This document shows, one piece after another, positions 1-64,000 of a stretch of 64,000 bases of DNA (position 1 is the first letter of the stretch; the number at the start of each line of letters is the position of its first letter). Made by a program: the position numbers and the translations under genes. The DNA lies in IMG/VR virus record IMGVR_UViG_3300018421_000015, positions 1 to 64,000 of that record; one strand, given 5' to 3'. The stretch comes from a virus. The notes beneath the pieces were generated by a model that saw only the letters and a list, made by a program, of their open reading frames with translations, was not told where the DNA came from and searched no databases.

Positions 1-218
1 ACATTGTTTTGTGGGGGGGACCCGGCGAAGCCGGGGGGGACCCAAAGGTAAAGATTTGAATGACAAAGGAGTAATTTCGAACACACGTTCTATGCGTGTG
101 TAAAAAAAATTACTATAGACCTTTAGTCATGAAAATCTACCCTTCGGCGTGCAACGCCCGAGCACTTATGATATACTCTACTACGTAGACGAGAAACCTA
201 CCAAAGGAGTACATACAG

Positions 219-434
219 ATGCCACGGCAGCATCAGAGCAAGGCAGTGAAGAAAGCGTTCAAGGAACTTGAGCGATTAGGATTCAATGTCACTCAAAAGA
301 AATCTGGATCATACACAATACTCCCTCCCTCCAATGTGGATGGTCCAATATACAACACTCATGGGACAGAGTCCGCACTCCATCCTATGAGACGGGATTT
401 CAAACGTATGTATAACATAGAGTTAAATATATAA
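219..434 (+). CDS. small basic protein, possibly HicA-like (dsRBD fold)
   Basis: 71 aa with SD AAGGAG; LERLGFNVTQKKSGS..THG resembles the HicA pattern, but the canonical GSH is GSY. Confidence 0.35.
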   Translation: MPRQHQSKAVKKAFKELERLGFNVTQKKSGSYTILPPSNVDGPIYNTHGTESALHPMRRDFKRMYNIELNI

Positions 435-944
435 TATTATTTAGCTCAAAGGTTTTTGCGTCCGGGGTACATCCCGGTGGGGCTGTAGGTGGTCCGGTCC
501 CATCGGGAAACCCTTCCCGGCATTCAATGTATTATTTCTCTATATATAGGGAATAATAAACACCGGCCCGTAAAAAACATCATAATGCATAGTTGCATGC
601 CCATATTCTATATATAGAGAGTATATATAGAGTATAAACAAACCTAGAGGCATACTATCCCAAAAATTGTTAAACAAACCCCCAAAAACGTCTTTTGCAG
701 GGGGGTGCCCATATATTTTCTGTATGATTGTTTAATATTCTATGCCTCATTCCCCTTATTCCTATCCCCTAGGTATCATATTAGTATGATCTCTGGATCA
801 AATGATCCACTTATACCTATTCCCCTACCATCCCTATATCCCTCCATATATCTACCATATACATTAGTTCTATATATATAGTTCTACTTAGCAATGTTTT
901 TCCCCGGCGGGGTGCATACAAAACAATACCTGAAAGGATATACT

Positions 945-1142
945 ATGCTTTCTATTACACCTATCAAGACTATTATCACTAGAGTTAGCACATGGGCACG
1001 TACTAATGTGCCTGATGATTATAATAATTCATCACGTATGGTTTATTTTAACAAAGCTTTTGTTGCCGGGATCATCACCAAAGACGAACTCGAAGACGCA
1101 AGGATTTACTACGGTCGTCTTTGGGACTACACAGGAGACTGA
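945..1142 (+). CDS. hypothetical protein
   Basis: ATG at 945 after SD GAAAGGA; start moved from the track's 894. Confidence 0.6.
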   Translation: MLSITPIKTIITRVSTWARTNVPDDYNNSSRMVYFNKAFVAGIITKDELEDARIYYGRLWDYTGD

Positions 1143-1143
1143 T

Positions 1144-1491
1144 ATGGATCCCAACAACATGCAAGATATCGGCATTATCGCCATGAAAAAGCAGAGATAC
1201 TGGATGCCACAGTGGCAAGTTGAACTTTGCCACGGCACTCCCGGTAGTGCTGCTATCATGACGGATATTATTCACGTAACCAAGAAATGGGAACGTGTAG
1301 AAGCAGCTATCGAAGAACTTAGAGAAAAAGCATGGACATACCCACAACACGAACGTGGTGAATGGTTTGTCATTGTAACTGAGCTAGCTGCTGTAGCAAA
1401 AGGCACCTACACATTCCCTCAATCATCTGAAGAACTAATCGACCAAATTTGGGAGAAATACGGCCAATCAACTATGCACGATGTGCAATAG
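1144..1491 (+). CDS. hypothetical protein
   Basis: ATG just after the previous stop, SD AGGAGA. Confidence 0.6.
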   Translation: MDPNNMQDIGIIAMKKQRYWMPQWQVELCHGTPGSAAIMTDIIHVTKKWERVEAAIEELREKAWTYPQHERGEWFVIVTELAAVAKGTYTFPQSSEELIDQIWEKYGQSTMHDVQ

Positions 1492-1505
1492 CAAGGACTA
1501 ACATT

Positions 1506-1727
1506 ATGGCATATCATATACCACTTTTAATGACACTTCAAGCTGAACCACCAAAATATGACTGCAACTATGAATTGTTTCTTGTTCAAAAGCAAGATGT
1601 TCGCCGTTATGCCAGAAAGCATCGTCTCACACATTTACCTATCAGCAGACAATGGGAAATGTGCGAAGACGTTAGTCCTTGGGAGCTTGACAACGCAAAA
1701 TACTACTACGGAAAAGAATGGGAATAA
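1506..1727 (+). CDS. hypothetical protein
   Basis: SD AAGGA, tandem packing. Confidence 0.55.
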   Translation: MAYHIPLLMTLQAEPPKYDCNYELFLVQKQDVRRYARKHRLTHLPISRQWEMCEDVSPWELDNAKYYYGKEWE

Positions 1728-1731
1728 CATT

Positions 1732-2010
1732 ATGTCACAAAACAATATGATTTCATTCATTACACTCACTGATATCCTTGGTCAAAAAGTTGAGCTCAAC
1801 CCGGCATTCATCGTTTATATGATGAGAGACGTGACTGAAACAGATGCAGGTGCAATGATCCCATTCACCAACATCTCACTTTCTTCTGGTCCAAACATTT
1901 ATGTGATGGAAACACCAGAAGAAATCAGCAATCTTCAAATGCAAACCATTGCCAAAGCAATGGCAGCACTCATGCCAATGATGCAAGACGTTATGGAGGA
2001 GTTAGACTAA
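1732..2010 (+). CDS. hypothetical protein (FlbD-like small beta protein)
   Basis: FITLTD..G.KVELNP.FI..M....T.I.LSSG..IYVMETPEEI resembles the FlbD/DUF1078-type pattern. Confidence 0.5.
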   Translation: MSQNNMISFITLTDILGQKVELNPAFIVYMMRDVTETDAGAMIPFTNISLSSGPNIYVMETPEEISNLQMQTIAKAMAALMPMMQDVMEELD

Positions 2011-2395
2011 TGACTTTCTACGTTACACGTAAAGAAAAGGTTCTTTTCTGGGGTAAGCTTTCTGAATGCGTTACATTTATAGGCGAAGTCCTTCCGCGTC
2101 AAGCTGGATGTGACATTACCTATAAAGACAATCTTACATTGGAGCAACAGGAATGGTTACACAAGATCAAAAAGAATCTACACTCATCAGCAAACATCCA
2201 GTGAACTATTACGCTGTATATTCTGTCAAGAATCAGGCCATTATCTACATTGGTACAGATACTGAATGCAAAAGGTACATACAACAACATGAACTAGACG
2301 AATGCGAAGTCTGGCATATCCATGACGTAGCAATACATACTAAGCCACTATACCTACAGAACATGGAGTAAAATGTACTTCCTATATGGCACATT

Positions 2396-2404
2396 TGCTA
2401 TAAT
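2396..2404 (+). promoter_or_regulatory. extended -10 promoter upstream of tRNA cluster
   Basis: TGCTATAAT (TGn-TATAAT) in an intergenic region. Confidence 0.55.
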
Positions 2405-2468
2405 ACTACTTGTATTAGCATACAAAGTGACACGATGGGAAGAAGAAGATCAAACCTTCTAACATTAT

Positions 2469-2542
2469 GCTCCTGTAGCTCAGTAGGATAGAGCAACGGC
2501 CTTCTAAGCCGCAGGTCGCAGGTTCGAATCCTGCCGGGAGCA
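2469..2542 (+). tRNA. tRNA-Arg(UCU)
   Basis: cloverleaf; acceptor GCTCCTG/CGGGAGC, anticodon loop CTTCTAA, T loop GGTTCGAATCC. Confidence 0.95.
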
Positions 2543-2543
2543 C

Positions 2544-2637
2544 TGGTCTGGTACATATAGCATGGTGTGCAGGGAGATCCTGCAACAACCTTTCCGTTGT
2601 GTTTGTGGTTTCATGAAACACTATATGTATCAGGCTA
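2544..2637 (+). ncRNA. structured RNA between two tRNAs
   Basis: 17-bp terminal stem 2544-2560/2621-2637 with three G-U pairs, enclosing small hairpins. Confidence 0.55.
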
Positions 2638-2641
2638 TTAA

Positions 2642-2717
2642 TCCGGGATAGCTCAGCTGGCAGAGCAGCTGACTGTTAATCAGCGGGTCGCAGGTTCGAG
2701 CCCTGCTCCCGGAGCCA
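2642..2717 (+). tRNA. tRNA-Asn(GUU)
   Basis: cloverleaf; anticodon arm GCTGA-CTGTTAA-TCAGC; encoded CCA. Confidence 0.95.
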
Positions 2718-2757
2718 CATACAAAAATAAGCATTAATCATTAACTATGGAGTTAAT

Positions 2758-3147
2758 ATGGCTAATCTTGACTTATTCAAAGACTGTGTATTTGTACAGT
2801 TTTCCCTCAAAGAAAACGGAACTCCCAATATCCCTGAAAATGGAATCAAGGAATTCGGTTTATTTCACAACTCCAAGTACACTGGAGAAAGCTTTATTGG
2901 CGTCAAAGGCGCCAGTAAATACGGTATCCGCATGCTAAAAGGATGCACCCATTGGGGCATCGTTGACGCATCAGATCCCGAAAACCCTGTGCTAATTCAT
3001 GTAGACACATATCCTAGCAAGAAACCTTCCGTAGCTAAGATTCGTAATCACTACATGATTGCACGCCAAAAAGGTCAGGTTCACATGAATCTCGTCCTTT
3101 CAGACCATAAGTCCCACTATGATATGAAGCGCAAGCACGAAAGCTGA
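2758..3147 (+). CDS. hypothetical protein
   Basis: 129 aa ORF with SD GGAG. Confidence 0.65.
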   Translation: MANLDLFKDCVFVQFSLKENGTPNIPENGIKEFGLFHNSKYTGESFIGVKGASKYGIRMLKGCTHWGIVDASDPENPVLIHVDTYPSKKPSVAKIRNHYMIARQKGQVHMNLVLSDHKSHYDMKRKHES

Positions 3148-3153
3148 TATAAC

Positions 3154-3552
3154 ATGGAAATCACTTACACTAACCCCAAGTCCAGTGCTACTCTTACCGT
3201 TACAGGTACCGCTGAGGAGCTTGCACCATTGGTGCTCCAGCTCGTCAACGACTTGCCTGTAATCCCTTCAATTACTACTTCTTCCACAAAGAAGACTTCA
3301 TCCAAGAAGACCCATTCTTCTTCTAGCTATTACAAGGATATGCGCAAGCAGATCATCGCTGATTTTGCTAACGGTCTCGACCGTGATGCTCTTGCGGACA
3401 AGTATCCTGTTAGCCGAACCAGCATTAACAAGTGGATTCGTGAAGCTAACCTTAGCACATACAAGGCCAAGAACAACAGCCGTAAGACTGCTGTTCGCAA
3501 ACCCTCTAACAACGATCTCCGTCAACGTATTGAGTCTATCTCAATTCGCTGA
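3154..3552 (+). CDS. HTH DNA-binding protein
   Basis: YYKDMRKQIIADFANGLDRDALADKYPVSRTSINKWI is a helix-turn-helix pattern. Confidence 0.65.
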   Translation: MEITYTNPKSSATLTVTGTAEELAPLVLQLVNDLPVIPSITTSSTKKTSSKKTHSSSSYYKDMRKQIIADFANGLDRDALADKYPVSRTSINKWIREANLSTYKAKNNSRKTAVRKPSNNDLRQRIESISIR

Positions 3553-3557
3553 TGGAA

Positions 3558-3647
3558 GATGTCTGTCCCCTTGAGAAGTAAAAACTTCTAGGTACTCCTT
3601 CACCTATCTCTGTCCCCCCCTTTAACTAGAGACAAGGGGCAGACATC
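3558..3647 (+). ncRNA. multi-branched structured intergenic RNA
   Basis: closing stem GATGTCTGTCCCCTTG/CAAGGGGCAGACATC with three internal hairpins. Confidence 0.45.
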
Positions 3648-3669
3648 ACAATCTTAAGAAAGACAGACT

Positions 3670-3906
3670 ATGAACACAATGACTGATATGCAAATCGAAT
3701 CAGAAATATACTCTTATTTCTCCTCGATTGCCAACACAGCCAATGCTATCAATGAACTGTCTTTGCATCTCAATTTTAAAGATCAAGATAAAGAAATTTT
3801 AGAGTTCGTAGATCAGTTCGAAGATCTGATTGTTAAACATCGAGACTCAATTAACTCTGTTCTTGATCTTTTTGTCGCTTACAAGCAATCAAAAAGACAC
3901 TCGTAA
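3670..3906 (+). CDS. hypothetical protein
   Basis: 78 aa ORF, co-oriented. Confidence 0.55.
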   Translation: MNTMTDMQIESEIYSYFSSIANTANAINELSLHLNFKDQDKEILEFVDQFEDLIVKHRDSINSVLDLFVAYKQSKRHS

Positions 3907-4067
3907 AATTGTTAAAGACCTGAATTTATACACCTTTCAGAGTCTCTATACATATATATATTATTTTTTGTAATCTAAACATTTACAAAATACACTAAAC
4001 CACTAAAAACATGTATCTACATACCTAATATTTAGATACCTTTTTATATGTTTAGGAGCAAAAAATC

Positions 4068-4394
4068 ATGTCAAAACAAGACCAAATCAATCAATTCATC
4101 GATAACAACGTAGGTAATGAATACCGCACTGCAGACCTTGCAGAGCATGTTGGATGTTCACTTCCAACTATTCTTTCATTCATCAAAAACAATGCTCACA
4201 GGTTTGAAAAGACTGGCCATGGCAAGTACTTCATCAAAGCTGAAGCTAAAACAATGACTGTATCAGAGTCATCTATCAGTGACTCTGAGCATGAAATTGA
4301 CACTGTTGTTCATGAAGAAATGACTACTGTTAGCGATGTAGTTGCACTACCAGTATACCAATCTTCGACTCCACGTCCAACGTTTGACTGGTAA
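4068..4394 (+). CDS. winged HTH protein
   Basis: YRTADLAEHVGCSLPTILSFI..FEKTGHGKY; SD AGGAG. Confidence 0.6.
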   Translation: MSKQDQINQFIDNNVGNEYRTADLAEHVGCSLPTILSFIKNNAHRFEKTGHGKYFIKAEAKTMTVSESSISDSEHEIDTVVHEEMTTVSDVVALPVYQSSTPRPTFDW

Positions 4395-4425
4395 AAATCC
4401 TCAATTACCGTTACTATAATAAGTC

Positions 4426-4613
4426 ACGCAGGAAAATTACGTAACATTACCGTAATAACTTGCTCTGCTAGACCACTTATAGTAATATGATCATTATGCC
4501 CGTTGAGGAGCGGGCATTGGGAAAATATCCCTAATTGCAGTACCAAGTATTGTGAAACGAAGGTAAGATACCGATGCCCCCTTAACAGGCATTTTTCGTT
4601 TCGCAACCTGCGT
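4426..4613 (+). ncRNA. ~190-nt structured RNA or leader upstream of the transglycosylase
   Basis: TACTATAAT at 4412-4420; closing stem ACGCAGG/CCTGCGT; internal stems ATGCCCGTT/AGCGGGCAT and TTGTGAAACGAA/TTCGTTTCGCAA. Confidence 0.5.
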
Positions 4614-4659
4614 TACACTGGCACAGAAATCCTGAGCCAGTCGCGACGAAAGGAGCGAC

Positions 4660-5388
4660 ATGAACACACTCAAAGAGATATATTTGCGTATATCTAAATA
4701 CATGCAAAATACTAAACACACTGAAATAATACCATTACCTATTGCTATAGCATTTGTTGTTATGTCAATATTGGCTATGGTATTTTTCATTAGACCACCA
4801 CATGTTGAGTCAGAAGGACTTAACTTAAATATCATATCTGAACATTATGAGGATAATCCCTATCCTCTTAATCCATTAGCAACAGAATCAATGTTTGCTG
4901 ATCAGCATGATTCAGAAGAGCTCATTCCTGCAGTACCTAAGTTACCCGAGGGTATTACCCTTGATCCTAACTTTAATGCAGTTTTGAATGATCCTGCTCG
5001 TACTGAACCATATCAACCACCAGAACCTCTACAAAGTGTTCGCATCAAGCCAGCCGAAGAACTACCTGAAGGACATTGTTCCGAATGGTATGACACAGCT
5101 CTTGATGCTGGCTGGCAGTCTGATCAGCTACAAAAACTAGGCCATATAATATATAAAGAGTCTTCTTGTCAGCACGACGTAGCTAACAAGACATACTCAT
5201 ATGGTCTAGTTCAAATTGAATGGTCCGCACATTACAAGTGGCTAGAATCAGAATTTGGCATTACTGAAAGAGAAGAGCTGTATGATCCCTATACAAACCT
5301 TCTCGTAGGTAAATGGCTATTCGATTATGCCGACATACATTATGGATGTGGTTGGCAACCATGGTACATGTCTGGAGACTGGTGCTAA
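4660..5388 (+). CDS. membrane-anchored lytic transglycosylase (SLT/Rpf-like lysozyme fold)
   Basis: N-terminal TM helix; IIYKESS catalytic Glu, YGLVQI, LYDPYTNL, GWQPW. Confidence 0.8.
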   Translation: MNTLKEIYLRISKYMQNTKHTEIIPLPIAIAFVVMSILAMVFFIRPPHVESEGLNLNIISEHYEDNPYPLNPLATESMFADQHDSEELIPAVPKLPEGITLDPNFNAVLNDPARTEPYQPPEPLQSVRIKPAEELPEGHCSEWYDTALDAGWQSDQLQKLGHIIYKESSCQHDVANKTYSYGLVQIEWSAHYKWLESEFGITEREELYDPYTNLLVGKWLFDYADIHYGCGWQPWYMSGDWC

Positions 5389-5423
5389 ATAAAAACTAAA
5401 TAACCAACTGTACATTAAAAAAC

Positions 5424-5465
5424 AGGGGGGGAAGGGTTCCTTTCAATGCCCTTCCCCCCTTTTTT
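5424..5465 (+). terminator. intrinsic terminator
   Basis: GGGGGAAGGGT...GCCCTTCCCCC hairpin followed by a T-run. Confidence 0.7.
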
Positions 5466-5504
5466 GCTACATACAAAAGATTTAAATCATCAAGAAAGGA
5501 ACAC

Positions 5505-5921
5505 ATGTTCTCATTTGTGATCGTTCTAACTCTTGCTTCGTTTCTTTTCGAGATGATGCTTGCTGCCAAGATCCCCTCTTGGCGACAGAATGCTAAGAAA
5601 TACAAGCTATTTAACCTGATTGTTTCAGTGTTATTGTCATTTGTTATGGGTATTCTGTTCGGTGCAGCGGGCCTCATCGTAATGACCGCAGCAATCCTTT
5701 CTACCATTCTTTCAATCCCCGGTTACACATTCTTGCACTGGTGCCTTGATTCTCCGCAAGCAAAGATGCATGGCGGTAATCAGTACCAATATTACAAGAA
5801 GCAGTTTGTAACCGTTATTTCCGACTTGATCAAGCTTATCTACAAGATACTTCGCATTATCACTTTCCCCATCTGGGGATCTCGTGCACTCATGCAGAAG
5901 TACAAAGCTTTCAAGTCTTAA
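5505..5921 (+). CDS. membrane protein
   Basis: several hydrophobic helices; SD GAAAGGAA. Confidence 0.7.
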   Translation: MFSFVIVLTLASFLFEMMLAAKIPSWRQNAKKYKLFNLIVSVLLSFVMGILFGAAGLIVMTAAILSTILSIPGYTFLHWCLDSPQAKMHGGNQYQYYKKQFVTVISDLIKLIYKILRIITFPIWGSRALMQKYKAFKS

Positions 5922-5968
5922 TATTTTTTAGTGCATACAAAACAATAATCATAAAGAAGGAGTAACAC

Positions 5969-8482
5969 ATGCAAAGAATCTACAAACCAGAACTGCGTCT
6001 CCAAGCCACCGATGATGGCCCTCTTCGCGGTGGTGACGGATACCAATTCGGTTTCTATGACTCCGGTGTCATGCGTCAGATTCTCGATAACTATGGTGGA
6101 GAGTACAAGATTTGGACTCTCCCAATCCCTGTTAACAACTACGAATACAGCAAAGCTGTCAAATATGTCAGCAATCCCAAAGTTCAATACGCTCTTGTCG
6201 ATAAAGATAAGATCGTATTCTGTGTGATCGAAAACTCTCCAGGATGGATGTCTGCCCTGAATGAACTCGGTTACGAGGTCTTTTCAGGCGATAAGACCAA
6301 CAAGCGTCTTAAGTCTCATCATCGTCCTACGCTGCTCAACGCAGAGTTTGGCCCCGATGAACTTAAGCTTATGCTTGTTGCTCATGATGAGTTTAGTCGT
6401 TACATCTTCCTTGGACCTAACCCAAATGCACCCGAAGAATACTGTAACCCTGGTGTTGCAGAACGTCTTCTTGACGGTGGCTTTGTGATCTCCCGGCGCA
6501 TTGTTCAACGCGCAGTAGAGAACCTTCCTATGTACCACCCTACTTCATCTATTGATGCAGCAGAGTATTATTATGACCCTCGTATCCGTTCGCGTATTGT
6601 AAACAATCTCTTGAATGCCCATGTTCTTAATGCTCGCATTGAGTTCGAAATGGGCTTTTTGAAGGGTAACTGTATTGTCTCTGACAATCTCCCTGAAGGT
6701 GTCGATATCTTGACTAGCGATGCCAATATCAAGCAGGAGATTAAATACAACAACGGATTTCGTTTCCTTGCAGAGCCACAAGGCCCTAAGGAAAAGGTCA
6801 TTACTGACGACCAGACTGTTATCAACTTTCCCAAGCTATTCCGCAAGAGCGACATGGATATGTGGCTCACCGAGGAATACAAGAAGCAGTATGAAAAAGC
6901 TATCAATGGTGAACTTCTCACCAACTGGCAGTATATTTATCAGCGTAACTGGCGTGATAACGAGAGCCTCGATGACAACGAAGCTCGAGCACGCACACAG
7001 TATGTAGGTTATCGCTGGACTGCAGCAGGGTTTAACATTACTCAATCACCATGGCTTATGGAAACAGTGTCCATCTCCCATGCCAAGCCTCTTGAATATC
7101 GGATTCCTATCCCATGTTCTGTCTACGAACAAGTGATTCCTGAATCATTTATTCGTATGGCAGGATATGACTTTCAAGTAGAGCCAGGTCAGATTCGACG
7201 TCACTCCGAAGTTGGAGTTCATGTCGTTAATGACCTCGATTGGCTAGAGATGTACGAGTCTCATGGTGGTCACGACGAGGACGACTTCTTCAAGTTGTTC
7301 TATCGTGAATTTGAAAGTGGCCCTATTGAAGGTAAGAAAGTTGTAGCTGTTCGTTCACCAAACGGCTTTGGCGAATATTCAATCTTTGACTATGTTGAAG
7401 GTGAATGGTCGCCAACCTGGCTTAAGTCAGATGGAACCGAAGTTAAGTTCCCTAAAGTAAATGGACGTGGCTGGCCTAAGCGTCTCAGTGAAGCAACACT
7501 TTCATCTGAGGTGCACTACAAAGGTCTGCCATCCCTCACTCAGCCAAAAGAAAAGCGAGAAGGACCATATACTCAAGAAGATGTCTTGAGAGATATCCGT
7601 ATTGCTATGGCTGGTGGAAACGTTGGTAGTTTCGTTAATGCATGTATGATGCATTCTTCTGTCATTGGTAAGCATCGTCCACTACAACTCTGCTCGTTGG
7701 AGGATGCCATCGACAAGTGTATCAACCCTGATCACGAACTCGATGTTAAAGCCATTGACCAAGAAGCTCAGAACATGTTCCGCGAAGTTATCGAATATGG
7801 TAAGCCCATTGACCGTAACTTGTGGTACAACCGTGGTAGCCAGCGTTATCTCAAGCAAGGCGAAGAAATTGAATTGTATGATGGTAAAATCACACAACTC
7901 AATAATCTTTGCTACACCCACTTCAATAACTACTGTAATGATATTCGTATGTGGTCGCAAGAGAACGCTCAACCGCCAGAAATTATCCACGAACTCGGTC
8001 GTCGTTTCTACACTTGGGCTCTGCCCATCTTGAGGGACTTCCGTAAAGGTGTGTATAATACAAACTCTTCAGAAGTTACAGCTGCCTCTGGTGCCATTGA
8101 GCGCACCAACTGGGAACATCTTTACCAGCAGCTTGTAAATAAGATTGAGTCTTTCGAACGTATTGAGGACATGTATGACTTCGTCATTGCCTTGTACTCA
8201 GCTACGATTCTCACACCTACCACTCAGGGTAAGATTTCGGATCAAGTTGTAATGAACCGCTTTGTCTTTCCTTATTTGGAGCATGCTCTTCAGTTTTATG
8301 GTATTGCTGCCCGTGCAGTATACAACCAGGAAAAGAAGAAGTTTAACCAAACCTATTCTTGTAGCTGGCAGTGGACCAACGCTGACGGCGAACTGGTTGA
8401 ATACAACGATCCTGTTGAGTTCCAAATGGCCCATTCGAACGATTCACCAATCGATTTCAGAATGCCCGCTCCAACCTCTTGA
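5969..8482 (+). CDS. single-subunit two-barrel (YonO/eukaryotic RdRP-like) RNA polymerase, divergent
   Basis: motifs LDGGFVIS, NAR....FLKG, RIPIP, GGHDEDD, VRSP, NVGSFVNA and DAID match the DG.G.IS, R..G.KG, DxDGD, RxP, G.i.N and AVD motifs of this family. Confidence 0.65.
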   Translation: MQRIYKPELRLQATDDGPLRGGDGYQFGFYDSGVMRQILDNYGGEYKIWTLPIPVNNYEYSKAVKYVSNPKVQYALVDKDKIVFCVIENSPGWMSALNELGYEVFSGDKTNKRLKSHHRPTLLNAEFGPDELKLMLVAHDEFSRYIFLGPNPNAPEEYCNPGVAERLLDGGFVISRRIVQRAVENLPMYHPTSSIDAAEYYYDPRIRSRIVNNLLNAHVLNARIEFEMGFLKGNCIVSDNLPEGVDILTSDANIKQEIKYNNGFRFLAEPQGPKEKVITDDQTVINFPKLFRKSDMDMWLTEEYKKQYEKAINGELLTNWQYIYQRNWRDNESLDDNEARARTQYVGYRWTAAGFNITQSPWLMETVSISHAKPLEYRIPIPCSVYEQVIPESFIRMAGYDFQVEPGQIRRHSEVGVHVVNDLDWLEMYESHGGHDEDDFFKLFYREFESGPIEGKKVVAVRSPNGFGEYSIFDYVEGEWSPTWLKSDGTEVKFPKVNGRGWPKRLSEATLSSEVHYKGLPSLTQPKEKREGPYTQEDVLRDIRIAMAGGNVGSFVNACMMHSSVIGKHRPLQLCSLEDAIDKCINPDHELDVKAIDQEAQNMFREVIEYGKPIDRNLWYNRGSQRYLKQGEEIELYDGKITQLNNLCYTHFNNYCNDIRMWSQENAQPPEIIHELGRRFYTWALPILRDFRKGVYNTNSSEVTAASGAIERTNWEHLYQQLVNKIESFERIEDMYDFVIALYSATILTPTTQGKISDQVVMNRFVFPYLEHALQFYGIAARAVYNQEKKKFNQTYSCSWQWTNADGELVEYNDPVEFQMAHSNDSPIDFRMPAPTS

Positions 8483-8530
8483 CGTGTACCCCCTAGCCCT
8501 CACCCACATGGGCTAGGGGGATACCGTCAA
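8479..8530 (+). terminator. strong hairpin after the polymerase gene (terminator or processing site)
   Basis: CCCCCTAGCCC/GGGCTAGGGGG stem extended by TTGACG/CGTCAA; no U-tract. Confidence 0.5.
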
Positions 8531-8551
8531 CCAACCACATTCCTATTATAT

Positions 8552-8800
8552 ATGATCACGCATATTGTTGTCAACCGGAACCATCAAGTAGCTTCCGGTA
8601 AAACAAGAAAATTATTAAACAAACATGGATCCATATTCGAATTACTTAAATACGGATATGAACATTCAGGCCAACGCCAAGAAGAAATACTTATTAAAAG
8701 TATAACTACAGGCTGGTCTGGATGGCTCTCGGTATCGGAGATAACATATGAAGAATACAATGGTCCTCTTAATCGAGAATCATTTTCATCAAATTTATAA
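8552..8800 (+). CDS. hypothetical protein
   Basis: 82 aa ORF, co-oriented. Confidence 0.5.
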   Translation: MITHIVVNRNHQVASGKTRKLLNKHGSIFELLKYGYEHSGQRQEEILIKSITTGWSGWLSVSEITYEEYNGPLNRESFSSNL

Positions 8801-9248
8801 ACGTGTAAGCGGATACGCTTACCACCAAGGTCATCCCTCACCCGAAGATGCAGCAATGGATGCAATATCTCAAGCATTGCGCCATTCCACTAAGTTTGAA
8901 GGTGACCTTGAAAACCTAGTCAGTTACATTATCGGCATTACGCGCTATGATATTATAGATCATCGTCGCAGCATGACTATTAAACCTACTGCTAACGTAT
9001 CAGTTTATGATCTTCAAGATTCTGATGCACCCACTTATTGTGATGAGTATTTTAAGTATCAATATCTTTATAATATAAAGAAAATGATAAAAGCACTCGA
9101 TCAAGCAGAATCAGATGCCATCATTGCTAAATATCTTTATGACATGACAGATGATGAAGCAGCCAGGTTTACCAAGAGAAGCTCTAAGTATCTACGCAGA
9201 GCCAGATCTACTGCATATAAAAAATTGCGTCGTCTTGTGGCGCATTAA
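8748..9248 (+). CDS. ECF-type sigma-70 factor
   Basis: region 2 (PEDAAMDA...SYIIGITRYDIIDHRR) and region 4 HTH (MTDDEAA...RARSTAYKKLR). Confidence 0.75.
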   Translation: MKNTMVLLIENHFHQIYKRVSGYAYHQGHPSPEDAAMDAISQALRHSTKFEGDLENLVSYIIGITRYDIIDHRRSMTIKPTANVSVYDLQDSDAPTYCDEYFKYQYLYNIKKMIKALDQAESDAIIAKYLYDMTDDEAARFTKRSSKYLRRARSTAYKKLRRLVAH

Positions 9249-9349
9249 AAAAAATGCCAATAGGCATCTAATCCCACTACTGTCTAGCTAAAAAGTCACA
9301 AGCCGACTAAACAAAGCTAACCAGTTCCAATTAGAAAGTATATTATATT

Positions 9350-9967
9350 ATGAGAGAAGTAACCCTTAACATCACCGGTCAAGGTGTCATGCTCGTTCAT
9401 AACGAGCGTCTTGCTAACACCATGGATCCTATTGCCAAGGATATGGTAACCATCACCTCGAAGCGCAAGAAGACTGATGAAGACCGAGACGAGCTTGCTC
9501 GCCACGAGTTCTTCGGAGGTCTCTACACCTTCGGTGAAAACCTTGTCCGATCAGCTGATGTCCCTTCTTCTTGGGAGATTTACAACAAGACCGGTATCCC
9601 TTTGTGGAACGTCTTTGTTTCCCTCAAGAACGGAGCTAAGCTTAACCGACTCGGTGCAACCGTTGACCGAGCCGTTCTTCCTTTTGGACCAGATGTCCTT
9701 GAGTTGAAGCACGACGGACCCAACGCTCCACTTGAGATGTGGGAGCAAGGTTTCTATGACCAGCGTTCCGTCAAAGTTTCAACCGCTAAGGTCACTCGTA
9801 CTCGTCCCAAGTACGTCAACTGGTCCACTACTGCGTCATTCCTCGTTGACACCGAACTGTTGAACATGGATGACTTCAACATGATTGCAGTCAACGCAGG
9901 ACGCACATCAGGTCTTGGCACCTACCGTCCTCGCTTCGGACGATTCGAAGTTGAGGTCTGTGCATGA
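9350..9967 (+). CDS. solo Cas7/RAMP-superfamily protein (Vipr-like guide-binding protein)
   Basis: N-terminal strand VTLNITG..MLVH, middle IP.WNV...LKNGA, R.RP, C-terminal G-loop AG..SGLGTYRPRFGRFEV; no cas1/2/3/5/6/8 nearby. Confidence 0.7.
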   Translation: MREVTLNITGQGVMLVHNERLANTMDPIAKDMVTITSKRKKTDEDRDELARHEFFGGLYTFGENLVRSADVPSSWEIYNKTGIPLWNVFVSLKNGAKLNRLGATVDRAVLPFGPDVLELKHDGPNAPLEMWEQGFYDQRSVKVSTAKVTRTRPKYVNWSTTASFLVDTELLNMDDFNMIAVNAGRTSGLGTYRPRFGRFEVEVCA

Positions 9968-10470
9968 CCTACAGTCGACAAGATACTAGTCGACCTTCAA
10001 CGATTCGTGACTACGTCGCCGGTTATCTTAACGAAGCCGGTGACGTAGTCACCTACGAAGAGTTGGCAGCCATGATTGATGTCACCTATCCTACTGGTGA
10101 TGATCATCTTGATCATGAAGTTGTTAAATCCATCAGCAAATCTGTTGCACAAGCCAACAAGTATCTATCAGACGATGGAAGCTGGAAGCATCTTGTTGTT
10201 ATTCCTAACGTTGGTTATCGTGTAGCTACACCATCTGATCTTCGCAACGAAGCTTTAGGTCGTTCTAAACACATCCTTAAAGAGCAGCGTAGAGTTATCA
10301 CAGCAACAGAAAAGGTAACTATTCACCCTGATGCAACTGCTAACCAGCGCACTCAAGCAAACAACAATCTTACACTTCAACACAGTGTTCAAATGATGCT
10401 AAACAAAGCACGGCGTAAAACTCGTCGTGATTGGATAGCACCAGAAGAGCCAATCATTATTGAAGATTGA
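9964..10470 (+). CDS. winged-helix accessory protein coupled to the RAMP gene
   Basis: ATGA overlap with the RAMP gene; GDVVTYEELAA..; LVVIPNVGYRV wing as in OmpR-type wHTH; helical C-terminus. Confidence 0.6.
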   Translation: MTYSRQDTSRPSTIRDYVAGYLNEAGDVVTYEELAAMIDVTYPTGDDHLDHEVVKSISKSVAQANKYLSDDGSWKHLVVIPNVGYRVATPSDLRNEALGRSKHILKEQRRVITATEKVTIHPDATANQRTQANNNLTLQHSVQMMLNKARRKTRRDWIAPEEPIIIED

Positions 10471-10874
10471 TCTTTATGGTCGAGCACGGTACTGTGCGGT
10501 GCCGTTATGTCACGCTCGGTAGTGCAACGTCTGGTTCGGTAGCATATTGCAAGGAGCCTTCGGGCTAAATAAAAAGATCGCTTAAATTCTTTACTGTATG
10601 GCCATGCCCGGTCACGTGCTGTGCGGTGGCGTTCGGTCTCGTAATGTTATGTCGGGTGTGGTAATGCTCGGAGCCTTAGGGCTAAATACTAAGATCGCTT
10701 AAATTCTTCTGTGCTCGGTTTTGCACTGCTATGCGGTATTAGGTTTGGACACGAATTGCGTTGTGATGCTTGGAGCCTTCGGGCTACATAAAAAGATCGC
10801 TTAAATTCTTTGAGGCGTTGCTTGACGATGCTAGGTCTTGTTATGTCGTGCAATGCAAGGAGCCTTAGGGCTAA
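10471..10874 (+). repeat. guide-RNA-like array: 39-nt repeats separating 5-nt-periodic (NGY-NN)n spacers
   Basis: repeat GGAGCCTT(C/A)GGGCTAAATAAAAAGATCGCTTAAATTCTT at 10553-10591, 10670-10708, 10772-10810, partial at 10859-10874; spacers 78, 78, 63, 48 nt. Confidence 0.9.
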
Positions 10875-10914
10875 GCAACATTATTTTTTTTAAATATAGA
10901 ACAAACAAAAACAT

Positions 10915-11214
10915 ATGACCTCTATCACTCTTATCCCAAATGATACATATAATCCTACTTATTCTTCTTATTCTAGTATGTCAACCAGTCGCAAATTCTT
11001 TTACAAGGCTGGTAAACTGGCTGGAAAAACGAAAAGAAACCTACAAAAACCAGAAGTAAAGATCTCTGCAATATTATCTTATTGGAGTCTTGAAACAGTA
11101 GTATGCGCAGTAGCAATAATGTCTATCACTAGTAAGACCATCATTGCTGCTACCTTGCTGCTATACATTTACGGTACGTACGCACTATTTAGTGCCATAT
11201 CAGCATTGGTATAA
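10915..11214 (+). CDS. small membrane protein
   Basis: two C-terminal hydrophobic helices. Confidence 0.55.
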   Translation: MTSITLIPNDTYNPTYSSYSSMSTSRKFFYKAGKLAGKTKRNLQKPEVKISAILSYWSLETVVCAVAIMSITSKTIIAATLLLYIYGTYALFSAISALV

Positions 11215-11216
11215 TT

Positions 11217-11840
11217 ATGCAAACTATTGAATCAGTACAAGAAGTTGTTACTCTTATTAAAGAAGAACTTTCCGCAGTAAAAACTATTGTAGAAACTAAT
11301 CTTTCTGAAATTAATAGCACTAAAATTGCTCCTCTTATTGTCTTTTTCACTTCTCCTGAAACAAGATATATTGTAGCTTCTTCTTCAGCTTCTGGAGATT
11401 TTGCTGACGTTGTCTGCAGAATATCCGAAGTAATGAATATTTATCCATTGATTGACGCACATGCTGCCGTCATTTCAATGAATACAAATGTAGAGATTGA
11501 CGATGATGTCGTCTCTGCTATTAACACATTTGTTATTAGCTATGAGCAAGCATGGTCGATCACTACACCATATGAAGTCTATGGCAATGAAGTCGTCTGG
11601 TGGAATGATAAAGTCAATATTGAACTTATTGACGATCTTGAACTAGATGACGAAAGTCGCCAGATGGTTTCTATGTTTTATATGTATGTACATGTTAACG
11701 ATGTACATTTTACTATGTCCGAACTGTTATCATATCTAAGTACAATGGATACTGCTATCAACTTCATTGAAGATGATGCTCCTCCGTTCTTTGATATGTC
11801 TAACAATGAGCTAATACAAAACATAAATAATGTCAACTAA
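11217..11840 (+). CDS. hypothetical protein
   Basis: 207 aa acidic ORF. Confidence 0.65.
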   Translation: MQTIESVQEVVTLIKEELSAVKTIVETNLSEINSTKIAPLIVFFTSPETRYIVASSSASGDFADVVCRISEVMNIYPLIDAHAAVISMNTNVEIDDDVVSAINTFVISYEQAWSITTPYEVYGNEVVWWNDKVNIELIDDLELDDESRQMVSMFYMYVHVNDVHFTMSELLSYLSTMDTAINFIEDDAPPFFDMSNNELIQNINNVN

Positions 11841-11999
11841 AAAAAACTTTACATACTTTTCTTTCAATTCTATCACCTCAGAAAAGAAAGATAAGAAGTA
11901 TAATATTAAATCAGAAATTGTAGAAGATGATGATTTTGACGAAAAGCTTGAAAAGCTTATGAGTCAAGAACTCGTATACGGAGATGTAAATTACTACTA

Positions 12000-13679
12000 A
12001 TGTCTGTTCAACTGCGTCCATACCAAACTGAAGCATTAGATGCTATTCGTGATTTTAACAACAATGGTGTATCACGACAGTTAGTAGTTCTCCCAACGGG
12101 CGCAGGTAAGACAGTTATTTTTACTCATCTCCCTCAGCATCTAGATAATGCATTGCCTATGCTTATTCTTGCTCATAGAGAAGAACTTCTCACGCAAGCA
12201 AAAGATAAGCTAGAATGGTCTAATCCACAACTAACAGTGGAAATAGAACAGGCGGAAAATTATGCAAGCACAAATGCTGACGTTGTTGTCGCTTCCGTTC
12301 CTACTCTTGGCAGGGATGGCAGTGAAAGAATCTCAAGGTTTCCAAAGAATCATTTTAGAACCATTGTTATCGATGAAGCCCATCACGCAGCTGCTCCTAC
12401 TTATCGTAGGATCCTCGATTATTTTGAAAATGATTTTACTCTTGGTGTAACCGCAACCCCACAAAGATCTGACAATACGCGCTTGACAGACGTATTCGAT
12501 GAGATAGTATACTATAAGACAATAGTTGATCTTATTGAAGAAGGTTGGCTATCAAGAATTGTTGGATACCGTATCCAAACGGATACAGATATTTCGGAGG
12601 TTAAGACACAACATGGAGACTACGTTGCTTCCCAGTTGGAAGATGCTATTAATACTCCTAAGCGCAATGCTACTATTGTTGCTAGCTATATGGAGATATG
12701 TGGTACTGCTAAAGCCATTGCCTTTGCGTCGGGAGTCGAACACGCTCACGACCTGGCCTCATCCTTTAGGCAAGCGTCGATAGCGGCAGAAGTTATTATT
12801 GGTTCAACTCCTTCTGATAAACGTCACCAAATACTTTCCCGTTTTGCTTCCGGTGAAACAAGAGTATTGGTTAACGTTGGCGTTCTTACTGAAGGCTTTG
12901 ATGAACCATCTGTAGAAGCTATTATACTTGCAAGACCTACACGATCAACGTTACTATATACACAGATCGTTGGTCGTGGAACCCGTCTATTTGAAGGGAA
13001 GGCTCATTGCAAAGTATTGGATTTTGCAGACACCACCAAAGGCAAGAAGCCTCTTGGCCTTCCGTCATTACTGGGTTTACCCCCGGACTTCGACCTTGGA
13101 GGACAAGATTTAGTAGACGTCGCAAACAAGTATAAAGAACTTGAAGAGTTCTGTCCCGGTGAAGCTGTACGTGTACTAAATCCTGAAGATATCGAACTCG
13201 CCTATAAGCGTATCGATCTCTTTATGCCTCCGCCTCCAAACGAAGTTGTACAACAATATTCTCGTTTCGTTTGGGCAGAAGTTGCTGAAAATGATTTCCA
13301 TTTAGCAGTAGATTCAAACAATTCATTTAGAATATTTGTAGACACTCTTGGTAGATGGACTGTTACTCAAACAACTAAGGTTGATACAAAAACTGAAGTT
13401 AAACTTTTGGGACATCCTGAAGATATGCGTGATGCATTTGTCAGATCTGATAAGTGGATTGTTAGACGATACAATACTAATCTGATAGAATCAGATGCAC
13501 CATGGAGAGCAGATGCTCCCACCGATGCTCAAAAGAAAACTCTTAAACGTATTGGTGTACCAATCACAGCAGACATGACTAAAGGTATTGCTTCTCAGAT
13601 TATTGGTAAATATTATGAGAACAATCCTAAACCTCAATGGTTACAGAACAAGATTAATTATAATAAAGGAAGATGGTAA
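12000..13679 (+). CDS. SF2 DEAH helicase (SSL2/Irc3-like)
   Basis: LRPYQ, PTGAGKT, DEAHH, TATP, LTEGFD, QIVGRGTR motifs. Confidence 0.95.
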   Translation: MSVQLRPYQTEALDAIRDFNNNGVSRQLVVLPTGAGKTVIFTHLPQHLDNALPMLILAHREELLTQAKDKLEWSNPQLTVEIEQAENYASTNADVVVASVPTLGRDGSERISRFPKNHFRTIVIDEAHHAAAPTYRRILDYFENDFTLGVTATPQRSDNTRLTDVFDEIVYYKTIVDLIEEGWLSRIVGYRIQTDTDISEVKTQHGDYVASQLEDAINTPKRNATIVASYMEICGTAKAIAFASGVEHAHDLASSFRQASIAAEVIIGSTPSDKRHQILSRFASGETRVLVNVGVLTEGFDEPSVEAIILARPTRSTLLYTQIVGRGTRLFEGKAHCKVLDFADTTKGKKPLGLPSLLGLPPDFDLGGQDLVDVANKYKELEEFCPGEAVRVLNPEDIELAYKRIDLFMPPPPNEVVQQYSRFVWAEVAENDFHLAVDSNNSFRIFVDTLGRWTVTQTTKVDTKTEVKLLGHPEDMRDAFVRSDKWIVRRYNTNLIESDAPWRADAPTDAQKKTLKRIGVPITADMTKGIASQIIGKYYENNPKPQWLQNKINYNKGRW

Positions 13680-14164
13680 TGAAAAAGATTATTTTAGCAG
13701 CAGCTATTGCACTGCCGCTAGTTTCTTGTGGTGGCAAAGAAATTGTATACCTTGAATCAACAGACACAGCACCCGCTGAGGAGCCAGCTGAAGAGCCAGT
13801 AGAAACAACTGCTGCACCAACAACTACGCAGGCTCCTACTCCTGCAACTCGTCCCACTCTTCCTCCCGAGCCAGAAGAGCCCCCAATGAATGGCTACCAG
13901 CCTGATGTTTATCTTGACATTGTTCAAGAGAACATTCCTTACTGGTATTACAGCTACAGTGATGAGAACCTTACTGGTTTAGGTATCGCCATCTGCGATG
14001 AACTTGACGCAGGTACTCCAGTTGATAGACAGCTTGTGAATATCATTATGATGGTCCAAGATATTGATCCAGACCTTGCTGACGATTCTGGACTCTTTAT
14101 GCGTTACGTAGTTCGTTACATTTGCCCAGAACATTATGTTCAGATTGAAGCGTTGAATAACTGA
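13673..14164 (+). CDS. lipoprotein, DUF732-like
   Basis: signal peptide with lipobox LVSC, Pro/Thr linker, GIAICDELDAG...YICP. Confidence 0.7.
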   Translation: MVMKKIILAAAIALPLVSCGGKEIVYLESTDTAPAEEPAEEPVETTAAPTTTQAPTPATRPTLPPEPEEPPMNGYQPDVYLDIVQENIPYWYYSYSDENLTGLGIAICDELDAGTPVDRQLVNIIMMVQDIDPDLADDSGLFMRYVVRYICPEHYVQIEALNN

Positions 14165-14284
14165 TATGAGATATTTTTTTTTAAAAATTAAACTTATATT
14201 TGTTCTTATTAAAGATAAAATTTTTTATCTTATTACCAAAAAAGAAAAGTATAACAACAAAGATAGATACATTTATTAGGCATC

Positions 14285-15265
14285 ATGCTATTTCCTGAAA
14301 TAAAAAATACATATGAAGAACGAAATATAGATATTGAATCTATTATAAAACTTTCTAAAGTAGCTTCAGGAGACTTTCGCAACTGTGCAGAAGATGCTGA
14401 TTTTTCTGCTCAAGAAATCGTTGATCAATTTTATAAAGTTCACGGTAACTTTCCTTATGCTGTAAATTCTTTTAATTTAGTTGGTGAGGAGATTAATCAC
14501 CAAGCTCCTGTTTTAGCTATAGGATGTTCTGTTACTGCTTCTGTGGGAATTCCTCATCAGTTAACTTGGCCTAACCTTTTAAGAAAAGTTCACAATACTG
14601 ATGTTAACGTAATCGCATCTCCTGGATTAGATATTTCAGAAATAACAAGAATACTTAACGTTTATCTTATTTCAGAAAACTTTTCTACTCCAGAAGCTGT
14701 TTACATACTTGCTCCAGACATATTAAGAACTAAACTTATAAACTTTCATAAATTTTCTAAAAAGAACATTTTTGATCATATTACTTTAAACTATAATAAT
14801 AATTTAGGCTTTATAATCAAAAGCACACTTGCATCTCTGAAAGATAAACATCTTAAAAAATATTATCCTTCTGTATCATACACTCTTTTAAACAGACTAT
14901 CTGCTTTAGAAATGTGTGTTTCACTTTGTAGAGCGTTTGGTGTAAAGGTTATCATTTCTTCTTGGGAAATGTACACACAAAAGATATTTCAAGATTTAGG
15001 TTATGTATCAGATCTTGAACAAACAAACTGCTTTTCTAATGAGTCACGCTCATGGAACATGGTAAATCAATGTACTAAGCATGACTTTGAAGTTCCTGAA
15101 CATTTAAAACCTTTTTGGGATTCGGCTGTAGATAAACCACACTTTCATCCAGGTCTTCATTCTCATATACACTACTTAGAAAACTTTTTGCAGAAAGACA
15201 TGGATTATCGTATTTTAGATGATTTAAGTTACGACCCTGTCTGGCTAGACTACATCTCATTATGA
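14285..15265 (+). CDS. SGNH/GDSL-like protein (paralog of 54983-55900 and 57492-58604)
   Basis: AIGCSVT block, D...HPG C-terminal motif. Confidence 0.65.
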   Translation: MLFPEIKNTYEERNIDIESIIKLSKVASGDFRNCAEDADFSAQEIVDQFYKVHGNFPYAVNSFNLVGEEINHQAPVLAIGCSVTASVGIPHQLTWPNLLRKVHNTDVNVIASPGLDISEITRILNVYLISENFSTPEAVYILAPDILRTKLINFHKFSKKNIFDHITLNYNNNLGFIIKSTLASLKDKHLKKYYPSVSYTLLNRLSALEMCVSLCRAFGVKVIISSWEMYTQKIFQDLGYVSDLEQTNCFSNESRSWNMVNQCTKHDFEVPEHLKPFWDSAVDKPHFHPGLHSHIHYLENFLQKDMDYRILDDLSYDPVWLDYISL

Positions 15266-15277
15266 TATACTTCAAGG

Positions 15278-15733
15278 ATGCAAAAAATGAGTTACTCAAA
15301 TATTTATTTAAAGAACCCTTACAAGCAATACGATTATGTTTCTGATTCTTTAAGTAATACCGATAACTCATTTCTTTCTGCTGCAGCTAAAATTGCTCAG
15401 ACTTCTAATTATAAATATAGAATGGCTGCACTTTTAGTTAAGTCTGGCAGAGTGTTGGGTGGTGATGTAAATGTTCCTCGCATCACCCCCGACACTCCGC
15501 CTAAAAGATGCTCCACTCATGCAGAAATTCGAGTTCTAAAAAACGTTAAAAATACTTTAGGTTCAACTATCTATATAGCTAGACTGCTACTAGATGATAC
15601 CATTGCTATAGCCAAACCTTGTGTTTGGTGTCTTGAATCCATTATTAATTCAGATGTTTCTCGTGTTGTTTTCACTTGCAATGACAACACTTCAGATTCT
15701 TTTTACACTAATATGATTTCCTGGAATCACTAA
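15278..15733 (+). CDS. Zn-dependent cytidine/dCMP deaminase family protein
   Basis: HAE and PCVWC motifs. Confidence 0.85.
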   Translation: MQKMSYSNIYLKNPYKQYDYVSDSLSNTDNSFLSAAAKIAQTSNYKYRMAALLVKSGRVLGGDVNVPRITPDTPPKRCSTHAEIRVLKNVKNTLGSTIYIARLLLDDTIAIAKPCVWCLESIINSDVSRVVFTCNDNTSDSFYTNMISWNH

Positions 15734-16194
15734 TGGAATATACAATACCTCTTAAATACTTACAGTATAATCCTTTTACTGCTCCAGAATGCTATAATCC
15801 TACTGAAGATATCAGTCAAAATAAAGTCAGAGCATTATTTATATCTTCTGATAAAAATATGTCTCCTTTAATTTTAACTGATTATTCCTCAGTTATACTT
15901 GATACATGTTTTGAAGATAATGAAATAAGAATTCTTAATTGTTTAAATAATTATCATATTTTTTATGAGCCTTATCTACAGTGGTCTGTATCATACTCTA
16001 ATTACATTGCTACAATGTTGATTAGAAATGATCAAATATATTTAGATGGATCTTTGATAACTGATTCTATATCTGGTAATGTAATAATTTTTGGTTCAAT
16101 AAATCCTTTTACTGGTGTTATTGACGGTAAAGATTATTCTGTTCCATATGAAATAATAGAGCAGGCCTCAAGAGTCTATGAAACCTATACCTAG
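15733..16194 (+). CDS. hypothetical protein
   Basis: 153 aa, coupled to the deaminase gene. Confidence 0.6.
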   Translation: MEYTIPLKYLQYNPFTAPECYNPTEDISQNKVRALFISSDKNMSPLILTDYSSVILDTCFEDNEIRILNCLNNYHIFYEPYLQWSVSYSNYIATMLIRNDQIYLDGSLITDSISGNVIIFGSINPFTGVIDGKDYSVPYEIIEQASRVYETYT

Positions 16195-16580
16195 AGATAA
16201 GCTTAAAGTACATAAAAGAAAATGTACAGAATGTTCTGAGTTTTCTATCGAAGTAAATCAATCAGTAGTTTTTGAAAGACTTTTATGTCCTGATTGTTTA
16301 ATTCTTCTCTTAAGACAATCGTTCTTTAGAGATTAAAGATCATGCAAAAGCATGAATGGGGGGAAATATATAAAACCATATATTTCACCAAAGGAAAAGG
16401 AAATGAGTATAACTATTGCCATAGGCAACGACCCCACAGATATAAAAAGATTAAATACAATAAAACAAGTTTTAGAATCTCAAGAAGAAAAACCAGAGAT
16501 TGTAGACGTAAAGTCTTGGGTTTCAGATATCCATAGATTCCTAACTGACCCATCAGTTTTTGCAGAGATGTAATTCTCTG

Positions 16581-16663
16581 GCCCGAGTGGCGGAATGGCA
16601 GACGCCGAGGACTTAAAATCCTCTGATCGAAAGATCGTGCGGGTTCGAGTCCCGCCTCGGGTA
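16581..16663 (+). tRNA. tRNA-Leu(UAA)
   Basis: long variable arm; anticodon arm GAGGA-CTTAAAA-TCCTC. Confidence 0.95.
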
Positions 16664-16665
16664 CT

Positions 16666-16999
16666 TCTCAGATAAGTAAATAAAACAATTATCAATCTGG
16701 TTGGTGGGTAATGGGCTTATCTGAGATTCATTTTATTGCAGTAAGGCAAACTTATCCTAGTTCGCGTGAACACTTACTGCAATAAATCCTTAGTCAATAA
16801 ATTATATTCTACGAAGATCATTATAGCTCTACCAAACCTATTGATGGTCGTCTTTCTTTTACGTAGAGAACATTTATTGGCTAAGGTAATTTCTGTGACC
16901 GTTATGTAGGGATCGTGATGTGTTATTTACATTTAATACATCGTGTTTAACGTGTCACATAGGCGGTAGCTGTTTAATCTGTTCGGCGGCTACCGCCTA
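16666..16999 (+). ncRNA. five back-to-back stem-loop RNAs between tRNA-Leu and tRNA-Lys
   Basis: stems at 16666-16726, 16732-16786, 16788-16886, 16894-16959, 16960-16999, several with G-U pairs. Confidence 0.6.
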
Positions 17000-17003
17000 A
17001 CTC

Positions 17004-17076
17004 CCGCCTTTAGCTCAGTTGGTAGAGCAGTGGACTTTTAATCCATTGGTCCTGGGTTCGAGCCCCAGAGGGCGGA
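17004..17076 (+). tRNA. tRNA-Lys(UUU)
   Basis: cloverleaf; anticodon arm GTGGA-CTTTTAA-TCCAT. Confidence 0.95.
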
Positions 17077-17105
17077 CTATCATTAACCTTAAAAGGAGAA
17101 ACACA

Positions 17106-17336
17106 ATGACAAAAACTAACACTACTTCAAATTACTCTTTAACAAGATTTGACACTTCTTCTGACACCATGACTTTCACCTACAATAATCCAGAACTTGG
17201 TTCTACAGTTGTTCTGGAAATTGAAACTGGACCAGGCGCAGGTGCCGTTGTTCTTCAGAAAGGTGAAAGACTTAGTGGAATGATGATTGATGATGTCGTT
17301 GATTTCATCTTTCACAACGGTGACATTTTAAACTAA
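17106..17336 (+). CDS. hypothetical protein
   Basis: ATG after SD AAGGAGA; the track's start lies inside the tRNA. Confidence 0.6.
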   Translation: MTKTNTTSNYSLTRFDTSSDTMTFTYNNPELGSTVVLEIETGPGAGAVVLQKGERLSGMMIDDVVDFIFHNGDILN

Positions 17337-17342
17337 TTACTT

Positions 17343-17606
17343 ATGATTTTAAATACAACATACATTGAACCAGGTACATTAGTTGGAGATACTCAAAGAA
17401 AAGTTACTCTAGCCTCCAAGATTAGAGAAGCTGGAGATGGCACTTATCCTGTTTGGATTGCTATCTGCACTGACCCTAATGGGTATCATCAATATGTTGT
17501 TTGGGATATTGCTCTTCGCCCAGAAGGTCCTTACGCTTCTAATGGAGATTACTTCCATAATATCAAAGATGCTATGGAGTGTTACATTCAACGAGGCGGA
17601 TCTTAA
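17343..17606 (+). CDS. hypothetical protein
   Basis: 87 aa tandem ORF. Confidence 0.55.
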   Translation: MILNTTYIEPGTLVGDTQRKVTLASKIREAGDGTYPVWIAICTDPNGYHQYVVWDIALRPEGPYASNGDYFHNIKDAMECYIQRGGS

Positions 17607-17974
17607 AAAAATTTTTTCTCTTAGTTTGTTCCAATAATAGTATACTGTGATATACTGTTGGAGCACAAATACGGAGGCCAGATGCAAACAATACACTTAA
17701 CACTCGATATGATTATCGAAGTCCCTGAGGACGAGAAAGCAAAAGACATACTTGTTATTCAAGAACTCTTGAGTAAATTGTATGTCGGAGAAGATCACTA
17801 TGAAGGTGATGTTTTCTCAGTTAAGGATATTACCCTTAGCACTTTTGTAAAGGAAAAGTAATGGCATTAGCTAAATTTAGAAAGATAGTCGGAGGTGCCA
17901 AAAACAAGGCAACCAAAGACCTTTCAACTAGTCCCAAGAAAAGTGATAAGGATAAGAAGACTAAGTAGTCTTCA

Positions 17975-18047
17975 GCCGGATTAGCTCAGTTGGTAGAGCA
18001 CTTCACTTGTAATGAAGATGTCGCGGGTTCGAATCCTGCATCCGGCT
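17975..18047 (+). tRNA. tRNA-Thr(UGU)
   Basis: cloverleaf; anticodon arm CTTCA-CTTGTAA-TGAAG. Confidence 0.95.
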
Positions 18048-18048
18048 C

Positions 18049-18178
18049 TGTATGGTAGCCAGTACAGCAAACTTGATAAATAAACTCATAGCTATTTATC
18101 GAGTTCATACTCTAGCTGGACGGATCCAAATCACATACCATATGCTGGTGCACAATAGTGTTGTGTGACTACCATACA
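18049..18178 (+). ncRNA. structured RNA between tRNA-Thr and tRNA-Ile
   Basis: closing stem TGTATGGTAG/CTACCATACA; inner 13-bp hairpin AACTTGATAAATA/TATTTATCGAGTT; branched TCACATA/TGTGTGA domain. Confidence 0.55.
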
Positions 18179-18182
18179 ACAG

Positions 18183-18261
18183 GGGAGAAGGTGCGGCGCT
18201 GGTTGCTGCAGCGTGTCTTATAAACACGTGGTCATGGGTTCAATTCCCATTTCTCCTACCA
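18183..18261 (+). tRNA. atypical tRNA-Ile(UAU)
   Basis: acceptor GGGAGAA/TTCTCCT + ACCA; anticodon arm CGTGT-CTTATAA-ACACG; T arm ATGGG-TTCAATT-CCCAT; G at position 8. Confidence 0.8.
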
Positions 18262-18349
18262 GTCAATGGGGGTAGAATGCACACTTTCATACACATATTA
18301 ATTCCAGTAATTGGTTCTTTAATAATTATTTACCTGAAAGCGAGATAAC

Positions 18350-18634
18350 ATGAATCTTCTAGAATATTTCGATGAAGAGTATTCTAAAGTTCAAAAATCT
18401 CATGGATCAATAACAGCTGCAATTCTACAAGCTAATGACATAGCTAAATCTTTAACAATTGCATACAAAAAACTTTCAGATATTAAACCAGATTTACACT
18501 CTATATCTGAAATAGAATCTGATAAGTTAGAAGAATTGCTTTCATCAATGAATAATTTTATTCGTGATTGTAAGAATTTTGCTGATGATATAGATATAGC
18601 TATCAAAGCAACTGAAGATATAAGGAGCCTTTAA
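18350..18634 (+). CDS. hypothetical helical protein
   Basis: 94 aa, coupled to whiB. Confidence 0.55.
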   Translation: MNLLEYFDEEYSKVQKSHGSITAAILQANDIAKSLTIAYKKLSDIKPDLHSISEIESDKLEELLSSMNNFIRDCKNFADDIDIAIKATEDIRSL

Positions 18635-18993
18635 TGGACGAGACGCAATGGCGATCTTTTGCCTCCTGTAAAAATCTTGATACCTCTCTATTCTTTCCTA
18701 TTTCTATAGGTAAATATAATAAATCTGAAATCAATCAACTTCTTGATCTTTGTGATTCTTGTCCTGTTGCAGCTAATTGCTTACATGAAGCTATATCTAC
18801 TCAATCTATTGGAATATGGGCACGCACTACTAACGTTCAAAGAGAAGCTTTCTTGAAGGCTAGAGATTCCTCTAAACCCTTAACGCTAGAAGAGTGTCAG
18901 TCTTACTATGAATTTTTGAAAGATAATAAAGTTTATCCTTATACTCGGAAACACAAATTTTATACTCATAAATTTGTAGATACAAACGAGTGA
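18634..18993 (+). CDS. whiB: WhiB family Fe-S transcription factor
   Basis: W...ASC..D..LFFP...CDSCPV...CL..A.....GIWA. Confidence 0.9.
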   Translation: MDETQWRSFASCKNLDTSLFFPISIGKYNKSEINQLLDLCDSCPVAANCLHEAISTQSIGIWARTTNVQREAFLKARDSSKPLTLEECQSYYEFLKDNKVYPYTRKHKFYTHKFVDTNE

Positions 18994-19020
18994 TAAAATT
19001 ATTTTACATGAAAGGAAATC

Positions 19021-19728
19021 ATGTCCTTTGACAATGATGACGATTTGTTTGATTATGAACCAGAAGAAGATTCGCCATCAAATATTTCCATACAAAACGA
19101 ACCCAATAATCTTTCTCAAACTGAACAAGAGTTTGTTGATTCAATAAAGTCCGCTGAAAATTCTGTTGGATCTCTTAACGGTGTTGAAGCTCGTCTTGCA
19201 ATAGCGTACATTAATTCTGCTAGCGCTTTTATCTCTAAAGAAGCAGGTCCTTCGGGTCACGCTTATGCTATAAGATATGTTTTAGATGAATTGACTGATG
19301 GTAGGTTTTCTCTTTTAGAATTGTTTAAATCTACTGAAGCAAAGATTATTCGTCTTATGGCATATATTAGTTTGTCTGAGTCTATCTTTGGCAATGACGG
19401 CACTGAATTTAAAGAAGCTCTTAATGAGCTTTTTGGCGTCAATGTTGGAGATCTTCACGTTAGATCTACTTATTATACCCACCTCGCTGTATCTCGACAT
19501 TCCCTTATTATCAATAGGGCTATATATTCTCAGTTATCTGAAAAGCTTGATATGCCCTGTGAGCCATCTTTATTTGATGACCAGTTTGATGTCGATAAAC
19601 TAAAGATTACTTATTCTCATCTTGTTGATAATATTCATTCTAATATTATTTCTGAATTAGCCACAGAAGGTTTATCTACCAAAGTTTCGGAGGCTTTTGG
19701 GCAAGATGTACAACTATATAAAAAATAA
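19021..19728 (+). CDS. hypothetical protein
   Basis: 235 aa, SD GAAAGGAA. Confidence 0.7.
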   Translation: MSFDNDDDLFDYEPEEDSPSNISIQNEPNNLSQTEQEFVDSIKSAENSVGSLNGVEARLAIAYINSASAFISKEAGPSGHAYAIRYVLDELTDGRFSLLELFKSTEAKIIRLMAYISLSESIFGNDGTEFKEALNELFGVNVGDLHVRSTYYTHLAVSRHSLIINRAIYSQLSEKLDMPCEPSLFDDQFDVDKLKITYSHLVDNIHSNIISELATEGLSTKVSEAFGQDVQLYKK

Positions 19729-20173
19729 GTTTAAACAACTTCCAGATGGATTTTACACAGCCGCTACCATTGTAGCTGCTGCCCAGATAAACTATGCTAT
19801 TGTACATAGTTCATTTGTTTATGTAGTTCTTTTAATAATGTTAGCCCATGAATTAGCTCACTACTTCATAGGAAAATATTATAAAGGAAAAGCTAAGTTA
19901 CCTTTCTTTATACCAATACCATTTTTTATTATTGGTATAACTAGAGTTTCTAAACTTAGCCCTTTTGGTAAGAAAAATACAGCTTTAGCTGGTCCTTTAG
20001 TTGGATTACTAAGCGCTGTTCTTATAATGCTCTATAATTATATTAATACATTTATGTCATTTGTACCTCTATTTGTTCTTGCTATTAGTGAAATAATTAC
20101 CAATTACTTTGGTAGTGATGGAGCTAAATATAAGCAGGCCAAAAAGGAAATGAAAGCATGTATTTCATATTAA
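19706..20173 (+). CDS. site-2 protease (M50) family membrane metalloprotease
   Basis: HELAH in a TM helix, ALAGP, SDG. Confidence 0.75.
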   Translation: MYNYIKNKFKQLPDGFYTAATIVAAAQINYAIVHSSFVYVVLLIMLAHELAHYFIGKYYKGKAKLPFFIPIPFFIIGITRVSKLSPFGKKNTALAGPLVGLLSAVLIMLYNYINTFMSFVPLFVLAISEIITNYFGSDGAKYKQAKKEMKACISY

Positions 20174-20302
20174 TTCCCTTTGTTGCAGCTGGACTTGCAG
20201 CTAAAATAAAAAATAATAAATACAAAAATAAACTCATCTCTCCTATATTAGAATTAGATAATATTACACGGCACGGCATCCTTAATAGGGGGAATACACA
20301 AA

Positions 20303-20578
20303 ATGTCTTTCATAAAAGACAAAGCTCAGAAGAAAAAGGTTTTATCGAACAAGATTGACGCATTATTTGAAGATTGTTACTTTGATGTACAAGGTATTAA
20401 TCCCAATCTTCCTAATCTTGATGAAGCCTATCTTGCCAGGCTGCTTACAAAATTAGCAGTCGGTTCAGCAACTGTCTGGTGGTCTTTGATTGAAATCAGA
20501 GATTTCATGAAAATAAGATCATCAGCCATGAAGATAAGGACTTCAAAGTATGACGTATCCAGAACAGATCCCTTCTAA
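20303..20578 (+). CDS. hypothetical protein
   Basis: 91 aa tandem ORF. Confidence 0.5.
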   Translation: MSFIKDKAQKKKVLSNKIDALFEDCYFDVQGINPNLPNLDEAYLARLLTKLAVGSATVWWSLIEIRDFMKIRSSAMKIRTSKYDVSRTDPF

Positions 20579-20942
20579 TAATACTGTAAATTCATTCAAC
20601 TTTTCTTTTTCGAGAGTTAACAAAAATCACAAAACTCTTGAAAATGAACTGAATGAAGTTACTGAAAGAATTATTAAAATAATCGATTCTGATAAATTTC
20701 ATATCAACGGCTTTCCAGTTCTAAGAAACATATATGCCCTAGGACCTTCTAGAGCTGATCTTAAAAAACTTTCTAAAGCTTGCGACCGTTTGGCAGATCT
20801 TGTTCAAGTTGTATCTGATCTTCAGTCAAAAATGACTGTTGTAGAAATGGCTCAAAACAATCCCAATTGGCTTGCTTTTGCCTTTGGTGATTTTCAAGAT
20901 GAAATCGATAAAGATATACAATCTCTATTTTCAGAAGATTAA
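20550..20942 (+). CDS. hypothetical protein
   Basis: 130 aa tandem ORF. Confidence 0.55.
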   Translation: MTYPEQIPSNNTVNSFNFSFSRVNKNHKTLENELNEVTERIIKIIDSDKFHINGFPVLRNIYALGPSRADLKKLSKACDRLADLVQVVSDLQSKMTVVEMAQNNPNWLAFAFGDFQDEIDKDIQSLFSED

Positions 20943-20951
20943 TAGGTAAAA

Positions 20952-22991
20952 ATGTCACAAGTAGATTACTCATTTGTAAAGAACTCGGAAGGTTTATTTA
21001 CCTTTCGTTCTACGGTAAATTCTTTTGGTATAGAAAATATAACAGAGAAAGATATTAATTCTTTTTATGTTAACTTTTCTAACTCAGCTCTTTTAGATAC
21101 TGGCCTTCTTCCAGTTGATGGTACAGGGATGCTTGCTTACCGTAAGGCTGATAATCATGAACAAATTGTTTATCAAATTAAGCCTGGAAAATATTATATC
21201 AACTGGGGAGCTCACGAAGGCGATTCTTCGGCTCGCACCTATTATGTAGCTCAACCATACAGAATTGTTATCGCAGATCTTCTTAATCAAAATCTACTTG
21301 GTGCTAGAACATTTTACAGCCCTTATCCTATTACCTCTCCTTCTTCTCAGCTTTACCATGTTAATCTTCCTAATATTAACTGTAAAGGTTACAGAGGTAA
21401 TGGTGTAGGCTGGATTTGTTTATATCACACTCACGATATCTCCAATCTTCCCTTTAACGAGAGACTTTCTCACATTCTTCAGAGATGTTCTGGCGTAGAA
21501 ACTTATAACGACGCCAATATGTCTGAAACTGATGGTCCTCGTTTTTATGCTGCTCATTACAATAATGATACAGAATATTCTCATCTTTGGGATCCACAGT
21601 CTTGGGAAGACTATACCGATTCTAACGGCTATGAGTGGACTTTAAATCCAGATCTTTGGATACCAGTTCTTGTTACCGACTTAGATACTCAGGATCGTCA
21701 CGATCCACAGGGCATGCCTCTGGACATTCAAACGGCCTTGCTCGGTAACTATCAGGCTTATTACACTGATACCCTAATTCCTAAGCCTGTAAATTCTATA
21801 GTTCGACATCAAATTGATTATCCAGTTGAGAAAATTCTGTCCATGTTTGTAAAAGCATATGCTAGTTCTGCTAGTGTTGGACATCATACATCTCAAGATG
21901 TTTTTTCTCAAACTCTTGAAAACAGAGAAAATCTTACTCTACAAAATTCTAATTCAGACTCTGAAGGTCTCAAGAATTGCAAGTACTGTAATCTTGAAAT
22001 AGATCCAGATATAGAATCTTGTTACAATATTCCTGATCAACCTGATCAAATAGCCTGCGATAGTTGTTGGCACGAAAACTATATACTTATTGAACCTGCA
22101 GGAGATTATTTTCCAATAGAAGATCCAAACATTTTCTATGATCAGTATATTGAAGAATGGATCCATCAACATTATATCGATGAAAACTTCAAAAAAGTAG
22201 AATGCACAAGTTGCAGTAGTGCTTACGTTGTTGCAGATCTTCCTCTTTATGAAGACTCTCGTTTCTACTTTCCTCTTACAGAAGACCTTTCTCCAATTTG
22301 CTACTCTTGCATTCCTAGTAACAGTAACCAGGATACTAAATGCAGTGTTTGTTCAACTGTTGTTCCTGACCCAACCAAATATTCTGTAAATTCGTATTCT
22401 GGCCACTATTTTTGCAATGGATGCTGGATAGTTGCTCCGCCCATAATTAAGAATTCTGAGTCTCATGAACTTCTTAAATGTGCTTGTGGTGAAGAATATT
22501 CTTTTGATGAAATGCAACTATATAAGAATGAACATTTTAACTTTAATTCTTATCCTAGTTCTTTCAATAAAACCCAAACGCATATCTTTAGTCAAGATGA
22601 TGGTTATATCATACCTTCTGGTATGGAACCAGATCCTGATGAAGAAGATCCTGATTCTGTAAGCTACTCAGTTATGTATAAAGAAGAAGAACTGTTTGAT
22701 AAAATAGTTCAATCTTTCTTTTTAGATTTACCTAATGGAAACTTTTCTTACCATTCAATTTTAGTAAAAACTTTATTCCTTTGTTCCAATTGCAGTGATC
22801 ATATTGATGACATTGTAAACAAGCATAAGGCAAAAGATCCCTCTTCTGCTTGGTATCCTCCTCCTATCAGCACATATCTTTTCTTCAAAACTTATTCAGA
22901 AGTTTTTGATTACGATAAAGATAAATTCATTTCATACTTAGCTAATTCTAATATTAGCTTTTCTTTTACCTATGGAATAAGTCCATTTTGA
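20952..22991 (+). CDS. prokaryotic E2-like (Prok-E2_D type) protein with C-terminal Zn ribbons
   Basis: QPYRIV...LYHVNLPNI...GWIC putative catalytic Cys; about seven CxxC pairs downstream; next to JAB/E1/Ubl. Confidence 0.65.
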   Translation: MSQVDYSFVKNSEGLFTFRSTVNSFGIENITEKDINSFYVNFSNSALLDTGLLPVDGTGMLAYRKADNHEQIVYQIKPGKYYINWGAHEGDSSARTYYVAQPYRIVIADLLNQNLLGARTFYSPYPITSPSSQLYHVNLPNINCKGYRGNGVGWICLYHTHDISNLPFNERLSHILQRCSGVETYNDANMSETDGPRFYAAHYNNDTEYSHLWDPQSWEDYTDSNGYEWTLNPDLWIPVLVTDLDTQDRHDPQGMPLDIQTALLGNYQAYYTDTLIPKPVNSIVRHQIDYPVEKILSMFVKAYASSASVGHHTSQDVFSQTLENRENLTLQNSNSDSEGLKNCKYCNLEIDPDIESCYNIPDQPDQIACDSCWHENYILIEPAGDYFPIEDPNIFYDQYIEEWIHQHYIDENFKKVECTSCSSAYVVADLPLYEDSRFYFPLTEDLSPICYSCIPSNSNQDTKCSVCSTVVPDPTKYSVNSYSGHYFCNGCWIVAPPIIKNSESHELLKCACGEEYSFDEMQLYKNEHFNFNSYPSSFNKTQTHIFSQDDGYIIPSGMEPDPDEEDPDSVSYSVMYKEEELFDKIVQSFFLDLPNGNFSYHSILVKTLFLCSNCSDHIDDIVNKHKAKDPSSAWYPPPISTYLFFKTYSEVFDYDKDKFISYLANSNISFSFTYGISPF

Positions 22992-23037
22992 GCATTCAGA
23001 AACAAGGATCTAATACACTAAATATTATAGGAGTATA

Positions 23038-24744
23038 ATGTCAACTACAGCCACACAAGAGATCACTCTTGACGATCTCAATCACTTCTGGACTGCCGAA
23101 GGACTTCCTGTCTTTTATGCAGACAGAGATGATATTTGCGATATTGTTGAGGGCATGGGATTTAGTATATACTACCTTCTTGCCGATTATCAAAAGAAGG
23201 TAAATCCCCCTGCTAACAACAATAAGCATACCAACAACGGTAAGCCGCAAACCCCACCTGCGCCAACCTACACCCATGAAACGCAATGGTTCAAAGTTGT
23301 TAATAACTTTGTTGGCAGAAGTGTTTCCAAATGTGCTCCTTCTCTTCCTGATAATTTTATTTCTGTTGAAGAATTAGCCCATTACAAAATGCCTGCCATT
23401 CCTCATGTTATTGTTGACAAGCTTGATCAGTTTTTCCGTCTTGTTGACGCTCAGCATGGTACTGAGTCAATTGTAATGCTAACATATGACATTACTAAAG
23501 AGGGCCCTGAAGGCTGGGGTATTCTTGTTCCAGATCAAGAGAACACAGCAGCTCACTGCAATTATGATCCTCACAGTATTGCAGAGATGAAGCCCGATGA
23601 TGTAATGATTGTTGGCTCTGTCCACAGTCATCCTCATATGGCAGCTTACGCATCTGGCACAGATCATGCTGATCAAGCTGACTTTGATGGTATTCACATT
23701 ACTTATGGTTGGCAGAAAAGTGTAAATAACGGAGCTACCCAGTATCACATAGAACTTCAAATGGCTGGTCAAGCTTATACACTTAAGCCTGAAGATGTTT
23801 TTGAAGATTTTGTGATACAAAAAGAGCCCGATCCTGACGTTGTTGAGTGGAGTTCTAAAGTAAAAAAAGAACTCCCCCTGCCAACAAAGGCGGGGGTCTA
23901 CACACCACAGGATCTGTCCGCCCCGCAAATTCTTCTGCAAGCTCCTATCAGTCTTGGTACGGGCCTACCAAAAGCTAACGATTATCAAGACCTTCCTTGG
24001 GTCAAGCACTTGAATAATATTTATTCAAGTTGTGATGTACCTGAAGGTTCTATACTGATTGCAGAAGTCGATGCACAAACTACTCAAAGCCAGTATTGTC
24101 CCTCTTGTGACACTTATCTTGACTACTATTGTATTTACGATGGTTTCTGTGACACTTGTTTTATTCCCATATCTGCTAAAGGTACGTCAAGACAAGAAGT
24201 AATGCAGCTTGCCAACATGTACGCTAAAAGCGTCAACATGTCTAATGACGTACCTGTGTATCTTGTTGGTTATGATTCTTATGAATCTGGTCGCCAGCTT
24301 TTTGTTATGGCTATTTGCGAAACAAGTCTTTTGTCTGAAATTCCTTCTTCAACTTCTTCTACCGATGAAGTTGACGAACAAGATCACGCAAATAGTTTTG
24401 ATCCTGACTATCTTATTTGCTGTGGTGTCCACAAAGACGACTACGCATCGTGTTATTGCGATCATCAAATAACATACAATGATTATCTCGATTATGAAGC
24501 TCTTATCCAAACTGAAGATCAGAGCATTTATCTAGATAAAAACGTAAACTGCATTGGATGTGAACACTATTACTCTCCTGTTTGCAGCCAAATGCGTAGC
24601 CTACTTGTTGACTGGATCAAAGATCCCAAGAGCCATGTAGAGTTAATAGTCTCTGGTACAGTCAATAAGATAGATGGTCGTGGCTGTGAACAATTTGAAC
24701 AGTATTACGTACCACTAGATGAAAGTAGTTATTATTATGAGTAA
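23038..24744 (+). CDS. JAB/MPN+ deubiquitinase-like peptidase with Cys-rich C-terminus
   Basis: E...GSVHSHP..AYASGTD..D JAMM motif; CxxC pairs. Confidence 0.85.
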   Translation: MSTTATQEITLDDLNHFWTAEGLPVFYADRDDICDIVEGMGFSIYYLLADYQKKVNPPANNNKHTNNGKPQTPPAPTYTHETQWFKVVNNFVGRSVSKCAPSLPDNFISVEELAHYKMPAIPHVIVDKLDQFFRLVDAQHGTESIVMLTYDITKEGPEGWGILVPDQENTAAHCNYDPHSIAEMKPDDVMIVGSVHSHPHMAAYASGTDHADQADFDGIHITYGWQKSVNNGATQYHIELQMAGQAYTLKPEDVFEDFVIQKEPDPDVVEWSSKVKKELPLPTKAGVYTPQDLSAPQILLQAPISLGTGLPKANDYQDLPWVKHLNNIYSSCDVPEGSILIAEVDAQTTQSQYCPSCDTYLDYYCIYDGFCDTCFIPISAKGTSRQEVMQLANMYAKSVNMSNDVPVYLVGYDSYESGRQLFVMAICETSLLSEIPSSTSSTDEVDEQDHANSFDPDYLICCGVHKDDYASCYCDHQITYNDYLDYEALIQTEDQSIYLDKNVNCIGCEHYYSPVCSQMRSLLVDWIKDPKSHVELIVSGTVNKIDGRGCEQFEQYYVPLDESSYYYE

Positions 24745-25489
24745 ACGATTTGTAGTTGTAGGCGCTGGCGGTGTTGGTACCTGGCTATGCGCTGGTCTAG
24801 TACGCTTACTTGAGTGGAAGTATCCAGGCTCTGCTCTTATTATTGTAGATGGAGATACTTATGAAGAAAAGAATAAAGAGCGTCAAGACTTTACTAAAAT
24901 TGGAAACAAAGCCGTTGTCAAAGCAGCGGAACTCACTCCGCAATTCCCTAACACAACCATTATACCTGTGCCAAAGTGGGTGGTCGGAGACGACTTTAGT
25001 GGCGTCGCAGACGAAGATTCACCAAAGATAAAGGCCACTGATCTTATCCATGAAAACGACGTTGTTTTTGCGGTTGTTGATAACTTTGCTGCTCGTGCTA
25101 TACTTTTTGATGCCGCAAGGAAGCTCAATAACATTGACGTTTTTACAGGCGGTAATGATGATGAATTGTTTGGTTCTATTTATCATTATCAAAAGCGTGA
25201 TGGATTAGAAATCACTTGTCATCCAGAAGAGTTCCATCCTGAATATCTTAACCCACCAGATAAGAATCCAGGTGAACTCTCTTGTCAAGAACGATCAGAA
25301 ATAGAAGGTGGCACTCAGCTACTAGCTACTAACATGGCGGTAGCTGCCTTCATTCTTGGTCGTGTACAAAAAACAATAGTGTCAAATCAAAACCCTGATG
25401 AGACAGAGGTCTTCTTTGATCTCGGTCTTGGTAAGGCGGAGCCTTTCAATAGGACTCATGCTCATCTTAATGAACCATCATTAGTATAA
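24737..25489 (+). CDS. ThiF/E1-like ubiquitin-activating enzyme
   Basis: GAGGVG, VDGD....N..RQ, GNKA, VDNFAAR, SC putative catalytic Cys. Confidence 0.9.
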   Translation: MSKRFVVVGAGGVGTWLCAGLVRLLEWKYPGSALIIVDGDTYEEKNKERQDFTKIGNKAVVKAAELTPQFPNTTIIPVPKWVVGDDFSGVADEDSPKIKATDLIHENDVVFAVVDNFAARAILFDAARKLNNIDVFTGGNDDELFGSIYHYQKRDGLEITCHPEEFHPEYLNPPDKNPGELSCQERSEIEGGTQLLATNMAVAAFILGRVQKTIVSNQNPDETEVFFDLGLGKAEPFNRTHAHLNEPSLV

Positions 25490-25501
25490 TAGGAGAATAC
25501 A

Positions 25502-25753
25502 GTGGAAGCTACAAGCAACAATTCACAGCCCACCCCTGCAACTGGTATGGCGAATCTTCGCTATGGCGTTTACAATCAGCCAAGCAACATCGCTGGTAAA
25601 ACTGTCAAGGAAGTTCGTGATCAGTTCAGCAAGATTTGGGGTATCCCATCTGATGCTGTCGCATACTGCGGCAAGGAAAAGATGGATGAGAACGCCACAA
25701 TCGAGCCTGGTCAGAACATCGAGTTCCATCGCCGTGCTGGCGAGAAGGGCTGA
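25502..25753 (+). CDS. ubiquitin-like beta-grasp protein
   Basis: 83 aa, GKTVKEVR...IP..A......E..IEPGQNIEFHRRAGEKG with C-terminal Gly; directly after E1; SD AGGAG. Confidence 0.8.
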   Translation: MEATSNNSQPTPATGMANLRYGVYNQPSNIAGKTVKEVRDQFSKIWGIPSDAVAYCGKEKMDENATIEPGQNIEFHRRAGEKG

Positions 25754-25773
25754 GATTTCCTCCAACAGGGAAT

Positions 25774-25809
25774 TTAGGGGGGAGTAGGCTAATACCTGCT
25801 CCCCCCTAA
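25774..25809 (+). terminator. hairpin after the Ubl gene
   Basis: TTAGGGGGGAGTAGG/CCTGCTCCCCCCTAA inverted repeat. Confidence 0.6.
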
Positions 25810-25846
25810 CTAAACTCAAACCCAGATTATTAGATTGGTTATTATT

Positions 25847-27430
25847 ATGATTAACAAAATTAAGCTGGGACTACCGAATCTCTGGTTGCAAGATCCAGAT
25901 TTTATTCGCTCAATCGATATAATAGTTTCGGCGGTTCCTGACCGAAACTATTATTACATCGATAGCATTAAAGGCTTCTGTAAATATGTAGACAATGAGT
26001 GGAAGCCAGTACTCGTACAAAATCCTCGCTCTGACGAAGAAGGCGAAAGCGATTACATAACCACTGACCATCCAGAACTTGCTAACGATTACCTGGATAA
26101 TTCCGATGAGCTCAATGTAACTGTCTTCAAGTTTATTGCCGGTGTCGATGCCGAAAGACTTCAGTACAGAATACCTATGCTGTACGATGCCCTTTCTAGG
26201 TATCGCCAAGCATTTTGGTCAGATTCTAAAACCGATCTTCCTCAACAAGTTATTTACATTAGTCCCCAAGAATGTCCAGAACCTCTAACGCCCTGCTTTG
26301 AAGTTCTGGAAAGTGTTTATCCTAACCTGTCAGAACTTGCAACAGTTCTTACACACATTAAAGACCGTGCTCCTAATTCTTTTGATGAAAACAATATCAA
26401 AGAAATTGCTCGCGCAGGTCTAGGCTTTAGTGAAACCGAATTCATATTTGCATGCCTTAATGTCATCAGCGAAGAAAAAACTTTGACCGCTAAGCATGTT
26501 AATGATATTAAAATGTCTAATATTAAGTCTCGTGGTATTCTTGAAATTATCAACCCCAATATAACCTTCGACAACATTGGTGGTCTTGATAATATTAAAG
26601 ATATCATTAGGCGCACTTCAGTTCTTCGCCAAAACCCTCAGCTTTCTGAGGACTACGGCATAACTCCTATCAGAAGAATGCTTATGGTTGGTGTTCCTGG
26701 TACTGGTAAATCAGCAATCTGTCAGGCAACTGCTGCTGAGCTTAATCTTGATCTTGCTCGTACTGGTATTGCACAAGTTATGAACAAGTATATTGGCCAG
26801 TCAGAAGCCAACATGCGCGCTGTATTTCAGCAGATCAAACTCATGAATCCTTTATGCGTTTGGATTGACGAGTTTGGCCGTGATCTTTCAGGTAGTGGAG
26901 ACGGTGCCGACAGTGGCACCACTGACCGTGTTCATGGTGAGTTCTTAACAGGTCTTCAAGAACTTCCTGAAGAATCATTCCTTTTGTGCGCAGCTAATGA
27001 GCTTCATTCTCTTAAGCCAGAAATGTTACGCGCAGACCGATTTGACAAGATATTCTTTGTCGGTCTGCCATCACATTCCGAGCGTAGCCATATCTTTAAG
27101 ATTCATCTTAGCTCAATCAAAAACCAAGAGTATGATTATGACGCGCTTGCTGAATCTTCTGCCTTTATGACCGGTGCAGAGATAGTTTCTCTTATCAAAG
27201 AAACTAAGTTCTATGTTGTTTCTGAACATGCTCGTCCAATCAATACCAACGATATTCTCCAACGCATTCCTACCATCCGTAATACTATCTGGCGTAAGCA
27301 TCCCGATACTGTTAAAAGCATGTATCAATATGCTCTTGAACAGTGGGATTGGGCCTCGACAGAACAGATGGAAGATGCTAAGATAATTCTTGGTAGAAAT
27401 AAGTCTTCAACTAAACTATCATTTGCGTGA
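25847..27430 (+). CDS. AAA+ ATPase (Ycf46/CDC48-like)
   Basis: FDNIGGL, Walker A GVPGTGKS, Walker B WIDEF, SRH PEMLRADRFD. Confidence 0.9.
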   Translation: MINKIKLGLPNLWLQDPDFIRSIDIIVSAVPDRNYYYIDSIKGFCKYVDNEWKPVLVQNPRSDEEGESDYITTDHPELANDYLDNSDELNVTVFKFIAGVDAERLQYRIPMLYDALSRYRQAFWSDSKTDLPQQVIYISPQECPEPLTPCFEVLESVYPNLSELATVLTHIKDRAPNSFDENNIKEIARAGLGFSETEFIFACLNVISEEKTLTAKHVNDIKMSNIKSRGILEIINPNITFDNIGGLDNIKDIIRRTSVLRQNPQLSEDYGITPIRRMLMVGVPGTGKSAICQATAAELNLDLARTGIAQVMNKYIGQSEANMRAVFQQIKLMNPLCVWIDEFGRDLSGSGDGADSGTTDRVHGEFLTGLQELPEESFLLCAANELHSLKPEMLRADRFDKIFFVGLPSHSERSHIFKIHLSSIKNQEYDYDALAESSAFMTGAEIVSLIKETKFYVVSEHARPINTNDILQRIPTIRNTIWRKHPDTVKSMYQYALEQWDWASTEQMEDAKIILGRNKSSTKLSFA

Positions 27431-27437
27431 GGTGAGC

Positions 27438-28064
27438 ATGTCAGAAATATTAGATAACATTGACGATTTTATGAGTTCTTTAGATGAAGACTCAGTTCCC
27501 GTCAATAAAGATACCAAAGAATATCAAAGCGATCTTTATAAGAAGTGGTTTAGATCTAAATCTCAATCTGGATTCTTAGCTATTCGTCCTTGGTACGAAG
27601 CGCTAAAATTCAAAATTGATATTGGTAAAACTTCTTCTGATGGAAAACTTCTTAGCAGCACAAATGTTTTTGTTGATGCAATCGATTTCGGTGCCTACCT
27701 AAAGAGCATTGTTAGCGGCACCGCACAGAACAACTATCCTGCAAATGCTAAGATGGGTGTTCCAACTCCTGAAGGTTTTGTATCTTACGGAGGTGCCGTT
27801 GTAGATAACAAACCTGTCTCTAGAATATTTAAGGCGCATCACTGGCAATCAAACGATGAATATGATCCTAATTCATTCGTTTGGAAATGTGGTCATTTTG
27901 CTGCTCGCAAGTCTGACTCTGGCGCCTTTATTCCAGACATGAAGCAGCTTATATCAGCTGACATGATCAAGGTTACTCGTCAAGATGTTTGCTCAATATC
28001 GTACATTGTCGATATGGCAATATCATCTTACGTTGCTAACAATACGGATTGGTACGAAAAATGA
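27438..28064 (+). CDS. hypothetical protein
   Basis: SD GAGGTGA, 208 aa. Confidence 0.65.
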   Translation: MSEILDNIDDFMSSLDEDSVPVNKDTKEYQSDLYKKWFRSKSQSGFLAIRPWYEALKFKIDIGKTSSDGKLLSSTNVFVDAIDFGAYLKSIVSGTAQNNYPANAKMGVPTPEGFVSYGGAVVDNKPVSRIFKAHHWQSNDEYDPNSFVWKCGHFAARKSDSGAFIPDMKQLISADMIKVTRQDVCSISYIVDMAISSYVANNTDWYEK

Positions 28065-28444
28065 CAGACATTCCCCAAATTGATGAGGCAACAGTTAAGG
28101 CTGTTATGTCTATTGTTGAAGAAGTAATCGGAAGTGCTGTTGTTAGATTTTCTGAAAAACTTCAAGAATTAGAAAATCGTATTAATTCTATTGATGAGCA
28201 AATTGCTACCTTGATCATTGGTTATGGCGAACAAGCTGTATTCATGGAAGCTCTTGTTGCACAAATGGCTTTTGCTACAGATCAGGAAAGAACTTCTTTC
28301 AACAATTCTCTTACAGAGGCTCGTAAGAAAATGCTGGAGGTGATGCGTGATGCCTCAGCAGCAAACCTGGCCGATGAAGATCCAAACCTTGCCTCAGCCG
28401 TTGAGGACCTGGTTAACCAAAAGCTACTTGACTCAAACGACTGA
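28061..28444 (+). CDS. coiled-coil hypothetical protein
   Basis: ATGA overlap; heptad pattern. Confidence 0.6.
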   Translation: MTDIPQIDEATVKAVMSIVEEVIGSAVVRFSEKLQELENRINSIDEQIATLIIGYGEQAVFMEALVAQMAFATDQERTSFNNSLTEARKKMLEVMRDASAANLADEDPNLASAVEDLVNQKLLDSND

Positions 28445-28650
28445 TAGTTCTTGTGTTCTTTGTCTAGAAAAAGATAGCTATTTAATATTAGATAATTTTT
28501 CTTATCTGTCATTAATTTATTCTGCAGTGCATTCAATATATCCAGATGTAACTTCTTTGCATCTTGTTGAATCTCCGTTTGTTGAACTTTTAAAAACAGG
28601 AAAACTATCTCTAGATTCGCTAGAGGTACTAAGAGATTAGGTGTTTATAA

Positions 28651-29157
28651 ATGGTAATTTCAAAATTCAATGATCTAAATGATTTTATTTCTTACGTGAA
28701 TTCCAAAATTGAAACTCACTTTTTACCTCTTGATGTTCATGCGGATCCTGATCTCTTATTAACTATTCATACATGCGATATGGATTCTAACAATTATAGT
28801 TTTTATTACAAAGGCAGTAAAACTGACCTTAAAAATAATGTTTTTAATGATCTTCTTCCATCTCTAAGAGATTCTCTTTTGCAAGCTCTGATTACCAGAA
28901 TGCACACCATACATTCCCATTATCTTGTTCCTAATATAATTTCTTATTATGATATTTACAATGATCTAGAAAATGACGATGTTGATTACTCTAATTATTT
29001 TTCAGATATTAAATCCGTAATAAGCAAATTAGCTAATGACAATAAATTTTATAGAAAAAATATAGTTGATTTAAATGTAGAGATTGTTGAACTGCGCAAA
29101 CAAAACGCAGACCTACAACAGCAATTGCAAATTAAATCTATTTCTACTTGGGGATAA
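28651..29157 (+). CDS. hypothetical protein
   Basis: 168 aa, C-terminal coiled coil. Confidence 0.6.
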   Translation: MVISKFNDLNDFISYVNSKIETHFLPLDVHADPDLLLTIHTCDMDSNNYSFYYKGSKTDLKNNVFNDLLPSLRDSLLQALITRMHTIHSHYLVPNIISYYDIYNDLENDDVDYSNYFSDIKSVISKLANDNKFYRKNIVDLNVEIVELRKQNADLQQQLQIKSISTWG

Positions 29158-29159
29158 TT

Positions 29160-30122
29160 ATGTTTAAATATGATACAAGTTTCGATACAGACGAAACTTA
29201 TTCTATGCGTCAAAGCTCTACCTATAATCAAACCTATTTCACTGCTAACATATTTAGGGATAACCAATCTCTTAATGCAAATTTCTATCTTAACGAAATG
29301 TCAGAACTTCCTGAAAATGTTTTGATATATGATTATTTTGGTTCTGGAGAAATGTATTATAGTCCCAATGGAATATCTTCTCCTATTGTTTCTGTATCCA
29401 AAAATTCTCTTGATTACATGTACAAGTGGGTTACCGAAACTTCATCCAATGCTAGCGAGTATGCAAATTCGGTATTATTTTTAGATAAAGATTATTCTGA
29501 AATATTAACTACAACATTTTCTCTTGAAATATTTTCTTGCTGGGTTAAGCCAGCATATGGATTTGAGAATTATCTTTTACTTCATTATATGCCCAATCTT
29601 TTTAATTATGAGTTAAACGATAACTCAGTTAACTCTTCTCCTCCTATTTGTTCTCACGTTACATATGTTTCTCCATCCAAAGAGTACATATCAGATCATT
29701 ATCAGTTTGCAAACATGATTGATGGATATCCTTCATGTTCTCATCCTTCTTTTGCTGACAAGCACATGCCTTGTCACTTCTTTGAAAATTTCTCTCTTTG
29801 TCCTATGCATGAATCTAAATCTGAAATTATTACTCAAGTTTCAGTAAATCATGCAAACACAGATAATTCTACTGTATTTTCTGTAAGAAAAATTCATCTT
29901 TCAAATATGGAATATTCTTATTCCGTATTTAACAATACAGAAAATCAAACTGTCTTTAATGTTACTGTTCCACCAGAAACACCTGAGCTAGAAGTTTCTT
30001 CTCATGTAACTCAACTTCTTGAAGAACTTCTTGATTCATACAAAGAAGACACCATTCAAGTTTTACCAGATAGTCTCCAGCCGGAAAGCAAACAACCTTT
30101 TATAGCCTCTGCATTAAGCTGA
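29160..30122 (+). CDS. hypothetical protein with Cys/His cluster
   Basis: CSH...CSH....PC......CP. Confidence 0.6.
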   Translation: MFKYDTSFDTDETYSMRQSSTYNQTYFTANIFRDNQSLNANFYLNEMSELPENVLIYDYFGSGEMYYSPNGISSPIVSVSKNSLDYMYKWVTETSSNASEYANSVLFLDKDYSEILTTTFSLEIFSCWVKPAYGFENYLLLHYMPNLFNYELNDNSVNSSPPICSHVTYVSPSKEYISDHYQFANMIDGYPSCSHPSFADKHMPCHFFENFSLCPMHESKSEIITQVSVNHANTDNSTVFSVRKIHLSNMEYSYSVFNNTENQTVFNVTVPPETPELEVSSHVTQLLEELLDSYKEDTIQVLPDSLQPESKQPFIASALS

Positions 30123-30129
30123 GTTAACT

Positions 30130-31683
30130 ATGTCAAATTTTCCTAATTTTACAGTTCTTACTACAGATTCAGATAACAACCGCTATCAGAAAAACTCTTT
30201 TTACAATGTTTTTCTTCGTGAGAAAAATGATGTTTATTATTATCGCGACACTATAACTAACTCTATTGCAAAATATTTATCCAACCAGGATACTCAATTT
30301 CCTTTAGACTGTTATCCTATTGATGCAGAAAATCGACATGGTCTTACCATTCGTGAAATTATTTCTGGTAATTTTCTTACAGATTTACTTACTGATTCTT
30401 TGTATTTAAATTCGAAACAGAATCTTACCTCGATTCTCTCCAAGGCCTCGCACATTAATCTCACAAAATTACCTTTGTTTTTTAGCGTAGAGTTAAATCA
30501 TGGATATTCTTATGATTACCAAGATGTTATAACTCAATCTTTAAACTACAATAACAGCTTTGCCTTCAATGATTCGACAGACATAAATCCTACATCTTTA
30601 AGGTACTTTTCTTCAAATGGTACAATCTATGTAGAACGTCCTCCTTTTAAGGCTATAGTTAATTATAAGCCTGTTAGGGCTTCTGGTACAACAAAACATA
30701 TTGAATCATATGAAATATGGGTTCCCTGGACTTTAACTAGAATTTCTACTTCAGAATATCACCATCTATCTGATAGATCTTTTAGGATATATTTTTCATC
30801 TTCTCCATTAACTGATACTTCCGATGATCAGTATGTTCCTTGTATGTTTCCTAATTCTTATACTGATGGAACAATCTGTTTTTCAAATAGTCTTCAAGAA
30901 ATACCTGATTTTGAATCCCAGTCTATTAGATATATATATTCTATGATGATAAATGAATATATATCTGGTGGATGGAATCTTGACCTTGGTCTTCCTGTTC
31001 TTCAAAATTCTGTTTTAAATCCTTCAGATACTTATAAAGAATATTGTAGACCTACTTACAATTCTCTTCTTGCTAGGTTTCCTGACTTAACTGACTCTAA
31101 GATTGCTACCTTAAAGTCACAATCTCTTTCTTCTTCTGGTTCTGCTCACTCAAAATATTTCTTCAAAATGATGTCTAGCTTTAATCTTGAAGAGACTTTA
31201 GATTTTTATAGTTCATTTGAACGTATGTCTTTTGATAAGATTAATTCTACGAATCAATCCTTATCTTTCTCCAATGATATAACTGGTTATATTCGTTCAA
31301 GGAATCATCATCACGAAGTTTTAGCAGGATACACTAATGTCTCTGAGTTAGACAAGAAAATATTTATTACTTGCTTTAACCATAATAATGAAGACTCTGT
31401 TTATAAAGATACTAATAAGTTTATTAGATCTATAAATAAAACAAAAATCTCTTCCACTTGGAACGATTCAGTAGATTATACTGATGAATTTTCTTCTATT
31501 TTTCAAGAAGAACTTTCTAATATGATGAATATGGAACATAGTTTTATATATTTGTATTACGATAAATCATCTGGAGATTATGAAATTCATAACTCTTCAA
31601 ATTCATCAATTGAGACAATTGTCAGTATGGATATTATTTCAGATATCCTTATTGATCAAAGTTTAAAAGAGATTTCAATATGA
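30130..31683 (+). CDS. prokaryotic E2-like protein (paralog 2)
   Basis: YVERPP, WVPW, CMFPNSYTDGTIC, GWNLDL. Confidence 0.6.
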   Translation: MSNFPNFTVLTTDSDNNRYQKNSFYNVFLREKNDVYYYRDTITNSIAKYLSNQDTQFPLDCYPIDAENRHGLTIREIISGNFLTDLLTDSLYLNSKQNLTSILSKASHINLTKLPLFFSVELNHGYSYDYQDVITQSLNYNNSFAFNDSTDINPTSLRYFSSNGTIYVERPPFKAIVNYKPVRASGTTKHIESYEIWVPWTLTRISTSEYHHLSDRSFRIYFSSSPLTDTSDDQYVPCMFPNSYTDGTICFSNSLQEIPDFESQSIRYIYSMMINEYISGGWNLDLGLPVLQNSVLNPSDTYKEYCRPTYNSLLARFPDLTDSKIATLKSQSLSSSGSAHSKYFFKMMSSFNLEETLDFYSSFERMSFDKINSTNQSLSFSNDITGYIRSRNHHHEVLAGYTNVSELDKKIFITCFNHNNEDSVYKDTNKFIRSINKTKISSTWNDSVDYTDEFSSIFQEELSNMMNMEHSFIYLYYDKSSGDYEIHNSSNSSIETIVSMDIISDILIDQSLKEISI

Positions 31684-32783
31684 TTGTTATAACACCAGAT
31701 ATTCAAAATTCCTACTATGATAACCGCCTGTACAAAACTCCCGTAAAAGATAATCCTGCGGCTTATAGTAGGCTGAAGAATTTTATGAACTTATTTGAAT
31801 TTATTCCAAATACTTCTATTCTATCTGATACTCTTCTTCCTCCTGGAATACTTTACGCTGACAATTCTGTTGTTGTTTACGAAAAGCCTCCTTGTGTTAA
31901 AAATTATTTTCACATACATGCTCAAGTAGATTCTATTAACGAAGATAATATTGATGAACAATCTATATATTCTTTGCCCATTCCTTGGCAGGTTTATGTA
32001 GTAAAATACGGTTCTCATTCTGATGAAATGTACATAGAAGATGTATACATGTACTTTTCTAACTCAAGTATACAGTCTTTTGATCAGCCTGTATATCTTC
32101 CCCCTATAACTAATTTCTATGCTAACGGCAAGCTTTGCCGACCATATTTTGATAGCATGTCTGATGTTATTGTTCCTAACAATAATCTTCCTGGGCTTGT
32201 TGAACTTTCCTACAATTGGGTTTGGAATTCTGGCTACAACGCTGACCTTACAGAATCTGTTATGCAATCTTTTGTATGGGGCTATGCTAGATCTAAAAAG
32301 TTATTTCCCGATATTAGCAGTTCTATAAGGTACAATCCCTTAACAAATTATTATTGTTCAAACGAAGCTTCTCATAACTTTTTCCGTGCGTGGGAGAAAA
32401 TTTCTATCGACAATATTCTTTTTACAAACTGGTTTCCTCCTCATACCGCTGAAAGATATCACGTATATTACAACAATGTCTTTAATAACAATCGTGTTGA
32501 TTGGAGTCTTCATAATATGTCTGCTCTTTCTATTTCTGATGCATGTTGTGAAGACTGTCAGTATTACGACGAAGACGGAGATCCTGTAGAAGATACTTGT
32601 AGCTACGAAGATTGCTCTTGCCACTCTGAAGTTGTTTTTAACATTGATAATACTTATCAACTTCTTCGCGATTGTGGCGCCTTTGATTTCACTTCTTCCC
32701 TTAGGAAAATGATCTCTACTATTAATACTGGTTCTGTATCTCTTGATTTTAATTTCAGAGATCCTCTATTAATTGCCGGTTAA
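31680..32783 (+). CDS. prokaryotic E2-like protein (paralog 3)
   Basis: YEKPP, PIPWQVY, PPITNFYANGKLC, SGYNADL; Cys-rich tail. Confidence 0.6.
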   Translation: MIVITPDIQNSYYDNRLYKTPVKDNPAAYSRLKNFMNLFEFIPNTSILSDTLLPPGILYADNSVVVYEKPPCVKNYFHIHAQVDSINEDNIDEQSIYSLPIPWQVYVVKYGSHSDEMYIEDVYMYFSNSSIQSFDQPVYLPPITNFYANGKLCRPYFDSMSDVIVPNNNLPGLVELSYNWVWNSGYNADLTESVMQSFVWGYARSKKLFPDISSSIRYNPLTNYYCSNEASHNFFRAWEKISIDNILFTNWFPPHTAERYHVYYNNVFNNNRVDWSLHNMSALSISDACCEDCQYYDEDGDPVEDTCSYEDCSCHSEVVFNIDNTYQLLRDCGAFDFTSSLRKMISTINTGSVSLDFNFRDPLLIAG

Positions 32784-32848
32784 CACTTGATTTAATACTT
32801 ATTTTGTGCTACTATATATTTATATAAACTTAAATAAGGGTAGATAAA

Positions 32849-33148
32849 ATGAGTAAAAATCAATACTCAGAACCTAGTTTTACTAGGTCTGAAGTCGCAG
32901 AAATACTCAATGTCACTACGTTGACTATTTCTAATAGAGAAAAAAATAACAAGTATCCTCCCCCAAGAAGAGATCTAAACAACTATAGAATATATACTTT
33001 GAATGATGTTTTTAATCTTCAACTTATAACATATAGTTCTATAGATCCAAAACCAATTATATCAATCTTATATGACAAAGGATATAACGACATCAAACAA
33101 CTTGGCAAAATGATAGACTTAGCACTATCTAAAAGAACAGGTGGTTGA
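32849..33148 (+). CDS. MerR-type HTH regulator
   Basis: FTRSEVAEILNVT..TI..E....P.R..NNYRIY. Confidence 0.85.
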   Translation: MSKNQYSEPSFTRSEVAEILNVTTLTISNREKNNKYPPPRRDLNNYRIYTLNDVFNLQLITYSSIDPKPIISILYDKGYNDIKQLGKMIDLALSKRTGG

Positions 33149-33151
33149 TAA

Positions 33152-33388
33152 ATGGCGGAGCATACAAATACTAGTGATTCAGATTATAAACTAGTTGAAG
33201 ATGTACCGGATATGGTATCTACTGACACTGTCACCGATATCAAGAATGGTATATATAATTTGTTTATAAATCTTTATCGCTCACAAATACCTCAATTTGG
33301 ACCTGAAGGTGCAATGAGAGAATCAATAGAATTTTTAGAAGAAATAGCCTTTAACTTTAAGGCTGCAGTAGATAACAAGGAGACATAA
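33152..33388 (+). CDS. hypothetical protein
   Basis: 78 aa, coupled to ssb. Confidence 0.55.
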   Translation: MAEHTNTSDSDYKLVEDVPDMVSTDTVTDIKNGIYNLFINLYRSQIPQFGPEGAMRESIEFLEEIAFNFKAAVDNKET

Positions 33389-33825
33389 TGCTTGATCCTC
33401 AAAATATGGTAAGCATTTCGGGTGGCTTAGTTGCTGATCCCGAAATGGTTGCTAGTGGTAAGATCATGAAATCACGTATTGGCGTTGACTATTCAGGTTC
33501 TGAGAAAGATTCAGATAACAACTCAGGCTATTTTGATGTTGTCTACTACCTCAAGGACAAAGATGGTTACACCTGCAAGAACGCAGGTTTTGTTGATAAT
33601 CAGATTTCTAGCGGCAAAATGAAGAAGGGTACCAGCGTTTCAATTGTTGGTCGCCTTGTTCAGGAGCGCTGGAAGCAAGATGGCAGCTCTCGCTCAAAGG
33701 TTGTTATTGTTATTGAGCACATGTCGTATGGTGCTCGTGCAGGTAAGTCCTCTGATTCCTCATCAGCTTCGTCTTCAAACAGTTCTTCAACTGATAACTC
33801 AGCTTCAATTCCTTCAAGCTTCTGA
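33388..33825 (+). CDS. ssb: single-stranded DNA-binding protein
   Basis: N.V.I.G.L.ADPE, KG..V.I.GRL.Q..W..DG..RSK, tail ending in F. Confidence 0.9.
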   Translation: MLDPQNMVSISGGLVADPEMVASGKIMKSRIGVDYSGSEKDSDNNSGYFDVVYYLKDKDGYTCKNAGFVDNQISSGKMKKGTSVSIVGRLVQERWKQDGSSRSKVVIVIEHMSYGARAGKSSDSSSASSSNSSSTDNSASIPSSF

Positions 33826-34562
33826 TGGATGATGAATTTAACGAAGAAGAACTAGATAAACTTATAGAGTACGCTTTAGGTAAATCAGAATCAGCTAATC
33901 CCTTTGTAAACTCAGGCTTACATTTGGGACTTGCTGAATCCGAAACCTTATCTAAACTCCATAATTCTTTATCTAAGAGATTCGTTGAATCTGAAGTAAA
34001 TGATATATTCCAAGAAGTTCGTGGTGAATTAAATAATTCTACTTTTAGACTTGATCTGAAATCAATACATACTGTTGCTAGAAATTGCAATAAATGTTCT
34101 ATTTCAGCTCAAGCTGAACTTCCTAAATGGAATCTGCAAAACCCAGACATAGTTGTCGTAATAGATTCGCCATCACTACCTTCTGAAGCTATAGCTGTAA
34201 TGCTTAACGCTTTTAAAAATGCTGGCTTATCATCTGATCAACTATGTTTAACATATGTTAACAGATGTCCTGCACAAAGAAAATATGAACCGCAAGAAGT
34301 AATGAACTGCACTCCATATTTGCATTCAGAACTAATTGCTTTTAATCCTAAATTAATTCTTTGCTTGGGCGGAACTCCAACTACAGCTGTATTTGGAGCA
34401 CCCGCAAAGTCCCTTAAAGATTTTAGGGGACAAGTTACCTGGTTAGGTAGCTGGCCTATTATGGCAACCTATTCTCCCATGTACGTTTTACGAGCCGGTG
34501 AGTCTGCCCAGCAGGCGTTTGTTAATGACATAATTACATCCAGAAATTTTATAAATTCATAA
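33825..34562 (+). CDS. uracil-DNA glycosylase family 4-like
   Basis: CNKC, TYVNRC, C.PYL..E....PK.I..LG, TYSP. Confidence 0.8.
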   Translation: MDDEFNEEELDKLIEYALGKSESANPFVNSGLHLGLAESETLSKLHNSLSKRFVESEVNDIFQEVRGELNNSTFRLDLKSIHTVARNCNKCSISAQAELPKWNLQNPDIVVVIDSPSLPSEAIAVMLNAFKNAGLSSDQLCLTYVNRCPAQRKYEPQEVMNCTPYLHSELIAFNPKLILCLGGTPTTAVFGAPAKSLKDFRGQVTWLGSWPIMATYSPMYVLRAGESAQQAFVNDIITSRNFINS

Positions 34563-34569
34563 GGAAATC

Positions 34570-34962
34570 ATGTCAACAGACGTTTGGACAAAAAACTATA
34601 TCAGAGATTTATCTGAGGCAGAACTTGAAAAATTTCAAGAAATGGTTTCAGATAATGTTAAGGGCTCTTCTTCATCTGAAGAAAGAACTATCCTTAATAA
34701 CAACTTAGAGCTATGGCTTTATTGCCTACAAGTTATGAGACGAGATGTTGAGCTTAAGCTTTCTCGTTTCAAAACTAACTTTAAGATTAAACTTTCTCAG
34801 CTTCAAGAAGCAGGTTCTTCTCATAGGCACATAGAAGACATGCGAATCGCTGAAGAAAAGTGGCGCAGCAATGCCATGAAGTTTTTGAACTCCGTTGAAA
34901 AGAAAATGTTGTACGTCAAACTTATGTTGGACGAAGAAGAAATTATAGATGAAGAAGAATGA
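34570..34962 (+). CDS. hypothetical helical protein
   Basis: 130 aa, SD AAGGA. Confidence 0.6.
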   Translation: MSTDVWTKNYIRDLSEAELEKFQEMVSDNVKGSSSSEERTILNNNLELWLYCLQVMRRDVELKLSRFKTNFKIKLSQLQEAGSSHRHIEDMRIAEEKWRSNAMKFLNSVEKKMLYVKLMLDEEEIIDEEE

Positions 34963-35431
34963 AGATCATTTAATATACAATTTAGAAAATCTTCATATGA
35001 TTGAATCTACTCATGATGAAGAAGATTCATTCTACATATACAACAATTATCAAAATGTACATGAAAATTATCTAAATTATGTCTACCCCAAAATAGACAT
35101 TAGTATTGTTCAGTCTATATTTAATGACTATTGCTTATTCTACGGACGAATTCAAGAGACCTTAAATTCTCCGTCTCATAACTCACCTTTTCCTCTTGGC
35201 GTTATAAGATTTATGATCGATGCAGATCTCAACTGCAATAAATACTATACGCCCAAAAGAAAACCCGGCTGGGTTGTAGAGGGATACTTCTGGACAAATG
35301 GTTTTGTCCGTAGAATAAGAGAAGACAAAACAAAAGATTTTCAAGTACATGAGATATCTTGTTTACTTCATCCTACTACAGCTCATTTTATGAACCTTTC
35401 TTTGCCGGAGAAATATGCAACAGCCAATTAA
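34949..35431 (+). CDS. hypothetical protein
   Basis: 160 aa tandem ORF. Confidence 0.55.
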   Translation: MKKNEDHLIYNLENLHMIESTHDEEDSFYIYNNYQNVHENYLNYVYPKIDISIVQSIFNDYCLFYGRIQETLNSPSHNSPFPLGVIRFMIDADLNCNKYYTPKRKPGWVVEGYFWTNGFVRRIREDKTKDFQVHEISCLLHPTTAHFMNLSLPEKYATAN

Positions 35432-35681
35432 AGATTACAAGTTTTTTAAAGCTGATTCTAGCTTTATAAAAGCCGTTATATGGAACATCAATACGGAAAC
35501 TTTAGCCGTTATATTTTCTAGCGGATCCATATGGGTATACTATAATGTGCCGGAAAATGTTTACGACGAACTAGAATCAGCTGAATCAACAGGAAAATAT
35601 TTTAATACTACCATCAGAGACGTTTACCAATCAGAAAAAGTAAACGATAAGCTGAAGAAAACTCAGACCGCTGATGGCTAA
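35415..35681 (+). CDS. KTSC domain protein
   Basis: SS.IKAV.....L.V.F.SG..Y.Y..VP..Y..L..A.S.GKYFN..IR. Confidence 0.85.
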   Translation: MQQPIKDYKFFKADSSFIKAVIWNINTETLAVIFSSGSIWVYYNVPENVYDELESAESTGKYFNTTIRDVYQSEKVNDKLKKTQTADG

Positions 35682-35869
35682 GAAGAAAAAAAGGAATAAG
35701 AAAAGACATTACTTGTCCGAATGGGATGGACATTTCTTTGGAAACTCTTCATATGGCTATGGTGGATTCTCTCTTTACTCTACCAAGCCGGAAGATATTC
35801 ACAAAATTGCCACAGAAGTTTTCGGACAAACTTACTATGTAGACTTCACTGAATCTTCCTGATATAATA

Positions 35870-36193
35870 TTGGGGATGAAAAAAGTCGTATATTCCCCTT
35901 CTAATAAAAAAAATATTGTACATACAAAAAAAGATTCTTCTGTAACTAATAAGAAAATCTACACTATAGTATGGCGAGATGCCTATTCGAGCGAAGACAT
36001 ATGGTATTCAGAAGATGAACACGATAATTCTGACTACTTAGTAGAAACAACAGGATACCTAATAGAATCTCCTGAATCTAATCCTAACTACTACACAATA
36101 GCTTCTACCATAACTCAGTCTGGGAACTTTTGCTCTGTAATTAACATACCAAAAGATATGGTAGTCACAAAAACAAGACTAGTTAGGAATTGA
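35870..36193 (+). CDS. hypothetical protein
   Basis: IVWRDA...T.GYL...IP..M pattern common in phage proteins. Confidence 0.55.
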   Translation: MGMKKVVYSPSNKKNIVHTKKDSSVTNKKIYTIVWRDAYSSEDIWYSEDEHDNSDYLVETTGYLIESPESNPNYYTIASTITQSGNFCSVINIPKDMVVTKTRLVRN

Positions 36194-36436
36194 CATGAAC
36201 CAACCGTGTAATATAGAAGATGCTCTCGCACACGCAGTTCCAGGACCAGTAACATCTTATATTGTCGTTGCCGCTTACATAGATGAATACGGTGAAACAA
36301 TACTGTACGCCGATTCGCCAAACAACCAACCTATACATTCCTCAATGGGATTGTTAGAATTTGGAAAAATATACTTACATAATAAAGTATCAAGAATTAT
36401 TGATGATATTATATAAGTATACATGTAGGAGTCCAA

Positions 36437-36862
36437 ATGAAAGAAACACTGACTTGCACTCAGTGCGAGAAACGATGGAGAAGAGAAAGATCTCGCGGAA
36501 GAAAACCGCATCTTTGCCCTAAATGCACAAAGGCTGCAGCCAATATACAACCAAAGAAAAAAGCTGTCGTTGAAGTAGCAGAAGTTTCAAAGAAGAAAAA
36601 ATTCCGTAAGGTAGAACCTAAACGAATCGAAGTAAAAGCTTCTGATCAAAAAGATGATAGCCCACAAGAGCTTAGTGTTGGCAAAGTGCTTAGCTATTAT
36701 CACCCAACTGATGAGAAGCTTAGAGAGCAAACCAAAGGTGGATCTCAATGGAAATGTAGATGCGGCTACATCTTTGAAACTAAATTTTCTCTCACTGCTG
36801 TTCCTACACACAAGTGTACCGAGAACGGCAAATCAATACCAATGACCCGTACAGACAAATGA
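36437..36862 (+). CDS. zinc-finger protein
   Basis: CTQC...RGRKP..CPKC; second CRC..HKC. Confidence 0.65.
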   Translation: MKETLTCTQCEKRWRRERSRGRKPHLCPKCTKAAANIQPKKKAVVEVAEVSKKKKFRKVEPKRIEVKASDQKDDSPQELSVGKVLSYYHPTDEKLREQTKGGSQWKCRCGYIFETKFSLTAVPTHKCTENGKSIPMTRTDK

Positions 36863-37090
36863 CATATATACAAAATACAATAATTGTATGTGACTTCTGC
36901 TGTCAAGAAGAAGTATTCGATGGCCTTACGCAAGGTCAAGCATTTAGGCTACTAGAACCACGAGGCTGGAAGTATTATCCAGACACTCAAAGCCACTACT
37001 GTAGCCGTACATGCTCAGCTAATGACAGAACAGTCACATACAACGATTCCAATCAAATAACAACCCAACCATAGTACATTAAGGATTACA

Positions 37091-37474
37091 ATGTCGTTCG
37101 GCAGACATACTAGATATAATGGTAATCACAACAACCTTAGCTTATCAATAGGTGCTATCAACACCGAAGAGCGTGAAAAAATACGCTCAATCAACATAAA
37201 GTACAACTCCAGACCTTACCTTATGTTGACATATGCCAAGATGAATGCACCAAACTATGTTTCCGTCGAAGACGCAATATCTATCAATCCAAATAAATTC
37301 AAAGGTCGAGACGCCGTACCCAGCGCAAAAAACAGGACACTAGAAAACCTGTACAAACACGGACTCATAGAAGAAAACCCCGACGACCCACAAGAATTTC
37401 GCATTACACACTTTGGAATAAAGTACCTTTACGCTAAACATTATTTTAGATATAGAAAAAAAACAAATGCTTAA
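37091..37474 (+). CDS. probable winged-helix protein
   Basis: LENLYKHGLIE....FRITHFG.KY wing pattern. Confidence 0.5.
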   Translation: MSFGRHTRYNGNHNNLSLSIGAINTEEREKIRSINIKYNSRPYLMLTYAKMNAPNYVSVEDAISINPNKFKGRDAVPSAKNRTLENLYKHGLIEENPDDPQEFRITHFGIKYLYAKHYFRYRKKTNA

Positions 37475-37646
37475 CACATAAAGGAAACAATGCTGGCAAT
37501 AATCAGACAAAAACTTATATTATTTTTTAGATCTATTATTGTCAAAGTAAAGAGTTTCACCGAACTCCTAAGAGTATGCGAACAAGTTGCAACGCTACTT
37601 GTAATCCTCATAACCTATACTCTCAAACCCATTTAAGGAGACCATC

Positions 37647-38117
37647 ATGGGAATGGACGTCTACGGTAAAAACCCCACCTCAGAAAAAGGGGAATACTTC
37701 CGCAACAACGTATGGTGGTGGCGACCGCTATGGAACTATTGTTGTCTAGTTGATCCAGAGTTAGACCAAAAAGTACCATACGGTCACTCCAACGACGGAG
37801 ACGGACTAGACTCCGAAGGCGCAAAAGAACTAGGGATAAAACTTCAAGCAGAGATCATCACAGGACGCGCCCTGACCTACGTAGAACAGTACGAAAAAGC
37901 ACGCCAAGCCATACCAAAAGAAGACTGTAAATACTGCGACGAAAACGGTGAACGTACCTGGCAACAAGAAAACGGTGAACCCTACACCAAAATATGTAAC
38001 GCATGTAGCGGAACAAAAAAGGTAGATTCATGGGAAGTACACTACCCAATGAACCTAGAAAACATAAAAGAATTCTCAGAATTCCTACTAGAATCCGGAG
38101 GATTCCAAATATGTTAA
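37647..38117 (+). CDS. conserved phage protein with DnaJ-like Zn finger
   Basis: MGMD...YFRNNVWWW; CKYC, CNACSGT. Confidence 0.65.
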   Translation: MGMDVYGKNPTSEKGEYFRNNVWWWRPLWNYCCLVDPELDQKVPYGHSNDGDGLDSEGAKELGIKLQAEIITGRALTYVEQYEKARQAIPKEDCKYCDENGERTWQQENGEPYTKICNACSGTKKVDSWEVHYPMNLENIKEFSEFLLESGGFQIC

Positions 38118-38761
38118 GCTTCTTCGCAGCCACAACAACAAGTCTATGGCCTAGAATAAAAAAAATTTTACGCCGCGATTTTTCAAGGCATGATGTGGGT
38201 GAGCCGGAGAAGTTCAAACAGTTCAATGTCAAAGATGAACTCAAAGAACTTCCAGTAACATCAATACGTAGCTGGCAACAGGGTCATTCTATTCCTTACT
38301 CTGTGGCCATGTACAATACGGTAAGAGATTTCAATCTAGCTTCAGTCATACGTAACGCTTCAGCGTTTGCCATCCAGGAAATAAATATTATAGGATGGAA
38401 AAAATATGATAAGCGTGGGGCTGTTGGTGCTTATAACTACGTTAAAATAAATCACTTTGTTGATTTTGACGCTTTCTCTCGTTATATCAGCCCTCACAAT
38501 CTTGTGGCTTTAGAGCTTCCAGAACACTACCCAAATGTTCCTGACGCAGCTTTTATGGAGCTTTCAAACTTTGAATGGCGTCCTGGCTACTGTTTATTAA
38601 TAGGCGAAGAGGGAGCCGGTATACCAGAAGATGATCTTCGCAAATGTTTTCATAAAGTAAAAATAACTATACCAGGATCAATGAGATCTTTAAATGCAGC
38701 TACTGCTGCTGGTATTGCAATGTACAGTGCAAGTCGATCAAACGTGAGGGAATATGTCTAG
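38111..38761 (+). CDS. SpoU/TrmH family RNA methyltransferase
   Basis: N.ASVIRNA.AF, IGEEG.GI, I.G..RSLNAATAAGI. Confidence 0.85.
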   Translation: MLSFFAATTTSLWPRIKKILRRDFSRHDVGEPEKFKQFNVKDELKELPVTSIRSWQQGHSIPYSVAMYNTVRDFNLASVIRNASAFAIQEINIIGWKKYDKRGAVGAYNYVKINHFVDFDAFSRYISPHNLVALELPEHYPNVPDAAFMELSNFEWRPGYCLLIGEEGAGIPEDDLRKCFHKVKITIPGSMRSLNAATAAGIAMYSASRSNVREYV

Positions 38762-38999
38762 TCCACAGTATCAAAAACTTACTGATCAAGATAAAGATTG
38801 GAAGCTTAAATACTACTCTTTCTTAAAGGGCGCTAAAATAATCAATGTAGAAATATTTGAAGACGACCTTTTTACTGGCACTGATCAGAATTGGCCTGTA
38901 ATCATTATAGAGAAAAATGGTCAAACATTTGAACTTCAGCTTTCTCGCGATGAAGAAGGCAATGGTCCAGGCTTTATGTTTGGTCTTCCCTATGTCTAG
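38754..38999 (+). CDS. hypothetical protein
   Basis: C-terminal RDEEGNGPG motif. Confidence 0.55.
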   Translation: MSSPQYQKLTDQDKDWKLKYYSFLKGAKIINVEIFEDDLFTGTDQNWPVIIIEKNGQTFELQLSRDEEGNGPGFMFGLPYV

Positions 39000-39562
39000 A
39001 TTCGATAAAACACCTACTAGAGCAGAAGAATATTTTGAACTTAAGGACTGGCTCCAATCTTCTGCTGAGCATGCGCGCTCTGTTCTTCGTGGAGATGAAC
39101 CTCTTGACAAAGAGGCTTATGAGAATCTATACTATGCTTTAATGGATTTAGCAGACTGGTACAGGATAGATCTCATATATGATACGTAAAAACTACGGAG
39201 AACTTACTCCACATCAAGTAGACAAAGCTCGTGATGCGTGGCTTGATCCTGGTAATCTTTTTGATGAACAAGAACATCATGAAGACTGCGAAGATGAAGA
39301 CTGCGAAGGCGATTGTGTTGAAATTGGCGAACCAGACTGGGGCCAGATAATACAAGATCGAGAAGATTACGAGGCAGATAGGTGGCTAGATAATAATGGA
39401 TACTGAAGTTAATGATGAAAACTGGAATCATTTTTTCGTGACAGAAATTGATGACGCATACTGGGAAAGCCTGTTGCATTGGGTTGATCTCAATATAGAT
39501 TCTCTTGAGTACGCACTTTATGATGATTATCAAGAACCATTTAACGATAGACTGGAGGACTC

Positions 39563-40009
39563 ATGAAAGATAGGTTTAAAAAGACAAAACCTGATTCTTA
39601 CTCAGATGTAATTAAAACATCTCCCTACAAAAGCTCTTCTTATGATCCAAGAACTTTTGGTTCCAAAAACTACTCAGATACTTTTTTTAAAATGAAAAAG
39701 ACTCCTTTAGAAGAAGTTATTGAACTTCGTGATATTTTAAGATCTGCCTATGCAAATAGGCCATCTGATGGTCATATAGAAAAAGTTCTTACTCACGCTC
39801 TTGCTGAAATCACTAATCTTGAAAAGAAGATTCAACGTCTTGAAAAAGATTTGGATGAAGCTAATAAAGATTTAATTGAAATACAAGTTGGTGACGAAAC
39901 TGTTGTTATAAATGGCGATCTAGCATCACAGGTTATTTCTTCTGGTGTTAAAAAATATATCACAGAAGCTTTGGAGGCTTATTGTGACTCTCAAACCGTT
40001 CAAGAATAA
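39563..40009 (+). CDS. hypothetical coiled-coil protein
   Basis: SD GGAGG, 148 aa. Confidence 0.6.
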   Translation: MKDRFKKTKPDSYSDVIKTSPYKSSSYDPRTFGSKNYSDTFFKMKKTPLEEVIELRDILRSAYANRPSDGHIEKVLTHALAEITNLEKKIQRLEKDLDEANKDLIEIQVGDETVVINGDLASQVISSGVKKYITEALEAYCDSQTVQE

Positions 40010-40208
40010 CATTGGTCCTTCTGGCGAAAAACCAGGTGACAGAATACAGCTAAGATTTACAAATGATCAGTACACCACCTTAAAACCTGGTGACAAAGGT
40101 ACCGTAAACTTTGTAGATGATTACGGCACTGTACATATAAACTGGGATGAAGGATCTACATTAGGTCTTGTTCCTGATCACGATAAATGGATGGTTATAT
40201 CAAAATGA
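39945..40208 (+). CDS. DUF4314-like protein
   Basis: G.RI.L....D....L.PG.KGTV..VDD.GT.H..WD.GS.LGLV...D. Confidence 0.75.
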   Translation: MLKNISQKLWRLIVTLKPFKNNIGPSGEKPGDRIQLRFTNDQYTTLKPGDKGTVNFVDDYGTVHINWDEGSTLGLVPDHDKWMVISK

Positions 40209-40402
40209 TAGAGAACCTTATTTGCCCAAGGTGTGAGGGCCTAGTACCTAATAACGGCTCTCCTGGAGCATATCCGGGGGCTCTCAGCAGGACTGACAAC
40301 AATACAGAGATATGCTCTAGGTGTGGTGAAATGGAAGCCCTAGAAGAAATGATGTGGGGATCTCCCCTTCCTCAAACAGATTGGATTATTAACAATATAT
40401 GA
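40205..40402 (+). CDS. small Zn-ribbon protein
   Basis: CPRC...ALSR.DN.T.ICSRCG..EA. Confidence 0.6.
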   Translation: MIENLICPRCEGLVPNNGSPGAYPGALSRTDNNTEICSRCGEMEALEEMMWGSPLPQTDWIINNI

Positions 40403-40801
40403 TTACCATTCTGTACATCATGGCATTTATAACATTGTTATCTGTAATTGGTTTTCTCTCAGTTACAATAACACTTATATTACATGAAGCTTACCAGCAT
40501 ACTATTTCTTTCTTTAGGCGTTATCGCTATAGGAAAACAAAATGAGGTTAAATAAAGGTCAACCTTTGTGGTTGCCAGAAATGATATGCCCGAAATGCCA
40601 GGTTGCTTGGTCTCCAACTTTAACGTTACTATGTTGGATATGCAATGAACAAGGAGTCCCTAAATGAAAATAATAGGATATACAGTATTGGTTTTTGCTT
40701 TCATATTGAGCATACCAGTCCTACTGTGGGCTGGCGCCTGATTTTTTTGTACATACAAAATATTATTTAATATGGTATTTTTTTTCAAATAGAGCCTTAG
40801 G

Positions 40802-41206
40802 TTACTGCCTATAGAAAATAGAGCCACTAGGTGTACCGGAATCTACTTCTACATAAATTCCATCCGGGCAGTAAATGCCGTTAGGTCCGAACCAGTGACT
40901 GTCGTGGTCACCGTTAGGTGGCACAGCTCCAGCAATCAAGTCACCAGTTGCATCTGCTCCATTATAAATATGGATATGAACGTTACCTGAATCATCGTCA
41001 TTAACATCAAGTCCCATAAAGATCGCTGCACTAGAAACTACCTGCTCACTAGAACCACTCAAGGTAAATATTCTGCTAGCTTCCGTAAAATGACCTATTG
41101 GTCTTTCATGATCGTAAAGCTTAGGTGTAGTAGTGCTATTTTTTGATGGTGCTGGTTTTTGCGATGCCGGTCTTGCAGTGCTATTTGATGCATTTACTAA
41201 TGCCAT
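40802..41206 (-). CDS. hypothetical beta-rich protein (possible virion protein)
   Basis: SD AAGGAG and TTACTATA motif upstream on the - strand. Confidence 0.6.
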   Translation of the reverse strand: MALVNASNSTARPASQKPAPSKNSTTTPKLYDHERPIGHFTEASRIFTLSGSSEQVVSSAAIFMGLDVNDDDSGNVHIHIYNGADATGDLIAGAVPPNGDHDSHWFGPNGIYCPDGIYVEVDSGTPSGSIFYRQ

Positions 41207-41300
41207 ATTAATCTCCTTGAGTTTTAGGTGATATAATATATAGTAACATCCATATTTCGGGTACTATAAATTCTGATAGTGAATAAAGTTTGGAGATTAA

Positions 41301-41657
41301 ATGGGAATGTTTGACTACGTCCGCACTAATTATAGATTGCCAAATATTGAAGTTAACGAAGATCTAACCCTAATATTTAATGCAGGTAATACCAGGCATT
41401 TTGGATATGAAACAGAATTTCAAACAAAAGATTTTGAGCAGCAGTTTGATCAATATCTAATAACCTCCCATGGGATACTTTTTGTTAGGGAGGGAGTCAG
41501 TAACGTTGAAACCGATTACACTGGCAGCCTCAGCTTCGCTACAATCGTTCCACATCCTACTGGTGGAGGATATTACGTAGAATATCATTCAAGCTGGTTA
41601 GACGGCAAAATAGCTAGCATTGGCGGGGAATGCATTAGGGCCACAGGTGGGGCATGA
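41301..41657 (+). CDS. conserved phage hypothetical protein
   Basis: MGMFD...FQTKD pattern; SD GGAG. Confidence 0.6.
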   Translation: MGMFDYVRTNYRLPNIEVNEDLTLIFNAGNTRHFGYETEFQTKDFEQQFDQYLITSHGILFVREGVSNVETDYTGSLSFATIVPHPTGGGYYVEYHSSWLDGKIASIGGECIRATGGA

Positions 41658-41974
41658 TAGAAGAAGAGTTTGATATTAGGTTAGTAGATTTTAGTGAATT
41701 ATCAAACGAAGATGCTTTAGAACTATTAGAAGCCTCTAAAATAATAGCTCTTAAAGATTTATACTCGGGCCTTTTACTGTGGGGCATAATTGAGGTACAT
41801 AAGATTGAGAATCTAGATGAGTTGCATCATTTTCTCTTTGACCCCGAAAGCTTAGCTGCCGTTGAATATTATAATTCCTTTAAAGAATTAGGATACGATA
41901 AAGCCTACTACAATATGAGGGATAGTTACGATAAGCTTACCTTTATTGAATCAGTAGTTAAAGAATTATCTTGA
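41654..41974 (+). CDS. hypothetical protein
   Basis: ATGA overlap. Confidence 0.55.
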   Translation: MIEEEFDIRLVDFSELSNEDALELLEASKIIALKDLYSGLLLWGIIEVHKIENLDELHHFLFDPESLAAVEYYNSFKELGYDKAYYNMRDSYDKLTFIESVVKELS

Positions 41975-42799
41975 CCACCTATTTGCTATCCATTCCAACA
42001 TTCTAGAGAGCCAATTTCCTTTTCCATCTTTTTTTTCAAGAAGTTCATCTTTATCTCGCTGCTCTTTTTTGTATCTAGATTTTTGATTAATTGGAATAAA
42101 CGTAGATTTAAAACCACGCTGAGAAAGAAGATCGTATATACTACCGTCACCCCAAATGTAATTAATCCCTTTTTGCCTAGGAATAGGTACCACATGCTGC
42201 ATAATTTCACCTATTTCTATAGTAAATTCTTTATCAGTCAATATGTTCAAAACTATATTTGCATGATGGTAATAATCGGTATTTACTAATGCTGGCAAAA
42301 GTGTATAGTTTGGATTAGGTTCCCAAAGTGGAGGAAGGAAAATGGAAGACCACCCTGGTGCCGTTTTAAATAGCCAGGGATTTATTATTTTAATATAATT
42401 TGCTCTCTCAAGTTTTCTTACCCTAGTCACTGGGCATTCTCCACTTTGATGAAAACCAAAACCTTCAACATGAAATTCGTGATTACCAGCAATGTCAAAT
42501 CTACTTTCCCAAAATGAACCATCTGGAGATGGTCTGAAATGCAGTCTTGCCCACATCGGTATATTGAAACCAAGAGATATATAATCAGCTGTCCCAGAAC
42601 ATCTTCTCAATGCACCATCTCCAGAATCTAAATCTTTCCACCAATCTGGCCAATTTCTCCAGTTATCAATTGGCATTACTTCAGGGTCATAGAGCATTTG
42701 TGTATTCGGAGTAATTAAAACCTCACCTGGTTTTACTTTTGGTATATTATAAAAAGAATTAGCTGTCTCTATTTTTAGTTCTCTCAATGGCTTCTCCAT
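41966..42799 (-). CDS. DUF6065/dUTPase-fold-like protein
   Basis: C.G..DY...GF.IP, NPW...TAPGWS.F, VNTD.Y. Confidence 0.55.
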   Translation of the reverse strand: MEKPLRELKIETANSFYNIPKVKPGEVLITPNTQMLYDPEVMPIDNWRNWPDWWKDLDSGDGALRRCSGTADYISLGFNIPMWARLHFRPSPDGSFWESRFDIAGNHEFHVEGFGFHQSGECPVTRVRKLERANYIKIINPWLFKTAPGWSSIFLPPLWEPNPNYTLLPALVNTDYYHHANIVLNILTDKEFTIEIGEIMQHVVPIPRQKGINYIWGDGSIYDLLSQRGFKSTFIPINQKSRYKKEQRDKDELLEKKDGKGNWLSRMLEWIANRWSR

Positions 42800-44267
42800 G
42801 ATCTATCATCTTTAAATTAATTAGATTAGAATTTGTCTCGCTTAGATGTTGAGTTGCTATTCTTCTGGATAGGTGTGCATTCAGCGAAACCGTTGCGGAT
42901 TCACTATTTAGAACTCCTTGACCCTGGGCAACGTGCCAGAAATGAGGTATAAAGAAGAGCTCAAATCCATTAGCAGTTATATCATGATCTTCGGGAGGTC
43001 GTTCTGACCATATTTCCAAAAGCTTCTGTAGCATTAGAGGCTTAGGTCTATTTTGTTGATCTAACCACATCTTAGTGTCATTTCTGTCAGAAATATAATG
43101 TAAACAAATCATACTCAAAGCATTTTCCATAACTTCATTCATTATCTTATTATATTCTCTTATGGAGAATTCTGTCTTTTCGTTAAAGTTTGCTATATAT
43201 GAGCATAGTAATCTGGCCTGCTGTATCCCTATTGATATGGTTGTAGCCTCTAAAGGTTCGATGAAGCTATACGATAGGCCTATTGATACACAGTTTTTTT
43301 GCCAAGGTTCGCTATAATAGCCGGGTCTGAACTTAATGAATCTAGGATTTTCTATTTCAATACCATGAAACTCTTCAGCCTCAATAATCGCCTCCTCTTC
43401 AGTTATATAAGAGGAAGAGAAAACATATCCATTACCTTTTCTTTCTTGAGTTGGTATTTCCCACATCCACCCAGCATTCATGCTGATAGCTCTTGTGTAT
43501 GGGTGAATCTTTCCAAATATGTCTTTATCAGTTTGAAAAACTAGAGCTGTATCACAAGGTAAGTATTCGCTAAATGAATTAAACTCCACATTCTGCATTT
43601 TACTGGACAGCACTCTTGCAAATCCTGTTGCATCTATAAAAAAATCTCCAGATATTTTACTATCGAAACCATTAACTTTTATATATTTTATATGACCATT
43701 TGAACCCTTATTTACAGATTCAATTTCACCTTCAACAAATCTTATGCCCATGTTATTGGCAAAGTTCTTAAGATATTTGTTGAGAAGAAATGTATCAAAA
43801 TGATATTGATTTGTTCCAAGATGAGTTTTATCTGGCTCTGTATCATCTTCACTAATCCCATCTATAACCTGATCCTCAATCATGCCTTTCCAGGAAAGTG
43901 AATTTGTTAAAAGGATTTCATTTTCTAGCAAAAAGCTATAGGTTGCATAGAAGGAGTTTCGTTTAATTCCTGTACCAGAAACAGAATGGATATACTTTGG
44001 CGTATGATTATTCCATCCCTCAAACATGATTCCATATTTGTGGGTGACGCCTGCAAATTTAATCATATCATCTACATTTATTCCAACAAAATCCTGAAAC
44101 CATCTCCAATGTTCCGTAGACCCCTCTCCTACGCCTATAATAGGGCTTTTTTCGGAAAAGCATACGGTTATGTCATATAAGGGGAATGTTTTTTTTAGAA
44201 TTATTGCAGTTGTCAATCCCGATGTACCAGCTCCGGCGATGACGATATGTTTTTGATCTATCTTCAT
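42759..44267 (-). CDS. flavin-dependent tryptophan halogenase family protein
   Basis: GAGTSG, IGVGEGS, FIDATGF, GWMWEIP, FIEPLEAT. Confidence 0.9.
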   Translation of the reverse strand: MKIDQKHIVIAGAGTSGLTTAIILKKTFPLYDITVCFSEKSPIIGVGEGSTEHWRWFQDFVGINVDDMIKFAGVTHKYGIMFEGWNNHTPKYIHSVSGTGIKRNSFYATYSFLLENEILLTNSLSWKGMIEDQVIDGISEDDTEPDKTHLGTNQYHFDTFLLNKYLKNFANNMGIRFVEGEIESVNKGSNGHIKYIKVNGFDSKISGDFFIDATGFARVLSSKMQNVEFNSFSEYLPCDTALVFQTDKDIFGKIHPYTRAISMNAGWMWEIPTQERKGNGYVFSSSYITEEEAIIEAEEFHGIEIENPRFIKFRPGYYSEPWQKNCVSIGLSYSFIEPLEATTISIGIQQARLLCSYIANFNEKTEFSIREYNKIMNEVMENALSMICLHYISDRNDTKMWLDQQNRPKPLMLQKLLEIWSERPPEDHDITANGFELFFIPHFWHVAQGQGVLNSESATVSLNAHLSRRIATQHLSETNSNLINLKMIDHGEAIERTKNRDS

Positions 44268-44268
44268 A

Positions 44269-44862
44269 TCATTTAAACCAGGTAACTAAAGAGTACTTCA
44301 CCGTTTCATCATCTGCACCAGCTGGTTTGGCTATATGCAAATACGGGAAATTGGATGGGAATAAGACACAGGATCCAGCTTGCGGCTTTATCTCAACATC
44401 GAAATGAGGAAATACTAATTCGCCACCAGAGAAATCATCATTAAGAAAACAAACTAAGCTTAAAACTCTTTCATTATTTGGACCATGATCTTGATGAGCC
44501 CTATACTCTGCCCCTTTTCCATATCTTAATACTCTATAATTTTCGTCACCACTTAACTCCAATTCAAAGTCATCCCTATAGTCCCAGACGGTTTTATCTA
44601 TAGATTGGAAAATATCTATCCAAGTTGAATGCAATTCACTAATCCTCGAAGAGTGACCATCATAATTTGATAAAGGGGACAATTCACACGACATAGATGT
44701 TCGAACATCTGATATGTATCCATCACCCACTTGAGCTCTAACCCAATTAAGAAAAGACCACTCCTGAGAACACTCGCTTTCTAGTAGGTCTATAAATTTT
44801 TTACCAGAATCAAAAACATTAGTATATAACCTAATGCAAGTTCCTAAATCTTCTTTTTTCAT
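44269..44862 (-). CDS. 2OG-Fe(II) oxygenase (prolyl-4-hydroxylase-like)
   Basis: HQD...LNDDFSGGEL.F...FPS...H...KY. Confidence 0.9.
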   Translation of the reverse strand: MKKEDLGTCIRLYTNVFDSGKKFIDLLESECSQEWSFLNWVRAQVGDGYISDVRTSMSCELSPLSNYDGHSSRISELHSTWIDIFQSIDKTVWDYRDDFELELSGDENYRVLRYGKGAEYRAHQDHGPNNERVLSLVCFLNDDFSGGELVFPHFDVEIKPQAGSCVLFPSNFPYLHIAKPAGADDETVKYSLVTWFK

Positions 44863-44863
44863 A

Positions 44864-45487
44864 TTAATACAAGCTTTCTCTATATTCTTGTTCTTTCTTC
44901 CTTATCACGGAGTGATGTGCCTGGCCTATCGTTTTACTCCAATGGTTACCGGGTACAAAGTGATAAAATATAACACTAACTTCATTAGTCTTGGGATTTG
45001 GAAAATCTGGTCTCCAATGATATTGATCTTCACCATAGTATATTATAGCATCATTAGGGTCAACCGTAAACTCCTTACCTTCAACAAAAAGGGGCCAGGC
45101 ATCCTTGTGGTCGATAGAAACATCTATCGTATACGTACATGCGTTGTCATCTACATGCTCGAACAGTCTAGCCTTATAACCTCTGTAGGTAGAAAATATA
45201 GCATAGGACGCCTCAATGGTATCGTCCAAAAAAAGTTCTTTAGCCAAAGGAACTAATTTTTCAAGCGACTCTCTGAGCATGCAATCAGGGCCGCTATTCT
45301 GGGTATGATAGGTTAGTCTACCGAAACCTTCGTCATAAATAAATAGGGGTCTATTATTATTCCTTAAGTTAAGTAAATAATCCTTTAGAGAATTAAAATA
45401 TGATACATCAAATACCCCCTCATAGACGAAAGCATCAGGTCTTAGTGTTAGGTTTCTGCCTGTTCTTTTATCAAAATAAGTTTCCAA
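44864..45487 (-). CDS. 2OG-Fe(II) oxygenase
   Basis: HVD..AC...HWR; likely alternative start codon. Confidence 0.75.
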   Translation of the reverse strand: METYFDKRTGRNLTLRPDAFVYEGVFDVSYFNSLKDYLLNLRNNNRPLFIYDEGFGRLTYHTQNSGPDCMLRESLEKLVPLAKELFLDDTIEASYAIFSTYRGYKARLFEHVDDNACTYTIDVSIDHKDAWPLFVEGKEFTVDPNDAIIYYGEDQYHWRPDFPNPKTNEVSVIFYHFVPGNHWSKTIGQAHHSVIRKKEQEYRESLY

Positions 45488-45493
45488 AATATA

Positions 45494-46198
45494 TCACTTA
45501 GACTCCTTCTTAGCCTTTTCTTCTGGTGCATCATCTTTAACCTCTGGATCTTCTTGAATTGAACACAGGTAAAATGTGCTAATCATCCATTTATCACCGG
45601 ATATTGGAGGATTTCCCTGGTGTGGATGTGTCCAATGCGCAGGAAAAATAGCTATGCTACCAGCTCGTGGCTTTACGCTTTGTTCGTATATTGGAAAATA
45701 TGTCTCGCCCCCAACCTCTACATCGTTAAGGTATACTATTCCAGCTAAAACTCTTTTGCCTACAGAACCGGACAGAGGGTTAGGCGATGACCACGGAGTG
45801 CCATCAACATGCTGTCGATAATGCCCCCAATTAGTTCCATAATGTTGAAGCCTAAAACCAGTATCAGTAATTCCTGGCCAATGCCACAATTCATTATATG
45901 TTTTTTGATAATAAGCGATACAGCCAAAAAGGGCTTGATTTATTGTCGACTCGGCGTTAGCAAAGATCATGGAATTTATCCCGAGTTCCTGAAGTGCATA
46001 TGAACTAAAATTAAAATCCATACTAGATTTAACGAATGGATTAATCCCACCAATTGTCGGTCCAGGAGAAAACAAATCCTTGTAATACTTATTGCATTCC
46101 CCAATAAGCTCTGAACATAAATCTGGATCTATTGCGTTTTTTGCCTCTAGAATATAACTTTGCTTTCCACCAAGAAAGTTTAACTCTACATTTTTCAT
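45494..46198 (-). CDS. 2OG-Fe(II) oxygenase (P4H-like)
   Basis: HVD...YLNDVEVGGET.F...FP..WTHPH.G....G.K. Confidence 0.9.
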   Translation of the reverse strand: MKNVELNFLGGKQSYILEAKNAIDPDLCSELIGECNKYYKDLFSPGPTIGGINPFVKSSMDFNFSSYALQELGINSMIFANAESTINQALFGCIAYYQKTYNELWHWPGITDTGFRLQHYGTNWGHYRQHVDGTPWSSPNPLSGSVGKRVLAGIVYLNDVEVGGETYFPIYEQSVKPRAGSIAIFPAHWTHPHQGNPPISGDKWMISTFYLCSIQEDPEVKDDAPEEKAKKESK

Positions 46199-46238
46199 TA
46201 ATATCTCCTAAAGTAATCAGGAGATATTATATCACAAA

Positions 46239-46499
46239 CTACGAAGGCGTCGCTGCATTGAGTGAGTTTTCAGCTAAGAGCAGTGTTTCATATAACGAAA
46301 TTTGAATCATGAGCATCTCTTGGTTACTATTCTTATTCGAATCTTCATAATCAACTTCAACGTATTCTGAAGGAACAAAAGATTCAGGATTTATACCTAT
46401 TCTAAGGCAGCAGGTATACATCTGTTCTAGTACAAAAGTTTTCTGAGAGTCAACCAAATTCTGTCTAACTTCTAATGAAAGATCTGAAAATATGGACAT
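46239..46499 (-). CDS. small acidic protein (possible fibre chaperone)
   Basis: SD AAGGAG; directly downstream of the large His-rich gene. Confidence 0.55.
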   Translation of the reverse strand: MSIFSDLSLEVRQNLVDSQKTFVLEQMYTCCLRIGINPESFVPSEYVEVDYEDSNKNSNQEMLMIQISLYETLLLAENSLNAATPS

Positions 46500-46540
46500 T
46501 ATTTCTCCTTAATAAGATATTTATATAGTAAAGCAAAAAG

Positions 46541-49500
46541 TTAAGCGTCTAATATTTTAGAGAAATTAGAATGCCCTATCTGATTCTGAACATTTCCGGA
46601 ATCTCTAGAAACTATTAAAACACCACCCTGGTATCCTGGATCATACGTTGAAGGATCTGCGGTACCTCCAGCTCCTCCAGCTCCTCCAGCTCCACCAGTT
46701 CCGCCTAAGTATTCAAGGTTATCATAGGATTCATTATGGCCAGCATTATAGGGGTTTCCATGGTGAGGACCAGACGGAAGTGCCCCACCAGTAGCATGAT
46801 GTACATTATAGGATGGATGGTGATGGTATCCAGCTGTAAAAGTGGTTGGATTCTGAGATCCACCTGTTGACTGAACAAACCTCCTACCTATAAGCGGAAC
46901 ACCAGGTACTAAAGCATGTGCCGCGAAGTTTACTCCATCATTCGTACCGACAAAGTGATAAATACCAGCTGCACCTACATGTGAACCCGGAGTATGACCT
47001 CTTAAATGCCTCGTCCCAGTATGGTTCTCGTCATTAAAGTCAGTAGTGTAAAGATACCTAACTGTTGGAGTTGTCGGATCATTTAATGGCGATATAGGTC
47101 CCGCAGTATGATCATGATTCCCTTCAGGCCAACTGCCAGAATGGTAATCGCCAGTGTGCCCATTGGCAGTTCCAGTATGAGTAACGGGAGTGTGGCCAGC
47201 AATATTTGCTGCCGTAGGAGCACCATGAATATTTAGCCCATTTATATCTCCATGAGGGTAATACCCTGCGTTGTGTAGATATTCCTTGTTTCCACTATGT
47301 CCAGAATAGTTAGTAGGAAGATTAGAATTTTGCCCATGATTCACATCGGGATTATGCCCTGGTGTATGGTGTACCCACTCTCCAGAATTCCACCCTTCAT
47401 TATAATGTGCGCTATGATTGTGGGTAGACCTCGGATAAAATGGTGCACTAGAGGGATGGCCATTGTAATTATTGTGATTATGATTATAGTCATGGTTACC
47501 TGCGTTATGGCTATAGGTATTAGTGTGTTGATGAGGATTATTTGCCGGTAAGTTTGGTGAATTATAGTGACCAGAAGTATGGGGGTGAGTATGATTAGGA
47601 TTGTGTCCTGGATTATGATTTATGTGATCACCAGCATTAAATGATAAAAAGGTATAAGCATTACCATTGTACACCTGATTAGCTGGAACACCAAGCGCCG
47701 GATTAGCATGGGGAGCAGAGTTATGGTTGCTGTTACCCGAAACAGCAGGGCCATTTCCCGACCCAGGGTTTACTCTATGCCAGTAAGTCTGAATGCCAGT
47801 TAGTGGTCCAGTATAATGATTTTGATGGCTTCCACTATGGTTATGATTATTTGTGGGCCATATCGGAGAATTGCTAGGAAGGATCTGCAAGTGATGTGGT
47901 TTAGTGGAGTAATAAGTGGTATGGCTTCTGCTGTGTGTATTGTGAGATCCATAATTATGTGAATTATAGCCGGAGCTGTGCCAGGGTGTCACGTTACCTG
48001 TATGACCTACAGGATTATCATTTGTTGAATTATATGTACCATGGCCAAGACTGATAGCAGGTGAGGGTATAGATGGGCCAACGTTTGCATGATTACCTGC
48101 GTTGTGGGGGTGCTCGCTCTTTGTATGAAACTCGGTACCCGCTATATGATAATGGCCTGCAGGATGGGTGGCATTTGATGGATTGCCCGGCAAAGTACCG
48201 GCACTGTGGGGATGATTACCAGGATGATAACCATGCCCGTGCTGATTATGTACGGTAGCAGTGTGGCCATTATGCCCGGTGGGAAGATTAACTGATGGCG
48301 TATGATGCTGGTTTGCAGGAAAAACAGGTGCATGAGCGTCATCGAAAGTGGTATGCGAGGGCCACGATCCATCTCCTGCATGAGGATGTGTAAGCTGCTG
48401 ATGAAAAGGTGTACCTGGGATTGTTCCAGGAGTATGGTGATGATACATGTTTCCCGCATTACTTGGAGCGGCAACAGTTGAGGGAAGATGTATGTTGGCA
48501 TTGGTGCCAGTTGAATTATGCGCGTGAGATATCTCACTACCCAAAAAAGGATATGAAGAATTAACACCAGCCGGATGATCATGATACCCCGGATTATGAC
48601 CCTGTGGGTCATAAATAGCGTTATGGTTTGAAACATTTGGTCTTTGATTTGCTGGTAGTCCACTAAAAGCTGGATAGTTTGTTGGGGCTATACTTACTGC
48701 CGGATGAGGATGTTCACCCTCATTTATTCCCTGGTTAAAAAAAGTTGCATCAGTGGGAAATGGATTAGCGTTCCTTATATCATATAAGTCTGAAATGTCA
48801 TATAAATTACCATGGTTATGAGTAGAGGGATTAAAAGTACCACCAGAAGTAGTAGCGTTATGACTTAACTTGCCCCCTGTTGCTGCAAAAATTGATCCGG
48901 TTCCTGATCCATGAGGGTGATTTCCTGCCGATACATGATGGTAACCCTGATTTACGCCAGAATCGTAAGGGCTACCTAAGTTAGCAAATGAGTCTATGTT
49001 TGGTGCAGGGTTGCCTGGGTTGCCATCTACGCCATCCAATCCCTGGGAAGGGCTACTCTCTGAAGTGGAAGATGTTCCTCTTGATTCAATTATTCCAGAA
49101 CCATCTATAGTTTTAGCTACTATAAGAACAACTCCACCACCAGAACCCCTTTGCCCACCACTACCTCTTGCAGCAGCGTTTCCATCTTGACCTGGGTTGC
49201 CTGGGTTGCCAGGGCCACCAGGAGATCCTGGTGGTAGTGATATAAATGCACCAGGGTTACCCGGCTGTCCAGGTTGACCTTCACCGGGATCTTCTAGGTC
49301 ACCAACTTGTTGATCACCAGGTTGGCCACCAGAAACGGCGTGTATATTTCCATCAGCGGAGACTAGAAAACCATTAACAGCTACATCTAGGTCTTTAACA
49401 ATATTTTCAGATAAAGCTTCATTAGCAGATCCTTCACCCCAAGCATAACTCTTAACTACATCAGATCTCCTAGAAACAGTAGAAGCATTGGCTGTTTCTA

Positions 49501-49765
49501 AGATATTATTAGGCATTCCTATAGTGCCATTATTGGTTAGAGTACCATTAACCAATATTCTAAACCCATTGGTAAATAATGTTGCACCGGATTGAATTGT
49601 TAAATCTTGGTAATACATATCTGATGATAGGTATATTGTTTGACCAGAAGAAATGGTCAAACTCCCATCTGACCCGTCTCCGAACATCTCATCTACACCG
49701 GCAGTCATAGTCTGCTCGGCCTTAGTCAGGCTAAATTTATTGTTTACTCTTCTTACTCTAGCCAT
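46541..49765 (-). CDS. glycine-rich virion/tail-fibre-like protein with collagen-like segments and a long His/Asn/Gly/Pro-rich region
   Basis: FGDGSDG N-domain; GQPGNPG GXY runs; many HxH motifs; GGAGG tail. Confidence 0.7.
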   Translation of the reverse strand: MARVRRVNNKFSLTKAEQTMTAGVDEMFGDGSDGSLTISSGQTIYLSSDMYYQDLTIQSGATLFTNGFRILVNGTLTNNGTIGMPNNILETANASTVSRRSDVVKSYAWGEGSANEALSENIVKDLDVAVNGFLVSADGNIHAVSGGQPGDQQVGDLEDPGEGQPGQPGNPGAFISLPPGSPGGPGNPGNPGQDGNAAARGSGGQRGSGGGVVLIVAKTIDGSGIIESRGTSSTSESSPSQGLDGVDGNPGNPAPNIDSFANLGSPYDSGVNQGYHHVSAGNHPHGSGTGSIFAATGGKLSHNATTSGGTFNPSTHNHGNLYDISDLYDIRNANPFPTDATFFNQGINEGEHPHPAVSIAPTNYPAFSGLPANQRPNVSNHNAIYDPQGHNPGYHDHPAGVNSSYPFLGSEISHAHNSTGTNANIHLPSTVAAPSNAGNMYHHHTPGTIPGTPFHQQLTHPHAGDGSWPSHTTFDDAHAPVFPANQHHTPSVNLPTGHNGHTATVHNQHGHGYHPGNHPHSAGTLPGNPSNATHPAGHYHIAGTEFHTKSEHPHNAGNHANVGPSIPSPAISLGHGTYNSTNDNPVGHTGNVTPWHSSGYNSHNYGSHNTHSRSHTTYYSTKPHHLQILPSNSPIWPTNNHNHSGSHQNHYTGPLTGIQTYWHRVNPGSGNGPAVSGNSNHNSAPHANPALGVPANQVYNGNAYTFLSFNAGDHINHNPGHNPNHTHPHTSGHYNSPNLPANNPHQHTNTYSHNAGNHDYNHNHNNYNGHPSSAPFYPRSTHNHSAHYNEGWNSGEWVHHTPGHNPDVNHGQNSNLPTNYSGHSGNKEYLHNAGYYPHGDINGLNIHGAPTAANIAGHTPVTHTGTANGHTGDYHSGSWPEGNHDHTAGPISPLNDPTTPTVRYLYTTDFNDENHTGTRHLRGHTPGSHVGAAGIYHFVGTNDGVNFAAHALVPGVPLIGRRFVQSTGGSQNPTTFTAGYHHHPSYNVHHATGGALPSGPHHGNPYNAGHNESYDNLEYLGGTGGAGGAGGAGGTADPSTYDPGYQGGVLIVSRDSGNVQNQIGHSNFSKILDA

Positions 49766-49766
49766 A

Positions 49767-50546
49767 TCAAGAAACCTGACAATAAACTACTCTTCCGTTA
49801 GCTCCGCCTGTGCCACCGCTAACATCCGTTGTTACACTACTATTTAGTACATCATTAGAAGAAACAACAACAACTACACCACCGCCACCACCACCGGAAC
49901 CGGAATCACCTGGAGCGCTAAAATAGGCTGTTCCTGATTTGACAACAATATATCTAGCAGCGATTATCACAACTCCACCACCTGCACCAGTTTGACCACC
50001 AGCACCACCCCTAAGAAAGACTGGTGCACCAATACCTGCAGTAATTGAATAGCCACGAGCAGCATTTAAGGGTTGATTGTAAAAGTTTGCACCACCTTCT
50101 TCTGGAGTAGGTTCTGTTGCTGATCTATATGTGGTTGATCCACCAAGGCTATGCGTCACTGCTTCGGCTTGAGCTCCACCCTGTCTTATTGATCCATCTG
50201 TTGAGAATCCAGAAGTAAAACCTATCCTAGAGTTAGAGTTAAGGATTAAAGTATTCCTAACGAATAATCTATAACCACTTGTTTTAAGATGAATTCCTGA
50301 ATTTATGGTTAAATTATGGAAAAACAAATCTCGGTTCATACTATAAACATTAGAGGAAGGCGACATACCAAGGACAGAGGAACTTCCATCAAGAGTTGCA
50401 CTTCCGTCAGCTGCTGAACCAAAAAGGGCATTAGCAACATCTAGATTATTTAAAAAAGCTAATGTCTCATCTTCCAGTGAAGATGATGAATCAAAATAGC
50501 TCTTTCCTACACCAAATCTGTTATTCCTTCTAAATCCAGTCATCAA
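49767..50546 (-). CDS. glycine-rich protein, paralog of the adjacent fibre N-domain
   Basis: FGS..DGS, NLTINSG..L.T.GYRLFV..TL and GGGVV.I.A shared with 46541-49765. Confidence 0.7.
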   Translation of the reverse strand: MMTGFRRNNRFGVGKSYFDSSSSLEDETLAFLNNLDVANALFGSAADGSATLDGSSSVLGMSPSSNVYSMNRDLFFHNLTINSGIHLKTSGYRLFVRNTLILNSNSRIGFTSGFSTDGSIRQGGAQAEAVTHSLGGSTTYRSATEPTPEEGGANFYNQPLNAARGYSITAGIGAPVFLRGGAGGQTGAGGGVVIIAARYIVVKSGTAYFSAPGDSGSGGGGGGVVVVVSSNDVLNSSVTTDVSGGTGGANGRVVYCQVS

Positions 50547-50902
50547 CTTTCCTCTATTCCATTAATAATTAAATTCACAGAGGCACCGGCGTCGCAAACT
50601 GCTACTATTTGATCAGAATTAGAAGCGCCCGCTGTTGAACCATTATTATTAAGGACTAGAGAAGTAGAAAGTGATAAAGTTTCATCTGCAGATATTGATA
50701 TATCGCTGAAAAATATATGAGAACTGGATAATGTCTCTCCAGCTGGCTTACAATACAATTTAACAGTTCTTGTACTCGCAGAATAATTACAAAGTATTAT
50801 TTCTTTTATTATAGTCACAGTATTCTGTGGAACCGTGTAATAATCTGCATTTGACGCAGTTAATGTAGAAGGTCCAACAAGACGCTTTTGAATGAGGGGC
50901 AT
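50543..50902 (-). CDS. putative small virion beta-sandwich protein
   Basis: YTVP......IK.I.LCN....N..I.G.E pattern typical of phage structural modules. Confidence 0.6.
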   Translation of the reverse strand: MPLIQKRLVGPSTLTASNADYYTVPQNTVTIIKEIILCNYSASTRTVKLYCKPAGETLSSSHIFFSDISISADETLSLSTSLVLNNNGSTAGASNSDQIVAVCDAGASVNLIINGIEES

Positions 50903-51014
50903 GCTAACTCCTAAATATAGTTAAAGTATTTTAGCACATGGCGAATCAATCTTTCAATATAGTAATCGATTTATCCACTAACACTTAAAACCTTTATGTG
51001 GTATAGTATAGCTT

Positions 51015-51440
51015 ATGAATGAGTATATGTATTTAGAAAAATTGACATTTGCTACTGCTGTTTCTTACACTGTAGCTGAAACTATTTATAAAATCAAGGA
51101 AAACAGATTTACTCAGCCTAAAAATGTTAAAAAATGGCAAATGGTAATCAGTGATGCACTTCATCATTTTCAATACGACTTATCTGCAGTGGTGGAACAA
51201 AAAGGGTATCAATTTACAAAAATACCATTTGCATACTGCCACGTAGATTCAAGAACATTGATAAGTAATCGATACAGTGGATGTGATGCAAGAATATATC
51301 TAAACATTGGACCTGGTACAATAAACCTACCAATGGATTTAGAAGTTGGTGATGCGATGATCACGACAACAAGAGAAAACACATTTTACTCAAAACCACA
51401 AAGTATAGTTTTTTATAGAGATTTAGTAAAAAATGACTAA
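51015..51440 (+). CDS. hypothetical protein, possibly degenerate DSBH/oxygenase
   Basis: extended -10 TGGTATAGT upstream; HVD; overlaps the P450 start. Confidence 0.5.
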   Translation: MNEYMYLEKLTFATAVSYTVAETIYKIKENRFTQPKNVKKWQMVISDALHHFQYDLSAVVEQKGYQFTKIPFAYCHVDSRTLISNRYSGCDARIYLNIGPGTINLPMDLEVGDAMITTTRENTFYSKPQSIVFYRDLVKND

Positions 51441-52656
51441 GGATGCAATAAGTGATCAATGGATACTTGACCTATCTGTTGATCACCATGATCGCGAAAT
51501 AAGATCCTCAATCTTTAAAGCGTATACTGAATTAAGAAAACCCGTATGGTTTAATGACCATAAAAGGCCAGATGTAAACTATTTATCAGTTTTTACCTGG
51601 GATGACGTAAGCTTAGTTAGTTCAAAATCAGATATTTTTCACTCTAAGGAGGGTTATCTTATAAATGACAACTTTGACAGAATGTCTTTTGATGGCTCAC
51701 TCTTGTCAATGAATGGGGAAGAGCACAAGAACATGAGGGCAATTGTTTCTTTCATATTTACAAATAAAATGGTCCAAGAACTGGAGCCTATGATAAGAAG
51801 AATAGCCAAAAAAGCCTTTGAGCAGGTTTTGTCACAAAATGATAAAATTGATATATTTAAAACTGTATGTACAGATATACCTTTAAATATAAATGCAGAA
51901 ATGATGGGCATGCCGGAAGAGTTGAAGTATGAAATTTTAAATTTAACAAAATTTATAGTTGTAAATGATGATCCCGACTATGGGAATAGTAAACCACTAA
52001 AATGGCTCCAAGCGACAAAAAGAATGAAAAACCATGCCCTGTCTATTGGTGAGTTAAACAAAAATTCTCAAAACACTAATATGACGACTATGCTCCTAAA
52101 TTCCATGGATAACTCCAAGAATCTTACCTTAGAAGAATACTCTCAATTTTTCATGCTATTAGTCATTGCGGGCATGGAAACAACTACTCATTCCCTGGCT
52201 CATGGAATAAAGTTGTTGTATCAAAATCCGGATCAACTTGATTTACTTAAAAATAATTTCGACACCTATATAGAAACAGCTTGCGAAGAAATACTAAGAG
52301 TTGAACCAACAGTGCTACACTTCAGAAGAACTGCGACTATTGATACCGAAATATCTGGTGTACCAGTAAAAAAGGGTGACAGAATACTTACCTGGTACAA
52401 TTGTGCGAATAACGATTCGGAAAAATTTAATAACCCCTATGAATTTGACATAACAAGGCCCAAAAGACCTCCCCATACAACCTTCGGTGGACCTGGCATA
52501 CACCATTGCCTGGGGGCCGGACTAGCTAGACTTGAAATGAAAATATTTTACGAATATTTATTTGAATATATTCCTGAAATAAAGTTAGACCTTGATAACA
52601 TTAAATATGTTAAAACACGCTGGGCAAATGGTTACAAATCAATGCCACTAAAATAA
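51433..52656 (+). CDS. cytochrome P450
   Basis: AGMETT I-helix, EEILR (ExxR), FGGPGIHHCLG heme-Cys loop. Confidence 0.95.
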   Translation: MTKDAISDQWILDLSVDHHDREIRSSIFKAYTELRKPVWFNDHKRPDVNYLSVFTWDDVSLVSSKSDIFHSKEGYLINDNFDRMSFDGSLLSMNGEEHKNMRAIVSFIFTNKMVQELEPMIRRIAKKAFEQVLSQNDKIDIFKTVCTDIPLNINAEMMGMPEELKYEILNLTKFIVVNDDPDYGNSKPLKWLQATKRMKNHALSIGELNKNSQNTNMTTMLLNSMDNSKNLTLEEYSQFFMLLVIAGMETTTHSLAHGIKLLYQNPDQLDLLKNNFDTYIETACEEILRVEPTVLHFRRTATIDTEISGVPVKKGDRILTWYNCANNDSEKFNNPYEFDITRPKRPPHTTFGGPGIHHCLGAGLARLEMKIFYEYLFEYIPEIKLDLDNIKYVKTRWANGYKSMPLK

Positions 52657-52730
52657 AAAACCCTATAGGGACAAAAAATAGGAAAAAATTTTAAGGCCCT
52701 TTTTTGTTTTACAGTTTTTTAAATAATTTG
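52655..52730. repeat. intergenic repeat copy 1
   Basis: AAAACCCTATAGGG..AAAAATAGG.AAAAATTTTA..GG..TTTTTGTTTT, similar to 54904-54978. Confidence 0.7.
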
Positions 52731-52744
52731 AAAACTATACATAA

Positions 52745-53725
52745 TTAAAGGTTGAAATTGTTACCATTATAATTCCTAAAAAAAATTCTATCATACTTTA
52801 TATCGTATAATAAATTTAGAATTTCGTGAGCGGAGACCCAAAAATTTTCTCCATGCTTCCAGTTGTGTAAATCTAAAGTAACAGCTTCACCTTGATGTGG
52901 ACCGTCACCGGTAAATACGCCTACAGTATTAAAACCAGCTTTAATTATCTGTTCTATCTTTTCTTGTAATTCTTCTTCGTTTTTAGATTCAGCTTTTAGC
53001 TCATAATAATAGTCTTTGTAGTCAGTTTCATACTGAATATACGATCTAGTGAAATACTTTTCCCCACCAGAAACCAGTCCTACGGCGTGGAAGTAGGGAT
53101 TTCTATTTGGAAATTCTGGATAAAGAGGAGATCCTGATGGAAATACTATGAGATCACCTTTTACAGGTTTATAAGGAATAATGCTATCGTCATGATAAAA
53201 TATAATCTCCCCACCCTCATAGTCATCATTAATGTAAAGATTAGCGGTCAATAAAAACTGACGAGACTCCAAAAACCATTTACCAATTTCATAATCTGTG
53301 TGAAACTGCATGGCTAAACCGCCCCATCTTGAATCCCTAGTGTCATCAAGCCATTCGGCTCTAATGTATTTAGCTATATTAGGACTAGTGATTATATGAT
53401 TATCGGGAATGTTTACTTTTTTCAGGTCAACATAATGGTCGATACAGTTTTTGGTAGCATTGCTGATTACTTCTACAATTTCTCTTTCTGCTAAAGCTAC
53501 GGGATTGTCAGGATTTTTTTCAACAATGTCATCATAGTCAGCATATTTAACACCTGTTAAAATATTCGTATACGTCCCGAAAACAAACCACTGAGACCAC
53601 TCTTCTAAAATAAACTCCCCATGACTATTATTCTCACTGTATTTAATCTTGTCCAGCAAAGAGTCAATGTCATCTACAGAATTTTTATATACAATTATTG
53701 ATGGGTGTATTTCTTCGAAATCCAT
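52745..53725 (-). CDS. 2OG-Fe(II) oxygenase
   Basis: HTD...YINDDYEGGEI.F...FPS...H.V....G.KY. Confidence 0.85.
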   Translation of the reverse strand: MDFEEIHPSIIVYKNSVDDIDSLLDKIKYSENNSHGEFILEEWSQWFVFGTYTNILTGVKYADYDDIVEKNPDNPVALAEREIVEVISNATKNCIDHYVDLKKVNIPDNHIITSPNIAKYIRAEWLDDTRDSRWGGLAMQFHTDYEIGKWFLESRQFLLTANLYINDDYEGGEIIFYHDDSIIPYKPVKGDLIVFPSGSPLYPEFPNRNPYFHAVGLVSGGEKYFTRSYIQYETDYKDYYYELKAESKNEEELQEKIEQIIKAGFNTVGVFTGDGPHQGEAVTLDLHNWKHGENFWVSAHEILNLLYDIKYDRIFFRNYNGNNFNL

Positions 53726-53736
53726 ATAAATCTATA

Positions 53737-54324
53737 TCAATTAGGGCTTCTAAAGTTTGCGTAATGATCAATATCTATTACTGTTGGATCGACCCACCAA
53801 TCTTCATGTATGTCTTTAAACAAGAGCGTATAGCCCAAACAGTCTAATATCTCTCTTTGGGAATCGCGCATTCCTGCATTTCTAAAATACATATTAGTGT
53901 CATGCTCGAAAGTAATAACATTAAATCTATACTTACTTAACGGTAAACTAATTAGTCCTAACAAAGTTGTATAATGATTACCAAAAGGTCTTTGAGCGGG
54001 ATCATAACCGGCATCTATATCTACCTGCAAAAAATCTATTTGATTGGGAAAATTGTTTTCTTCAAAGTAGCACAGGTAATCAAAACTAAGGGCATCTCCC
54101 AAACACGGGTTTGATCTATTGGAAATAAACTCCTGTCTTCTTTCATCTTCAATTTCAAAAGAAACACCCTTCCAATCAAAATCTCTTTCAAGATAATAGG
54201 TATTACTGCCATGAGTCGAATGAAATGCTCCCAGTTCAACGTAATATCCATTTTTTTTATATTTATTAATATCTAATACAAACTTTTCCTGTCTGCTATT
54301 TCCATTATAATTCATTGTTTTCAC
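53737..54324 (-). CDS. FkbM family SAM methyltransferase
   Basis: GYYVELGA....SNTYYLE...WKG; IDFLQVDID; FEH. Confidence 0.8.
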   Translation of the reverse strand: MKTMNYNGNSRQEKFVLDINKYKKNGYYVELGAFHSTHGSNTYYLERDFDWKGVSFEIEDERRQEFISNRSNPCLGDALSFDYLCYFEENNFPNQIDFLQVDIDAGYDPAQRPFGNHYTTLLGLISLPLSKYRFNVITFEHDTNMYFRNAGMRDSQREILDCLGYTLLFKDIHEDWWVDPTVIDIDHYANFRSPN

Positions 54325-54860
54325 TCAACTTCCCAAAAATAGTTTACTGATATTTTTTGACCTTCTATAACTTCCATTGAACCGTGCAGCAGCTTTGCAT
54401 CAAAAGCTACCATTCTATTTCTTTTAGAATCTATTTTTATATCTAAATCTGGAAAATATAGCTCCCCACCTTCTCTCGGCTGCTCCACAAAGTGAACAGC
54501 TGAGAACACATGTATATCATGATTAACACCATCACCATCTTTATGGTAATTATCTACATGATACCCCTTACTTCCACCTACTGGATATATTATAGCACTA
54601 ATGTGGCTTTTTCTTTTTAATTTAGAAAGAAAAATACCCTCAACGTATCCCTGAATAGTGCCACAATAGTCTTCTATGAGCTTGCCCATTTTATGATCAT
54701 GATGAGATGTAAACATATTGGCTCTGTCGCCAGAATGATACTCGTAGCTATCGGGATAGCTTTTAATATACGATTCAACTTGATCTATGTTGTCATACAT
54801 ATCATCAATTACAAATATTTTTTCATTTACCTTCTCAATATACTTTAACATAACTATCAC
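54321..54860 (-). CDS. 2OG-Fe(II) oxygenase
   Basis: HVD...GGELYF...H...V..G.K. Confidence 0.85.
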   Translation of the reverse strand: MIVMLKYIEKVNEKIFVIDDMYDNIDQVESYIKSYPDSYEYHSGDRANMFTSHHDHKMGKLIEDYCGTIQGYVEGIFLSKLKRKSHISAIIYPVGGSKGYHVDNYHKDGDGVNHDIHVFSAVHFVEQPREGGELYFPDLDIKIDSKRNRMVAFDAKLLHGSMEVIEGQKISVNYFWEVE

Positions 54861-54903
54861 AACCTTAAACGCATTTTACCATTTCTGATGGAATCTATCA
54901 AGT

Positions 54904-54978
54904 AAAAACCCTATAGGGTTAAAAATAGGGAAAAATTTTATAAGGGGTTTTTGTTTTTAAACTTTTTTTCTAAATTTG
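54904..54978. repeat. intergenic repeat copy 2
   Basis: similar to 52655-52730, with palindrome AACCCTATAGGGTT. Confidence 0.7.
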
Positions 54979-54982
54979 GTTT

Positions 54983-55900
54983 TTACAGAAAATCTATCCA
55001 TTCCCTGTTGTAATCTAAGGTGGATAAAAAGTTTTCCTCCATACTTATATCCAATAGGCTTTCAGTATAATGCAAGTGATGATGTAGTCCTGGATGAGCT
55101 TGAGTATCTACAGCCGAGTCCCAGAAATATTTTAGATGATCTGGAATATCGTAGGCGTGTTTGCCGCAGGGGGCTTCAAATGACCAATGTGTATCTTCAT
55201 AATTAAAACAGCCTGTTGAATCAAGACCTTTTATGTATCCAAGATTATAGAAAATATTTTGAGTGTACAAATCCCATGATGATACTGTCACCTCTACTCC
55301 CAGACTCTTACAGATGGCTAAACATAGTTCTAAAGTTTTTATAGTGTCATGAAGCTTGTATTCAACCGATGGAAAATATTTCTTTAAATATGTATCATTT
55401 AACCAAGCTATACGCTTATTATTTATAGTAAAACCCGCTTTAGGATTGAACTCTAAATGTTTCGTATGCATTGTTTTCAGATCGGTAATCTGCGTCCTAA
55501 AAATATCTGGCATGAGGATATAGACCTGTTTCGGTGTTGCTAAATCTTTACAAGAAAGATAGCCCACCAATAGCTCTAGTATAGAAATAATATTAAGGCC
55601 CGGTTGTGCAACAACATTAACTTTATTGCCAGTAATTTGCTGAAGCATATAAGGCCAAGTTAACTGATGGGGAATTCCGACAGAAGCAGTAACTGAACAG
55701 CCAAGCGCAACAACTTCAGCATCGCATGCTATATCTTCTCCTACTATATTAAGGGAATTTTTTTGGTAGGGAAAATCACCGTATACCACTTTATCAATAT
55801 TACCGTATTGTTTAAAGAAAAAATCTACTGACTCGGATTCATGATCCACTGCCAGAACCCTTGCCTCTATTAAAATATTATCTATGTTTATACTTCTCAT
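54983..55900 (-). CDS. SGNH/GDSL-like protein
   Basis: GCSVTASVGIPHQLTWP identical to 14285-15265; D..HPG. Confidence 0.65.
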   Translation of the reverse strand: MRSINIDNILIEARVLAVDHESESVDFFFKQYGNIDKVVYGDFPYQKNSLNIVGEDIACDAEVVALGCSVTASVGIPHQLTWPYMLQQITGNKVNVVAQPGLNIISILELLVGYLSCKDLATPKQVYILMPDIFRTQITDLKTMHTKHLEFNPKAGFTINNKRIAWLNDTYLKKYFPSVEYKLHDTIKTLELCLAICKSLGVEVTVSSWDLYTQNIFYNLGYIKGLDSTGCFNYEDTHWSFEAPCGKHAYDIPDHLKYFWDSAVDTQAHPGLHHHLHYTESLLDISMEENFLSTLDYNREWIDFL

Positions 55901-55908
55901 TACTACTC

Positions 55909-57363
55909 TTAGACTATTCTTACGTGTGGATTAACTTTTTTCCATCTTATTACATCTTTTTCAGAATTTATAAGTGGTTCACCTTTTATGTTTAAACTGG
56001 TATTCAATAATATGGGTATTCCGGTATGATTTTCCCATTCTTTTAAAGTGTGATACAGCCCGGGATGCTGTTGTTCGTTAACTGTTTGAACCCTAGATGT
56101 CCCGTCAACATGTACAACAGACGGTATTTCTTCAGGTCTTTTACACCTGACTGCATATTGCATGTATGGAGAAGGTTTATCAAGATCAAACCAATCACTA
56201 AAAGCATCTTCGGTAACTACGGGTGCAAAAGGTCTAAACATTTCCCTCTTCTTTACCGTGTTCACCTTATCCTTTATGCCTGGATCTCTCGGATCAGCAA
56301 GTATGCTTCTATTACCCAATGCCCTAGGGCCAAACTCTGCCCTACCTGAAGCTACAGCTACGACTGACTTAGATTTAAGCTCTGCTAATATTTTTTCAAC
56401 TGGATACTCTCCAGGAATGTTATGCCCAAGATAAGGACCATTCCAGTTAACATGCTTTTGATCATAGAGCAGAGCTGCACCCAGGCTTGAACCAGCATCA
56501 CCTGGGTTTGGCATAATCCATATATCGTTCCAGTGTTGAATTAATTTTGCATTGGCTGAGCAGTTGAGTGCGCAGCCACCCATATAAACAAGGTTCTTGC
56601 AGCCTGTTAAATTTCTAGCAAACGACATAAATTCTATTAACCTATTCTCAAATACCACCTGAACAGCGGCTGCTATATCAAACTTATCTTGATCTGACCT
56701 TATTTTAAACGGGAAATTATTAACTCCAATGTGAAAGTTTTGAGATTGACTATCAAAAGATGGGAAACTATCGTTTATGTATGAAAAATATCTCCCAGGA
56801 CTGCCAAACCCAGCCATTCCCATAAGAATATATTCCTCTGTTCCAGGAACAAGTCCAAGGAGTTGAGTGTACGCACTATAAAACAGTCCAAAACTAGCGG
56901 GATAATTTATAGAGTATTTTTTTTCTATACTAAAACCATTAGCGTACCAAATGGTAGCAGTTTCAAATTCCCCTATAGCGTCTATGACGACCACTGTTGC
57001 TTCATTAAAGGGGCTTGTATAGTACCCGGCGCACGCATGAGAAAGGTGATGATCTGATTGATACTCCCTTATACCTTTTAGTGAATCAATATTTTTTTTA
57101 TATAATTTATTATATTCACCATTTATTCCACCATATATAAGTCTTCTAATTCTTTTGCTAATTCTGTTTTCATAGTAAGCTATAAAATCTGGAGTACCAT
57201 ACGTAAGAGCATCGTTGATCAAGCCATTGCTTATCTGCCAGTCATTTTTAACTCTAGAGTACCTTTCGGAATGACCAGCAAAAAGTATATCAGAGTCATG
57301 TATCAAAGCAATAGCGGCGTCGTGGCTACAGTCGTTTATCCCCAGTATCATACGGGCATCCAA
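55909..57363 (-). CDS. carbamoyltransferase (NodU/CmcH family)
   Basis: HDAA, HHLSHA, GGCALN, GDAGSSLGA, EFGPRALGNRSIL, KKRE.FRPFAP, LNTSLN; true start probably MILGIN. Confidence 0.95.
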   Translation of the reverse strand: MDARMILGINDCSHDAAIALIHDSDILFAGHSERYSRVKNDWQISNGLINDALTYGTPDFIAYYENRISKRIRRLIYGGINGEYNKLYKKNIDSLKGIREYQSDHHLSHACAGYYTSPFNEATVVVIDAIGEFETATIWYANGFSIEKKYSINYPASFGLFYSAYTQLLGLVPGTEEYILMGMAGFGSPGRYFSYINDSFPSFDSQSQNFHIGVNNFPFKIRSDQDKFDIAAAVQVVFENRLIEFMSFARNLTGCKNLVYMGGCALNCSANAKLIQHWNDIWIMPNPGDAGSSLGAALLYDQKHVNWNGPYLGHNIPGEYPVEKILAELKSKSVVAVASGRAEFGPRALGNRSILADPRDPGIKDKVNTVKKREMFRPFAPVVTEDAFSDWFDLDKPSPYMQYAVRCKRPEEIPSVVHVDGTSRVQTVNEQQHPGLYHTLKEWENHTGIPILLNTSLNIKGEPLINSEKDVIRWKKVNPHVRIV

Positions 57364-57491
57364 TCATTAAATCTTTTAGTATATAAACCTATTTGGTTCT
57401 TTATACTTTTTATTTTTTGTTATGAGAAACATTATTTTTTTAAAACTTTTTTTAATTCTAAATTTAATTAGATTATAAGAAATATTCACAG

Positions 57492-58604
57492 TTATTTACC
57501 TCTTTCATTACTAGGTTTGCGAACGACTTTAACATCTGGGAGTGGTTCAGATATTATACTTAAAACTCTTTCAGAAATAGGTCTTTTTAGAAATCTTTCA
57601 GCGTAATGTAATTGTGCATGTATACCGGGATGTGATTTATCAGCTGCTATAGACCAGTAGTTGTGACCAGACATGGGGTGATGTAGGTGGCAATTTTCAT
57701 TGTCAATCTTATCCACAAACCAATGAACTGTATTCATATATGAGTCTAGCTCATCGAGAGAGTCAAAATCCTCGATAGTTTTTACCACTTCTGATTCACT
57801 CTTATAAATATCATTACACAAAGCTTCATCCGAAATACACAATTTAAGAACCTCGTTGGTAATCATGTCCCATGAAGATACTTTAAGTTCTATACCCATG
57901 TTACGACATAGTGACTCAATTCTGCATAGTTCAGATATATTCTGCAGTATACCTGATTCAATCGGGTAACTATATCTTTTACCATACAGACCTCTGTAGG
58001 TGTGTGGACCAAGATTCATGTTAGTGGAATAGTCTTTAAAATCTGTAAACCAACTAAAAGACTTTGTGTTAAAAACGTAGTTATCTTTAGAGATAGGATC
58101 AATTTCCATAACTTTTAATCTAAAAATATCTGGAGAAAGTAAGAACACTTTTTCTGGCTTACCATATAAATCTATATATTTATAAAAACTGTCTAGGCAG
58201 TACGCAATACCCTTTCCTGGATTAGCTAAGACATTGATTGGGTAACCAAGTTCTTTAGATAATATGTAAGGCCATGTCCATTTATGCCAAAGCCCGCACC
58301 CAGCAGTTACAGAGCAACCAAGTGCTAAGGCAGGGGCTCCCTCTACGAAATCTTCTCCGGGTATACCCAAATTGTTAACTCTATAAAACATATCCTCAAC
58401 GGGAGGATGCCAATGTGAGCCATCAGCATAGAAGGGGGTATCTCCCGCTCTTAAGTAATTAACGTCCCACAAATACTCTGTAATTTGACCATTATCAGAT
58501 GGATCCTTTATTATTCCAACTATCTGAGGTATATCAGAAATTTTGATATTTAAATTTTGAATTGATTTTCTTTTAAAAAAATTCCACATACTAAAACTCA
58601 TCAT
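57492..58604 (-). CDS. SGNH/GDSL-like protein
   Basis: LGCSVTAG.G...TWP, D.SHPG. Confidence 0.65.
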   Translation of the reverse strand: MMSFSMWNFFKRKSIQNLNIKISDIPQIVGIIKDPSDNGQITEYLWDVNYLRAGDTPFYADGSHWHPPVEDMFYRVNNLGIPGEDFVEGAPALALGCSVTAGCGLWHKWTWPYILSKELGYPINVLANPGKGIAYCLDSFYKYIDLYGKPEKVFLLSPDIFRLKVMEIDPISKDNYVFNTKSFSWFTDFKDYSTNMNLGPHTYRGLYGKRYSYPIESGILQNISELCRIESLCRNMGIELKVSSWDMITNEVLKLCISDEALCNDIYKSESEVVKTIEDFDSLDELDSYMNTVHWFVDKIDNENCHLHHPMSGHNYWSIAADKSHPGIHAQLHYAERFLKRPISERVLSIISEPLPDVKVVRKPSNERGK

Positions 58605-59628
58605 CTATATCTACTAGCACATCTTTTAGCTTTATCCCAACTTTATTCTGAAAATCCTTAAAACTTTCTTCATCTGGTGCACCCCAATATCCTATCTCTT
58701 TTCCGGTAAGGATCCTATGTAGTCTAGAAGAAGACCTATTCATCGGATCGTCCGTTTTTATTTCATTATAGAAAAACTTTTCTCTTCTTCTATCAGTTAA
58801 ACGACGCCAAGAAATATCGCCATCTTCATAATTAAATCCATTTTCATCGAACTCTTTACCTTTATGATAAAAGTAATTTAAATCAGGAACAAAAATTCTA
58901 TAGCCCCTAGATACAGCCCTTAAAGAAATGGCCTCTTCTTCTCCATAAAAGAATATTTCAGGATCCCATACACACTCAGATAAAAAAGATGTCTTTGCAA
59001 ACAAAAAGTTACCAGAAATTATATGGTGCTCCACAACTCCAGAAACCCTTCTATCTACAGTGGTATGAACTTTATTGATATAGTCATAGTTATCATAAAC
59101 TATAGAATCCTCATACATAACATCATTAATAATGATACTACGATACAGAATGTCATCATAGCTAGTATTAAATTGCAACCCTAAGCCTAATGTTGATCTT
59201 GCAAAAGAATAATTATCTTTAATAATTTCATTATTTTTACCTCTACTAAAATTAGGTATCCTATAACTTATAATAGGCTTATCTGCATATCCAAGCAGTT
59301 TCTTAAAGTACTCGACAATATATGTATCCCAGCCCTCATCGAAGATAGTATGAGCATCGACAGCAAGGCAATATTCTTCACCATTGTTTAGATAGTAGGC
59401 GTTGATTCTTGCTAGTCCGGTACCCAACAAGTCTTCTGTTAACACCTTAACGTGTTTTACGTTATCAAACTTGCTAAAATCTGTAAATTTATTATCTGTT
59501 CTTTGTTCATATATCCCAAAAAATAATCTATCCGGATCATCCGCGTTCTCGATAGCTGATTCTACTGTCGTAAATATCTCTTTTTCATCGAATCCATTCA
59601 AGGGAATAAATATACTATCTTTCTGCAC
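58591..59628 (-). CDS. GlcNAc transferase, GT60/Skp1-hydroxyproline GlcNAc-T-like
   Basis: SIFI......E...TV.SA...A..P..L.FGI..Q; G...AR; VDAH..F..GWD; GNFLF; DP..FF.GEE....R....GY. Confidence 0.75.
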   Translation of the reverse strand: MQKDSIFIPLNGFDEKEIFTTVESAIENADDPDRLFFGIYEQRTDNKFTDFSKFDNVKHVKVLTEDLLGTGLARINAYYLNNGEEYCLAVDAHTIFDEGWDTYIVEYFKKLLGYADKPIISYRIPNFSRGKNNEIIKDNYSFARSTLGLGLQFNTSYDDILYRSIIINDVMYEDSIVYDNYDYINKVHTTVDRRVSGVVEHHIISGNFLFAKTSFLSECVWDPEIFFYGEEEAISLRAVSRGYRIFVPDLNYFYHKGKEFDENGFNYEDGDISWRRLTDRRREKFFYNEIKTDDPMNRSSSRLHRILTGKEIGYWGAPDEESFKDFQNKVGIKLKDVLVDIDDEF

Positions 59629-59630
59629 TG

Positions 59631-60260
59631 CTAGACTTCCTGGGTAATAATTGGCCTATCCCAATACACAGACCAATCAGCGTTGGGAGATTTGTTCGGA
59701 GTTACTGGACCCCAATTCATACTAACCACTAAACGAGATTCTTCTGACTGGTTTCTGGAAGTCATATGCTGTATAAAAGAATTAAAGATAACCAGTGTAC
59801 CAACCTCTGGTTTGATACTCTTTACTCCATTTATTATACCACAATAATTATAGGTGAAGACCAGTTCCGCTGAACCTTCTGGAACCTGTGGATAATATGT
59901 TACACTGTAATACTCAGACGGATCTAAATGGAGATTTGAGTGATGAGTATGTGATATTACACTTTGATTTTTAACCAGATCAACAGCCCACGTATCATTT
60001 AATTGATATTCTTTTCCGAATAAAAATTTAAGCCTGTCTGCCACAGTTGATTCAAGTTTTGAAATTTCAGGAGTTACGGGCATAACCAGATCTTCAAACT
60101 GAACAAAACCCCTTGAAACCACACCGTAATCTGGGCAGTCTTGGTCTATTGTTTTAGAATACTTTTTAATATCATTAGATATAATTTCTGGATCAACCTC
60201 ATCAAGCTTATCGGTCCAAATGCAAAGATCTATTAATGGGATTTGATTAATCTTATTCAT
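59631..60260 (-). CDS. 2OG-Fe(II) oxygenase (TIGR02466-like)
   Basis: WA.......HTH...S..YY...P..G.L.IF.S...H....N.S...R...S.N; start moved to MNKIN. Confidence 0.75.
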   Translation of the reverse strand: MNKINQIPLIDLCIWTDKLDEVDPEIISNDIKKYSKTIDQDCPDYGVVSRGFVQFEDLVMPVTPEISKLESTVADRLKFLFGKEYQLNDTWAVDLVKNQSVISHTHHSNLHLDPSEYYSVTYYPQVPEGSAELVFTYNYCGIINGVKSIKPEVGTLVIFNSFIQHMTSRNQSEESRLVVSMNWGPVTPNKSPNADWSVYWDRPIITQEV

Positions 60261-60939
60261 AATAAAAATCCCCAGTTGAAAGAGCAGAAGGTGGACTATC
60301 CTTATGCCACACATTGACAACCATTACTTGCCTAATGCCAGAATTGGTTACAGTAGTTTCATGCAACCTTCTACCGGCATCAAAGCATATCAACCTGTTA
60401 GGGACATAGGCCAATCTTTCTCTTTTTTCTGGCGGAGATGTTAGTCTATCAACATTCTCTCTCTCCAGAGCGTCTTCTGGACTTCCCTCTATCCATCCCT
60501 CATGAAGTTCTAGAAAGCCAGGATCTACACTTTCTTCAAAGCCATACCAAACACAACCATATGCTGGAGCATTGAAGCGTCGCTCCTTCTGGTACGCAAA
60601 AGTATCTTCGTCTACATGGATCCTTAGATACTGCCCTTGCATAAAAGTTCTAGTCCAGTATTCAAATCCACATATTTCCGAAAGTGGGAAAGGAAGAAAA
60701 GATTCATTACCCCATATTTCTTGGACAACTTTCTTACGTAAAGTATCGGCCTCAGAATTCCACCAACCATCCCAAAACATATATGGGGCGTAGCAGTCGG
60801 CGGCTTCATCGTGGAAATGGTTATTAGTTTCACCTATATTATAAACATCACCCATTGTCTCAGGAAAAAAGGTTTTATCATTTTTAATTGAATTGATTAG
60901 ATTAGCATCTTTGATAAAATTATCTATAACTATCATCAT
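60253..60939 (-). CDS. 2OG-Fe(II) oxygenase
   Basis: GFEYW..HVDED...PNRL..FD....H.....R. Confidence 0.75.
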   Translation of the reverse strand: MMIVIDNFIKDANLINSIKNDKTFFPETMGDVYNIGETNNHFHDEAADCYAPYMFWDGWWNSEADTLRKKVVQEIWGNESFLPFPLSEICGFEYWTRTFMQGQYLRIHVDEDTFAYQKERRFNAPAYGCVWYGFEESVDPGFLELHEGWIEGSPEDALERENVDRLTSPPEKRERLAYVPNRLICFDAGRRLHETTVTNSGIRQVMVVNVWHKDSPPSALSTGDFYYE

Positions 60940-61763
60940 GCCTCACTCATTATGCTAAATGTATACTCATCGTGTTTGAACCCCCATCTTCCAGTAAACT
61001 TTCTGTCTTCGGAAGAAAAACCACCTAAGACAGCATGGTAGCAGCAGAACGTATCAACAAAGACTAAATCACCTTGACTCCATGATAGGTAGTGAATCAC
61101 TTCAGGGTAGTCGTCCTGCACGGCATCTGACACACCTGGAATATCATCAAAGAATCTTTCTTCCTTTGCGGTCGGCTTTTTGCCATCAACGGAATGAAGA
61201 CAGTCACCCCCTCTTGGGCTAAGCCTTAAGCACATGTCGCCTGTTACCGGATGTTCTGCTATAGCAGATCTGATTTCGCTTGAAAAGGAATTTCCCTTTT
61301 CATCTGGATCACTAGATTTTACTTTAACTTCACATTTCTTTAAAAAATTTAATTGATCCGCTGATAGTAGATTAAGAATGTCGGCACTATCTATAAAAAT
61401 TGTTCTACCACTAGTGGTTTCGCATGAAAAGCTATGCATGTTCCAGCTTCCAATCACAGGAGGAGTACTAGACTGAATATGTTCTAGGTGCCAATCTATT
61501 AAAAGTATATTAGGTTCATTTATTTTTTTAGAGGTAACGTGAGAATGATCTTCATCATAAGAGAAATCTAATATCTTGTTGTGCTCTGGTGCCGGAAAAT
61601 ATCCCAGTCTGGAATGGAACTGTTGAGATATTAGCCTGTGCTGATCTTCTGTAATGTTTATTTTCTTGAACTGTAAAACTTTGTTTTGTTTAAATAAATC
61701 TATATAATAATCTATATTTGACTCTAACTCATCATAAGATGTATCTATCTGAACTATGCGCAT
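60936..61763 (-). CDS. TauD/TfdA family dioxygenase
   Basis: WHLE, G.T.F.D, HPVTG, W..GDL...D....H......R. Confidence 0.8.
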   Translation of the reverse strand: MRIVQIDTSYDELESNIDYYIDLFKQNKVLQFKKINITEDQHRLISQQFHSRLGYFPAPEHNKILDFSYDEDHSHVTSKKINEPNILLIDWHLEHIQSSTPPVIGSWNMHSFSCETTSGRTIFIDSADILNLLSADQLNFLKKCEVKVKSSDPDEKGNSFSSEIRSAIAEHPVTGDMCLRLSPRGGDCLHSVDGKKPTAKEERFFDDIPGVSDAVQDDYPEVIHYLSWSQGDLVFVDTFCCYHAVLGGFSSEDRKFTGRWGFKHDEYTFSIMSEA

Positions 61764-62842
61764 GTTGTACTATATTCCTTTAAGGCTGTAACAATTCTTT
61801 TTACCTGATAAGTTTCAAGAGAAGGATATCCAGGTATACTAACCACTTCCTCGCAGCAGGCGCTGGTATTCTTTAGATGTATTTTATCATTATACCAAGC
61901 TGGCTGCAAATAATCTGGAGTAGGGTAATGGATAGCTGTACTGACACCCGCCTCACTCATGTAATGACAAAAGTCTATTCTATTTTTGACTCTTAAAACA
62001 CTTAAATGAAATATACTAGTGGCGATGTTGCCAACCCAGGGTAAGTTGGGTAAAGAATTTTGATAAATCTCATTTAGTATTTTTCTTTTAGTATTATTGT
62101 TATCTAGTAACTGCAATTTTTCTACTAAACATGCGGCCTGAAACTCATCCATTCTTGAGTTTATTCCATCTTTGGTAGAAGCAACAAATCTATTAACCCA
62201 TCCATACTGTCTTAGGATTCTTACTTTTTCGGCTATTCCATAATCCGAAGTGCAAACTGCCCCTGCGTCACCATTTGATCCAAGATTTTTTGTTGGATAA
62301 AAACTGAAGGCTGAGCAGTCCCCCATAGAGCCAGCCCTTACTCCGTTAATTTCTGAACCGTGAGCTTGTGCACAGTCTTCTATTATCATGATATTACCTG
62401 GAAGATTTTTCCTAATTGCTTCCACGTCAACACATTGACCATATAAGTGAGTTATGATAATAGCTTTAGTTTTATCTGTTAAACTTAAATTAATCATCTC
62501 GGGTTCGATAAGGCAGTGTTCATCAACATCTATATAAATAGGAGTTGCTCCCAGCCTGGATATAGCTAAACTTGAATACCCCCCAGCGTTTGCTACGGTC
62601 ATAACTTCATCGCCAGCAGTAACGCCACATGCAGCTAGACATATTTGAATGGCATCTGTTCCATTTGCTAACCCGCAACAGTATTTAGTTCCAATATAAT
62701 CAGAAAACATAGATTCAAATTGATATACATATTTAGAATTTAAATATAATCCTGAATCTATAATATTAAATATGTTAATCTTTATCTTATCTTCTACGGA
62801 TTGAAAATCTTTCCTAGGATTATGTAACGGTATCAACTCCAT
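61754..62842 (-). CDS. DegT/DnrJ/EryC1/StrS aminotransferase
   Basis: NGTDA, HLYGQ, EDCAQAHG, SFYPTKNLG, NSRMDE; start moved to MELIP. Confidence 0.95.
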   Translation of the reverse strand: MELIPLHNPRKDFQSVEDKIKINIFNIIDSGLYLNSKYVYQFESMFSDYIGTKYCCGLANGTDAIQICLAACGVTAGDEVMTVANAGGYSSLAISRLGATPIYIDVDEHCLIEPEMINLSLTDKTKAIIITHLYGQCVDVEAIRKNLPGNIMIIEDCAQAHGSEINGVRAGSMGDCSAFSFYPTKNLGSNGDAGAVCTSDYGIAEKVRILRQYGWVNRFVASTKDGINSRMDEFQAACLVEKLQLLDNNNTKRKILNEIYQNSLPNLPWVGNIATSIFHLSVLRVKNRIDFCHYMSEAGVSTAIHYPTPDYLQPAWYNDKIHLKNTSACCEEVVSIPGYPSLETYQVKRIVTALKEYSTTCA

Positions 62843-62846
62843 ATAT

Positions 62847-63665
62847 TTAAAGGTTACCCCATTTGTGGTGGGGCACTGTGAATCCGCCCTGAAGCCTAGT
62901 AAAGACTCTTTCGCCATCTTTCCACCCGGAAGAATATGTGTGCAATAAGTTTGTATTATCCCATATGATAGCTTTACCTTCTTGCCATTCCCAGGTGATC
63001 CAATTTGAATTGTCATGAAAGTAGTCATCGATAAACTCTTCATACTCTGACTCCAAGGACATATCTTCAGCAATAACCTTGTGTTTATAGCTAGTGAAAG
63101 CAAAGTTATCTATTCCGGTAACTGGGTGACTTATTATTCCTGGCATGTTTCTTAGGGGCCATCTTTTTCCACCCCAGTCTATACCGTTAACTCCACCAGT
63201 ATCTTTTTCACCGATTAAGCCTACGACATGTATTTGCTTCATCCATTCCCTTATATGATCTGGAGTTTGCTGTAACATTTTTTCTCTGTCTAAGAAAAAA
63301 GTTTTACCATACTCACCTGAACACGTGAAGACGTCCATGACCATGCCTATCAATCGACATACTGCCAGGTTAGGGTTAGCTACTTCAGCGATATCGGAGT
63401 GAATGTTATACCAAATAAAATCTTTATGTTCGTTTTCGTAACCTTCAGGAGCAATCCTCTCTTGTCCATTGTGCTGATTATTTGGACTGACGACAACCTG
63501 ATTTGCTTCGCAATCTGCCATGTGCATTATTAAGGTATTTAATCCAACTTCATTAAATACACTAAATTTGTTGAAGCCAATTATTTTTTCCTCGATAAAT
63601 AAGTTCCTAAGATAATCTATCTTATGAGGTATGTCATCATCTTTTAATTCATCTAAAACTATCAT
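62847..63665 (-). CDS. TauD/TfdA family dioxygenase
   Basis: HSD, GKTFF.D, HPVTG, W.EG...IWDN..LLH......R. Confidence 0.8.
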   Translation of the reverse strand: MIVLDELKDDDIPHKIDYLRNLFIEEKIIGFNKFSVFNEVGLNTLIMHMADCEANQVVVSPNNQHNGQERIAPEGYENEHKDFIWYNIHSDIAEVANPNLAVCRLIGMVMDVFTCSGEYGKTFFLDREKMLQQTPDHIREWMKQIHVVGLIGEKDTGGVNGIDWGGKRWPLRNMPGIISHPVTGIDNFAFTSYKHKVIAEDMSLESEYEEFIDDYFHDNSNWITWEWQEGKAIIWDNTNLLHTYSSGWKDGERVFTRLQGGFTVPHHKWGNL

Positions 63666-64000
63666 AACTCTTTAAGACCAACTTTCTGAGAGTCAGATAT
63701 TAGGTCTGGCATCCAGATCTTATACGGATTGTCTGATCCTATATATTCCTGATCGTTAGAGAAATCGACACCATAACATGCCATAGTTAAAAATGCATAT
63801 CGGGCCCCTTCAGTCACGGGGAACACTTCATGTCTTCCAATATAGTTAGAAGGATATATTAAAACAGTTCCAGCCTTAGGCGCATAGACTGTTCCTATAT
63901 TGGGGAAGTGCATTTCTCCACCCTGGTAATCTTCGCCACAGTTATTCAGATACAAATTGACACTAGTACTATTGTGCATGGAAACTTGATTTTGTGGACG
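63662..64000 (-). CDS. 2OG-Fe(II) oxygenase (5'-truncated by the window edge)
   Basis: YLN....GGEM.F...YPSN...HEV.PV..G.RY. Confidence 0.8.
   Translation of the reverse strand, partial: RPQNQVSMHNSTSVNLYLNNCGEDYQGGEMHFPNIGTVYAPKAGTVLIYPSNYIGRHEVFPVTEGARYAFLTMACYGVDFSNDQEYIGSDNPYKIWMPDLISDSQKVGLKEL

What the first reader, a model, noticed from the sequence alone, without database searches (positions are those of the whole stretch)
9350..10874. Solo Cas7/RAMP-like gene + wHTH gene + array of pentamer-coded guide-like RNAs: candidate non-contiguous RNA-guided (VIPR-like) system
Seen: four units, each ending in TGC-NN-GGAGCC-TT(C/A)G-GGCT (a 4-bp stem with a UUCG/UUAG loop), followed by a conserved AT-rich linker that is truncated after the last unit. 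Spacers are 78, 78, 63 and 48 nt, all 5n+3. Each parses perfectly as NN-(triplet-NN)n. Of 51 triplets counted by hand, 48 have G in the middle (the other three have A) and 49 end in a pyrimidine: TGY 23, GGY 16, CGY 6, AGC 1, other 5. The NN positions vary freely. Decoded dinucleotides: U1 AT CG AC AC GC GC TA CA TC AG AA CT TC AG AT AA; U2 AC AT CA CC CA GC GC GG TC CT AA TA CG GT AA TC; U3 TG TC TT AC TA GG TA TT CA AT GT GA TT; U4 GA GT TT GA TA CT TA CG AA AA. The 205-aa upstream protein carries a RAMP-type Gly loop (GLGTYRPRFGRF). Known: Cas7-family proteins polymerise on guide RNA with a fixed footprint per subunit. From memory (not verified here), phage 'VIPR' systems with GGY/NN guides have been reported recently. 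Inference: each subunit grips one NGY triplet and presents an NN pair, so the dinucleotides spell a gapped target, for example in a competing phage or the host. The relaxed BGY scaffold and the dedicated accessory gene suggest a divergent subtype.
Basis: partly seen in the sequence, partly recalled or inferred. Interest (0 to 1): 0.97.

Follow-up and report, generated by a model that had tools for sequence, protein, structure and literature searches.

The report
Phage VIPR guide-RNA locus, variant scaffold
This is a real example of the VIPR system described in 2026, in which a lone Cas7-like protein, a helper gene and four five-letter-repeat guide RNAs let a phage bind chosen DNA; it belongs to a known class but has an unusual guide scaffold that matches a change in the protein's RNA-reading loop.

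Summary
All hand counts were reproduced exactly: 51 triplets, 48 with middle G, 49 ending in a pyrimidine. In the 86-kb record, only this locus scores 7-8 of 8 in the period-5 test.

- The 205-aa protein is a sequence homologue of the solved SUSP1 Vipr (PDB 36pp, E 1.7e-26).
- The 168-aa gene belongs to the vap1 family.
- The array has a conserved 4-bp tail hairpin with one compensatory pair.
- Non-GGY scaffolds (YNNNG, WGT/NN, TGH/NN) are also in print.

My addition concerns the two SUSP1 residues reported to read scaffold base G1, H17 and D177. They co-vary with that base across 93 Vipr loci: H/D gives G 84%, H/T (this clade) gives U 51% and G 34%, and N/T gives A 88%.

No target was found in the phage's own genome, in IMG/VR half-guide seeds, or in two 22-base scans of 185,579 genomes. 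Transcription is only weakly hinted, and the host is unknown.

This scan has noted VIPR loci before on other DNA: 735 notes in at least 471 genomes.

Verdict: a new member of a known kind, of moderate interest.

The parts
9350..9967 (+). vipr: 205-aa stand-alone RAMP (Cas7-like) protein. G-loop GLGTYRPRFGRF at residues 188-199. Carries a clade-specific insertion of about 15 aa in a beta-hairpin (about residues 62-84).
   Evidence: PDB 36pp_D 'SUSP1 Vipr protein', E 1.7e-26. SUSP1 record match E 1e-26. phrog_4652, E 3.4e-38. AF2 pLDDT 94.8. Foldseek top hits are Csm3 and type VII Cas7, E 5e-5. Residue map; insertion.
9964..10470 (+). vap1-like accessory gene (168 aa), overlapping the vipr stop by 4 nt. 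Winged-helix-like N-terminal domain followed by two long helices.
   Evidence: Iterative profile search over the 88 distinct ORFs that follow vipr homologues: 82 hit, including SUSP1 vap1 (E 1e-38), the wV8 homologue and MakoManhole gp77 'DNA binding protein'. Direct BLASTP is weak (E 0.023 and 2e-4). phrog_5926, E 2e-6. AF2 pLDDT 84.3. Foldseek best E 0.04, to OmpR/PhoB-, GntR- and MarR-type winged helices.
10476..10566 (+). vrRNA unit 1: 16 NN and 15 scaffold triplets (10476-10552), then tail hairpin GGAGCCTTCGGGCT (10553-10566). The tract starts 5 nt after the vap stop codon.
   Evidence: tail
10567..10591 (+). 25-nt conserved A/U-rich linker 1. It could be a 3' extension of the tail, a processing site or a unit promoter; which one is not resolved.
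   Evidence: no Rfam family and no hammerhead at E<=1
10593..10683 (+). vrRNA unit 2: 16 NN and 15 triplets (10593-10669), then tail GGAGCCTTAGGGCT (10670-10683).
10684..10708 (+). linker 2
10710..10785 (+). vrRNA unit 3: 13 NN and 12 triplets (10710-10771), then tail (10772-10785).
10786..10810 (+). linker 3
10812..10872 (+). vrRNA unit 4: 10 NN and 9 triplets (10812-10858), then tail (10859-10872).
10873..10891 (+). Terminal flank AAGCAACATTA plus T8. Probably the end of the array transcript (inferred).
   Evidence: The same flank ends the first array of L091. The simple terminator scan did not call it.

Best explanation
This is a VIPR (Viral Interference Programmable Repeat) locus of an uncultured phage from salt-marsh and estuary samples: vipr, a vap1-like gene and four vrRNAs.

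Mechanism, by homology to the SUSP1 system (inferred, not shown here):
1. The array is transcribed on the + strand.
2. One Vipr protomer binds each pentamer, giving roughly 16, 16, 13 and 10 protomers per guide.
3. The protein sequesters the scaffold triplet and exposes the NN pair.
4. The NN pairs base-pair with double-stranded DNA while skipping every third target base. This would give footprints of about 47, 47, 38 and 29 bp.
5. Binding silences transcription of a competing mobile element or another target, and the winged-helix Vap1-like protein assists.

What is particular to this clade:
- The scaffold is (U>G>C)GY rather than GGY.
- The tail is a plain 4-bp tetraloop hairpin rather than the SUSP1 pseudoknot.
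- The G-loop aspartate that reads scaffold base G1 in SUSP1 (D177) is a threonine here (T191).

I infer that losing this Asp relaxes position 1 from G to mostly keto bases (U or G), while the contacts to G2 and Y3 are kept.
For: Shown here:
- Full-length sequence homology to the solved SUSP1 Vipr and a RAMP fold.
- vap1-family neighbour.
- Pentamer statistics.
- Tail hairpin paired in 52 of 52 cells of 13 distinct rows, with pair 9-18 as G-C in 8 rows and C-G in 5.
- Close relatives keep scaffold, tail and gene order but carry entirely different NN strings: L091 (97% Vipr identity), L089 and L090 (84%).
- No self-target in the 86-kb record at skips 0-2. The preprint reports the same for other systems.
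- SUSP1 R138, R179 and H17 are conserved and W178 is Y, but D177 is T. The preprint assigns H17 and D177 to G1, R138 and W178 to G2, and R179 to Y3.
- Across 93 distinct Vipr proteins with at least 15 adjacent xGY pentamers, position 1 is G 84% for H/D (68 proteins), G 76% for H/E (12), U 51% and G 34% for H/T (4), and A 88% for N/T (3).
- Contigs from two metatranscriptome runs match the window with no differences across vipr, vap and the unit junctions 10460-10643, 10650-10809 and 10805-10955.
Against: - No target was found.
  - Half-guide exact seeds in IMG/VR gave 6, 33, 26, 15, 3, 56 and 24 stretches. When extended to the full guide these scored no better than chance: best 25/32, 22/32, 21/26 and 18/20.
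  - Two 22-base patterns found 0 matches in genome contigs.
  - Nothing exceeded the shuffled-guide nulls in 168 related loci.
- Transcription is not shown. The RNA-library contigs have depth 2-4, DNA carry-over is possible, and no silent control stretch could be laid.
- SUSP1 K33, whose alanine mutant abolished silencing, is V33 here.
- 5 of 51 triplets break xGY.
- The covariation rests on about three separate T lineages, on a tree whose deep branches are weak.
- One T lineage (L168) still has G at 72%.
- How unit ends are made (processing or unit promoters) is unknown. No sigma-70-like promoter or hammerhead was found in the linkers.
Confidence: 0.82

Rival explanations
1. Position 1 of the pentamer is not scaffold but part of the guide. 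With the Asp lost, N4-N5-B1 would pair with three consecutive target bases and only G-Y would be flipped out. That would be a 3-of-5 code reading contiguous targets.
For: Position 1 is the only variable scaffold position (T 24, G 18, C 8, A 1 of 51). The G1-reading Asp is missing.
Against: - A is almost excluded (1 of 51), and U reaches 70-72% in L089 and L090. That looks like a chemical constraint rather than information.
- L089 and L090 share identical NN strings but differ T/G at a position 1, as neutral drift would.
- Contiguous NNB strings found nothing clearly above shuffles in 2.4 Mb of local sequence. The best was 32/48 against a null maximum of 30, in a set biased by seed-selected loci.
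Confidence: 0.05
2. The array is a decaying or non-functional remnant: a degenerate GGY array drifting towards random sequence next to an inactive Vipr.
For: Only 16 of 51 triplets are canonical GGY. D177 and K33, both needed in SUSP1, are replaced. No target was found.
Against: - Positions 2 and 3 are 94% and 96% conserved.
- The same non-G scaffold, intact genes and intact tails are kept in relatives at 84-97% protein identity, while the NN strings turn over completely.
- The tail shows a compensatory pair.
- The residue change recurs together with matching scaffold changes in other lineages.
Confidence: 0.04
3. The guides are aimed at host functions such as defence genes, or act on RNA, rather than silencing DNA of a competing phage or satellite.
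For: No competing-element target was found. Earlier notes of this scan propose defence-gene targets for other VIPR arrays, but those notes are unchecked.
Against: No such match was found here either. The host is unknown. The solved homologue binds double-stranded DNA, and published natural targets are mostly satellites and prophages.
Confidence: 0.12

Closest known systems
Type II VIPR of Escherichia phage SUSP1 and the Pseudomonas fulva prophage (bioRxiv 10.64898/2026.04.26.720920, .720927 and 10.64898/2026.10.15.759431; PDB 36pp)
   Same: - Gene order: vipr, then vap1-like gene, then a downstream vrRNA array.
- Vipr is 34-36% identical over its full length.
- Pentamer units with hypervariable NN and an invariant 3' tail.
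- 9-16 repeats per guide.
- Carried by a virus.
- No self-target.
   Different: - Scaffold is (U/G/C)GY, with only 16 of 51 triplets GGY.
- G-loop D177 is T, W178 is Y, and K33 is V.
- About 15 aa are inserted in a beta-hairpin.
- The tail is a 4-bp UUCG/UUAG hairpin with a 25-nt linker instead of a pseudoknot tail of about 38 nt.
- There is no vrRNA upstream of vipr.
- Units are only 39 nt apart.
- Targets and host are unknown.
Non-canonical VIPR repeat classes in print: YNNNG, NNNGG and NNNNG (720920, methods) and WGT/NN, TGH/NN, GAC/NN and CAC/NN clusters (10.64898/2026.10.21.760802)
   Same: Five-base period with a partly degenerate fixed trinucleotide next to a Vipr-like fold. The window's unit reads as YNNNG or (T/G/C)GY.
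   Different: In the passages I read, those reports give motif classes only. They do not link the motif to the H17 and D177 positions. Their supplementary tables and figures were not available, so this exact clade may already be listed there.
Class 1 CRISPR-Cas Cas7 backbone (Csm3 of type III-A, Cas7 of type VII)
   Same: RAMP/RRM fold with G-loop and thumb; polymerises on guide RNA with a fixed footprint. Foldseek E 5e-5 to 1e-3, TM about 0.4.
   Different: - No CRISPR array: no tandem repeat with a period above 15 in the window.
- No other cas gene among the 9 neighbouring ORFs tested.
- 5-nt rather than 6-nt register, and guides are gapped.
- Sequence identity is only 8-14%.

Membership tests
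VIPR system (type II-like) | Vipr protein: stand-alone RAMP homologous to characterised Vipr | tested here: met
   PDB 36pp_D 'SUSP1 Vipr protein', E 1.7e-26, residues 3-204. 36% identity to the SUSP1 record. RAMP fold.
VIPR system (type II-like) | vrRNA: at least 4 tandem pentamers with a conserved trinucleotide alternating with hypervariable NN | tested here: met
   9-15 triplets per unit, 48/51 with middle G and 49/51 ending in Y, and all 16 dinucleotides used. NN strings differ completely between close relatives.
VIPR system (type II-like) | Canonical GGY (YNNGG) scaffold | tested here: not met
   Only 16 of 51 triplets are GGY; position 1 is T 24, G 18, C 8, A 1. The unit fits the published alternative YNNNG class and resembles WGT/TGH.
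VIPR system (type II-like) | Residues that grip the scaffold (SUSP1 H17, R138, D177, W178, R179) | tested here: inconclusive
   H17, R138 and R179 are kept and W178 is Y, but D177 is T. The change co-varies with the scaffold. Binding itself was not tested.
VIPR system (type II-like) | Invariant structured 3' tail after the repeat tract | tested here: met
   14-nt hairpin present in all 4 units. 100% paired across 13 distinct rows, with one compensatory pair. It is not the pseudoknot of the SUSP1 clade.
VIPR system (type II-like) | Adjacent vap gene; vap1 is a predicted DNA-binding protein in type II | tested here: met
   The profile search joins it to SUSP1 vap1. The winged-helix-like fold is only weakly supported.
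VIPR system (type II-like) | Encoded by a virus or provirus in a minimal locus without CRISPR array or other cas genes | tested here: met
   IMG/VR virus record. Phage helicase, tRNAs and PHROG hits. No CRISPR-like tandem repeat. No PADLOC Cas hit in 9 ORFs.
VIPR system (type II-like) | vrRNAs expressed as RNAs of about 100 nt that co-purify with Vipr | not testable with these tools
   The only data are assembled contigs from two metatranscriptome runs covering the array at depth 2-4. These show no RNA ends and cannot exclude DNA.
VIPR system (type II-like) | Targets obey the 1-nt skip rule (NN x NN x) | tested here: inconclusive
   No match above chance in the phage's own genome, 168 related loci, IMG/VR seeds or genome contigs. 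Exact-seed searches miss targets with scattered mismatches.
VIPR system (type II-like) | Formal type assignment (types I-VII by Vipr phylogeny, array architecture and vap) | not testable with these tools
   The type tables are in supplements that were closed. The placement 'type II-like' rests on the vap1 partner and on homology to SUSP1.
Class 1 CRISPR-Cas (Cas7) | CRISPR repeat-spacer array and further cas genes | tested here: not met

The most novel reading that the evidence does not exclude
Two Vipr residues (SUSP1 H17 and D177) may act as a small code for scaffold base 1: H/D reads G, H/T reads U or G, N/T reads A, and S/D is relaxed. Phage lineages would then retune this code.

The result would be Vipr-vrRNA pairs that are partly orthogonal. 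The window's U-rich guides could not be loaded by rivals' GGY-specific Viprs. This would be a move in the 'guns for hire' contest, in which satellites and phages steal each other's Vipr with solo vrRNAs.

If true, scaffold base 1 could be engineered to run several independent VIPR channels in one cell.
Probability: 0.3. Interest if true: 0.6.

Novelty: new member of a known kind. Interest (0 to 1): 0.4.

Why it matters
VIPR is a class of programmable DNA binders first described in 2026, and every well-read natural variant helps define what the protein tolerates.

This locus and its relatives give a natural experiment on scaffold recognition. The aspartate that reads the first guanine in the solved structure is replaced, and the guides change at exactly that base. 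The same happens in at least one other lineage, with a different outcome (A).

That gives a directly testable rule for making orthogonal or relaxed Vipr-guide pairs. It may also explain why non-GGY arrays exist.

The locus extends VIPR to a large uncultured estuarine phage that has its own sigma-like factor and a large ORF of unknown family. Beyond these points it is an ordinary instance of a published class.

Tried and rejected
Searches that found nothing useful
- Megablast of the locus against 50,697 phage records: no match.
- tblastn of the neighbouring 837-aa ORF against the same phage records: no match.
- Pfam: nothing for vipr or vap.
- Rfam at E<=1 over 9200-11000: only a chance miRNA row, and no hammerhead.
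- Sigma-70 and terminator scan: no more sites than in shuffles, and none in the linkers.

The linker as a phage promoter: rejected as a general promoter motif, because it occurs only in the array within the 86 kb. A unit-specific promoter is not excluded.

Pseudoknot between the tail and the linker: looked at by eye only. The candidate 5' arm includes the variable NN before the tail, so there is no support.

Target search
- Own record, skips 0-3: only the self-identity at skip 3.
- 168 loci, 868 kb: nothing above the null.
- Relatives' guides against the window's record: nothing above the null.
- Seven IMG/VR scans with 16-base half-guide seeds, one of them an 8-NN seed from unit 4. These gave 163 stretches in all.
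  - Rescoring was chance-like.
  - The unit-4 hits fall in different genes, strands and codon registers.
  - One group of 4 contigs matches 17/20 in frame in an ORF of about 170 aa. This is not above expectation for 24 seeds, so I dropped it.
- Two genome-contig scans with 22 specified bases: 0 hits.
- These scans need 8 or 11 perfect consecutive NN, so targets with scattered mismatches (the published threshold is 80% NN identity) would be missed.
- The metagenome collection could not be scanned with guides.

Host: not resolved.
- The best cultured Vipr relative is a Gordonia phage at 41.5%.
- The helicase's best full-length hits are a Tunturiibacter phage at 37% and actinophages at 28-30%.

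RNA runs X21 and X22 hold 90-99% relatives, not this phage. Parts of the stretch without cover in X19 and X20 say nothing.

The tree is the quick tree. The careful search did not finish in 288 s.

Rows dropped
- One search left out L002 (a copy of the window) and loci whose array string duplicated another. Of 134 distinct loci, 24 had fewer than 15 pentamers and were left out of the tables.
- Searches kept 116 distinct proteins with a match of more than 180 query residues. 93 of these had at least 15 pentamers.

Papers and what I saw of each
- 10.64898/2026.04.26.720920: outline, all of Results, methods sections 20 and 26, and passages.
- 10.64898/2026.04.26.720927: outline, abstract, sections 5 and 6, and passages.
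- 10.64898/2026.10.15.759431: outline, abstract, and sections 8 and 17.
- 10.64898/2026.10.21.760802: passages only.
- Supplements were closed. Type tables, figs S16-S17 and S10 may already show this clade or the residue link.
- That the H17/D177-scaffold link is not in print rests only on two searches and the passages.
Full report
**What is there**

Window 9350-10891 (+ strand) holds two overlapping genes and a four-unit array. The genes are a 205-aa ORF (9350-9967) and a 168-aa ORF (9964-10470).

Each array unit is a tract of NN-(triplet-NN)n ending in the 14-nt motif GGAGCC-TT(C/A)G-GGCT. This motif occurs four times and nowhere else in the window. Units 1-3 are followed by a 25-nt A/T-rich linker found only here in the whole 86,299-base record.

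- 51 triplets: 48 with G in the middle, 3 with A, and 49 ending in a pyrimidine.
- By type: TGY 23, GGY 16, CGY 6, AGY 1, other 5.
- 55 dinucleotides that use all 16 possibilities.

Against the record's composition, the G column has a binomial probability of 2.5e-32. A strand-blind period-5 scan gives 7-8 of 8 only at this locus. Shuffles reach 5-7.

One detail is wrong in the finding. The flank after unit 4 is not a shortened linker. It is a separate sequence ending in T8, and it also closes an array in relative L091.

**What it is**

VIPR systems consist of a Vipr protein, vap genes and vrRNAs of alternating GGY/NN. They were described in bioRxiv 10.64898/2026.04.26.720920 (Results read), structurally in 10.64898/2026.04.26.720927 (sections 5-6) and biologically in 10.64898/2026.10.15.759431 (sections 8 and 17).

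The 205-aa protein is a plain sequence homologue of the reference protein:
- phmmer against PDB sequences returns 36pp_D, 'SUSP1 Vipr protein', E 1.7e-26 over residues 3-204.
- A search of the SUSP1 record finds its vipr at 36% identity, E 1e-26.
- tblastn finds 131 phage records, 130 of them covering at least 80% of the protein. The best is Gordonia phage MakoManhole at 41.5%.
- An AlphaFold model (pLDDT 94.8) matches Csm3 and type VII Cas7 best in a PDB copy that predates the Vipr entries (E 5e-5, TM about 0.4).

The 168-aa gene:
- It has only weak direct similarity to SUSP1 vap1 (E 0.023) and to the MakoManhole 'DNA binding protein' (E 2e-4).
- An iterative profile search over the 88 distinct ORFs that follow vipr homologues in my loci joins 82 of them, including SUSP1 vap1 at E 1e-38.
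- Its model (pLDDT 84.3) has a helix-strand-helix-helix-hairpin N-terminal domain and two long helices.
- Foldseek gives only weak rows (best E 0.04), to OmpR/PhoB-, GntR- and MarR-type winged helices. 'wHTH' is therefore plausible but not firm.

No CRISPR-like repeat and no PADLOC Cas model is nearby. The record is an IMG/VR virus contig, with CheckV completeness of 41%. It carries tRNAs and phage genes.

**Relatives**

Metagenome contigs L089 and L090 (84% Vipr identity) and L091 (97%) keep the same order of vipr, vap and array, and the same kind of scaffold. Their NN strings are entirely different. This is the pattern expected of guides.

Their tails provide covariation. The window and L091 have GG-AGCC-loop-GGCU. 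L089 and L090 have GG-(G/A)CCC-loop-GGGU. On 13 distinct rows all 52 cells pair, and pair 9-18 is G-C in 8 rows and C-G in 5.

The tail is a simple tetraloop hairpin, unlike the pseudoknot tail of the SUSP1 clade that I read in the SUSP1 record. L091 has two units, an inserted ORF, then two more units. An RNA-library contig of a relative skips 198 nt of the array. Array content therefore turns over quickly.

**The scaffold and the G-loop**

The structural preprint states that G1 of GGY is read by H17 and D177, G2 by R138 and W178, and Y3 by a pocket that includes R179.

The SUSP1 numbering maps cleanly onto my alignment:

| SUSP1 residue | Window residue | Status |
|---|---|---|
| H17 | H17 | kept |
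| R138 | R152 | kept |
| R179 | R193 | kept |
| W178 | Y192 | changed |
| D177 | T191 | changed |
| K33 | V33 | changed |

I then asked whether this matters across all fetched loci. I used a detector that requires only G-Y at positions 2-3, so it is blind to position 1. For the 93 distinct proteins with at least 15 adjacent pentamers, the position-1 base by residue pair (SUSP1 position 17 / 177) is:

| Residue pair | Proteins | Position-1 base |
|---|---|---|
| H/D | 68 | G 84% |
| H/E | 12 | G 76% |
| N/D | 3 | G 71% |
| S/D | 3 | G 43%, T 24%, A 21% |
| H/T | 4 | T 51%, G 34%, C 9%, A 5% |
| N/T | 3 | A 88% |

The T-bearing proteins fall into three groups:
- the window clade;
- L168, where G is 72% and T 24%;
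- the L079 clade, about 30% identical, with AGY/NN staggered arrays and an HNH gene.

On a quick tree these groups are interspersed with D-bearing rows. The deep branches are weak, so the number of independent changes (about three) is an estimate.

Proteins at 51-55% identity to the window's (P0004-P0006) have D or E at this position and lack the 15-aa insertion. The T and the insertion therefore mark a small subclade.

My reading is an inference. An Asp carboxylate is a classic reader of guanine N1-H and N2-H. Without it, the pocket accepts the two keto bases U and G (82% of positions here) and still disfavours A.

Non-GGY repeats are already reported: YNNNG and others in 720920 methods, and WGT/NN and TGH/NN in 10.64898/2026.10.21.760802 (passages). 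I did not see the residue link in what I could read, but supplements were closed.

**How it most likely works**

Shown here: homology, the array grammar, the conserved tail, guide turnover, absence of self-targets, and protein-scaffold covariation.

Inferred from the SUSP1 work: one protomer binds per pentamer, NN pairs with DNA while skipping every third base, transcription is silenced, and Vap1 helps.

Not shown:
- Expression. Contigs from two metatranscriptome runs are identical to the window and bridge unit junctions, but at depth 2-4 and with DNA carry-over possible.
- How unit ends are formed.
- What is targeted.

**Targets**

None of the four guides matches the phage's own 86 kb at skips 0-2 above shuffled-guide nulls. 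None matches the 168 related loci, and the relatives' guides do not match this phage.

Seven IMG/VR scans with exact 16-base half-guide seeds returned 6, 33, 26, 15, 3, 56 and 24 stretches. Extended to the whole guide, the best were 25/32, 22/32, 21/26 and 18/20. That is what chance gives after a 16-base seed, and the hits lay in unrelated genes and codon registers.

Two 22-base patterns found nothing in 185,579 species genomes. These searches cannot see targets with scattered mismatches.

The host is unknown.

**Verdict**

The system is a new member of a published class, type II-like by its vap1 partner, with a non-canonical scaffold and a simple tail.

The residue-scaffold covariation is the one element that may be new and is directly testable.

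This scan has already noted VIPR loci on other DNA many times: 735 notes in at least 471 genomes.

Noticed in passing
L001 1640-1700 and 2885-3150 (Gordonia phage MakoManhole); L168 4660-4710: The vrRNA tails in these GGY-type loci look like a tRNA acceptor/T-arm minihelix (GGTTCGAnTCC loop inside a long stem), quite unlike the window's hairpin or the SUSP1 pseudoknot. One copy also sits upstream of vipr. ARAGORN calls no tRNA in L001. The resemblance suggests RNase P/Z-type processing.
   Followed up: partly
L079 3580-4120 (also L080, L081, L085): A Vipr lineage with N at SUSP1 position 17 and T at position 177. It has AGY/NN units (A at position 1 in 77 of 83) separated by TACATCCAAAC, directly after vipr with no vap1, and followed by an HNH-motif gene.
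   Followed up: partly
L091 806-1904: A 97%-identical relative has a strong hairpin plus T-run between vap and unit 1. It then has two units, an inserted ORF (about 1103-1660) and two further units with the same tail. Arrays are therefore split and reshuffled between strains. An RNA-library contig of a relative also skips 10688-10887.
   Followed up: no
window 5969-8482 and 8748-9248: An 837-aa ORF has no match in 50,697 phage records, PHROGs or PADLOC. It lies just upstream of a 166-aa sigma-70-like gene (weak Pfam r2/r4 hits; phrog_1740, E 1e-8).
   Followed up: no
window 9530-9605 (Vipr residues about 62-84): An insertion of about 15 aa lengthens a beta-hairpin just before helix 1, where SUSP1 E71 and M72 form the Y3 pocket. 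It is found only in the T191 subclade (window, P0001-P0003) and not in the 51-55% relatives.
   Followed up: no
L309, L314, L316, L329 (IMG/VR contigs): The first 8 NN of unit 4 match, in frame and with the skip at the wobble base, the peptide DVLDYLYR near the start of an ORF of about 170 aa shared by four contigs (17 of 20 informative bases). With 24 seed hits in all, this is at chance level.
   Followed up: partly
L145, L149, L050: A Vipr clade with S at SUSP1 position 17, D kept and a 'CDYR' G-loop has a relaxed position 1 (G 43%, T 24%, A 21%, C 12% of 94 pentamers). This suggests H17 also contributes to reading base 1.
   Followed up: no
window 42759-44267, 55909-57363, 61754-63103 (- strand): The phage carries tryptophan-halogenase-like, carbamoyltransferase-like and aminotransferase-like genes (PHROG hits, E 8e-94, 1e-106 and 2e-38). 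This may be a small-molecule or nucleotide-sugar modification cluster.
   Followed up: no

Follow-up and report, generated by a model that had tools for sequence, protein, structure and literature searches.

The open reading frame at positions 9964–10470 of the window, a 64,000-nucleotide stretch of the IMG/VR virus record IMGVR_UViG_3300018421_000015, is best explained as the vap gene of a VIPR locus, comprising vipr, vap and four vrRNA genes, in a large salt-marsh or estuarine phage; we put the probability of this reading as a whole at about 0.85. VIPR (Viral Interference Programmable Repeat) combines the protein Vipr, an accessory protein Vap, and vrRNAs built from GGYNN repeats, and is described in three 2026 bioRxiv preprints (10.64898/2026.04.26.720920, 10.64898/2026.04.26.720927 and 10.64898/2026.10.15.759431) as a phage weapon against rivals that silences double-stranded DNA programmably and without any nuclease. 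VIPR itself is thus already described, and the window locus is a new, divergent, environmental example from a large phage. Vap1 is the type II accessory, and the Vap1-like gene suggests that the locus belongs to that type. Homology, architecture and co-occurrence were established in this analysis; how Vipr and vrRNA work, and that vap1 is required, is taken from the preprints, and the action of Vap is what we infer.

Table 1 Features of the VIPR locus and its upstream neighbour (window positions)
Feature	Position	Strand	Description
ECF-like sigma-70 family gene	8748..9248	+	Just upstream; no conserved part of the VIPR locus
vipr	9350..9967	+	Minimal Cas7-like RAMP, 205 aa; filament-forming guide-RNA binder by homology
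vap	9964..10470	+	168 aa, ATG start; predicted winged helix at residues ~14-90 and antiparallel helical hairpin at ~90-155
vrRNA1 guide tract	10478..10552	+	15 pentamers in the N-G-Y-N-N register
vrRNA1 3' tail	10553..10568	+	4-bp hairpin AGCC-UUCG-GGCU within GGAGCCTTCGGGCTAA
Inter-unit element ATAAAAAGATCGCTTAAATTCTT	10569..10591	+	Copies at 10686-10708 and 10788-10810
vrRNA2 guide tract	10595..10669	+	15 pentamers
vrRNA3 guide tract	10712..10771	+	12 pentamers, two off-consensus
vrRNA4 guide tract	10814..10858	+	9 pentamers
Tail-element copies after vrRNA2-4	10670-10685, 10772-10787, 10859-10874	+	
Array end	10875..10893	+	Final tail hairpin followed by GCAACATTA and then eight T residues, in place of the inter-unit element

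The upstream gene encodes a RAMP protein of the Vipr family

The AlphaFold model of the upstream protein (pLDDT 96.1, pTM 0.89) gave 47 PDB matches at E ≤ 0.001 in Foldseek, the best of which are Csm3/Cas7 proteins of type III and type VII systems (E 3.9e-5, TM 0.37–0.48, sequence identity 9–14%). The predicted structure confirms that this protein is a true RAMP, as an earlier reading of the sequence alone had called it. It matches the PHROG profile phrog_4652 at E 3.4e-38 and is 33% identical to the characterised Vipr of Escherichia phage SUSP1 (agp039) over residues 1–203 (E 1e-34), so that a small, single-RRM RAMP homologous to a known Vipr is present at the locus. A glycine-rich C-terminal loop, AGxxxGxGxYRPxFGRFEV, is kept across 44 Vipr homologues.

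The array consists of pentamer tracts with conserved tails

The array downstream of vap comprises four units, each carrying GGAGCCTT[C/A]GGGCTA, at 10553, 10670, 10772 and 10859; these four matches compare with 0.02 expected from shuffled sequence, and the whole 86,299-base record contains no further copies of the motif. The tracts contain 51 pentamers, of which 48 have G at the second position and 49 a pyrimidine at the third, with near-uniform bases at positions 4 and 5. The first base is G in just 18 of them and T in 24, and the motif therefore departs from the published GGY as a relaxed variant. The fraction of identical bases at lags of 5, 10 and 15 nucleotides is 0.35, 0.37 and 0.34, vs. 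~0.24 at other lags, a signal that is absent from both coding controls, and the periodicity score exceeds 0.15 only at 10421–10900 of the 86-kb record. The preprints define a vrRNA as 9–16 GGY/NN repeats followed by a 3' tail, read with a 1-nt skip rule. The window tracts, beside vipr, hold 15, 15, 12 and 9 tandem pentamers, and a structured 3' tail element of 16 nucleotides recurs in all four units. Across 12 tails from the window and the loci L002 and L003, all four hairpin pairs are kept, one of them exchanged from G-C to C-G in 4 of the 12. The spacers of the array are hence non-random, being tracts of 9–15 N-G-Y-N-N pentamers with a small conserved hairpin.

The inter-unit element, which in our reading forms a direct repeat, may act on the vrRNA that follows it, as its promoter, its leader or a signal for processing. 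No copy stands behind the last unit, and unit 1 is preceded by a degenerate version, GAAGATTGATC, inside the 3'-terminal part of vap. The T-run at the end of the array is likely to mark the end of the transcript, and the second unit of L002 ends in the same way. Contigs from RNA libraries cover portions of vipr, vap and the array at depths of 2–18, although such libraries can also hold DNA, and neither the uncovered stretches nor the contigs that bridge parts are informative about transcripts. Neither the array nor any of five related loci matched a relevant Rfam family.

Other interpretations of the array were considered and set aside. The unit spacings of 117, 102 and 87 are all divisible by 3, and peptides ending in GAFGLNKKIA can be read in a single frame, which would suit an array of small ORFs; this was rejected because the frames are interrupted, conservation lies in the hairpin and includes a compensatory change, and the 5-nt periodicity accounts for the spacings, including their differences of 15. 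Origin iterons, partition sites and a TRAP-like RNA-binding ring were dropped following the Csm3/Cas7 fold result and the VIPR literature. It is hardly credible that this is a miniaturised or decayed CRISPR-Cas locus with ordinary contiguous spacers and a Csa3-like regulator as its winged-helix protein. The fold of Vipr is closest to Csm3/Cas7 and the layout is one of repeat plus variable part, but the 5-nt periodicity and biased composition of the variable parts are unlike sampled protospacers, and the periodicity already contradicts this reading. No other cas gene occurs among the neighbours scanned and PADLOC returned no matches, tracts of this type lie next to the two genes in unrelated phages without any CRISPR repeat, and the combination of near-identical repeats, contiguous spacers and cas genes beyond one RAMP was not found.

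Searches with the guides returned no DNA target for the four window guides, and their function here consequently rests on homology. In the record itself, the four guides find no better match than their shuffled controls do. Exact 1-nt-skip patterns covering part of guides 1–4 (9–12 dinucleotides) had no match in IMG/VR, and longer exact but still partial patterns of guides 1 and 2 had none in contigs sampled at one genome per species. A mismatch-tolerant scan of 13 guides from the window and L002–L004 against the 86-kb record and those loci produced no hit better than shuffled guides. Natural targets may well exist outside the exact-match scans.

Vap is a distant homologue of Vap1

The start codon of vap lies within an ATGA overlap with the stop of vipr, as the earlier reading had stated, and its TGA stop is at 10468–10470. 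The same reading had the array beginning directly after this stop, and the first clear pentamer (GGTCG) indeed follows 8 nt downstream, at 10478.

At the level of sequence profiles, Vap matches phrog_5926 (E 2.2e-6), a family that also contains the SUSP1-like and Pseudomonas genes, and aligns in hhalign with SUSP1 agp038 (Vap1; probability 93%, E 3.4e-7) and with the wV8 orthologue (probability 92.9%). Pairwise BLASTP between the window Vap and SUSP1 Vap1 gave only E 0.023. These profile comparisons identify the 168-aa protein as a distant Vap1 homologue, the link to SUSP1 Vap1 being remote. Its own subfamily is rare, with 13 representatives among 1.84 billion proteins, and no Vap relatives were found by tblastn in 50,697 phage records or by pattern scans of IMG/VR. 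The locus thereby holds both an accessory gene in a putative operon with vipr, coupled through ATGA and homologous to SUSP1 vap1, and, directly after vipr, a predicted winged-helix-like DNA-binding protein of the kind expected for Vap1.

The AlphaFold model of Vap is of middling confidence (mean pLDDT 66.7) and orders its elements as helix 14–21, strand 28–30, helices 31–37 and 47–62, a three-strand wing at 66–87, and long helices at 90–116 and 126–155. Foldseek returned no match at E ≤ 0.001 for this model, and its best rows (E 0.04–0.26) are mostly winged-helix regulators of the MarR and OmpR types. In separate profile searches of PDB sequences, the DNA-binding domain of AdeR was matched by Vap profiles at E 3.2e-4 and 9.5e-5; in the latter search every match other than AdeR was at E > 0.02, and OmpR/PhoB-type domains account for 21 of 29 rows among the matches listed. 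Pfam's own model for Trans_reg_C reports no domain in Vap. The recognition helix of OmpR/PhoB-family domains (Trans_reg_C; AdeR, BaeR, PhoB) and the wing that follows it, V-R-G-x-G-Y-R, align with Vap residues ~25–90. The winged-helix call made from the sequence alone thus gains moderate support from the order of the fold and the AdeR profile match.

The architecture of Vap differs from that of OmpR/PhoB response regulators, in which an N-terminal receiver accompanies the winged helix: Vap has no receiver domain (no Response_reg match), and its winged helix is itself N-terminal and followed by a helical hairpin. The C-terminal half gave generic helical-hairpin matches only (Z ≤ 7.8) in a wide VIA-align search with the Vap model. 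The absence of a nuclease motif claimed earlier held, with no nuclease family found for the protein in Pfam, NCBIfam or PADLOC. Vap is no enzyme, and consists of an OmpR/PhoB-type winged-helix domain and a helical hairpin.

vap, vipr and tracts occur together

All four annotated phages inspected (LESphi2, wV8, Gordonia MakoManhole and Medea1) carry a phrog_5926 gene directly after the phrog_4652 gene. In IMG/VR, a periodic tract lies within 700 bp of vipr in 80 of 80 loci carrying vipr, and a Vap1-family gene on the same strand accompanies it in 70. The latter abuts or overlaps vipr in 61 loci, follows downstream after a gap of 109–600 nt in 8, and lies upstream in 1; the remaining 10 loci have tracts and no detectable Vap1-family gene. 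With a Vap profile built solely from the marine family, the gene is recovered next to vipr in 58 of 89 sources. Homologues of Vap standing apart from the RAMP gene and tracts, which would have spoken against the association, were not found in the survey of 80 loci. The core of the sequence-only reading is supported: the accessory gene encodes a winged-helix protein that is not a nuclease, and it is linked to a RAMP gene and an array of guide RNAs. In 96.9% of 700 locus pairs Vap identity is below Vipr identity, indicating that Vap diverges faster; lineages vary, too, in their inter-unit and tail sequences.

The setting upstream of vipr is less constant. The gene had been placed just downstream of sigma and phage RNA polymerase genes, of which the former is borne out by sub-threshold scores (Pfam Sigma70_r2, E 2e-4; TIGR02937, E 1e-9) and the latter is not. 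The 837-aa ORF proposed as the polymerase (5969–8482) has no Pfam, PHROG or PDB-sequence match and no D.D.D motif, and the candidate was rejected. The sole lead for this ORF is an Atlas match (0.86) to clusters partly carrying PF05183. Only 2 of 72 scanned ORFs upstream of vipr loci contain a sigma-r4/GerE-like domain, and placement beside sigma or putative RNA polymerase genes is no conserved feature.

Comparison with characterised systems

The closest characterised counterpart is the type II VIPR of SUSP1, which comprises vipr (agp039), vap1 (agp038) and four vrRNAs. The two loci have in common the vipr–vap gene order with coupled starts, homologous Vipr and, at the profile level, Vap proteins, and vrRNAs of 9–15 pentamers with a conserved G-Y, two free bases and a conserved 3' structure; both are phage-borne and nuclease-free, and the window guides, with no self-match above shuffled controls, probably share with SUSP1 the avoidance of self-targeting. 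They differ in the placement of the vrRNAs (all four downstream in the window vs. one upstream and three downstream in SUSP1), in the relaxed first base of the window pentamers, in the tail (a 16-nt element with a 4-bp UUCG/UUAG hairpin vs. a ~40-nt pseudoknot), and in the length of Vap (168 vs. 146 aa).

Pseudomonas VIPR loci, which include a P. fulva prophage clade described in the preprints as well as LESphi2 and Medea1, examined here, carry the same phrog_4652 and phrog_5926 pair as the window, with GGCNN/GGTNN tracts of 10–13 units beside it. Unlike in the window, the tracts of LESphi2 lie upstream of the gene pair, the Pseudomonas pentamers have G as their first base in between 9 of 10 and 13 of 13 units per tract, and GGGCTG with a longer hairpin behind it closes the tracts. 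The Pseudomonas carriers are temperate phages.

Among class 1 CRISPR-Cas proteins, Cas7 (Csm3, Cmr4 and type VII Cas7) is described as sharing with Vipr an RRM-based RAMP fold, a glycine-rich loop and periodic binding of guide RNA by a filament. The Vipr register is however 5 nt rather than 6 nt and its guide is read discontinuously, and the window locus has no Cas5, Cas6, Cas10, Cas11 or adaptation genes nearby.

A proposed role for Vap

By homology with the SUSP1 and Pseudomonas fulva systems, Vipr protomers would polymerise along each vrRNA, one protomer per pentamer, sequestering the conserved G-Y bases in the filament. The two variable bases of each pentamer would then read double-stranded DNA, one base being skipped after every two, and transcription of a rival mobile element would be silenced without cleavage. 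Vap would act as a DNA-binding helper beside the Vipr–vrRNA filament, either on the target or at the locus, and would strengthen or enable silencing in real infection, being neither the repressor itself nor a structural subunit of the core RNP.

The SUSP1 experiments, as reported, bear on this division of labour. Vipr with a single vrRNA binds DNA and represses without Vap, and the SUSP1 system repressed GFP and silenced cro/cI (10.64898/2026.04.26.720920). The preprints report that vap1 enhances protection and predict type II vap1 to encode a DNA-binding, winged-helix-like protein, and deletion of vap1 from SUSP1 lowered plaquing on a satellite lysogen ~10^4-fold (10.64898/2026.10.15.759431). 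The filament and triplex structures that the preprints describe contain Vipr only. The suggestion that the system is a programmable repressor rather than a nuclease accordingly stands for the system as a whole, through its homology to the SUSP1 VIPR; the attribution of repression to the accessory protein does not, because SUSP1 Vipr and vrRNA repress without Vap. DNA loading, capping and transcriptional effector action, the roles suggested there for this protein, are candidates on which the published vap1 data bear only through the effects on protection and plaquing.

An alternative that carries some weight, though we consider it unlikely, is that Vap is the locus's own OmpR/PhoB-type transcription factor, binding the element AAGATCGCTTAAATTCTT before each vrRNA and switching expression of the vrRNAs and/or vipr, with no action at the target. 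The wing motif V.G.GYR and the OmpR/PhoB-type profile matches would suit such a regulator, as would the distribution of the element, which precedes units 2–4, has its degenerate copy before unit 1 and is missing after the last. The rapid evolution of Vap relative to Vipr, in parallel with variable inter-unit and tail sequences, points the same way, and so does the reported finding that SUSP1 repression from plasmid promoters can do without Vap yet the native phage needs vap1. Against this, vap1 supplied on a second plasmid is reported to have still enhanced protection by plasmid-expressed VIPR, a result less expected of a pure locus regulator unless the cloned fragment keeps the native control region.

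It is very unlikely that Vap instead belongs to the RNP, where, along the lines of the capping role raised by the earlier reading, it would cap or help to assemble the complex by binding the vrRNA 3' tail or the filament end and would set register or length. Translational coupling of vipr and vap through the ATGA overlap, the adjacency of the two genes in 61 of 80 loci, and the strong variation of both Vap and tail sequences between lineages are compatible with such a subunit. However, the SUSP1 RNP made from vrRNA1 and vipr alone is reported to bind DNA and repress, Vipr protomers alone make up the structures described even though the P. fulva RNP was co-expressed with vap1, tracts occur without a detectable Vap1-family gene in 10 of 80 loci, and the domain of Vap resembles DNA-binding rather than RNA-binding modules.

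Discussion

We favour Vap as a DNA-binding helper of the Vipr–vrRNA filament. VIPR is a newly reported form of RNA-based DNA reading that has been proposed to be older than CRISPR, and the survey results leave its overall picture unchanged. What distinguishes the window example is its shorter tail, its relaxed repeat motif and its rare Vap subfamily. A speculative extension, which we regard as rather improbable, is that the marine clade forms a distinct VIPR subtype, marked by K-G-Y as its relaxed pentamer, by a tail reduced to a minimal UUCG hairpin and by its own rare Vap subfamily, in which the fast-evolving, OmpR/PhoB-like Vap binds tandem sites and recognises lineage-specific inter-unit DNA or tails, serving as a specificity or licensing factor that chooses among vrRNAs. 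If true, this would bear on the reported contests in which satellites and rival phages supply decoy 'solo' vrRNAs. Vap1 is required in real infections, and its divergence, domain type and co-occurrence with vipr constrain tests of what Vap does.

Homology to the published VIPR system

A phage system named VIPR has been described in a 2026 preprint (10.64898/2026.04.26.720920) as consisting of Vipr, an early-branching RAMP of ~20 kDa, the vipr-accessory protein Vap, and vrRNAs in which 9–16 YNNGG repeats precede an invariant 3′ tail. According to the preprint, pairing is between the NN dinucleotides and double-stranded DNA, a base being skipped after each two, and binding represses transcription with no need for a PAM, the natural targets being satellites and rival prophages. 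The preprint distinguishes seven types; the type II examples, Escherichia phage SUSP1 and a P. fulva prophage, carry vap1, whose product is a predicted winged-helix-like DNA-binding protein and whose co-expression increases protection. Two further preprints report cryo-EM filaments of Vipr with one protomer per repeat and formation of an R-loop triplex (10.64898/2026.04.26.720927), and a ~10^4 loss of plaquing on a satellite lysogen for SUSP1 without vipr or vap1 (10.64898/2026.10.15.759431).

The SUSP1 record (NC_028808) contains a 195-aa and 146-aa gene pair adjoining a DNA ligase gene, as in Escherichia phage wV8. Along its full length, the window RAMP shares 33% identity with the 195-aa protein (E = 1e-34). 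The window Vap-family profile aligns to the 146-aa protein over 120 columns at a probability of 93% (E = 3.4e-7), compared with only E = 0.023 for Vap in plain BLASTP. By sequence homology, the locus is a type-II-like VIPR locus and vap its Vap1-like accessory gene. The sequence-only reading had guessed at a programmable repressor rather than a nuclease, a good guess given that the homologous system represses transcription in the preprint text.

The RAMP gene, accessory gene and guide array named in that reading are all present. The vap start codon lies within the ATGA closing vipr, the four-unit array opens eight bases past the vap stop codon, and every unit closes with GGAGCCTT[C/A]GGGCTA, a motif found 4 times where shuffles predict 0.02, with no further copy elsewhere in the whole 86,299-base IMG/VR virus record. 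Since the record is estimated to be 41% complete at this length, the phage is large.

Table. Positions of features in the window and in other vipr loci (L handles)
Source	Feature	Position	Strand
Window	tRNA genes (six)	2469-2717 and 16581-18261	
Window	837-aa ORF	5969-8482	
Window	sigma-like gene	8748-9248	
Window	vipr (205 aa)	9350-9967	+
Window	G+C 49-53%	9350-10100	
Window	vap (168 aa)	9964-10470	+
Window	vap stop codon	10468-10470	+
Window	periodicity score > 0.15	10421-10900	
Window	vrRNA array; guide tracts 1-4 of 15, 15, 12 and 9 pentamers	10478-10893	+
Window	G+C 31-37%	10900-12000	
Window	auxiliary-gene cluster	42000-63100	-
L002	protein-coding gene within array	1107-1673	
L003	854-aa ORF	632-3196	
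L005 (LESphi2)	sigma-r4/GerE-like gene	2147-2530	
L025	sigma-r4/GerE-like gene	1881-2273	
L031	sigma-r4/GerE-like gene	1704-2150	
L007 (MakoManhole)	minihelices	1646-1691, 2979-3024, 3097-3142	
L009	reverse-transcriptase gene	846-2471	
L074-L076, L079, L084	A-rich periodic tract	~3551-4130 each	

The Vipr and Vap proteins

The vipr product has no match in Pfam, NCBIfam or PADLOC and matches phrog_4652 (E = 3.4e-38). An AlphaFold model built from an alignment of 44 homologues (pLDDT 96.1, pTM 0.89) gave 47 Foldseek matches in the PDB at E ≤ 0.001, headed by Cas7 subunits from type III and type VII complexes, Csm3 among them (E from 3.9e-5, TM 0.37–0.48, identity 9–14%), bearing out the RAMP assignment made from sequence.

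Vap matches phrog_5926 (E = 2.2e-6) and belongs to a rare family, with only 7 clusters at ≥ 66% identity; a search of 1.84 billion proteins yielded 13 representatives at E ≤ 0.001. Its AlphaFold model (pLDDT 66.7) places residues 14–87 in winged-helix element order, followed by two long antiparallel helices (residues 90–155). Foldseek returned nothing for this model at E ≤ 0.001, the weak rows being mostly MarR- and OmpR-type regulators, and in a wide VIA-align search the only match was a generic one to the helical hairpin. The best evidence for the domain type, a probable OmpR/PhoB winged helix, comes from sequence profiles. Against PDB sequences, the DNA-binding domain of AdeR is found both by the marine Vap-family profile (E = 3.2e-4) and by a 30-member wider-family profile (E = 9.5e-5); of the 29 rows listed for the latter up to E 10, 21 are OmpR/PhoB-type domains, all except AdeR at E > 0.02, and they align the recognition helix and V-R-G-x-G-Y-R wing with Vap. 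Neither a receiver domain nor a nuclease motif was found in Vap, and the winged helix of the earlier description is moderately supported.

Sequence comparisons show that Vap diverges faster than Vipr: its identity is the lower in 96.9% of 700 sampled pairs (66 non-identical loci), averaging, for example, 21% where Vipr averages 36%.

The guide array

The variable parts of the array are G+T-rich and follow an N-G-Y-N-N register in steps of five, and this 5-nt periodicity led us to reject a CRISPR array. Of the 51 pentamers in the four tracts, 48 have G at position 2 and 49 have C or T at position 3; base use is near uniform at positions 4 and 5, and position 1 carries G in only 18 and T in 24. 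At lags 5, 10 and 15, the fraction of identical bases rises to 0.35, 0.37 and 0.34 from ~0.24 at other lags, a signal absent from two coding controls. A sliding scan of the 86-kb record found one region above 0.15, the runner-up reaching 0.11. Unit spacings of 117, 102 and 87 differ in steps of 15, or three pentamers.

The tail itself measures 16 nt and contains a 4-bp hairpin, which is kept in 12/12 tails, with one pair changed from G-C to C-G in the lineage of locus L003. The element AAGATCGCTTAAATTCTT sits between units. Because a degenerate copy lies in the vap 3′ end ahead of unit 1 and a T-run replaces it after the last unit, both in the window and in the 85%-identical relative L002, AAGATCGCTTAAATTCTT is assigned to the start of the next unit and not to the tail. 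L002 also has a strong hairpin downstream of the vap stop codon and a protein-coding gene inside its array, preceded by two units and followed by two or more.

Self-matches of the four guides are no better than those of shuffled guides, in agreement with the absence of self-targeting reported in the preprint (10.64898/2026.04.26.720920). Exact-match scans found no target of the window guides in IMG/VR or in species genomes, and the guides of relatives gave no match to the window's record; all of these tests are weak. The locus was found in salt-marsh and estuary DNA runs; low-depth contigs in four RNA-library runs match parts of vipr, vap and the array, which is not proof of transcription.

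Recurrence in other phages

The three-part arrangement is also present in unrelated phages. A tblastn search with the window RAMP matched 131 phage records. In four diverse ones (Pseudomonas LESphi2 and Medea1, Escherichia wV8 and Gordonia MakoManhole), the RAMP gene is directly followed by a 146–179-aa phrog_5926 gene, and 5-nt-periodic G-rich tracts adjoin the pair. The lineages differ in how the tracts close: GGTNN runs with long hairpins in wV8, GGCNN runs closing in GGGCTG in the Pseudomonas phages, and a tRNA-like minihelix after each tract in the Gordonia phage. The minihelices comprise a 6-bp acceptor-like stem around a T-arm, GGTGGGGTTCGACTCCCCACC, which suggests that host tRNA-processing enzymes may release these vrRNAs.

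An IMG/VR pattern scan yielded 106 RAMP relatives, and our survey counts rest on 80 of them. In all 80 loci, a periodic tract scoring ≥ 0.15 lies no more than 700 bp from the genes; only five such windows occur elsewhere, in three loci. The un-iterated marine-family profile already matched 58/89 sources; after iteration, a same-strand Vap-family gene was detected in 70/80 loci, abutting or overlapping the RAMP gene in 61, following it after 109–600 nt in 8 and lying upstream in 1. The iterated profile had no match in the other ten (L071, L073–L079, L084 and L087). Five of these carry a ~500-nt 5-nt-periodic tract right after vipr that is A-rich (A 0.36–0.38, G 0.22–0.27), and may represent a further VIPR type whose repeat consensus differs.

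Genomic neighbourhood

The 837-aa ORF, previously read as a phage RNA polymerase, could not be upheld as such: Pfam, PHROG and PDB sequences yielded no match and a D.D.D motif is missing, the one lead being an Atlas score of 0.86 to viral clusters with PF05183 (RdRP) in 19–57%. L003 has a homologous ORF upstream of its VIPR genes. The sigma-like gene upstream of vipr scores under curated cut-offs. In other loci the genes upstream of vipr are varied: among 72 of 123 listed upstream ORFs (near-duplicates and far-upstream ORFs left out), two have a sigma-r4/GerE-like domain, and the rest encode, among other things, ligases, antirepressors, tail proteins, an integrase and a reverse transcriptase. 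The VIPR module behaves like a portable cassette. Small sigma-r4/GerE-like genes precede the tracts in a few temperate-phage loci, like the window's sigma-like gene, and are not general. In L009, the periodic tract and vipr are immediately preceded by a reverse-transcriptase gene (RVT_1, E = 4e-24). The higher G+C content of vipr and the vap start vs. the genes just downstream would fit a cassette of foreign origin. The window's tRNA genes number six, and its auxiliary cluster includes a tryptophan-halogenase-like gene, four 2OG-Fe(II) oxygenase-like genes, a carbamoyltransferase, a glycosyltransferase and an aminotransferase.

Possible role of Vap

In the VIPR preprints, Vipr with a single vrRNA is enough to bind DNA and repress from plasmids, vap1 boosts protection, and the native phage needs vap1. 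Vap is therefore ruled out as the repressor proper. We rank first a DNA-side helper that would act together with the Vipr filament. Second, and rather doubtful, is regulation by Vap of the locus's own vrRNA units, favored by the placement of AAGATCGCTTAAATTCTT before each unit, degenerate at the first, and by the T-run ending the array. A cap binding the vrRNA tail comes third and is improbable. VIPR having been described since 2026, this locus, with Vap preferably read as a DNA-side helper, is a new divergent example of it and not a new kind of system.
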